Origin: Breznakia blatticola
GTDB lineage: Bacteria; Bacillota_I; Bacilli_A; Erysipelotrichales; Erysipelotrichaceae
Direction: 5' to 3'
DNA: 32,000 bases
Assembly: GCF_004365815.1 (NCBI RefSeq)
Contig: NZ_SODD01000023.1
Location: 3,022-35,021, forward strand
The notes under the pieces are model-generated. The model did no database searches. It had not been told where the DNA came from and saw only the letters and a list, made by a program, of their open reading frames with translations. Positions 1 to 32,000 of the stretch are shown here, piece by piece (position 1 is the first letter of the stretch; every line of letters begins with the position of its first letter). Made by a program: the position numbers and the translations under genes.

Positions 1-1053
1 AAGCAACATTTCAAACAATCCAGTTAATAGCCCATGAACTAACCATAATAGTGGTGAAGCAAATAAGAACATGAAGTCAAATGGCTCTGTAATACCTGCA
101 ACCATTGCAACAAACACACTTGGTAATAACATACTGATAACTTGTTTACGACGTTCTGGTTTTGCAGTTTTAATGAATGCTAAGAATGCTCCTAACACTC
201 CAAATGCTTTTGCAAATCCAAATGTAGCGAAACGAACCGATTCATGAATTGCAGTAATTGCTCCTGGGTTTGCCATTTCTGCATAGAAGATGTTTGCAGC
301 TCCTGAATATACGTTTCCAGCAATTTCAGTTACTCCTCCAAACCCAGTGAAACAGAATGGCATCCATAACATATGGTGTAATCCAGTAGGAATTAAGAAA
401 CGGTTTCCAAATGCGTATGCAAACACACCACCTGGTCCTGCATCTTTCATGAATTCTGTAGTTGCAGCAATTCCATCATTTACTGTTGGCCAAATATAAG
501 TAACTCCAACTCCAAGAACTAATACAACTGGAATCATAACTGCGAATGCTAAACGTGATCCACCATAAATTTTAAACATGTCACTGAATTCAACATTTGC
601 GAATTTATTGAATACAAATGCAGTAATACATCCTAGGATCATCCCTAAGAATACCCCCATGTCACTTACTTGAAATCCTAAAACAATTGCTTGTCCTGTT
701 CCAAATAACCCCATTTCTCCAGGTTCAGCTAACATTCCTTGACTTGTTAACCAAGCATTATTTACTGCAAGAAACATTAAATATGAAATAGTTGCAACTA
801 GTGCAGCATCCACTTTCTTATTTTTTGCCATTGTTGTTGTTAATCCTACACAGAAGATTAACGATAAGTTATTAAGCATTGCATCCATCATAGATGAAAT
901 AAGTCCCCCAAATGCCACGATTGGCTCAGGCATAAACTCTAATTTCATAATTGTTGCTAATGCAATAACAGTTCCCATAATCGCCAAGAACATTACTATT
1001 CCTGTCATCGATCTAGAAAACTTATTCATTAATTTGATAAGTTTTTCTTTCAT
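1..1053 (-). CDS. PTS EIIC component, glucose/maltose (alpha-glucoside) family; C-terminal part runs off the window
   Basis: Not in the supplied track because there is no stop inside the window. My translation from the ATG at 1053-1051 (SD AAAGGAGAA about 7 nt upstream) gives MKEKLIKLMNKFSRSMTG... It contains the EIIC-Glc family motifs IPTGLHH and GITEPFDFMFLF and stays open to position 1. Confidence 0.8.
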   Translation of the reverse strand, partial: MKEKLIKLMNKFSRSMTGIVMFLAIMGTVIALATIMKLEFMPEPIVAFGGLISSMMDAMLNNLSLIFCVGLTTTMAKNKKVDAALVATISYLMFLAVNNAWLTSQGMLAEPGEMGLFGTGQAIVLGFQVSDMGVFLGMILGCITAFVFNKFANVEFSDMFKIYGGSRLAFAVMIPVVLVLGVGVTYIWPTVNDGIAATTEFMKDAGPGGVFAYAFGNRFLIPTGLHHMLWMPFCFTGFGGVTEIAGNVYSGAANIFYAEMANPGAITAIHESVRFATFGFAKAFGVLGAFLAFIKTAKPERRKQVISMLLPSVFVAMVAGITEPFDFMFLFASPLLWLVHGLLTGLFEMLL

Positions 1054-1116
1054 TTTCTTGTTCTCCTTTTTAAATTCCCTTTATGATATACAACGTGTCG
1101 ACCCTTGTACAAACAA

Positions 1117-1145
1117 AGTATAGCGAGATGAAATCCTTGATACAA
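1117..1145 (-). promoter_or_regulatory. Candidate sigma-A promoter of the EIIC gene (TTGTAT-17 nt-TATACT)
   Basis: The -10 TATACT lies at 1117-1122 and a weak -35 TTGTAT at 1140-1145, with an exact 17-nt spacer, about 60 nt upstream of the ATG. Confidence 0.4.
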
Positions 1146-1154
1146 GCGTTTACG
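1141..1154. promoter_or_regulatory. Candidate cre (CcpA) site overlapping the -35
   Basis: The minus-strand sequence CGTAAACGCTTGTA matches 11/14 positions of the cre consensus TGWAANCGNTNWCA. It shares the 11-nt core CAAGCGTTTAC with the site at 5117-5130. Confidence 0.35.
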
Positions 1155-1195
1155 ATGGATGGTGAAAAAGGTCACCGCATTGTGACAAAAGTTAC

Positions 1196-1223
1196 TAAAA
1201 AAGCCATCCTTCGATAGACGACT
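1196..1223 (-). terminator. Possible rho-independent terminator after the RpiR gene
   Basis: The minus-strand RNA is AGUCGUC-UAUCGAAG-GAUGGCU followed by UUUUUU. The stem is 7 bp including 2 GU pairs. Confidence 0.45.
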
Positions 1224-1946
1224 TTATTTCTCATTTGGTTTTTCTAAGAATGTTTTCGAATATTCCTCAAGGACCATTTCGAAGAACACAATGATCTTTG
1301 CGGTAAAGAAATCCGCCTTGTAATGATCTTTCGTACTCTTTATTGAATCAATTTGAATACTCGTGTGTGCAAGTTTTCCAGCTGGTGAATTTAAGTCAGA
1401 ACTAAAAACAAGCACATTAAATCCATTTTCCTTTGCTTCACGTATCCGTTCAAGAATTTCTCCTCTTGCCCCTGAATTAGACATTACAATAAACAATCCC
1501 TTTTTAAAAGTTGTATTGGCAAATGCTTCATAGTGATAACAAAAATTCGCATTGAAATTAAAGACGAGTAATTTTTGAATAATGTAATCTCTAGCAGCAT
1601 CTACATATCCTAAGGAATCTACCAAGATTTTATCATTTCGATAATAGTGTAATAACTCAGCAACATTTGGAATATACTGTGAACTAGATCCATCTTTCTC
1701 AAGTGAAGAAATTTCAAACACTTCAGGTGAATATTGATTTTTCTTGCTTGCAAGCATCATGTAATACATTTCACTATATCCACTATATCCAAGCTTTTTA
1801 CTTAATTTGATAACCGTGGCTTTTGAGACAAAACACTCCTCAGCAATTTTTACAACATTTACCTTTTCATTTTGTTCAATATACTTCCAAATGGTATTCA
1901 TGATTAGATTTTCTGTATCGTTTAAATTCGTTTTATTTATATTCAT
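1224..1946 (-). CDS. MurR/RpiR-family transcriptional regulator (HTH + SIS domain)
   Basis: N-terminal HTH (VVKIAEECFVSKATVIKLSKKLGYSGY) followed by a SIS-like C-terminal half. I moved the start to MNINK (GAGGG SD 4 nt upstream) instead of the track start at 1991. An RpiR regulator next to an alpha-glucoside-type EIIC resembles the B. subtilis glvR-glvC layout. Confidence 0.85.
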   Translation of the reverse strand: MNINKTNLNDTENLIMNTIWKYIEQNEKVNVVKIAEECFVSKATVIKLSKKLGYSGYSEMYYMMLASKKNQYSPEVFEISSLEKDGSSSQYIPNVAELLHYYRNDKILVDSLGYVDAARDYIIQKLLVFNFNANFCYHYEAFANTTFKKGLFIVMSNSGARGEILERIREAKENGFNVLVFSSDLNSPAGKLAHTSIQIDSIKSTKDHYKADFFTAKIIVFFEMVLEEYSKTFLEKPNEK

Positions 1947-1994
1947 ATGACCCTCTACCATAATTATAAGCCAAATATGTTTGCGTTGCACGAA

Positions 1995-2008
1995 TTATAG
2001 CGTTTTCA
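1995..2008. promoter_or_regulatory. Candidate cre site overlapping a TATAAT -10 box upstream of the RpiR gene
   Basis: The minus-strand sequence TGAAAACGCTATAA matches 13/14 positions of TGWAANCGNTNWCA. The TATAAT at 1994-1999 (minus) is embedded in it. Confidence 0.45.
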
Positions 2009-2011
2009 TCA

Positions 2012-2054
2012 AAAAAGGATATAGTTGATATCTAAGTATCTCATCTATATCCTT
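2012..2054 (-). terminator. Rho-independent terminator after the EIIBC gene
   Basis: A 10-bp stem AAGGATATAG/CTATATCCTT with a 21-nt loop, followed by TTTTTGAT on the minus strand. Confidence 0.7.
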
Positions 2055-2077
2055 TGTATTTTACTATCTTTCTTTAC

Positions 2078-3445
2078 TTAGGCTTTTGTTGCTACTGATT
2101 TATCCTTAGTTAATACAAATGAAACTAAGAATGCTACAACGAATGCAACAACCAAACTAATAATCATAAATATTAAGTTATTTCCTTCACCGATGTATGT
2201 TGGTAAACTGAATATTCCTGGCATTGCATATCCATAACTTTTCACTCCAAACAGCATGTATAAGAATCCACCTGCAGCACCACCAGCAACAATACCAATT
2301 AGCGGTGTACGATATTCAATATCAACTGAGTATAGTGCAGGTTCTGTAATCCCTAGCAAACCAAGACCACCACCAGAGAAAGCAGCAGCTTTATTATCTG
2401 GGTCTTTTATTTTGAATGCAGCTCCTAGTGTAGCACCCGCAACTGCAATGTTGTTTACAAAGAATCCAGGCATTAAGAAGTCATAGCCAAGCGATGCATA
2501 GTTTACAATCATTAATGGTTGTAGGGCTTGGTGCATACCTGTGATGATAATAAATGACATCAATCCACCAGTTAAGGCTCCAGCAATCGGTCCTGTTGTT
2601 TCAAATAACCAAACAATTGCTTGTGAGAAACTTTCTCCAAGGTAATATCCAAACGGTGCAACGATAAATAATAAGATAGGCATTACAATTAAAAAAGTTA
2701 AGAATCCTGAGAATACAATTTTAATTGCTTTTGGCATAATGCTATCAATAAAGCGGAATGCATAAGAAAATAAGATTACACTTAAAATAACTGGCACAAC
2801 TGAACTTGCATAGTTTTGTGCTGGAATATTAAATAATATGAAGTCAATGGTGTCTCCAGCAGCACCCATGAATGTAGGAGATAATAATACCCCTGCAATC
2901 ATCAATCCATACATCTCATTAATCTTAAAGCGTTTAGCAGTTGTATATCCGACCATAAATGGCAAGAAGTAGAATGGTGCATCCCCAATTGAATTGAGCA
3001 CAGTGACTACACCACTATCAACAAGTTCAGTATTAAATAAAAGTAAAATAATTACAAAACTCTTTAACATCCCTCCAGCAATCAGTATAGGTAATAATGG
3101 CAAGAAAATTCCTGATAAGGTACTTAAAAATCTTGTGCCTAGTGATTCCTTTTGTGTATCTTCATTTGCCACAACTTGTTGTTCACCAGAATCATCATTT
3201 GAAAATCCAGCAACCTCACAGAAATCGTTATATACATCTTTTACATGTGAACCAATAACCAGTTGGAATTGGTTTCCCACTTGTTTTACTTGTAAGATTC
3301 CATTGATTTTAGCGAGTGCTTCTTGATCAATTTCTTCTTTGTTTTTCACAACAATACGTAAGCGTGTTACACAATAGAACACATCTGCAATATTCTCTTT
3401 TTTAATGATACTAAGTATCTCTTTACTCATGTTTTCGTATTTCAT
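2078..3445 (-). CDS. PTS EIIBC component, beta-glucoside/sucrose (Bgl) family
   Basis: N-terminal EIIB with the phospho-cysteine motif CVTRLR, followed by a polytopic EIIC domain. SD AAAGGAGAA lies upstream. Confidence 0.85.
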   Translation of the reverse strand: MKYENMSKEILSIIKKENIADVFYCVTRLRIVVKNKEEIDQEALAKINGILQVKQVGNQFQLVIGSHVKDVYNDFCEVAGFSNDDSGEQQVVANEDTQKESLGTRFLSTLSGIFLPLLPILIAGGMLKSFVIILLLFNTELVDSGVVTVLNSIGDAPFYFLPFMVGYTTAKRFKINEMYGLMIAGVLLSPTFMGAAGDTIDFILFNIPAQNYASSVVPVILSVILFSYAFRFIDSIMPKAIKIVFSGFLTFLIVMPILLFIVAPFGYYLGESFSQAIVWLFETTGPIAGALTGGLMSFIIITGMHQALQPLMIVNYASLGYDFLMPGFFVNNIAVAGATLGAAFKIKDPDNKAAAFSGGGLGLLGITEPALYSVDIEYRTPLIGIVAGGAAGGFLYMLFGVKSYGYAMPGIFSLPTYIGEGNNLIFMIISLVVAFVVAFLVSFVLTKDKSVATKA

Positions 3446-3532
3446 TTTAAATTCTCCTTTTAATTTTTTGTTTGATATACATGTAGTTTCCTTTATACTT
3501 CTTATTTCTACACAGCAAATTTCAATTTTACA

Positions 3533-3598
3533 TAAATAAAAACCGAGTCTACTACGAACATAAAAACACTATTTATGTTTGTTAAGTCTAGCCCGGTT
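3533..3598 (-). terminator. Long hairpin plus U-run overlapping the stop codon of the antiterminator gene
   Basis: Outer stem AACCGGG/CUCGGUU, inner stem ACAUAAA/UUUAUGU, then UUUUUAUUU. I found no RAT-like sequence here. Confidence 0.5.
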
Positions 3599-4457
3599 TG
3601 GTAACTATCTTACTTTTATCTAGTAAATTATTGATATGAATAATTAGGTATCCCTTTTCTTCATTATTCACTTCAATTTTGTAATTGAAATCTAAATACT
3701 CGCTAATTAATTCCACACATTTTGTTGTTTCTGGATATTGTACTTTCATCATACGATATACAAAATCCTTATCTCCATATTCCACATCATTTTCCGCGAA
3801 GACTCTTGAACTAAAGTATTTCAAGTGGGTTAAGAAACGTTCATAATACACAGATTCTTGATCTAATGTAAATTCGAAGTACGTTTCAACTATTTCTATT
3901 ACCTTTTTAATCAACATAACACTATCACTTGTTGGCTTATTAATATCAACTCCTGCTAAATTCAGAATATGAAATGCAATAAATCCAGCTTCATCCAGCG
4001 GTAATTCAATTTCATACAATTCATTTGCTTTGCGAATTGCTTTTAAACCAATTGCAAATTCATTTGGATAAAAACGTTTTACTTCATTCAACATTTGATT
4101 TGGTAAAAGAATATGATTTTGTGCACGTTCTACCGCATTTGCGAGGTGATCTGCCAAACTAATATATGCAATGGTAGTTGTTTTTACACCAAGTTGTTCT
4201 TCTGCATAATCTAGTATATTCACAGCTAAATCAATGAAATCAGAATTGATATTCTCAATAATATCCATATAGCGAGTTTTTTCTCTTCCCTTTAAGACGA
4301 ACTCTTTTTCAACTTTGTCCTTATCGACAAAATCTCCAACTTTCTTCTTAAAAGAGATTCCACTACCCATCAATACAATTTCTGAGTCTTTATCATGTGA
4401 AGCGACAACATTATTATTAATGATGCGACTAATCACATATCCTTTTTCATTTAACAT
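3588..4457 (-). CDS. BglG/LicT/SacY-family transcriptional antiterminator (CAT RNA-binding domain + two PRDs)
   Basis: The N-terminus VISRIINNNVVASHDKDSEIVLMGSGISFKKKVGD is a typical CAT domain, and the length and helical PRD regions fit the family. It overlaps the upstream EIIA gene by 11 nt (ATGTTAAATGA). Confidence 0.9.
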   Translation of the reverse strand: MLNEKGYVISRIINNNVVASHDKDSEIVLMGSGISFKKKVGDFVDKDKVEKEFVLKGREKTRYMDIIENINSDFIDLAVNILDYAEEQLGVKTTTIAYISLADHLANAVERAQNHILLPNQMLNEVKRFYPNEFAIGLKAIRKANELYEIELPLDEAGFIAFHILNLAGVDINKPTSDSVMLIKKVIEIVETYFEFTLDQESVYYERFLTHLKYFSSRVFAENDVEYGDKDFVYRMMKVQYPETTKCVELISEYLDFNYKIEVNNEEKGYLIIHINNLLDKSKIVTKPG

Positions 4458-4917
4458 CAGCTATCACGTCCCTAGTTGTTATACTTTCACTTTCATTATG
4501 CAATGTAATCTCGTGTCCATTCGTGTTGGTGAAGATTACAATGACAGTTGGATCAAGATCATTTTGCTTTATAATTTCTTGATCAAAACGAACCAATTCA
4601 GCTCCAACATTTACTTTATCACCTTGTTTCACAAGTGTAGTAAATCCTTTACCTTGAAGATTGACCGTATCTATACCAATATGAATTAGAATTTCTACAC
4701 CGTCTTTACGTTTCAAACCAACTGCATGTCCGGTTGGAAACACCATCATGATTTCTCCATCGACTGGACTTTTCACAATGTTATTTGCGGGTCTGACACC
4801 ACAACCAACCCCCATAATTGTAGTTGCATATGTTGGATCGTTGATTAGTTCTTGCTTCACATAGATTCCATCAACTGGAGCATAGATTTCATTTTTTTGT
4901 GATCGTTTAAATAACAT
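4447..4917 (-). CDS. PTS EIIA component, glucose family (stand-alone)
   Basis: The motif TGHAVGLKRKDGVEILIHIGIDTVNLQGKGF carries both conserved His residues of EIIA-Glc. Confidence 0.9.
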   Translation of the reverse strand: MLFKRSQKNEIYAPVDGIYVKQELINDPTYATTIMGVGCGVRPANNIVKSPVDGEIMMVFPTGHAVGLKRKDGVEILIHIGIDTVNLQGKGFTTLVKQGDKVNVGAELVRFDQEIIKQNDLDPTVIVIFTNTNGHEITLHNESESITTRDVIADVK

Positions 4918-4972
4918 GTTACCACCTCCTTCTGCATTTTACATACCAGAACGATTTCGACTTTTTTGTCTT

Positions 4973-5019
4973 AAAAAACAAAAAAGACCAATACCGAAAA
5001 AATAATTTCGATGCTGATC
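4973..5019 (-). terminator. Leader terminator of the EIIA-LicT operon (antitermination target)
   Basis: The minus-strand RNA is GAUCAGCAUCG...CGGUAUUGGUC, an 11-position stem with 1 mismatch and several GU pairs, followed by UUUUUUGUUUUUU. Its 5-prime arm overlaps the 3-prime end of the RAT. Confidence 0.7.
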
Positions 5020-5042
5020 TTGCCTACTTAAAGTAACAATTC
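5013..5042 (-). promoter_or_regulatory. RAT (ribonucleic antiterminator) element
   Basis: The minus-strand sequence GAATTGTTACTTTAAGTAGGCAAGATCAGC closely matches the Bgl/Sac-type RAT consensus GGATTGTTACTG-N-CAGGCAAAACC. It starts about 8 nt after the predicted TSS. Confidence 0.75.
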
Positions 5043-5057
5043 AAACTATCTATTTTC

Positions 5058-5086
5058 ATAATAATCGAGAGAATGCGTTTTGTCAA
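5058..5086 (-). promoter_or_regulatory. Sigma-A promoter TTGACA-17 nt-TATTAT
   Basis: A perfect -35 TTGACA at 5081-5086, an exact 17-nt spacer and a -10 TATTAT at 5058-5063, immediately upstream of the RAT. Confidence 0.6.
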
Positions 5087-5116
5087 CCATTACATTTACT
5101 TTTATTATATAACATA

Positions 5117-5130
5117 AGCAAGCGTTTACA
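5117..5130. promoter_or_regulatory. Candidate cre site upstream of the EIIA-LicT promoter
   Basis: The minus-strand sequence TGTAAACGCTTGCT matches 12/14 positions of the cre consensus. Confidence 0.4.
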
Positions 5131-5209
5131 GATGTAGTTAAACTATGCACTTTCATCGGGGTATTATTTCTATATATTCCTATATATTCCATATGTATAG
5201 TGTTAAATT

Positions 5210-6646
5210 CTAGTTATTATGTTTCATTTGCTTTCCTAAAATGGATTCTAAATGTTCAACAATAGCACCTGCATTAGGTCCATATACAATTTGTATTTCA
5301 TCACCAAACTGCATATATTCAATTGCCCCTGTTTGTTTCAATAATTCAAAATTAAATGCTCCAGGATTATGTAGATGAAAACGTACTCTTGTAATACAAC
5401 AGTCGATTGCTTGTACATTGTTCATTCCGCCAACTGCATATATCAATGCTGTGCATATTGTATCAATTTCAGTATTTTGCAATGGTGTTGTCACTCGATG
5501 ATCCAGTTCTATTTCCCGCCCTAGCGTATGCAAGTTATTGCGTTTAATGATGTACGTAAATCCAAAATAATACGCAATGGCTAGTACAACACCCATAACT
5601 AAAAGCATAAGCGGCATTTTTGTAAATGGCATCTGTAAACTTAACATAAAGTCGATAAATCCTGCACTGAAACTAAATCCTGCAATCCACTGAAACTGTG
5701 CAGCAATAAATACTGAAATTCCAGTTATAGCTGCATGCACTAAGTATAATTGTGGAGCGATAAACATAAACGAGAACTCTAAAGGTTCTGTCAGTCCAGT
5801 AAAAAATGAAGCGAACGCAGCTGATAATAAAAATGAGCGTACTTTATTTTTATTTTGTGGATATGCAGTTCTAAGCATCGCAAGTGCAGCTGCTGGCAAA
5901 CCAAACATCATCACTGGAAAAAAACCGGCTTGATACATCCCTGTAACTCCATAAGTTCCTTGACTTGACCAAAAGTTTCCAATATCATTAATCCCCACTA
6001 CATCAAACCAAAATACGGAATTAAGTGGATGATGCATTCCAATTGGAATTAAAAGTCGATTAAAAAATGCATAAATACCCGCACCTAATGGTCCTAATGA
6101 ACTTATAAAATCACCAAACTGGATAAGCTTATTATAGATAAATGGCCATACAAAAATTAAGATACAACATAATCCTAATGAAACAATCAATAAAGTAAGT
6201 AAGAGTATTACATTCTCATTTAACGTATCTAAGTGTAATTTATGTAATCGATTGTATACAGCAGAAGCCACAACTCCTGAAAGTATTCCAATGAACTGAT
6301 TATCGATATGCTCAAATGGTTGATTAAAGTTATCGACTGGAAAATCGTACATATCAATTCTTTGTTGGGCGAGCACATTGGTTATTATTAAGAATACGAA
6401 GAGGCCTGCAAAAGCACTAATCCCCTTGTGATGATCACTTAATCCATAGGCGACACCAATGGCAAAAGCAACTGGCATAAATCCTAAAATTGCTTCACCA
6501 GAAGTACGTAAAATGACACTAAGAAAATGGACAAAGGTAGCATCCACACGTCCTAGCATGGCTCCAATACCAATTAAAATAGCGGCAATTGGAAAAATTG
6601 CAATCGGTAATAATAATGCTTTTCCGATTTTATGAAGATAGTTCAT
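5210..6646 (-). CDS. PTS EIICB component, glucose/N-acetylglucosamine family (canonical)
   Basis: EIIC motifs IPIGMHH and GLTEPLEFSFMF are present, and the C-terminal EIIB carries the phospho-cysteine motif DCCITRVR. The start overlaps the upstream stop (TAATG). Confidence 0.85.
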   Translation of the reverse strand: MNYLHKIGKALLLPIAIFPIAAILIGIGAMLGRVDATFVHFLSVILRTSGEAILGFMPVAFAIGVAYGLSDHHKGISAFAGLFVFLIITNVLAQQRIDMYDFPVDNFNQPFEHIDNQFIGILSGVVASAVYNRLHKLHLDTLNENVILLLTLLIVSLGLCCILIFVWPFIYNKLIQFGDFISSLGPLGAGIYAFFNRLLIPIGMHHPLNSVFWFDVVGINDIGNFWSSQGTYGVTGMYQAGFFPVMMFGLPAAALAMLRTAYPQNKNKVRSFLLSAAFASFFTGLTEPLEFSFMFIAPQLYLVHAAITGISVFIAAQFQWIAGFSFSAGFIDFMLSLQMPFTKMPLMLLVMGVVLAIAYYFGFTYIIKRNNLHTLGREIELDHRVTTPLQNTEIDTICTALIYAVGGMNNVQAIDCCITRVRFHLHNPGAFNFELLKQTGAIEYMQFGDEIQIVYGPNAGAIVEHLESILGKQMKHNN

Positions 6647-7476
6647 TAGATACTCACAATCTTATTAATATGAATCATCAAATATACAAGTTCATCTTTC
6701 GTAAGTGTATAATGATAATTCAATTTCACAATATCAAAAATATTCTCTACACATAACTCCATCTTCTCATGTTTATTAATAAGTAAAGTATACATTTGAT
6801 CAAGGTTTAATGGTTCTTTTGTGTCCTTGATAAATATATGTTGTGCTAGAAACTTCAAATGTGTTAATAATCTTGAAGTATCAAGTGATTCATCATTAAA
6901 CGAAATTCCAAAGACATTTTCAATAATCGTTTGCACATCTTTAACAAAAGCAACAATACGTTTTGCATCACGCACTTTATTTCCTACAGTTGCATTCACA
7001 ATATGCATCGCAATATAACTTGCTTCATCCTTTGGAAATTGAATTCCCGTATTTGCTTGAATCAAACGTAATGCCCACAAACCAATACGATATTCTTCTT
7101 TATATAAACTTTTGATTTCATCGTGCATTAAGTTTGGAATTTCCAACCCTCGTTTTTTACGATCCGCTGCATACCATAAATGGTCTGTTAGCGAGATAAA
7201 TATCTGGTTAGATAATTCTATTTCCATTTCATTAACCGCTTTCGTAGCTATCGCTTCAGCTATTTGAAAATACATAATCGGAGTACGATTTAGTAATTCA
7301 GCAAATTGCTTTTTTTGTTGGTCTTCAAATGAATAGACCTTTTCCACACGATTTTGATCTACTTCATCGTGTACTTTCCGATTAAATCCGATTCCATTCC
7401 CTGTAACGACATATTCGTTATCACCTTCTACAGCAACAACGACATTGTTGTTATAAATTCGACTTATCTTCATCAT
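6646..7476 (-). CDS. BglG/GlcT-family transcriptional antiterminator (second copy)
   Basis: CAT domain MMKISRIYNNNVVVAVEGDNEYVVTGNGIGFNRKVHD followed by PRD-like helical regions. An AGGTGA SD lies upstream. Confidence 0.9.
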   Translation of the reverse strand: MMKISRIYNNNVVVAVEGDNEYVVTGNGIGFNRKVHDEVDQNRVEKVYSFEDQQKKQFAELLNRTPIMYFQIAEAIATKAVNEMEIELSNQIFISLTDHLWYAADRKKRGLEIPNLMHDEIKSLYKEEYRIGLWALRLIQANTGIQFPKDEASYIAMHIVNATVGNKVRDAKRIVAFVKDVQTIIENVFGISFNDESLDTSRLLTHLKFLAQHIFIKDTKEPLNLDQMYTLLINKHEKMELCVENIFDIVKLNYHYTLTKDELVYLMIHINKIVSI

Positions 7477-7482
7477 TCACCT

Positions 7483-8748
7483 CTATATTAATAATGACGC
7501 ATTTGCTTGCGTAATGTATGCGTCTAATGCATCATACAATGCTTTTGGTGCAACCCCTTGCACTATCATTTCATTATCGTGTATTTCAACTTGTATACTT
7601 TTTGGTAGTTTCTCTATTTCGTTTTTTCGAATCAACATTTCTTCTTCTAATGTGATATATAATTTCTCTTCCAAAATGTGAAGTGTAATAATATTTTCTA
7701 TTCCACCTACAACATGGATAAACTGTGCAACTTGCTTTTCATCAAGTTGTATACGTTGTCCTTTATGAATCAAATCATCAATATGATTTCTAGCAAGATA
7801 GAAGCTTATCACACACAAGAAACTTCCACCGATAAGCATGCTTACCATATTTGGTTGACTGATGATTTCCCATATCCATAATATACTTTGCAACACATAA
7901 AACAGTAACATATATAACGGATTAAACGTAAATAGTAGAAATTGAAACACCAATGGATCACCTTGAATCATGGCACCAATTCCAACAAGTAAAAATACAA
8001 GTCTCCATTCTTTTAAGGCTGCTTTATGTTTACTATTATACAAAAGTATAAGTACTAGTGGAATCACGATCTGCATCAAAATTGTTTGGTTTGTAAAGAA
8101 GATGGCATGTTCTTGCAATAATTCTAGAGATGAGATCCCAATAAATGACAACAAGACCTGTAACCACATATATACTATAGGACCTATAGTTTCTATATTT
8201 CGTACTTGCAACAGCCATGCAACTGCTCGATACATAAACGGCCAAATAATGATAAGTAATGAACCGATAATTATCATTACAAGTCCGGTAATGATTGGTA
8301 CCAAGCGTTTTCCTGAAAAGAATGCTAACCCGCTTGGTAGTTGGACATTATAAAATCGATTATATATACTTGCTCCAAGTAATCCACACATAATTCCCAT
8401 GCATCCATTTTGAATACTTGTATAATCAAATTGAAGTACAAATGAACAACCTTCCAATGCTTTAGCAAGTGTTTCATTGGATGCAATATGAATCAGTACT
8501 ACATAACCAATCATTCCACTTAATACACTTGTACCATCTTTTCGTTTTGCAAAGAACATCGCAAAACTAGCCGCATATAACAATGGCAAATATTGTATAT
8601 ATGCACGATAGGTTTCCATAAACATTCTACCTACATGAAATGAAAATGATGTATTTATAAAATCACCAAAGACATAAAGACCATACAAAATTGGAACAAA
8701 AAGGGTTGGATACAACAAACTTTTTGTATATTTTTTTACAAATTCCAT
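7483..8748 (-). CDS. Divergent EIICB-like membrane protein lacking the catalytic signatures (see findings)
   Basis: It aligns by eye to glucose-family EIICB (LPSGLAFFSGKRLVPIITGL..IIWPF). However, GLHH is replaced by GISS, GITEPxEF by QGDPLVFQF, and the EIIB ACITRLR motif by ILEEKLY, so there is no Cys. A strong SD GGGAGGAG lies upstream. Confidence 0.7.
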   Translation of the reverse strand: MEFVKKYTKSLLYPTLFVPILYGLYVFGDFINTSFSFHVGRMFMETYRAYIQYLPLLYAASFAMFFAKRKDGTSVLSGMIGYVVLIHIASNETLAKALEGCSFVLQFDYTSIQNGCMGIMCGLLGASIYNRFYNVQLPSGLAFFSGKRLVPIITGLVMIIIGSLLIIIWPFMYRAVAWLLQVRNIETIGPIVYMWLQVLLSFIGISSLELLQEHAIFFTNQTILMQIVIPLVLILLYNSKHKAALKEWRLVFLLVGIGAMIQGDPLVFQFLLFTFNPLYMLLFYVLQSILWIWEIISQPNMVSMLIGGSFLCVISFYLARNHIDDLIHKGQRIQLDEKQVAQFIHVVGGIENIITLHILEEKLYITLEEEMLIRKNEIEKLPKSIQVEIHDNEMIVQGVAPKALYDALDAYITQANASLLI

Positions 8749-8778
8749 GTTTACTCCTCCCTTTTTACTACACTCTAT

Positions 8779-8787
8779 AGTATAGCA
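8779..8787 (-). promoter_or_regulatory. Candidate extended -10 promoter (TGCTATACT) for the EIICB-like operon
   Basis: The TGnTATACT motif lies about 30 nt upstream of the ATG. No good -35 was found. Confidence 0.3.
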
Positions 8788-8803
8788 AGAAATACGATAA
8801 ATC

Positions 8804-8832
8804 TTGACATTTTTTTTGGAATCAACTACGCT
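8804..8832 (+). promoter_or_regulatory. Candidate promoter TTGACA-17 nt-TACGCT for the divergent EIIA gene
   Basis: A perfect -35 at 8804-8809, a 17-nt spacer that begins with a T8 run, and a weak -10 TACGCT at 8827-8832. Confidence 0.35.
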
Positions 8833-8857
8833 TATTTAAGAATTAGAGGTATATATT

Positions 8858-9340
8858 ATGTTTCATTTGTTAGGAAGAAAAAACAAACGAGTTCGCGTAT
8901 ATGCTCCAATTCAAGGTAGTATTGTTTCTTTAGATGAAATTATTGACCCTGTATTTTCACAACGTCTAGTTGGCGAAGGAGTTGCCATCAAATCAAATTC
9001 TGGCACCATTTATGCACCAGTAGATGGAACAATTCAATGGGCAATCCGTTCGAAACATGCCATTTCCATTCAAACAAAACACAATGCAGTCATTTTAATT
9101 CATATTGGCTTACAAACCGATTCATCAAAAAGTGAATCCTATACACCGCTTGTTCCCAACGGAACAAACGTAAAAGCTGGTGATGAAATATTACACTTCT
9201 CACCTAATGAATATGAAGGACAAAACAACCATGTGATGATTCCGGTTATCTTACTAGATTCTCAGTTTTATCAAATGAGTAAAGTGAAAACAAGTGGATC
9301 TGCAGTACAAAAGAAAACAATACTTTTTGAATTTAAATAG
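8858..9340 (+). CDS. PTS EIIA component, glucose family (stand-alone, second copy)
   Basis: The motif SKHAISIQTKHNAVILIHIGLQTD retains both His positions. SD AGAGG lies upstream. This is the only credible plus-strand gene. Confidence 0.85.
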   Translation: MFHLLGRKNKRVRVYAPIQGSIVSLDEIIDPVFSQRLVGEGVAIKSNSGTIYAPVDGTIQWAIRSKHAISIQTKHNAVILIHIGLQTDSSKSESYTPLVPNGTNVKAGDEILHFSPNEYEGQNNHVMIPVILLDSQFYQMSKVKTSGSAVQKKTILFEFK

Positions 9341-9349
9341 ATAAGGTTA

Positions 9350-9380
9350 GATTGTTACCAAGAAATTGAGCAAAACTGAC
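9350..9380 (+). promoter_or_regulatory. RAT-like element located 3-prime of the EIIA gene
   Basis: GATTGTTACCAAGAAATTGAGCAAAACTGAC compares well with the RAT consensus GGATTGTTACTGC-N4-GCAGGCAAAACCTGAC. The internal stem is CAA/TTG. Confidence 0.7.
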
Positions 9381-9423
9381 GTAATCACCTACAGGTGTTT
9401 TTACGCATGTTTTGCTTTTTTTT
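9369..9423 (+). terminator. Rho-independent terminator overlapping the RAT 3-prime half
   Basis: AGCAAAAC-TG-ACGTAA...TTACG-CAT-GTTTTGCT with an inner CACCT/AGGTG stem, followed by T8. Confidence 0.75.
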
Positions 9424-9477
9424 ACGCGAACTTGTTACGAAAAAGAATTCACAGAGACATGCATTCTTTTTTTGTAG

Positions 9478-10635
9478 TTATACTTTTTCTTGTGTATGCA
9501 TTCCATAGAAATATGTCATGAAACCAAGTAATGAAAAAACAAATGATATTCCCAATAAAGTAACTATATTTGTTTGTTGAACAAGCCAACCACTCAAAAT
9601 ACTTCCAAGTCCTCCTGCAATTCCTAAATAGCATATTCCAATTAACGTTTGTGCACGAACTGCATATTTTGCTGGTAAAAGATATCGAACGAATTGAACA
9701 TTACCCGCCCAAAACAGGCCTGCACCTAACATTTGAAAAACTTGTGCTACATGTAAATACAACACATCACTAGCAAGCCATAAAATAAGAATTCGAATAC
9801 TTGAGAAAAAGAAGGAAATAAGCATTAGTCGCGTAATACCTACACGCTTTAGTATACGTGAAAAAAGTAAAGCTGCAGGCAGTTCAACAAATGCCATTAT
9901 TGATATTCCTAACCCATAATCACTAGTTTGTCCACCAACTACACTATATGCATCGACCAAAAAATTTCCTGACATCTCTTTTCCAATAAATGATAGTGTT
10001 GTTGCGATTAAGAAGAAAAGTAAAATTGGATATTCTTTGATAATTTGTTTATTTTTAATGGATGCATCATCCGCTGCAGGAGCAACTTGATAAATTGGTT
10101 CTATAATCAATACCAGTATGATAAGAACCATCATCAATATGAGTTGCGCTCCTAACAGTAATGGTAACGAACTAACAAGACCAAATACATATGCACCAAT
10201 TGAAAAACTTAATGATCCAAGCCCTCTAGCAAACGGATATTGGATTTGTTTTCCTTCATGTGCGTAAAGTACATACATTGCATCGATAAAGCTTGAAATA
10301 CCAAAAGTGAAAACACCATATCCAATAAATACAAGCAACATGATCATCCATGATGGATCCAACATTTGAATGAGTGTTAGTAATATACTGCAACCCAATA
10401 GTAAGATGATGAGTTGGTTGAGTGATACGTTCTTTCGCTTTACTTCTAAAATGCGGACAACCAATGGTTGGAAAACCACATTACTTAATGCTCGTACACC
10501 TAAAAGTATTCCAATATGCATACTTTGGAAGCCTTGTGCTTGCAATATTGGCACAATAAAAGCAGTTGTACAAAGATTTACTAGCCAATATACTGTTTGG
10601 ATTGCATAATACTTTATTTGTAATGAATGTTTCAT
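9478..10635 (-). CDS. MFS transporter (12-TM type, substrate unknown)
   Basis: Hydrophobic throughout with MFS-like periodicity. I set the start at the ATG at 10635 (GAAAGG SD); the track begins one codon earlier at TTG. Confidence 0.8.
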   Translation of the reverse strand: MKHSLQIKYYAIQTVYWLVNLCTTAFIVPILQAQGFQSMHIGILLGVRALSNVVFQPLVVRILEVKRKNVSLNQLIILLLGCSILLTLIQMLDPSWMIMLLVFIGYGVFTFGISSFIDAMYVLYAHEGKQIQYPFARGLGSLSFSIGAYVFGLVSSLPLLLGAQLILMMVLIILVLIIEPIYQVAPAADDASIKNKQIIKEYPILLFFLIATTLSFIGKEMSGNFLVDAYSVVGGQTSDYGLGISIMAFVELPAALLFSRILKRVGITRLMLISFFFSSIRILILWLASDVLYLHVAQVFQMLGAGLFWAGNVQFVRYLLPAKYAVRAQTLIGICYLGIAGGLGSILSGWLVQQTNIVTLLGISFVFSLLGFMTYFYGMHTQEKV

Positions 10636-10713
10636 CAAATATATACCTTTCTATAGCCGTATCTATTCTACTTGGTTTGTAGCGATGAAGCAATATGTAG
10701 ATCAAATATTTGC

Positions 10714-11043
10714 TTATGCAATATCGCGAAAGTCATAGGTAAAAGCTAACTTTCCACTTATATAGAACGAAGCTCTAACTTGAATTAAACAAAACGTAGT
10801 TTTTGTATCATCTATATATTGCAGTTTTCCATGCATGGTTAGTTCATTATGATTATATATAGCATGGACATGCACATCATCTTCATTGGAAAACTTTTCA
10901 ATATCTTCTTTACAGTCATATGCAAAGTATATACCTTGATTATTGATTTCAACTTCATGTATCTGCAATGAATGGAAATCATTTGTTACGCTACATGAAG
11001 TTGCAAGTTTTAGATGCATTTTCACCTTATCTAATCGTTTCAT
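10714..11043 (-). CDS. Hypothetical protein (109 aa)
   Basis: I set the start at MKRLDKV, preceded by SD AAGAGGAAAG. The track starts earlier at a TTG. No motif was recognised. Confidence 0.5.
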   Translation of the reverse strand: MKRLDKVKMHLKLATSCSVTNDFHSLQIHEVEINNQGIYFAYDCKEDIEKFSNEDDVHVHAIYNHNELTMHGKLQYIDDTKTTFCLIQVRASFYISGKLAFTYDFRDIA

Positions 11044-11152
11044 TTTCTTTCCTCTTTTCGTTGTCAATCAACATACATAATACTTTAGTTATTGATTTGA
11101 TTCGATATACACAGTATATCATGTGTTTCTATTTTTCTCTTTTGTGCATTAT

Positions 11153-11181
11153 GAAAAAACAGTGTTCATTTATACACTGTT
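11153..11181 (-). terminator. Rho-independent terminator after the ABC ATPase gene
   Basis: AACAGTGT-ATAAATGA-ACACTGTT followed by TTTTTTC, 5 nt after the stop codon. Confidence 0.7.
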
Positions 11182-11185
11182 ATAT

Positions 11186-11986
11186 TTACGTATTTGTAAA
11201 GTAGTTTCCTTTTGGCACAATCATTGGTGTTTTTGCGACTGGATCTTCAATAATCATACAATCCAGGCCAAATACATGTTGAATTGTATCCTCAGTAACT
11301 ATTTCTTTTGGTGTCCCATGTGCGACAATTTCTCCATCTTTAACAGCTATCATATAATCTGCATATCGAGCTGATAAATTGATATCATGTAACACCATAA
11401 CAATCGTTGTTTTATGCGTTTCATTTAGTCGTTTCAATAACTCAAGTATATCTAATTGATATGTGATATCTAAATATGTTGTTGGTTCATCAAGAAATAG
11501 AATATCCGTATCTTGTGCAAGTGCCATTGCTATCCAGACACGTTGCCGTTGTCCTCCTGATAGTTCATCGATACTTCGATCTGCTAATTCTGCGATTCCC
11601 ATCATATCTAAAGCATCTGCAACCGCTTTAGTGTCTTCATCGCTCATACCACCCATAAACTTTTGATATGGAAAACGTCCACGTGCAACTAAATCAGAAA
11701 CACTAATTCCTTCTGGTGCAATTGGACTTTGCGGTAACAAACCTAGTATTTGTGCAAGTTCTTTTGTAGGTATGGTATGTATATCTTTTCCATCAAGTTT
11801 TATTTCACCTTGACTTACTGGAAGTAATCGGGCAAACGTCTTTAATAAGGTCGACTTTCCACTTGCATTACTTCCGATGATCACAGTGATCTTTCCATCA
11901 GGAATGTCTACACTTACATCATCCAAAATCATCTTTTTATCATATCCAGCAACGATATGATTTGCTTGTAATGTATGTTGTTTCAT
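11186..11986 (-). CDS. Iron-siderophore-type ABC transporter ATP-binding protein (FepC/FhuC/FecE family)
   Basis: Walker A GSNASGKST, signature LSGGQRQR and Walker B ILFLDEPT. There is a 4-nt overlap with the upstream permease gene. Confidence 0.9.
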   Translation of the reverse strand: MKQHTLQANHIVAGYDKKMILDDVSVDIPDGKITVIIGSNASGKSTLLKTFARLLPVSQGEIKLDGKDIHTIPTKELAQILGLLPQSPIAPEGISVSDLVARGRFPYQKFMGGMSDEDTKAVADALDMMGIAELADRSIDELSGGQRQRVWIAMALAQDTDILFLDEPTTYLDITYQLDILELLKRLNETHKTTIVMVLHDINLSARYADYMIAVKDGEIVAHGTPKEIVTEDTIQHVFGLDCMIIEDPVAKTPMIVPKGNYFTNT

Positions 11987-13017
11987 AACGTTCCTTTCTT
12001 ACGACTTTTTCCAAAAAGTAGTAATAGTAAATAGGGAGCTCCAATCACTCCAGTGATTACCCCAACTGGAAATCTTGTACTAAAAGCAAATTGTCCAAGT
12101 AAATCAGCTGCTAATACTAAAATTACGCCAACGAGTCCAGAAGCAAATGCATATGATCGCCCTGCTCCAACTAGGCGTAATGCAATCGGTCCTGCTAAAA
12201 AGGAGACAAAGGCTATAGGTCCACCAACACTTGTCGCAAAGGCTATTAAACAAACCGCACTTACAATTAATACAATACGTGATATACGCAAATTTACACC
12301 AAGTACAGCGGCTAAATCTTCACCCAATTCCAGGATGTTTAAATTTCTCTCACTTAATAAAATGATAAGTGTGAAGACAATCACAACAATAGCCAGCAAT
12401 GGAATACTTTTCATTTGAATTCCATTCAAACTTCCACTGAGCCAACGCATTGCTCCTGTAACTTCATATTGGTTAGCACGTACCATCATATAGGATATTA
12501 CCGCTTGTATTGCACTTTGCATTCCAATTCCGATAAGTACAAATCGTGAAGTTGAAAAATGACCAATATTGGAAAGTGCATAAATAAGCAATGCACATAA
12601 TAGACCGACAATACATGCAATAAAGGATACCATAAAGCCGCTAAGTCCAAGTATAAGAATACAGAATACTGCAGCCATACTTGTCCCAGCACTAACTCCT
12701 ACAATATCGGGACTTGCTAGTGTATTACGTAGCATCTTTTGAAAAACGCTACCTGCTAAACCTAAAGCAAAACCAGTAAATGCACCTGCTAGCATTCGTG
12801 GTAAACGGATCGTAGAGATTGCAAAACTAGCTCCTTGTATTTGTTTTCCTGATAGCACTTCAAATATAGTTGCCAATGAATAGTTTGTATTTCCTAGCAT
12901 TAACATCAATAACATCAACACAATAGCGATAAGCACCAAAGATATAGTTGCAAGTATTGCGCGTCTTTTACGTCGTGCATATCCAGCACGAACCTTGTTC
13001 TCTGTATAATTACTCAT
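11983..13017 (-). CDS. FecCD-family ABC permease
   Basis: A polytopic protein with typical FecCD/BtuC-like sequence (LAGAFTGFALGLAGSVFQ, GVITGVIGAPYLLLLL). Operon context supports the call. Confidence 0.9.
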   Translation of the reverse strand: MSNYTENKVRAGYARRKRRAILATISLVLIAIVLMLLMLMLGNTNYSLATIFEVLSGKQIQGASFAISTIRLPRMLAGAFTGFALGLAGSVFQKMLRNTLASPDIVGVSAGTSMAAVFCILILGLSGFMVSFIACIVGLLCALLIYALSNIGHFSTSRFVLIGIGMQSAIQAVISYMMVRANQYEVTGAMRWLSGSLNGIQMKSIPLLAIVVIVFTLIILLSERNLNILELGEDLAAVLGVNLRISRIVLIVSAVCLIAFATSVGGPIAFVSFLAGPIALRLVGAGRSYAFASGLVGVILVLAADLLGQFAFSTRFPVGVITGVIGAPYLLLLLFGKSRKKGTL

Positions 13018-14012
13018 AATGATTTCACCTTCGATTTAATCACCACATAAATAAAGACTGGTGCTCCAATAAGTGCTGTAAGTATACCTACTTCAACTTC
13101 TGCTGGTTGAGCAATAAGTCGACCTAAAGTATCTGCAACACATAATAAAGCGGCTCCTGTAACTATCGATAAAGGGATTAGCACCTTTATATTGTTTTTA
13201 AACAATAATCGTAGTACATGCGGAACCATTAACCCAACAAAAGCAATGGGTCCTGCTAATGCTGTAATTGATCCAGCAAGTATAACTGAGGATAGTACAG
13301 TTAAAAACCGTATCTTTTTGACTTTTACACCAAGTCCAGTAGCCATTTCATCACCTAGTGCAAGTGCATTTAATGATGGAGCAACGTATACTGCCAAAGC
13401 AAAACCAAGTAATAAAAACGGTAATAGCATCAAAATGTTATCCCAACTCACTCCAACGACACTTCCAACTTGCCAGTGACGAAAATTTGTTAAGGATTGT
13501 GCCTGTGGGAGTACCAACATATTAATTAATGAAGCAATTGCTCCATTACTAACCGCACCAGCGAGTGCAAGTTTCATAGGTGTTGCACCTTCTCTTCCTA
13601 CTGAGGCAATCGTGTAAACAAATGCTGTAGTAATAGCTGCTCCAATAATTGCAAAGATAATAAACTGCTGTGCACTTGAAATATGAAAAAACGTAATTCC
13701 TGCAACGACAGCTAGTGCTGCTCCACTGTTGACTCCAAGTATACTTGGATCAGCAACTGGATTACGTGTGAGTGATTGCATCAATAAACCAGATACTGCT
13801 AGTGCTGCTCCAGCAAGCAAAGCAAAGATCGTTCTTATCATTCGTTGTTGAATAATCGCACCATTGAAACTATCCGTTGAAGCGTTAAGGACATGATGAA
13901 GAACATCCCGTATTGGAATGTTCTTTGAACCTAGTGCCAGTGATAACATCACACTAATACATAGTGCTATAAGTATCACAATTGTATAAACATATACGCT
14001 TCTTTTTTTCAT
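13014..14012 (-). CDS. FecCD-family ABC permease
   Basis: It is a paralog of the adjacent permease (LAGAALAVSGLLMQ, GILTALIGAPVFIYVV). Confidence 0.9.
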   Translation of the reverse strand: MKKRSVYVYTIVILIALCISVMLSLALGSKNIPIRDVLHHVLNASTDSFNGAIIQQRMIRTIFALLAGAALAVSGLLMQSLTRNPVADPSILGVNSGAALAVVAGITFFHISSAQQFIIFAIIGAAITTAFVYTIASVGREGATPMKLALAGAVSNGAIASLINMLVLPQAQSLTNFRHWQVGSVVGVSWDNILMLLPFLLLGFALAVYVAPSLNALALGDEMATGLGVKVKKIRFLTVLSSVILAGSITALAGPIAFVGLMVPHVLRLLFKNNIKVLIPLSIVTGAALLCVADTLGRLIAQPAEVEVGILTALIGAPVFIYVVIKSKVKSL

Positions 14013-14015
14013 TTC

Positions 14016-15026
14016 TTACTTCACTTTCGCTGCGGCTTTTCCAAGTAGTTTTACATAATCTTTCATCGCATATGGAATCGATAAAGCAGTAGGTGTAGTA
14101 TTTGCTGTTGCAAAATCTGTTGTATCATCAAGTACAACTACTGCACCATTAGCAATTGCAGGTATTTTTGATAATAGTGTATCTTTTTGCAAGACATCTA
14201 AGATATCTTTATCACCATAAATAACTAGAATATCTGCATCATTTAAAATTTCTGCTTGTTCTGCACTTACTGTTGCATAGAATACATCACTATCATCAGT
14301 AATACTTTTAACTGCTTTTGGTAATGATAAACCAAAATCTTGTAAGTAACTTGCTCTTGTTTCACCTGTTCCATAAACGAAGAAACTTGATGTATCTTCT
14401 GGATTAAACCAAGTAAATACAGCACTTTTTCCTTCGAATTCCGGATACTTTTCAACTTCACTTGCCATTTGTTTTTCTAAATCATTTACAAGTGCTTTTC
14501 CTTCTTTTTCTAGACCTAACCCTTTTGCATCTTGTAGAATTTGACTTTGCCATGTAATCATCCATGGTGTTTTCTCATATGCAATCGTTGGGGCAATTTG
14601 ACTCAATAGTTCATAATCTTCTTTCGAAAAACCTGCATATGCTGCTAGAATTACATCCGGTTTTGCATCTGCAATGGCTTCAAAATCAAGTCCATCTCCA
14701 TCATTGAATATAATTGGTTCTACTCCCAATGTATCATAAGCTTCTTGTGTCCAAGGACGCATTTTTTGATCATCATGCAGTCCATAAGCTGGTGCTGACA
14801 TCGCTACAGGAGCTACACCTAATGCCAAAGCAACATCTTGGTTCTCCCATTGAATACTTACGACACGCTCAGGTTTCTTTTCAATTGTAGTTTCACCAAA
14901 TGCATGTTTGATAACTACAGGCCATGAACCATCACTACTTCCTGTTTCTTTATCACTACTACTTGTATTTGTACAACCTGCAACAACAAATAACATTGCT
15001 ATAACTGTAATTAGTATTTTTTTCAT
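14016..15026 (-). CDS. Siderophore/iron-complex ABC substrate-binding lipoprotein
   Basis: Lipobox LFVVAGC after MKKILITVIAM, and a periplasmic-binding-protein class 8 pattern (ERVVSIQWENQDVALALGVAPVA). I moved the start to the second ATG at 15026 (GGAAAGG SD). Confidence 0.85.
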   Translation of the reverse strand: MKKILITVIAMLFVVAGCTNTSSSDKETGSSDGSWPVVIKHAFGETTIEKKPERVVSIQWENQDVALALGVAPVAMSAPAYGLHDDQKMRPWTQEAYDTLGVEPIIFNDGDGLDFEAIADAKPDVILAAYAGFSKEDYELLSQIAPTIAYEKTPWMITWQSQILQDAKGLGLEKEGKALVNDLEKQMASEVEKYPEFEGKSAVFTWFNPEDTSSFFVYGTGETRASYLQDFGLSLPKAVKSITDDSDVFYATVSAEQAEILNDADILVIYGDKDILDVLQKDTLLSKIPAIANGAVVVLDDTTDFATANTTPTALSIPYAMKDYVKLLGKAAAKVK

Positions 15027-15055
15027 TCTCCATACCTTTCCTTCCACCGATAATT

Positions 15056-15071
15056 GTTAGTCTTGTCTAAC
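15056..15071. promoter_or_regulatory. Candidate operator: imperfect inverted repeat GTTAGTC-TT-GTCTAAC just downstream of the -10
   Basis: The half-sites match 6/7. The wider sequence TTAGTCTTGTCTAACCT matches about 13/19 positions of the DtxR/IdeR-type box TTAGGTTAGCCTAACCTAA. Its position between the -10 and the SD of an iron-uptake operon fits a repressor site. Confidence 0.3.
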
Positions 15072-15079
15072 CTCTATCA

Positions 15080-15108
15080 AATGTATCATTTACCTTCTAA
15101 ACAGTCAA
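15080..15108 (-). promoter_or_regulatory. Candidate sigma-A promoter TTGACT-17 nt-TACATT of the iron ABC operon
   Basis: The -35 lies at 15103-15108 and the -10 at 15080-15085, with an exact 17-nt spacer. Confidence 0.5.
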
Positions 15109-15250
15109 GTGAAATGTTTACTTGGCATGTACTGTAAAAAATAAAGAAAATATCTCTCATTTTTTGTGCAACATTTTCATTCATTGGATTGTAAAATTGA
15201 CGGGATCAACAATAAACCCATCATATCTTACTATTAATATTTACTATTCT

Positions 15251-15270
15251 ATTAGTTTAAATAAACTAAT
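15251..15270. promoter_or_regulatory. 20-bp near-perfect palindrome ATTAGTTTAA/ATAAACTAAT
   Basis: The arms are 9+9 bp. The half-site TTAGTTTAA matches 7/9 positions of the DtxR-box half-site TTAGGTTAG. It lies about 145 nt upstream of the predicted -35. Confidence 0.25.
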
Positions 15271-15366
15271 ATGAAAAATCATACCTTGTTTCCTGATTGT
15301 ATATGCTTTTTCCCTATTTCGAACGCAATTCGACAATGTCGAAAACATATGTATCATGGATAGAAA

Positions 15367-15397
15367 TTAAAAAAACACTACCCATATGAGTAATGTT
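15367..15397 (-). terminator. Rho-independent terminator after purC
   Basis: ACAUUAC-UCAUAUGG-GUAGUGU followed by U7. Confidence 0.7.
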
Positions 15398-15406
15398 TTC
15401 GTACAA

Positions 15407-16093
15407 CTATTTTTCGATTTTTTCTAGTAACATGTTTGCACATTCAATTTGGTTTGGAATATTTCCATTTTCATCTTTAATGCGCCAAATGTCTGGAGTG
15501 ATTTCATCAGCCACAACGACTTTTCCATTTTCGTCATATCCAAGTTCAATCTTGAAATCGATTAATGTATATCCCATACTTGCAACTTCTGCACGTAGAA
15601 CTTCTCCTACTTTTACAAGTACAGCTAATGCTTCATCGTATTGTCCAGGTTGTAAGAACCCTTTCATTAAACATAAACGTTCGCTAATTAGTGGATCACC
15701 TTGTTCGTCATCTTTTAGAGTTACTTCTAAGTAAGGTGGTTCAAAAGGAATTCCTTCTTCTAATGTAAAACGACGACACATACTTCCAGCTGTATAGTAA
15801 CGAAGTACAAATTCTAATGGTGGCACAGTAACTTTACGCACTTCCATCAATCCTGCATCAATATCAGAACCAATGTAGTGTGTTGGAATTCCGTGTTTTT
15901 CCATTAATTCAAAGAAATAACTAGTGATTTTTAATCCTGTTTTTCCTTTACCTTCAACACTTCCACCGACTGTGTTACTTCCTGGATCAAATACTCCATT
16001 TTCACCAGTTGCACTATCCTTAAAGAATAGAAATACACGTCCAGCATCATCAGTTAATACATCTTTTGTTTTTCCCGAATACAATGTTTTCAT
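15407..16093 (-). CDS. purC: Phosphoribosylaminoimidazole-succinocarboxamide (SAICAR) synthase
   Basis: LYSGKTKDV at the N-terminus, LIDFKIELG, and DEITPDIWRI all match the conserved PurC pattern. The length of 228 aa also fits. Confidence 0.85.
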   Translation of the reverse strand: MKTLYSGKTKDVLTDDAGRVFLFFKDSATGENGVFDPGSNTVGGSVEGKGKTGLKITSYFFELMEKHGIPTHYIGSDIDAGLMEVRKVTVPPLEFVLRYYTAGSMCRRFTLEEGIPFEPPYLEVTLKDDEQGDPLISERLCLMKGFLQPGQYDEALAVLVKVGEVLRAEVASMGYTLIDFKIELGYDENGKVVVADEITPDIWRIKDENGNIPNQIECANMLLEKIEK

Positions 16094-16192
16094 TTAATTT
16101 CTCCTCATCTTATCACTCGAATTCACAACTAAATCGTTATGTTTTCTATAAGAAATTATAACATTAACCGCTTTTATGGAAAAGAAAATAAT

Positions 16193-16636
16193 CTATAAGT
16201 TTTGTAACGGTATTTTATCTTGTTGTATCCGAGCTTTTAAATCAAGAACTTTTTGCTCAATTTGTTTTGCAGTTGCTGCAAATTCAGACATTGCTTTGCC
16301 ACTAGGATCATCAAGTCCCCAGTCTTCTGTATACACACCAGGAATATTTGGACATTCTACATTACATCCCATTGTAATGATGATATCAACTGTTGGAATA
16401 TCTTGTAACAGTTTTGGATGTTGTGTAGATTCCATATCGATTGTATATAGTTCTTTTATAATTTGAACGGCATCGGGGTTGATGTTAGCTTTTACCATCG
16501 TTCCTGCACTATATACTTCCATTACATCACTTGCAAGTTTTCTAGCAAGCGCTTCTGCCATTTGTGAGCGGCAAGAATTATGGACACATAAAAAAGCTAC
16601 ACGTTTTCTTTGGTGTTTCATATTGTACTTATGCAT
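16193..16636 (-). CDS. arsC: Arsenate reductase, thioredoxin-coupled LMW-PTP type (or LMW phosphatase)
   Basis: P-loop CVHNSCRSQMAE, a downstream Cys pair GCNVECP and DDPSGK parallel the S. aureus/B. subtilis ArsC layout. No arsR or arsB is nearby. Confidence 0.65.
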   Translation of the reverse strand: MHKYNMKHQRKRVAFLCVHNSCRSQMAEALARKLASDVMEVYSAGTMVKANINPDAVQIIKELYTIDMESTQHPKLLQDIPTVDIIITMGCNVECPNIPGVYTEDWGLDDPSGKAMSEFAATAKQIEQKVLDLKARIQQDKIPLQNL

Positions 16637-16741
16637 CTTTTTTACCTAAAGATGATCTGTATTCAATTAATTTCATAGCTAGTCCTCGCTCTTTCTGTTA
16701 CATTGTACTTGGTTTTCTATGGATTGAAAAGTAATTATAAT

Positions 16742-16769
16742 CAAAAAAACATGAACCGCGTGGTTCATA
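16742..16769 (-). terminator. Rho-independent (bidirectional-looking) terminator
   Basis: ATGAACC-ACGC-GGTTCAT followed by GTTTTTTTG on the minus strand. Confidence 0.75.
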
Positions 16770-16778
16770 TCTTTTTGA

Positions 16779-17273
16779 TTAGATTCTTTCGTGGTACTGA
16801 ACATTTACAGAATCACGAATATCCAAAACTGCACGACGTATAATGTCTTTAACAGTAAATGCATCTAGAATATTACTTAGCACAAGTGTACCTTCTGTAA
16901 TATCTGTTGTATAAATCGTGATATCCCCTACTTTTGCAAGACGATCCGTAATGGATTGTTTGACTTGAATGTCTTTCACATGACGAAGTTCAACTTCAAC
17001 TTGTTTCTTTCCAATCAATCCATCAGTTACAATGATTCTTTCGTTTGTTACTTTATAACGTGTATCATTAAAAATCATTTTTGCTTTATCACCTAGTCCT
17101 TCAGGCTTTCCTTCCCATAAGACAACCTCTTTATCTGGTTTTTGATTCGTTGGTGATTCATGTACTTGGTTTGTTGTTGGTTTTCCATCAATTTGAATAT
17201 TTGATAGATCTGTACCACATTTTGCACAAAAATTTGCATCTTGCGCATCAAATCCACATTTCGGACAGAACAT
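16779..17273 (-). CDS. Zinc-ribbon plus bacterial PH (YdbS/YdbT-like) domain protein
   Basis: N-terminal CPKC...CAKC zinc ribbon. The C-terminal part (LWEGKP...YKVTNERIIVTDGLIGKKQVEVELRHVKDIQVKQS..DRLAKVGDITIYT) resembles bPH_2. SD AAGGAGGA lies upstream. Confidence 0.7.
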   Translation of the reverse strand: MFCPKCGFDAQDANFCAKCGTDLSNIQIDGKPTTNQVHESPTNQKPDKEVVLWEGKPEGLGDKAKMIFNDTRYKVTNERIIVTDGLIGKKQVEVELRHVKDIQVKQSITDRLAKVGDITIYTTDITEGTLVLSNILDAFTVKDIIRRAVLDIRDSVNVQYHERI

Positions 17274-17326
17274 TAGAATCCTCCTTTTTGTTTATTATAC
17301 TATATGCAACAATTTATTTCGATTGT

Positions 17327-18991
17327 TTATTCTAATACTAATTCATCATGTATCTCAATATCTTCTTTGATCTCACGTAATTTTGCATTCAGTATTTTAC
17401 GTCCTGGATACATTTCTAAATATGCAACGATAAGTTGATATACTTTTTGTGTACCTCCAGGGATTTTTCTTAGCATTTCAAGTGCATGTATAATAGGATT
17501 ATGTATTTTTGCAGGTGGTGTTGAAAGTTCTATAAATCGCTCTTCATAATAAGTTATCAAATCATTTGTACAATATGGAACTAAGATTTCAACATATTGA
17601 TCCATTTGGTCTATCTTTTTCGCATATGCAAAAAGTAAATCATGATATCCTTCTTGTTTATAAACTCTTGCGATACCATCAAAATCTAGTTTCTCTATAA
17701 ACTTGCGTTTGTTGGTTTTCCACCATAGTGGACTCACTTGTTTGAGAAACACGTGATACATTGTATAATCTCCAATATTATAATCAACTAACCAACACCG
17801 TAAGAGTTCATAGTAATCATGCTCTTTTCGATTATCCAAATAGATTGACTTTATTAAATCATTATATTTCACTGCCATACTCATAAATTGAGGTTTCGAT
17901 TTATTTTTGTCAATAAATGCAAATACATCTGTTTTCTTATCAGACTGAAGAATTTGTTCCAATTGATATACTAAAACACATTCAAAATCACTATACAATT
18001 CAAATATATCATTGTTTTTTGTGCCATTTGGTTTTCTTTTAATGATTTGATTTAATGCAATCAACCATGGTATTCCATTATCTTGGTAATGTTGACTCAT
18101 TCCTTGTTTTAAATATACATCAACAGCATTGCGAATTACGCTTTCGCGCTCTTCCAATAGAATATTATCAAATGCATCTAAAATCAGTGAAATACGATAT
18201 GTATCATCTAAAAATATATGATTACTGCCTTCAATATTTCCTAAAGATTTCAAGATGACTTTTTTCTCAATATCATTCGCTTCTTTGATAACCACATATA
18301 TCAACTCACATATTTTAGCTTGAATCGTTTTTTTATAATTATTGGAGTCTATCGTATCTAATATGCATATCGCTCTAAGTCCTTCCCATAATATCTCATA
18401 TGTTTTTAGGATATCTTTAGATTTTAATGTCTGCAATACACTTGCTTCTATCTCTTCATATGCTAAATCGATTACCACTTCACTGTCTTGATCATCAATA
18501 TAGTCATCATAGTAATCCGTGTAGCCATCACTGATATCTTCTATTCGATTTAATAGTTCTTGAAAATCTGTTGTTGGTTCAAAATCGTATGTCTGATTAT
18601 CAAATGCAAGTTTTTTTAATTGATACGCATCAAATGTTTGAAAACTAAAACTCTTTAATCTATCAAGATAGTCATGTTCTTTCTTCTTGCTAGCTCTAAT
18701 GTATAATTGATTCTCTAAAATGTCCTCTTTCTCACAAACTTCCAATATAACAGCTACTAAATGTTTACAGTTATTCCCACTTTGGAAGTGAGGACAACTA
18801 CATTTCATTTGCACAATCTCATTATTGGAAACTTCAATCATCGTATTATACACTTTTGTACCATATACACGTGCATGATACAGCGTATCTTGTTTTTCTA
18901 TTGCATCAACATAGCCATTATTAAAATATGCTCTTCCGCGTTTACAAACAAAATAATCAAACGCATCTTTCCACATAACGAATTGTTCCAT
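17327..18991 (-). CDS. SWIM zinc-finger domain protein, 554 aa, function unknown
   Basis: The CxCx8CxH motif CSCPHFQSGNNCKH lies at 18761-18802. The remainder looks helical with no enzymatic motif recognised. The ATG lies 1 nt after the upstream stop. Confidence 0.8.
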   Translation of the reverse strand: MEQFVMWKDAFDYFVCKRGRAYFNNGYVDAIEKQDTLYHARVYGTKVYNTMIEVSNNEIVQMKCSCPHFQSGNNCKHLVAVILEVCEKEDILENQLYIRASKKKEHDYLDRLKSFSFQTFDAYQLKKLAFDNQTYDFEPTTDFQELLNRIEDISDGYTDYYDDYIDDQDSEVVIDLAYEEIEASVLQTLKSKDILKTYEILWEGLRAICILDTIDSNNYKKTIQAKICELIYVVIKEANDIEKKVILKSLGNIEGSNHIFLDDTYRISLILDAFDNILLEERESVIRNAVDVYLKQGMSQHYQDNGIPWLIALNQIIKRKPNGTKNNDIFELYSDFECVLVYQLEQILQSDKKTDVFAFIDKNKSKPQFMSMAVKYNDLIKSIYLDNRKEHDYYELLRCWLVDYNIGDYTMYHVFLKQVSPLWWKTNKRKFIEKLDFDGIARVYKQEGYHDLLFAYAKKIDQMDQYVEILVPYCTNDLITYYEERFIELSTPPAKIHNPIIHALEMLRKIPGGTQKVYQLIVAYLEMYPGRKILNAKLREIKEDIEIHDELVLE

Positions 18992-18992
18992 A

Positions 18993-19748
18993 CTACCAGA
19001 TTAGCTCCTCAGATGGATATTCTATCGAACTATCAGTTAAGTCATATATATTACAATCGTATTTTTTAGCTGTTTTTGTATATGATATGTACATTTCATA
19101 ATAGGCATCTGGAAATTTGATGAAACGGTTTGCGATTGTTCTAACTTTCATTGGACGTTTTTCAACTTTCGTTTTTTCGAATTCAATGTTACATTTGTCT
19201 ACATATAAAGCTAAATAATCCTTGTAGGAAACAGCACTTCTTTCGTATGAACGTATAAGTTTACTAGTAGCCTCAAAGCCAATTACTTCTTCAACAGCCT
19301 CCAATATCTTAGCACTTAAGTAATTAATAAGACCTTTATCACGTAGATACATTGGATATGAATATATCCTTGCATATTTATCTTCTAGTTCTTTCGTTGT
19401 AACTAATACTTTTGCATATTTAGCGAGTTTTGGTGCTGCAAATGCGTAAAAAATTGCTTGAGGAAACATGATATTAAAACTATATATTATCGTTGTCTCA
19501 TTGTAGATTTCCATATTTTCTCCAAAAACTTCTTCACTTACTTTGTTGATTTCGCGATCTCCTTGATATGCGTGACGCATATCATAACACATTGCAAGTA
19601 CTTGAAGTGATATACCATAATTTGGATCACTACTATCATCGTCAAATTTCGTTATATTATGCATTGCATCTACAAGTTCTGAAAAGTCACGATAGTTACC
19701 AGAAATTGTTACTCCTAAGAGATTTTTTGTTGGTTTTACTGTAATCAT
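18993..19748 (-). CDS. Hypothetical protein (about 251 aa), no recognisable motif
   Basis: A long ORF in operon context. I prefer the start at MITVKP (GGAG 6 nt upstream). The track start at 19760 would overlap the upstream gene by 11 nt. Confidence 0.65.
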   Translation of the reverse strand: MITVKPTKNLLGVTISGNYRDFSELVDAMHNITKFDDDSSDPNYGISLQVLAMCYDMRHAYQGDREINKVSEEVFGENMEIYNETTIIYSFNIMFPQAIFYAFAAPKLAKYAKVLVTTKELEDKYARIYSYPMYLRDKGLINYLSAKILEAVEEVIGFEATSKLIRSYERSAVSYKDYLALYVDKCNIEFEKTKVEKRPMKVRTIANRFIKFPDAYYEMYISYTKTAKKYDCNIYDLTDSSIEYPSEELIW

Positions 19749-19749
19749 T

Positions 19750-20025
19750 TTATTCTCCATTCTTCCAATCAGCGATATTATATTCGTTCAGTAATTCTTG
19801 TGCTCTTTGTATTCCTTCATCACTAAAAGAAATATATTTAGATTTACTTGGATGTTTTCCTTGGTAGATGAGTTCATCATTTGCAAGCTTATTTATTGCA
19901 CTAAATGAATAACCCTTCAACGATCGTATATCATCAGGATATCCTGGAATTAATGTCTCATTATATCTTGTTAAGTACATAAGTATAAGTGTCAACTCTT
20001 CTACTGCTTGATTTGGATTTCTCAT
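19750..20025 (-). CDS. Small protein (91 aa), possibly winged-helix-like; resembles what I recall as DUF6429-type proteins
   Basis: I set the start at MRNPNQ, preceded by GGGAGG; the track starts 6 codons earlier. The pattern VEELTLILMYLTRY...SLKGYSFSAINKLANDELI...SKSKYISFSDEGIQRAQELL fits that family from memory, but this is unverified. Confidence 0.6.
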   Translation of the reverse strand: MRNPNQAVEELTLILMYLTRYNETLIPGYPDDIRSLKGYSFSAINKLANDELIYQGKHPSKSKYISFSDEGIQRAQELLNEYNIADWKNGE

Positions 20026-20055
20026 ATTAGGCCTCCCTGACATTTTTATACTTTC

Positions 20056-20064
20056 ATCATACCA
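20056..20064 (-). promoter_or_regulatory. Candidate extended -10 promoter (TGGTATGAT) of the SWIM cassette
   Basis: The TGnTATGAT motif lies about 30 nt upstream of the start codon, directly after the terminator of the upstream gene. Confidence 0.4.
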
Positions 20065-20078
20065 TACGTAAATATTCG

Positions 20079-20114
20079 AAAAAACAAAAAGCGATACATC
20101 CTATGACATATCGC
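20079..20114 (-). terminator. Rho-independent terminator after the ABC/FtsX gene
   Basis: GCGATA-12 nt loop-TATCGC followed by TTTTTGTTTTTT. Confidence 0.7.
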
Positions 20115-20130
20115 AATTATTCATTATATT

Positions 20131-23100
20131 CTATTCACTTCGTAGTGCTTCAACTGGATCTTTTCTAGCTGCTGCGGAAGCAGGAATTAGTCCAGAAATA
20201 AAAGCTAAGAACATACTAATACCAATTAGTACTAGTGCTGCAGTTGGATGTAATTGTGCAATATTGGCAATACCAATTTCATCGTAGACGATAACATTGG
20301 CAATCGCGCTAATAATATATGTCACAACAATACCAATAGCACCAGCAGTAAATCCGATAATTAATGTCTCAGAATTAAAGACACGACGTATATCTCGCTT
20401 ACTTGCACCAATTGCTCGTAAGATTCCAATTTCCTTTTTCCGTTCAAGTACAGATATATATGTAATAACTCCAATCATAATACTTGAAACGATTAACGAT
20501 ATTGCCACAAATGCAATTAATGCATAGCTTACAGTGTCCACAATATCTGTTACTGATGACATCAAAGTTCCTACTAAATCTGTATATTTCACAACCTTTG
20601 TTTCTTGGTTTGATTGTTTCATATCATCATTATACGTATCTAGAAACGAAATGATGTTTTCTTTTGTCGTAAAGTCTTTTGGATAAATACTAATTTGGTT
20701 TGGTGCATTTTTATCTGCATAACCAAATGCACGTAGATTGTTTTCAAATGATGATTCTTTTGGATTCATCATCGCTTGAATTAAATCCACCATATCATCT
20801 TCAGTTACATTAATCTTAAATGCATTTTGTAGTGCATTGGTATCAATCGATAAAGCACTTTGTAGTTGATACGGTAATTGTGCAATCGTTGCATCAACTT
20901 GTCCTTGAATTTGACTTTGTACTGACTGCATTAATTGTGTCATATAACTTTGCATAGATGTTGTTATATAGTTTTGGATAACTGCAGTTAGTTGTTCATT
21001 AACTCCAGAATCACCTATGACACTTTGTAGTTCACTTGCAATTTTTTGTTGGACTGCAGGACGCGTAAAGTATTCATTTAGATTTTGCATAAACACTGCA
21101 GGATCTGTTACTCCTGCTTGAATCTGTTCATTAATAAAATCTTGTATCACGCCTGTCATAATTGCAGTCAACTGATCCGTTGGAATTTGTACTTGTCCAG
21201 CAAGTTGTTCTGTAAGTGCACTTACATCCATTTCTGGTGGCTGTACTTGTGAGATATCAACATTGAATAGACTAGACGTATCAATTGTAATCTTGCTTGT
21301 ATCTATATTGAATGCCGAACGAATCGCATTTTCATCAACAGTAAATAATGAAGCTAAATCAAATTGATTTTGTCTATTTTCTTCAGTTTCAGCAACAAAT
21401 GACTTTCCACTTAATACATTCGTTGTTGGTTTAGCAAGTTGCTCTTGTACTAATTTCTCATCCTTTGCCTCTTCCATTAAGTAGCTGATTAGTTCAGGTG
21501 AGTAATTAATTCCAGTTGATAATGATGTTACATTTGCATCAGGATCTGCTTGCACAATCCCAACAATTTTTAAATTCACTCCATCTGCAACAACATTTTT
21601 CATATGTGCTTGATCATCTGACTTATCTAACCATACGTTATGCTCTTGATCAAATACATATTTTTGTGTTGGATTGATTACTTTTAAATTTGTTGCAAGA
21701 ATTTCATCATAACTTACATCTTTTGCACCTTTATTTAAATCCAATTTTTTCGTTGGATCATTCACAAACGCATCAAGCATTTCTTTTAATTGATTGCGAT
21801 CATTAATTCCTAAAGTATAAAGCATATAATCGGATACTCTTCCACTTGGTGAAAGTACCATCACTGCTTCGTCGTATGCTTTAGGCCATCTTCCTGCTTT
21901 AATGTCGTATTGGTTTTCAAACATACTACTATCACCAGGAAGTTCATAGAAATTGTTCATCATCGAAACACCACTTCCCATGACTGCATTCATACCTGAT
22001 GTTGAAGAAAATCCATAGTTTGACATCAAGGCATCAGGGTTTACTTGAGATATCGTTTTTGAAGTATCACCAAGATAAATCTGTGGTGTAACATCATATG
22101 TATATTGAATGTTTTTTACATACGGGTCAATTTCTTTCCCATTGTTTTCAATATATGCTTTTAATGATTTCAAATCATTTTTATTTTGCGCGCTAAACAT
22201 TGTTTCAAGAACCGTATTGACGCCAATTTCACCTTTATTTTTGCCGGAATCATTATCACCATTTTGATTTGGTGCATTGCTTATAAAACTCGTAATATCA
22301 ATTCCTGATGATTGAATCGTCAGTGGATAGATACTCATCGTATCTTCTTCAATATCACCAATGTATGCATTGATACCACTTGCTAATGCAAGAATTGCGG
22401 CAATCCCAATGATTCCTATTGAACCTGCAAGTGAAGTAATAAACGTTCTTCCTTTTTTGGATAACAAGTTACTAAACGATAGCGATAATGCTGTAAATAA
22501 AGACATATTTACACGATTTGGTTTTTTTGCAGTTTTTACTTCCGCTTCCTCTTTTGGCGTAACCGGATTAGTATCACTTTCAATCACCCCATCACGTAAA
22601 CTAATGATACGATTTGCATAATCTTGAGCAAGTTCTGGATTATGTGTAACCATAATAACTAATCGATCTTTAGCGATTTTTGTTAGTAAGTCCATAACTT
22701 GCACACTTGTTTTTGTATCTAGAGCACCTGTTGGTTCATCTGCTAAGAGTATTTCAGGATTGTTGATAAGTGAACGTGCAATTGCAACACGTTGCATTTG
22801 TCCCCCACTTAATTGACTTGGTAGTTTTTTTACATGGTCTTCCAATCCTACCTCTTTTAAAGCTGCAAGTGCGCGTTTGTGTCGCTCTTTTTTTGAAACA
22901 CCACTTATCGTTAATGCAAGTTCAACATTTGCTAGTACACTTTGGTGTGGTATTAAATTGTAGCTTTGAAAAACAAATCCAATTCGATTGTTTCGATATG
23001 TATCCCAGTCGGAAGCTTTGTATTTTTTGGTAGATATCCCATCGATCTCTAAGTCCCCTGATTCGTATTGGTCAAGCCCACCTATAATATTTAACATCGT

Positions 23101-23235
23101 CGTTTTTCCAGAACCACTTGGTCCTAAAATTGCGACGAATTCATTATCACGAAATGTTACACTGACATCATCCAAGGCAACTTGAACAAAATCCTGTGTT
23201 TTATATGATTTTCGAATTTTTTTGAGTTTTAACAT
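20131..23235 (-). CDS. Fused ABC ATPase / FtsX-family permease (MacB-like architecture) with a very large extracytoplasmic domain
   Basis: N-terminal Walker A GPSGSGKTT, signature LSGGQMQR and Walker B ILLADEPT. One TM segment lies near residues 245-290. About 600 aa of soluble-looking, Q-rich sequence follows, ending in a C-terminal FtsX-like 3-TM bundle. Confidence 0.9.
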   Translation of the reverse strand: MLKLKKIRKSYKTQDFVQVALDDVSVTFRDNEFVAILGPSGSGKTTMLNIIGGLDQYESGDLEIDGISTKKYKASDWDTYRNNRIGFVFQSYNLIPHQSVLANVELALTISGVSKKERHKRALAALKEVGLEDHVKKLPSQLSGGQMQRVAIARSLINNPEILLADEPTGALDTKTSVQVMDLLTKIAKDRLVIMVTHNPELAQDYANRIISLRDGVIESDTNPVTPKEEAEVKTAKKPNRVNMSLFTALSLSFSNLLSKKGRTFITSLAGSIGIIGIAAILALASGINAYIGDIEEDTMSIYPLTIQSSGIDITSFISNAPNQNGDNDSGKNKGEIGVNTVLETMFSAQNKNDLKSLKAYIENNGKEIDPYVKNIQYTYDVTPQIYLGDTSKTISQVNPDALMSNYGFSSTSGMNAVMGSGVSMMNNFYELPGDSSMFENQYDIKAGRWPKAYDEAVMVLSPSGRVSDYMLYTLGINDRNQLKEMLDAFVNDPTKKLDLNKGAKDVSYDEILATNLKVINPTQKYVFDQEHNVWLDKSDDQAHMKNVVADGVNLKIVGIVQADPDANVTSLSTGINYSPELISYLMEEAKDEKLVQEQLAKPTTNVLSGKSFVAETEENRQNQFDLASLFTVDENAIRSAFNIDTSKITIDTSSLFNVDISQVQPPEMDVSALTEQLAGQVQIPTDQLTAIMTGVIQDFINEQIQAGVTDPAVFMQNLNEYFTRPAVQQKIASELQSVIGDSGVNEQLTAVIQNYITTSMQSYMTQLMQSVQSQIQGQVDATIAQLPYQLQSALSIDTNALQNAFKINVTEDDMVDLIQAMMNPKESSFENNLRAFGYADKNAPNQISIYPKDFTTKENIISFLDTYNDDMKQSNQETKVVKYTDLVGTLMSSVTDIVDTVSYALIAFVAISLIVSSIMIGVITYISVLERKKEIGILRAIGASKRDIRRVFNSETLIIGFTAGAIGIVVTYIISAIANVIVYDEIGIANIAQLHPTAALVLIGISMFLAFISGLIPASAAARKDPVEALRSE

Positions 23236-23335
23236 ATAGTTCCTTTCATAAACACTCTCCCGTGGGCATATTATATCAAACTTTCTATGTAGATACTATG
23301 TAATCTATAACTAACTTCATCACACAATTATTACG

Positions 23336-23372
23336 AAAAAGACACCATCACTGAGGATGTGATGATGTCTTT
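23336..23372 (-). terminator. Rho-independent terminator after the surface protein gene
   Basis: A 13-bp stem AAGACAUCAUCAC/GUGAUGGUGUCUU followed by UUUU. Confidence 0.8.
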
Positions 23373-23391
23373 GTGTGAAGTGTAGGTATAA

Positions 23392-26202
23392 TTATTGCTT
23401 TGCTGTTTTTCTTTTTTTAAGAATCACGATTGCTCCTAATGAAATCATTAGGCATGCTAACCATGCTGCAGCGTTTGTAACATCACCTGATTGCACATTA
23501 TTTGTTGGTGATGTTTTTGTTGTATTCGAACTTGAATTGTTTGTGTTTTTATCAACATCGATTGATGGGTTTTGTTTAACTTCCCAAACTGCAAATAGTT
23601 CCAATCCGCTTTCTTGATCCCAAGCACTGAATACTTGCTCATCAGAATAAACAACTTTTCCATCTTTTGCAGTTGCCCATCCTTTAAATGTATATCCTGT
23701 TTTTTCAAATGCATTCTTAGTTAATGTTGCTTTTTTATCAAATGTCACAACATCTTGATCCATATTACCTGTAGTTGCTCCATTTCCATCGTATGAAATG
23801 TTGTATGTATTTGCTTTCCATACTGCATGTAGTTGTAAATGATTCGTTAAATCATATGCATCAAATGCATGTTCATCTGTATAAGTAACATCTCCATCTT
23901 CTGAAGTTGCCCAACCAACAAATGTATAACCTTTACACTCATGCGTATTTTTAGTTAATGTAATTGGTTGATTATATGTCGCAACATCTTTGCTCATAGA
24001 ACCGTTAGTTGCCCCATTACCGTGATACGTGATGTCGTAATCGCATACTTCCCAAATCGCATATAATTCTAAACCTGCTTCTTCAGTCCATGCATCAAGA
24101 AGTTCTTCATCTGTATATTCAACTTCTCCATCAGGTTCTAAAGACCACCCAATAAATGTATGACCTGTTTTTTCAAATGCATTTGCTGCAAGTTGCTTTT
24201 CTTGATCATATGTAAGAACTCCCGGTTCCATCGTTCCACTTGTTGCACCATTTCCATCATATGTAATTGTGTATGTGTCTGCACTCCATACTGCAAATAG
24301 CATTAAATTAACTTGACGATCCCACTTTGTGAATGTGTATTCATCAGCGTATACAACATCTCCGTCTTCTGAAGTCGACCATCCTTTAAATGTATATCCT
24401 GTGCGTGTAAATGCATTTGGTGATAATGTAACACTTTGATCGTACACTGCTGGATCGGTTAACATCGTTCCACTTGTTGCACCATTACCATTGTATGTAA
24501 CTGTGTATGTATTCGCTCTCCAAACAGGGTATAAGTCTAGGTTATCCGCAATATTATATGGTGCAAATATGTATGTATCGTTGTATACAACTGCTCCATT
24601 TTCTTGTGTTGCCCATCCTTCAAATTCGTATCCATCTCTTTGATATGCATTTTCTGACAACGTGAATACACTATCAAACGTCACTGTATCAGTATCCATC
24701 TTTCCTGTTGTAGCATTTGTATCATGGTATGTAATTGTGTATTCATTTGCTTCCCATACTGCAAATAAATCAAGACCTTTTTCTTGATTCCATGTATTGA
24801 AGACTTGACCATCTGTATATTCAACATTTCCGTCTGTAGTAGTTGACCAACCTTTGAATGTATAACCAACTTTTTCATACGCATTTGTAGCTAATGTAAC
24901 TTTTTGACCAAAGTTCGCTACTCCATTTGTCATGTTTCCAGATGTTGCACCATTTCCACTATATGTGATTGCATAGTCATCAATTTTCCAAACCGGGTAT
25001 AAATCTAAATCAGCAGTCAAATCAAACATATTGAATTGATGTCCATCTGTATATGTCACATCTTGACTTCTTGGTTTAGTTGCCCATCCTTTGAAACTAT
25101 ATCCTGTTTTCTTATACTGGTTAGTTGCTAAACTGAATGATTTTCCAAATATAGCTTTATCTGTACTCATTGTACCTGATGTAGAACCAGCATTATGATA
25201 ATTCACATCAAATTGCTTTGTTACAATCTTTGCGTTGTTATCAGAAATAATAGATTCCTTAACCATATATCTAGCATCGCTTCCATCCATGTTTCCACCA
25301 ACATTTCCACCTACGTTTCCGCCAACATTTCCACCAACGCTTCCATCAATGTTTCCATCAAAGTTAAATAACGCGGTTACATGCACTTTTGCATTTAGCG
25401 TCTTCAAAAATGCAGAATCTTTCACCTTACCACTGTATGTTACAGTTAGTGTTTCACCTCGTGGGACAGCTTCAAAATCATAGTAATATCCTTGTTCATT
25501 TGCTTTAAAGTTATACATATTCACTTTATGTCCATCAATTTTTAAAATAATTGAATTTGAATCCAAATCAAAATTTTCATCTGTAGGGATGTAAACTTGC
25601 GTTTTGTTTGAATCCCAGTTTCCGACATTCTTAGCGACTAAATTATATGTAACTTGATCACCAACTAAAGTATATTCACTTCTATCAGAAGTCAAATCGC
25701 CATCAAAAACAGGTGTAGTGACAGTTGGCCCCACTATGGTTAAATCACTAATGTTAGAATCACTTGGTTGAACTGCATGGACTGTAAACTGTTTTCCAAT
25801 CACTGCATCTTCTCCAACATACATTTCAATTTCAATATAGTTTACATTTCTTGGAGCTACATATTTTGGTTGATAATAAATCGTGTGAAATTTCTCATCG
25901 TACTCCCATTTATCATCTCCTGTAGTATCAATTGTTGCTTTGCGAATAAACTGTGCTTCCCTTGGTAAAACTATTTTCACTGTATCTAAATATTGAGGTG
26001 TCATCCAATTTCCATTTGATGCTTCATAACGGATGGTGAAATATCCACCAGGTCTTACCAAATCATGATTAATACTTAACTTTGTATACAGGTTGTTATG
26101 ACCTGCACCAGTTTCAGCAGCATGTCCATTTACTTGAATCGCTCCAAAACTAATCACAAACGTTAACATGATTGCAAAAACTTTTTTCATAATTTTATTC
26201 AT
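23392..26202 (-). CDS. Secreted, C-terminally anchored surface protein with seven Listeria-Bacteroides-type (InlB B-repeat/Flg_new-like) repeats
   Basis: Signal peptide MNKIMKKVFAIMLTFVISFGAIQVNGHA. Seven repeats of about 78 aa follow the pattern Y.I.Y.GNGATSG.M....GYTFKGW.T..DG.V.Y.D......LDL.AVW. The C-terminus has a hydrophobic segment and a KKRKTAKQ tail. Confidence 0.85.
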   Translation of the reverse strand: MNKIMKKVFAIMLTFVISFGAIQVNGHAAETGAGHNNLYTKLSINHDLVRPGGYFTIRYEASNGNWMTPQYLDTVKIVLPREAQFIRKATIDTTGDDKWEYDEKFHTIYYQPKYVAPRNVNYIEIEMYVGEDAVIGKQFTVHAVQPSDSNISDLTIVGPTVTTPVFDGDLTSDRSEYTLVGDQVTYNLVAKNVGNWDSNKTQVYIPTDENFDLDSNSIILKIDGHKVNMYNFKANEQGYYYDFEAVPRGETLTVTYSGKVKDSAFLKTLNAKVHVTALFNFDGNIDGSVGGNVGGNVGGNVGGNMDGSDARYMVKESIISDNNAKIVTKQFDVNYHNAGSTSGTMSTDKAIFGKSFSLATNQYKKTGYSFKGWATKPRSQDVTYTDGHQFNMFDLTADLDLYPVWKIDDYAITYSGNGATSGNMTNGVANFGQKVTLATNAYEKVGYTFKGWSTTTDGNVEYTDGQVFNTWNQEKGLDLFAVWEANEYTITYHDTNATTGKMDTDTVTFDSVFTLSENAYQRDGYEFEGWATQENGAVVYNDTYIFAPYNIADNLDLYPVWRANTYTVTYNGNGATSGTMLTDPAVYDQSVTLSPNAFTRTGYTFKGWSTSEDGDVVYADEYTFTKWDRQVNLMLFAVWSADTYTITYDGNGATSGTMEPGVLTYDQEKQLAANAFEKTGHTFIGWSLEPDGEVEYTDEELLDAWTEEAGLELYAIWEVCDYDITYHGNGATNGSMSKDVATYNQPITLTKNTHECKGYTFVGWATSEDGDVTYTDEHAFDAYDLTNHLQLHAVWKANTYNISYDGNGATTGNMDQDVVTFDKKATLTKNAFEKTGYTFKGWATAKDGKVVYSDEQVFSAWDQESGLELFAVWEVKQNPSIDVDKNTNNSSSNTTKTSPTNNVQSGDVTNAAAWLACLMISLGAIVILKKRKTAKQ
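23575..25215 (-). repeat. Seven tandem coding repeats of about 234 nt (78 aa each)
   Basis: Read directly from the translated protein, residues about 330-876. The copies are diverged at both protein and DNA level. Confidence 0.8.
25282..25359 (-). repeat. Tetrapeptide microrepeat (D/G)G(N/S)(I/V/M), about 6.5 imperfect 12-nt units
   Basis: The protein reads DGNIDGSVGGNVGGNVGGNVGGNMDGS. The DNA units (TCCACCAACATT-like on the plus strand) differ at wobble positions. Confidence 0.7.
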
Positions 26203-26291
26203 ACTATCTCTCCTTCTTTTTTACAACACACATAGAATGCATCTCTAAAATTACATCAACTTTCTATACTCCTACCCTCCTTTATTTGGCT

Positions 26292-26309
26292 AAATTACAA
26301 TCGTAATTT
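26292..26309. promoter_or_regulatory. Inverted repeat AAATTAC-AATC-GTAATTT in the surface-protein leader
   Basis: A perfect 7-bp inverted repeat 11 nt downstream of a TATAAT at 26321-26326 (minus). It could be an operator or a 5-prime UTR hairpin. Confidence 0.25.
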
Positions 26310-26420
26310 GAGCTACTTAAATTATAGCTTTCATTAATGTTAGATAAGGAAATCGTCTAGGTTTATATCTAAGGAAATTTTGTATGAAATATGAATGAGT
26401 ATAGGTTTTTTTGTATTCTT

Positions 26421-26469
26421 TAAAAAAAAAAAGAAGCAAAACCCTATACCAGGATAGGTTTGCTTCTCA
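26421..26469 (-). terminator. Strong rho-independent terminator after the LuxR-family gene
   Basis: AGAAGCAAACCUAU...AUAGGGUUUUGCUUCU followed by U11. Confidence 0.8.
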
Positions 26470-26477
26470 TACAGTAT

Positions 26478-29030
26478 TTATGAATCAAGTAAATGTTCCT
26501 CTTTTGCTTTAAGTACAGCATCCATTGCATTATCAACACATAACTTTTTGTATGCTTCACTTAAGTGATATTTTACAGTATGAATGGTAAGTCCTGTCAT
26601 CTGTGCAATCTCTGCATTTTTATACCCTTCACTTAATAGCTGTACCATGTGTTTTTGTTGCTTAGAAAGTTTTAGTTTTGGTGGACGTATATACTGTGTA
26701 ATCCCTTTGTGTTTACTTGCTTTTTCATGTGTTGCAAGAATTACTTTATGTAAGAAATTTGCATCAATTTCTTGATGATGTGTTCCACTATCCACTACAG
26801 TTGCTAAACGTTTCAATACAGGTAGTATTGCACCACCTTCATTGGCAATAATACGAATAAACTCATATGGTTGTAAGATGAGTAATACATCTTCAATTGT
26901 TTCCAATGCTTTTTTACGTTGGCGCAATGCCCATTCAATGGATGCACGCAATACTTTTGCTTCAGCTATATCAAGTGGACGATGAAACTGTGTTGCTAGT
27001 AATTCAAGTCTATCAATGAATTGTAATGCTTGTTCACTTTGTCCTAAAACGATATAGGCTCTAGCTGTCGTAAAATATTGATATATCTTATACAAGTAGA
27101 AATCATCATCAATAATGTAATAATTATCCAACCAACTTTTTGCTACTTCTTGATTTGCATCTTGAAGTTGTACTCTTGCTTTAAATGCTTCAAAGTTTAA
27201 ATAGAATTGTGGATTATTATCCTGAATAATAAATGTCTGAATTTCCTCTATCGTTTGGTTTAGATTTTTTTGGTCATCTAAAGTAGCATATGTAGTTGCT
27301 TTAGTCATTAATAAACAGAAACCCTGTTCTCCGCTTTGTTCACCTTTCTTTGATGATAAGGTTTTATCAATCAGTGCAAGTGATTCATTCAACTTGTTTT
27401 TCTCATATAAGAAGTCTGCTTGTAAAGCATAGAGTATGTTTCTAACAAACGAACCAAATAATGGAGTAATAAACGTAAATATTCTCTGTAAGCTTTTTCC
27501 TTTTGCAAGTTCACTATAGTCTCTAGCTGACCGATAGAAATGAGGAAGTTGCATTGTAACTGTATTCCATTGTAAGTTTTTCTTAAAGTTGATTTTTGCT
27601 AAATGCTTTACCAGTTTTTTTAGAATAGAACCAACACTTTTTCGATAATCAATAAGTGTCATCAAAATAACATCGGATTCAAACTGTGCATGTTCTTTAG
27701 AAATAATTGGTAAGTTTTTTTCAATCATATCCAAACACCATTCACATGTAGTAGCATCTCCTACAATCAAACTATATCCAGCATATTGTGAATATAAATA
27801 TGGATGTTCATCTAGAACAACTCGTAATGACTGTTCTTCTAATAAGCTGCTATACACACTAATGAAGTTTTCTACTGATAAAATATTACTATCTACTGAA
27901 TCGTCTTCATCAATTGCGTAGTTCGTGATATCTATCGTTTCTTTATCTCTACTTTTTATTGCATATTTTCTAGCTAGAAAGATTCGATTTTCTTTTAAAT
28001 AATGAAGTGAGACCACCTTATAAAGATCTTCACTTTTGATATGTTCATGTTTCCTTCGTACATCTGCTAAAAACAGCAGCAACAAAGAGTGATAACTGTA
28101 GGTATCTTTCCCTGTTTTATTCACAAAGAAATTTCCAGTACATAATGCATCAAGAATCTCTTGACTATCTTTTCTATTTGAAAGTAAATTTGCCATTTCC
28201 ACACTAATATCTTCCACGATTGAAGTACGTAGTAAAAACTCTTGTATCTCAGTATCAAAGTTGTCCCATAGTTGTGTCTCAATATAATTTGAAAACACCA
28301 TACCACCATCTGTTGTCGTTGGTTTGGTCAGTCCACTCATAGCTAATGCATTAATTCCAATCGCCCAACCTTCTGTGATTTGTAGAATCTCTTTTGCATC
28401 TTCTAATGTGATTTTATTTCCGTATGTTAAAAACTGCTGATGAATTTCTACTTCTGAAAATGCAAAATCTTTCTTCGTTAACAAATTGACATTATCTTTA
28501 CCTATCTGATCAAGATACTCATGATTTGGTTCATTACTTGTAATAACTACAATCGTAAAACATTTTGGTAAACGTCTTTTCACCATTAAAAATGCTTTGA
28601 GTATTTCTTTGTTAGTTACTAGTTGTGCACGATCTAACACAATTACATACGATGTCCCATTTGGTATAAACGAAGTAATCAATTCAATACTATGTTCAAC
28701 TGGAAGCGTATTAAATGTTGGACTTGCCAGAATTTTAGCCATTGCCTCATTATCCGATTGAAACGAGTAAATCCCCATACACAACAATCGATAAAATGCA
28801 GTCAACGTATTATCATATTCATCCAAGTCTATCCACACATATGGAAACTTACTATATTCTAACCACTGTATTACTGCTGTTGTTTTCCCAAATCCCGATG
28901 GTGCGCAAATATAAATAATGTCTTTATTCGTCCCTATTGTAAGTGTATTTAGTAAGGCATATCTATATGTATAATTCTCATGTAGTTTTGGTGCGATAAA
29001 CTTATCGCTTAAAGCCTGCGAATAATTCAT
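26478..29030 (-). CDS. MalT-like large ATP-binding LuxR-family regulator (STAND NTPase + helical repeats + C-terminal LuxR/GerE HTH)
   Basis: N-terminal P-loop ICAPSGFGKTT, then WIDLDEYDN as in MalT. The C-terminal HTH is LSKQQKHMVQLLSEGYKNAEIAQMTGLTIHTVKYHLSEAYKKL. The start is probably the ATG at 29030 (AAGGGG SD); the track start is 29036. Confidence 0.85.
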   Translation of the reverse strand: MNYSQALSDKFIAPKLHENYTYRYALLNTLTIGTNKDIIYICAPSGFGKTTAVIQWLEYSKFPYVWIDLDEYDNTLTAFYRLLCMGIYSFQSDNEAMAKILASPTFNTLPVEHSIELITSFIPNGTSYVIVLDRAQLVTNKEILKAFLMVKRRLPKCFTIVVITSNEPNHEYLDQIGKDNVNLLTKKDFAFSEVEIHQQFLTYGNKITLEDAKEILQITEGWAIGINALAMSGLTKPTTTDGGMVFSNYIETQLWDNFDTEIQEFLLRTSIVEDISVEMANLLSNRKDSQEILDALCTGNFFVNKTGKDTYSYHSLLLLFLADVRRKHEHIKSEDLYKVVSLHYLKENRIFLARKYAIKSRDKETIDITNYAIDEDDSVDSNILSVENFISVYSSLLEEQSLRVVLDEHPYLYSQYAGYSLIVGDATTCEWCLDMIEKNLPIISKEHAQFESDVILMTLIDYRKSVGSILKKLVKHLAKINFKKNLQWNTVTMQLPHFYRSARDYSELAKGKSLQRIFTFITPLFGSFVRNILYALQADFLYEKNKLNESLALIDKTLSSKKGEQSGEQGFCLLMTKATTYATLDDQKNLNQTIEEIQTFIIQDNNPQFYLNFEAFKARVQLQDANQEVAKSWLDNYYIIDDDFYLYKIYQYFTTARAYIVLGQSEQALQFIDRLELLATQFHRPLDIAEAKVLRASIEWALRQRKKALETIEDVLLILQPYEFIRIIANEGGAILPVLKRLATVVDSGTHHQEIDANFLHKVILATHEKASKHKGITQYIRPPKLKLSKQQKHMVQLLSEGYKNAEIAQMTGLTIHTVKYHLSEAYKKLCVDNAMDAVLKAKEEHLLDS

Positions 29031-29161
29031 TCCCATCCCCCTTTACTCACTTATTGTATATGGTTAAAACTGGAAATACAATCATTTGTAAGTAGTAAAA
29101 TAACACACATTTTGCATCTTAAACCGATAATTGCTTTATTTCGAACGTTCGCCACAATTCA

Positions 29162-29212
29162 AAAGAAAAAGACAGCATCTAGATGCTACGCATCAAATCT
29201 AGATTATCTGTC
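29162..29212 (-). terminator. Rho-independent terminator downstream of the helicase/mini-ORF unit
   Basis: AGACAG..AUCUAGAU...AUCUAGAU.CUGUCU followed by UUUUUCUUUU. Confidence 0.7.
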
Positions 29213-29258
29213 TAATCATTCTTTTACTAAATAATAACCTATCTAGTTGCAATCATAT

Positions 29259-29399
29259 TTAAAATGGTAAATCATCTTCATCATGCATAAATTCGTCCTC
29301 TTTGAATTCATTTTCAATTTCAGTTGCTAAACCAATAAAATCGACTTTTGGATGCACTTTATGAAAAACTGCTACAAGATGAGGACAATTTCCATTCAT
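29259..29399 (-). CDS. Possible 46-aa ORF ending in an SSB-like acidic tail (DEDDLPF)
   Basis: Below the track size cutoff. My translation is MNGNCPHLVAVFHKVHPKVDFIGLATEIENEFKEDEFMHDEDDLPF*. The SD is weak (GGTG). It lies between the helicase gene and a terminator. Confidence 0.3.
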   Translation of the reverse strand: MNGNCPHLVAVFHKVHPKVDFIGLATEIENEFKEDEFMHDEDDLPF

Positions 29400-29573
29400 T
29401 TGTACACACCAAATTACATTAATATGTATGCGGATAAAATGTTATTCACATTCTTCATTCGTTTTTATCATATTCATCATTTATTATATTATGGTTCAAA
29501 CTTTTTTCGATAGCCTCATATTGTAGACTAGTTTCTACTAATCAAACACTTCTAAGAAACTTTCTTAAAATTA

Positions 29574-31886
29574 CTATTTTAACAAAGTTTTATCCAAAGT
29601 TTCACTATATACAACCATGTCTTTTGCAGTTACTTTATCTGCAATTCTTAAAACTACACTATCTTTTTTCTCATCAGTTAAAAACATTACATCACCATAC
29701 CAAAGCACTTCACGATCAATTACAACAAACTGATTGAGTTCTGTATCTATTGTTGATAATGCAATACCTTTACTAGTAATGTTTTTATATAATCTACTTA
29801 TGTTACTTTTCATAGTAGTTTTATATGCATCTTTACGCTGAGTGATTATTGATACCTTGCATCCCCTGTTCATTGGGGTAATCAATATATCTAGTAAGTT
29901 CTCAATTCTCTTCTTTGACATTTTTGTGCTGCTAATGATAATCTCATACTTCGCATTTTTTATGTCATTGCTCAACTCCTCAAAATATGAAGCTGCATCA
30001 TGAATGATTTGTACACCATGTCTATCCTCTTTATTAGGTGTATATACACTGTACCCAAGTTTCTTATATGTTCTTAATCGTTTTGCATACATTCTTTCAA
30101 GCATTGGCACGTATAAATCTACATAATCGTATATAATCAAATCTTGTTTATTCTCATATTCTCTATGAAGTCGACCTACATACTGTGCTACGCTTCCCTC
30201 CCAAGCAAAAGGCACGGTCATAAATAATGTGTCCAATCTTTTAAGATCAAACCCCTCGCCCGCAGCTGAAGCAATTGCAACCAAAACTAGAGGTTCTGAT
30301 GGATTAATTTCGTACATTTCTTCCAGTTGTTGTATCTGTTCTTTTGATTTATATCCTCCTCTTAAATAATATACATTTTTATACATTCCCTTTAATTGTG
30401 AAACTATATATTCTGCATGTTCTTTTATTTTGGTTAGTACAAAAGGTGTTCTCCCAGCCTCAATGGAACGTATAATATCCTTAATAATTAAATTATTTCT
30501 TTCTGCATCCTTGACTATTTCAACGACTTCGACTGAAGGGTTATTCCCCTTATCTACACTTACGTATCTTGTAAATCGTGGAAAGACACTATATGTCATC
30601 CCCAAAGATATGGCACGTTCTTTTGCAGTGTATTCATAACGTATTGGTCCTAATTGAAAGAAGTACTTCTTTTCTTGTTGATCTTGACGTTTAGGCGTAG
30701 CAGTGAATCCATATATTCTTTTTGCATTCAATGTGCTTATCACTTCTAAAAAAGATTGTGCTGCAAAGTGATGACATTCATCAATTAATACCATTCCATA
30801 GTTTTTTATCAACTTGAGTTTTTCTTCATCTGTTGTGATAGATTTAATACTCACTATATCAATAACTCCATTTAAGGTGTTTTTTCCAAAGCCCATTGAA
30901 CCAACAGTTGCTGGTTCATTATCAACTTTTAGAAACATTGGAATTTCTTTCTGCCACCTTTTCATAATTTCATTATTGTGAACTAGAATAAGTGTATTAA
31001 CATTATATTTTGCAATCAAGTAAATACCAACAATAGTCTTACCATAACCCGTTGCTGCCACCAATACTCCGTAATTGTGCTTAGTTAGAACATGAACACC
31101 CTTTTCTTGATTATCTCTTAAATTGCCAACAAACTTGGTGTTAATCTTATTACCAACAAATCTTTTATCTTCAATGTTAAATTCTATCTCTTGAGTTTGC
31201 ATGAATTCCTTTAAAATATCAAAACATCCTCTAGGTAAACATAAATATCCATTTCTCACATCAAAACAAGAGATAATTCGATTAATATTTTTAATATAAG
31301 CATTCGCTCTTAATTTTTGATAAAACGTTGGATTTTTGAAACTTGCTAATCTCGAAATATAATTGTATGCTCTTGGGCTCAAATCACTTTCACATATATA
31401 TATCTTATCAGAGATAATAATATTTAATGGTTGTACTACATCTGACTTATTTAACTGTATTTCATCTTCCCAGGGTTTTGAAATACATACTTGTTCAACA
31501 TCGCAATCATTTACTGCATTCAAAGAACCAAGAGCATTGTTATTACAAAACGATAGTAGAAATTGTATTTGACTTTCACTTACACGTTTTACACTATGCA
31601 ATACTTCTAGTTGATTTATATAAGGTTTAAAGGAATCATCAACGAAGAGAGTCGTTTCCTTTTTTATTGATGAGCTCTCCCAAGGAAGCGCAATCAAATT
31701 TCCAAACCCATCCACAGTTACTTGTGTTTGCTGTGGTAACATTCGATCGTATGATGATAGAGAACTTAACTTCAATCGAGCTGTAGTTAGTGTCATCAAA
31801 GTATCTCCGAATCTCTTTGCAAGTGTAATTGGGTAATCATTATCAAAAAAAATCCACAAATGAACACCATTTCCAGATTGTGACAT
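29574..31886 (-). CDS. Primase-polymerase(AEP)-like N-terminal remnant + SF2 DEAD/DEAH-type helicase + degenerate PLD-like C-terminal domain
   Basis: GNGVHLWIFF and YDRMLP..GFGNLIALPW resemble AEP motifs II and III. Helicase motifs are AATGYGKT (I), DECHH (II), TATP (III) and QYVGRLHR (VI). The C-terminal approximately 150 aa look PLD-fold-like, but HxK is replaced (ELNQFVVID). There is no SD before the ATG. Confidence 0.75.
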   Translation of the reverse strand: MSQSGNGVHLWIFFDNDYPITLAKRFGDTLMTLTTARLKLSSLSSYDRMLPQQTQVTVDGFGNLIALPWESSSIKKETTLFVDDSFKPYINQLEVLHSVKRVSESQIQFLLSFCNNNALGSLNAVNDCDVEQVCISKPWEDEIQLNKSDVVQPLNIIISDKIYICESDLSPRAYNYISRLASFKNPTFYQKLRANAYIKNINRIISCFDVRNGYLCLPRGCFDILKEFMQTQEIEFNIEDKRFVGNKINTKFVGNLRDNQEKGVHVLTKHNYGVLVAATGYGKTIVGIYLIAKYNVNTLILVHNNEIMKRWQKEIPMFLKVDNEPATVGSMGFGKNTLNGVIDIVSIKSITTDEEKLKLIKNYGMVLIDECHHFAAQSFLEVISTLNAKRIYGFTATPKRQDQQEKKYFFQLGPIRYEYTAKERAISLGMTYSVFPRFTRYVSVDKGNNPSVEVVEIVKDAERNNLIIKDIIRSIEAGRTPFVLTKIKEHAEYIVSQLKGMYKNVYYLRGGYKSKEQIQQLEEMYEINPSEPLVLVAIASAAGEGFDLKRLDTLFMTVPFAWEGSVAQYVGRLHREYENKQDLIIYDYVDLYVPMLERMYAKRLRTYKKLGYSVYTPNKEDRHGVQIIHDAASYFEELSNDIKNAKYEIIISSTKMSKKRIENLLDILITPMNRGCKVSIITQRKDAYKTTMKSNISRLYKNITSKGIALSTIDTELNQFVVIDREVLWYGDVMFLTDEKKDSVVLRIADKVTAKDMVVYSETLDKTLLK

Positions 31887-32000
31887 TTCTAATAAATAGA
31901 ATATATTAGGCTTAATTCAACCAGTGCATACCAAGTCTCGATAAATCACTGATAAGTACTGAATAATTTATGTGTCTTTAAAGCATTTCTTGTGATGGTA

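What the first reader, a model, noticed from the sequence alone, without database searches (positions are those of the whole stretch)
29574..32000. AEP-like/SF2-helicase/dead-PLD fusion whose 5-prime end appears decayed
Seen in sequence:
- The 770-aa ORF opens directly inside what looks like primase-polymerase motif II (MSQSGNGVHLWIFF).
- It has no Shine-Dalgarno sequence.
- The same reading frame upstream still reads sensibly (..IKPNIFYLLE before the Met) but is interrupted by TGA at 31917-31919 and TAA at 31968-31970. The other two frames are also closed.
- The upstream DxD-type catalytic motif of an AEP domain is therefore absent from the intact ORF.
- The helicase core is complete (motifs I, II DECH, III, VI).
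- The C-terminal PLD-like module has lost the HxK catalytic residues (NQFVVID).

Inference, two readings:
- It may be a recently truncated replication or conflict-system protein of a mobile element.
- Or it may be a helicase retained with two inactivated flanking enzymatic domains, which would be an interesting regulatory or decoy architecture.

Primase-helicase fusions are typical of plasmid, phage or ICE replication modules and also appear in predicted conflict systems.
Basis: partly seen in the sequence, partly recalled or inferred. Interest (0 to 1): 0.7.

Follow-up and report, generated by a model that had tools for sequence, protein, structure and literature searches.

The report
Truncated primase-helicase gene, primase dead
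This is a copy of a widespread but uncharacterised bacterial primase-helicase-nuclease-like gene that has lost its first ~200 codons, so only the helicase part can still work; it is a fairly ordinary damaged accessory gene sitting at the edge of an assembly contig.

Summary
ORF 29574..31886 (-), 770 aa, starts inside AEP motif II. It has no Shine-Dalgarno sequence, and all three upstream frames are closed.

It belongs to a large family (>3,500 hits; typical length 950-1010 aa) with this architecture: coiled coil, Zn-ribbon, PrimPol-type AEP (Pfam AEP-TOTE), XPB-like SF2 helicase, PLD fold. The source is Breznakia blatticola. RefSeq already names it a "TOTE conflict system AEP domain-containing protein".

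The window copy lacks about 190-230 N-terminal residues, including the DxD metal site, so primase/polymerase activity is excluded. All helicase motifs are intact. The C-terminal domain is a confident PLD fold without the catalytic His, but most of the wider family lacks that His too, so this is not special.

Homology stops abruptly at most 10 codons upstream of the ATG. Further upstream the sequence looks non-coding. That fits a breakpoint (replacement or deletion) as well as slow in-frame decay. The contig probably ends about 100 nt beyond the window, and I could not obtain that sequence.

The helicase is more conserved than in typical relatives, while the AEP remnant is unusually diverged. 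This suggests the helicase stayed constrained after the AEP was lost. Split or truncated copies recur in this family.

Verdict: a truncated member of a known, uncharacterised family. Low-moderate interest.

The parts
29574..31886 (-). 770-aa ORF: a truncated member of the AEP(PrimPol)-XPB-like helicase-PLD-fold family. GenBank TDW16471.1 calls it as 740 aa; RefSeq WP_424945041.1 calls it as 780 aa.
31557..31886 (-). C-terminal half of the AEP domain (residues 1-110). It keeps motif II (SQSGNGVH, His9) and motif III (YDRMLP, Asp47). It lacks motif I (DxD), the Zn-ribbon and the coiled coil.
   Evidence: Pfam AEP-TOTE profile positions 122-228 of 230. Column counts. Low model confidence at residues 46-66. 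Only 62% of family-conserved columns are kept.
31137..31556 (-). Linker plus a domain that precedes the helicase core (residues 111-250). It is well folded from about residue 150 and is covered by the XPB structural alignments.
   Evidence: 81% of conserved columns kept
30087..31136 (-). SF2 helicase core (residues 251-600). Motifs: I GYGKT (280-284), II DECH (369-372), III TATP (395-398), VI QYVGRLHR (568-575).
   Evidence: Pfam ResIII, DEAD and Helicase_C. Invariant columns. Foldseek matches to XPB, TFIIH and UvsW.
29577..30011 (-). PLD-fold C-terminal domain (residues 626-770), predicted to be non-catalytic.
   Evidence: Pfam PLDc_2 scores 26.5 bits against a cut-off of 27; homologues score 37-43 bits. 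The model has pLDDT 93 and matches NucT, Nuc and Zucchini, and also the dead PLD folds of TrmBL2 and FAM83.
29685..29738 (-). Degenerate HKD-type motif (residues 717-734): L-N-Q-FVVID-REVLWY-G-D-V-M. The nearest family clade has H-x-H-FAIID-xEIVWY-G-S-x-N.
31887..31916 (-). Ten in-frame codons (IKPNIFYLLE) between the TGA and the ATG. They still align with the family and are the last trace of the lost 5' part. PGAP places an ATT start at 31914-31916.
31917..31919 (-). In-frame TGA stop. In the ungapped register it falls in the column of a nearly invariant family Cys (TGY to TGA is one substitution). This is suggestive only.
31920..32000 (-). Upstream stretch with no detectable homology to the family. 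Its stop density is typical of non-coding DNA in all frames, and it includes the in-frame TAA at 31968-31970. No sigma-70-like promoter on the gene's strand was found here.
31794..31808 (-). Alternative start: GGAGA (31804-31808), a 7-nt spacer, then ATG (31794-31796, Met31). The family has a nearly invariant Leu at this position. Starting here would give a 740-aa product that also lacks motif II.

Best explanation
**What it is.** The locus is a 5'-truncated copy of a stand-alone accessory gene. The family architecture is: coiled coil, Zn-ribbon, PrimPol-type AEP (Pfam AEP-TOTE, close to CRISPR-associated PrimPols), XPB-like SF2 helicase, PLD fold.

**What was lost.** About 190-230 N-terminal residues are gone, including the DxD metal-binding motif. 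The loss occurred at a boundary no more than 10 codons upstream of today's ATG. The cause was most likely a replacement or deletion breakpoint, possibly combined with a Cys-to-TGA nonsense change. It was probably not slow decay of the whole frame.

**What remains.** The ORF can encode a protein of 740-780 aa. Its only predictable activity is ATP-dependent DNA translocation or branched-DNA unwinding by the intact XPB-like motor.
- The half AEP domain cannot polymerise, because no DxD remains.
- The PLD fold lacks the His nucleophile. At best it could act as a dimerisation or DNA-binding module.

**Shown:** the truncation, the state of the motifs, the folds and the family membership.

**Inferred:**
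- The helicase stayed under purifying selection for a period while the AEP remnant drifted.
- The copy is therefore either still used as an AEP-less helicase or was inactivated only lately.
- I put roughly even odds on these two outcomes. There is no evidence that the gene is expressed.
For: - **Family size and typical length:** 3,533 hits, nearly all 950-1010 aa. There are 1,313 representative clusters at E<=1e-30.
- **N-terminal extension in relatives:** 121 of 124 and 116 of 119 relatives carry at least 140 residues before motif II.
- **AEP truncation:** the Pfam AEP-TOTE match covers only profile positions 122-228 of 230, against 3-228 in homologues.
- **DxD motif:** present in 116 of 116 near homologues and 126 of 149 representatives; absent here.
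- **Consequence of losing DxD:** DxD-to-AxA CAPP mutants have no polymerase or primase activity (PMC8211822).
- **Helicase:** catalytic residues KDERR are kept. The model matches XPB/TFIIH/UvsW at E about 1e-20.
- **PLD fold:** confirmed, with His717 replaced by Leu, His719 by Gln, Ser732 by Asp and Asn734 by Met.
- **Sharp homology boundary:**
- **Non-coding character upstream:** 7 stops in 112 upstream codon positions, against 1 (the terminator) in 771 ORF codons and 73-89 in each off-frame of the ORF.
- **Differential conservation:** helicase 0.81 and linker 0.81 are above the family median, while the AEP C-terminal half is 0.625. The AEP/helicase ratio is lower than in 96 of 97 full-length representatives.
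- **Parallel case:** P0062 in locus L010 is truncated about 20 codons from the same point. It sits 42 nt after a restriction-enzyme gene, and a relative in the same 90%-identity cluster is full length (959 aa).
Against: - No Shine-Dalgarno sequence lies before ATG 31886, and no promoter-like site lies on the gene's strand in the 114 nt available. Expression is therefore doubtful.
- Truncated or split copies in this family usually have intact close relatives. They look like ordinary recent disruptions.
- The excess divergence of the AEP remnant rests on 40 alignment columns. Four of 97 intact relatives are as low in absolute terms.
- The sequence beyond position 32000 could not be obtained. Two genome-contig scans found nothing, and look-ups of the protein itself failed.
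- An independent Logan assembly of the same strain stops at window position 31668. The last ~330 nt therefore rest on a single assembly.
Confidence: 0.6

Rival explanations
1. It is a plain pseudogene with no remaining function. A recent replacement or deletion removed the promoter, ribosome-binding site and 5' third of the gene. The long ORF is intact only because too little time has passed for it to break.
For: - No Shine-Dalgarno sequence and no promoter-like site were found.
- The homology boundary is sharp, as in the clearly recent L010 case.
- Split or truncated calls are frequent in the family, and intact versions sit in the same 90%-identity clusters.
- Motif II and motif III residues are still almost perfectly kept. 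In SxSGxGxHxWxFF, 8 of the 10 family-invariant positions within the first 14 residues survive.
Against: - The AEP remnant is disproportionately diverged while the helicase is better conserved than in most intact relatives. Uniform neutral decay does not predict this pattern.
- GC content and codon frame are fully host-like.
- RefSeq does not flag the gene as a pseudogene.
Confidence: 0.35
2. The gene is split by a repeated element, or the picture is distorted by a contig end. An IS or other repeat is inserted in the AEP-coding part, the assembler stopped inside it, and the 5' part lies on another contig. In the extreme version the stops are contig-end assembly errors and the gene is intact.
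For: - The NCBI contig is 35,021 nt.
- The Logan contig of the same strain is 100% identical over 15,191 nt. It reaches 2,917 nt to the left of the window and ends inside the gene at 31668. By inference, the NCBI contig probably ends about 0-200 nt past the window.
- An IS5-family element lies directly upstream of a homologue on L. paracasei plasmid pAF11.
Against: - No inverted repeat or copy of the terminal 150 nt occurs elsewhere in the window.
- An exact search for window 31972-32000 found no other copy in genome contigs, although the genome may be absent or masked there.
- No N-terminal fragment was found elsewhere in the window.
- The stops lie more than 30 nt inside the assembled sequence.
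Confidence: 0.15
3. The N-terminal coding frame is still present upstream in the same frame and is being eroded by point nonsense mutations (TGA, TAA). The truncation would then be recent and would have happened in situ.
For: - Ten codons between the TGA and the ATG still align with the family.
- In the ungapped register the TGA falls on the column of a nearly invariant Cys, one substitution from TGY.
- YHHKK at the window edge faintly resembles the family's NHDDK after motif I.
Against: - The 28 codons upstream of the TGA score no better than shuffles: 300 of 300 shuffles reach the observed anchored score.
- None of the four family-conserved positions there (I, R, V, W) is kept, against 62% kept just downstream.
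- All three frames carry stops at non-coding density.
Confidence: 0.15

Closest known systems
Full-length AEP-TOTE / SF2 helicase / PLD proteins of gut Firmicutes. Example: P0060, Gemmiger sp., 959 aa, which NCBI names 'TOTE conflict system archaeo-eukaryotic primase domain-containing protein'.
   Same: - Collinear homology over residues 2-758, at 37-40% identity and E down to 1e-180.
- Same order of helicase and PLD-fold domains.
- Same AEP motifs II and III.
- Stand-alone genes without conserved neighbours.
   Different: - The window copy lacks the coiled coil, the Zn-ribbon and AEP motif I (about 190-230 aa).
- It lacks the H-x-H...S-x-N residues of the PLD motif that this clade usually keeps (104-115 of 116).
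- It is an isolated long branch, with no relative above 40% identity.
CRISPR-associated primase-polymerases (CAPP_A, especially the 'CAPP-helicase' type and its non-CRISPR relatives; PMC8211822)
   Same: - The AEP domain is of this kind. The PADLOC PrimPol (cas-associated) profile scores E 3e-30 for the window and 1e-65 to 1e-71 for full-length homologues.
- PDB CAPP structures 7nqd, 7nqf and 7p9j are hit by P0002.
- The paper notes that non-CRISPR relatives are mostly PrimPol-helicase fusions.
   Different: - No cas genes or CRISPR array occur in the window.
- The NCBIfam PrimPol_Msp score (44 bits) is far below its cut-off of 200.
- The catalytic DxD is missing.
XPB/Rad25, T4 UvsW and T5 D10-type SF2 translocases
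   Same: - Best structural matches for residues ~150-620: Foldseek E about 1e-20, TM 0.45-0.55 to TFIIH XPB.
- Sequence hits to XPBII and to T5-like phage D10 helicases.
   Different: - Sequence identity is only 13-18%.
- The NCBIfam XPB score is 75 bits against a cut-off of 610.
- The flanking domains are different.
Helicase + PLD defence enzymes. Examples: the type IV restriction enzyme matched as PDB 7clg (from my own memory, this is SauUSI), PADLOC mREase_IV, Mokosh MkoC and DISARM DrmC.
   Same: An SF2 motor is combined with a single PLD-fold domain in one polypeptide. The profile hits are partial.
   Different: Those enzymes keep a catalytic HKD motif, have no AEP domain and differ in domain order. 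The window protein has no catalytic His.
Catalytically dead PLD folds (TrmBL2 C-terminal domain; FAM83 DUF1669)
   Same: They appear among the top structural matches of the C-terminal domain model. They show that a PLD fold can persist as a binding or scaffold module.
   Different: There is no sequence relationship or shared context. This is an analogy only.

Membership tests
AEP-TOTE / SF2 helicase / PLD fusion family | Collinear full-length homology to family members | tested here: met
   E 1e-180 with 97-100% query coverage. The HMM of 116 members aligns nodes 194-975 at 829 bits.
AEP-TOTE / SF2 helicase / PLD fusion family | Complete AEP-TOTE domain with catalytic motif I (DxD) | tested here: not met
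   Only profile positions 122-228 of 230 are matched. DxD is present in 116 of 116 near homologues and absent here.
AEP-TOTE / SF2 helicase / PLD fusion family | N-terminal coiled coil and Cys4 Zn-ribbon | tested here: not met
   Absent from the ORF and from the 114 nt upstream.
AEP-TOTE / SF2 helicase / PLD fusion family | AEP motif II His and motif III Asp | tested here: met
   His9 and Asp47-Arg48 are kept.
AEP-TOTE / SF2 helicase / PLD fusion family | Intact SF2 helicase motifs | tested here: met
   K283, D369, E370, R572 and R575 are kept. 81% of conserved columns are retained.
TOTE conflict system (TPR, OB, TBP, Effector; defined in PMC12458937, citing Aravind et al. 2022) | Neighbouring TPR-OB/cold-shock-domain gene and TBP-domain gene | tested here: not met
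   - No OB/CSD or TBP domain occurs in any scanned window ORF.
- The adjacent TPR protein is a MalT-type STAND/LuxR regulator.
- None were found next to full-length homologues in L001, L002, L007 or L008.
- The upstream side beyond position 32000 is not visible.
- The Aravind 2022 review itself could not be read.
CRISPR-associated PrimPol (CAPP) | Location in a cas operon or next to a CRISPR array | tested here: not met
   No Cas domains occur in the ORFs. The repeat scan found no array-like repeats.
CRISPR-associated PrimPol (CAPP) | Scores above the NCBIfam PrimPol_Msp equivalog cut-off | tested here: not met
   43.7 bits against a cut-off of 200.
PLD-superfamily nucleases (Nuc/NucT/Zucchini type) | PLD fold | tested here: met
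   The model has pLDDT 93. Foldseek gives 1byr at TMq 0.74 and 6ehi at E 1.7e-8.
PLD-superfamily nucleases (Nuc/NucT/Zucchini type) | HxK(x)4D(x)6GSxN catalytic motif | tested here: not met
   The window has L717, Q719, D724, D732 and M734.
XPB/Rad25 repair helicases | Equivalog-level sequence score | tested here: not met
   75 bits against a cut-off of 610. The relationship is structural similarity only.
Phage or plasmid replicative primase-helicase | Location in a replication module of a phage, plasmid or ICE | tested here: not met
   - The window is a chromosomal region of PTS, purC and ABC-transporter genes.
- No phage record covers at least 80% of the protein.
- IMG/VR holds only one distant helicase.
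- Plasmid-borne relatives sit among accessory genes, not at typed replicons.

The most novel reading that the evidence does not exclude
AEP-less or AEP-crippled derivatives of this family may be a recurrent, selectively retained form. Examples are this copy, P0062, P0210, P0262 and helicase+PLD-only forms such as P0173 and P0194. In such a form, an XPB-like motor with a non-catalytic PLD fold would act without primase chemistry. It could serve, for example, as a sensor, regulator or dominant-negative partner of conflict systems, rather than being debris.
Probability: 0.15. Interest if true: 0.5.

Novelty: new member of a known kind. Interest (0 to 1): 0.25.

Why it matters
The direct importance is small. 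The result corrects how this locus should be read. Public records annotate it as an intact helicase or as a 'TOTE AEP' protein. In fact it is a 5'-truncated copy that cannot be a primase.

Two by-products may be of wider use:

1. **Family description.** The stand-alone PrimPol / XPB-like helicase / PLD-fold family is large: more than 3,500 close hits and about 1,300 representative clusters. It is common in gut Firmicutes and on plasmids, is not found with TPR-OB or TBP partners in the loci examined, and has no experimental study that I could find.

2. **PLD domain.** Across the wider family the PLD domain has mostly lost its catalytic His. The 'nuclease' label for this domain is therefore doubtful in general.

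If the truncated helicase proved to be expressed and selected, it would be an example of a defence or mobile-element enzyme reduced to its motor module.

Tried and rejected
**Attempts to obtain sequence beyond position 32000 (all failed)**
- Exact-protein look-ups of the 770-aa ORF and of P0001 found nothing on record.
- A peptide-pattern scan of genome contigs gave 44 pattern hits, none related.
- An exact 29-mer from the window end found nothing in genome contigs. The genome is absent or masked there.
- The look-up via the neighbouring MalT-like gene returned only a Logan contig that ends inside the gene, at 31668.
- A look-up of window gene 2078-3445, intended to reach the left flank, failed.

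**Hypotheses considered and rejected**
- TGA recoding (genetic code 4 or 25): rejected. TGA terminates 3 normal genes, and a TAA also intervenes.
- An N-terminal fragment elsewhere in the window or in another frame: none found.
- A repeat or IS end at the window edge: no repeat signal.
- A structured RNA upstream or downstream: nothing found.
- A functional link to the adjacent MalT-like STAND/LuxR regulator: rejected, because no homologue has such a neighbour.
- Membership of a known PADLOC defence system: only partial domain hits.

**Literature**
- No paper on AEP-TOTE or PF22548 was found.
- The Aravind 2022 review that defines TOTE is not held.
Full report
**1. The observation**

On the minus strand, 29574..31886 is a 770-codon ORF beginning MSQSGNGVHLWIFF. 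Reading the same frame upstream from the window edge gives YHHKKCFKDT*IIQYLSVIYRDLVCTG*IKPNIFYLLEM. This places TAA at 31968-31970 and TGA at 31917-31919. The other two frames carry two and three stops.

TGA is a normal stop in this genome: it ends 3 of 23 window genes. Recoding therefore does not rescue the frame.

The 25 nt before the ATG have no Shine-Dalgarno core, unlike most neighbouring genes. No sigma-70-like site lies on the gene's strand in the 114 nt available.

**2. What the gene is**

Pfam finds four domains:
- AEP-TOTE, residues 2-108, matching profile positions 122-228 of 230, E 2.4e-32
- ResIII/DEAD, residues 256-401
- Helicase_C, residues 469-575
- PLDc_2, residues 640-731, 26.5 bits, just under the cut-off of 27

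The protein database returns the gene itself from Breznakia blatticola. GenBank has it as 740 aa ('superfamily II DNA or RNA helicase'). RefSeq has it as 780 aa with an ATT start directly after the TGA ('TOTE conflict system archaeo-eukaryotic primase domain-containing protein').

The search also returns 3,533 relatives, the best at only 37-40% identity. Almost all are 950-1010 aa. An exhaustive search of 1.84 billion representatives gives the same picture and no closer relative.

In full-length members the layout is as follows:
- a coiled coil
- a four-Cys ribbon
- AEP motif I (FLVFDFDNH)
- motif II (ERSRSGKGAHIW)
- motif III (YDRMLP)
- an XPB-like helicase
- a single PLD-type domain

The AEP is of the CRISPR-associated PrimPol kind. 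This rests on PADLOC and NCBIfam hits and on PDB CAPP structures.

The AlphaFold model of the window protein (pLDDT 77) matches XPB/TFIIH and T4 UvsW from about residue 150 to 620. The separately modelled C-terminal 155 residues (pLDDT 93) have a PLD fold. The matches are NucT, Nuc (TM 0.74) and Zucchini. The non-catalytic PLD folds of TrmBL2 and FAM83 also appear.

**3. The truncation**

The window ORF starts exactly at the family's motif II. Of 124 representative clusters with motif II, 121 carry at least 140 residues before it (median 190). Among the closer homologues the figure is 116 of 119 (median 210).

The DxD of motif I is present in 116 of 116 near homologues and is absent here. In CAPPs the DxD-to-AxA mutant has neither polymerase nor primase activity (PMC8211822). 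The window protein therefore cannot be a primase-polymerase.

Three starts are conceivable:
- ATG 31886, with no Shine-Dalgarno sequence
- the ATT chosen by PGAP
- Met31 (ATG 31794-31796), which has GGAGA 7 nt upstream and replaces a nearly invariant family Leu

A protein starting at Met31 would also lack motif II.

**4. Decay or breakpoint?**

A profile HMM built from 116 full-length homologues starts aligning at NIFYLLE, 7 codons before the ATG. tblastn alignments never pass 31916.

In an anchored profile alignment, only the last residues before the ATG score. The 28 codons further upstream do no better than shuffles, with 300 of 300 shuffles reaching the observed score. Stop density there is typical of non-coding DNA in all frames.

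One suggestive detail: in the ungapped register the TGA occupies the column of a nearly invariant Cys, and TGY to TGA is a single change. However, the four conserved positions just upstream (I, R, V, W) are all different.

The evidence therefore shows a sharp boundary. It does not show a readable decayed frame.

A Gemmiger-like contig gives a clean parallel. P0062 (774 aa) starts right after motif II. It sits 42 nt downstream of the end of a restriction-enzyme gene, and a full-length 959-aa version exists in the same 90%-identity cluster. In that case the 5' part was replaced by another cassette.

Other truncated calls in the family are mostly split genes with intact close relatives.

**5. Assembly caveat**

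The NCBI contig is 35,021 nt. A Logan assembly of the same strain is identical over 15,191 nt. It extends 2,917 nt to the left of the window and stops inside the gene at 31668.

By inference, the NCBI contig ends roughly 0-200 nt beyond the window. The 5' region of this gene thus abuts an assembly break. The last ~330 nt, including both stops, rest on one assembly only. I could not obtain any sequence beyond position 32000.

**6. Is the remainder maintained?**

The ORF has no internal stop in 770 codons, while its own off-frames have 73 and 89. That alone cannot exclude a recent event.

More telling is the retention of columns that are at least 95% conserved in the 116 near homologues:

| Region | Window | 97 full-length representatives (median) |
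|---|---|---|
| Helicase | 0.81 | 0.75 |
| Linker | 0.81 | 0.56 |
| PLD | 0.68 | 0.59 |
| AEP remnant | 0.625 | 0.80 |

The AEP/helicase ratio is lower than in 96 of 97 representatives.

Uniform neutral decay would not produce this pattern. It implies a period in which the helicase was constrained while the AEP half was not. Against this, the core of motifs II and III is still nearly perfect, and there is no sign of translation or transcription signals. I therefore leave 'still used as a helicase' and 'recent relic' at roughly even odds.

**7. The 'dead PLD'**

The nearest clade has H-x-H-x4-D-x6-G-S-x-N (H 104/116, H 110/116, S 108/116, N 115/116). The window has L, Q, D and M at those four positions.

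Among 116 diverse representatives with the domain, only 13 keep the first His and 8 have H plus K or H. About a quarter of representatives lack the domain altogether. A non-catalytic PLD fold is thus a family habit and not a mark of this copy's decay.

**8. Context and comparison**

The window is chromosomal. It carries PTS systems, PRD antiterminators, purC and ABC transporters.

The gene's downstream neighbour is a MalT-like STAND/TPR/LuxR regulator with a strong Shine-Dalgarno sequence. No full-length homologue has such a neighbour.

None of the homologous loci examined has the TPR-OB or TBP genes that define TOTE systems. TOTE stands for TPR, OB, TBP, Effector (PMC12458937). The homologues are stand-alone genes in variable regions, on a mobilisable element (L008) and on plasmids.

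Collection searches gave the following:
- Plasmids: 271 records matched, 33 covering at least 80% of the protein.
- Phage genomes: none with substantial coverage.
- IMG/VR: none beyond one distant helicase.

A shorter AEP-helicase variant without the PLD domain sits in conjugative-plasmid accessory regions of Alphaproteobacteria.

The family name 'TOTE AEP' is therefore a domain label. The locus is not a TOTE system, not a CAPP, and not a recognisable replication module. I found no experimental work on the family.

**9. Verdict**

This is a 5'-truncated, primase-dead member of a known but uncharacterised PrimPol / XPB-like helicase / PLD-fold family. It lies at a contig edge. The helicase motor is intact, and it is undecided whether that motor is still in use. 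It counts as a new (defective) member of a known kind, of low-to-moderate interest.

Noticed in passing
window 17327-20025 (-): Three tightly packed same-strand genes: a 554-aa SWIM zinc-finger protein (weak PADLOC PDC-S62 hit, E 3.5e-10), a 255-aa DUF6904 protein, and a 91-aa DUF6429 ORF called in the Logan annotation. This may be an uncharacterised accessory or conflict module.
   Followed up: no
window 23392-26202 (-): A 936-aa protein with at least 7 Listeria-Bacteroides (Flg_new) repeats. The DNA shows 234-nt periodic repeats across 23579-25061.
   Followed up: no
window 26478-29036 (-): An 852-aa MalT-like regulator (AAA/STAND ATPase, TPR_MalT, LuxR/GerE HTH) lies directly downstream of the helicase gene and has a strong Shine-Dalgarno sequence. 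A 46-aa ORF (29259-29399) sits in the 537-nt gap between them. No such neighbour accompanies the homologues, so the regulator is probably unrelated.
   Followed up: partly
window 20131-23235 (-): A 1034-aa single-polypeptide fusion of an ABC ATPase and an FtsX-type permease.
   Followed up: no
L010 2-4707 (Logan SRR30769959 contig): A Gemmiger-like homologue (P0062, 774 aa) is truncated about 20 codons from the same point as the window gene. It lies 42 nt after a gene ending in an RE_endonuc domain, and a full-length 959-aa version (P0122) belongs to the same 90%-identity cluster. This is an independent 5' truncation by cassette replacement.
   Followed up: partly
family-wide (alignment of P0123-P0271): In the wider family the catalytic His of the C-terminal PLD domain is kept in only 13 of 116 representative clusters. 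About a quarter of clusters lack the domain entirely. The nearest clade uses H-x-H instead of H-x-K.
   Followed up: partly
L012 3671-8866 (D. shibae plasmid pDSHI03): The PLD-less AEP-helicase variant sits next to a strawberry-notch family helicase. Directly after it come three consecutive tyrosine recombinase genes. All are on conjugative sister plasmids.
   Followed up: no
window ~31668: The Logan (k=31) assembly of the same strain breaks inside the gene at this position for no obvious sequence reason; the break follows a T6 run. The cause could be a coverage drop or a graph branch, and read-level data would be needed to explain it.
   Followed up: no
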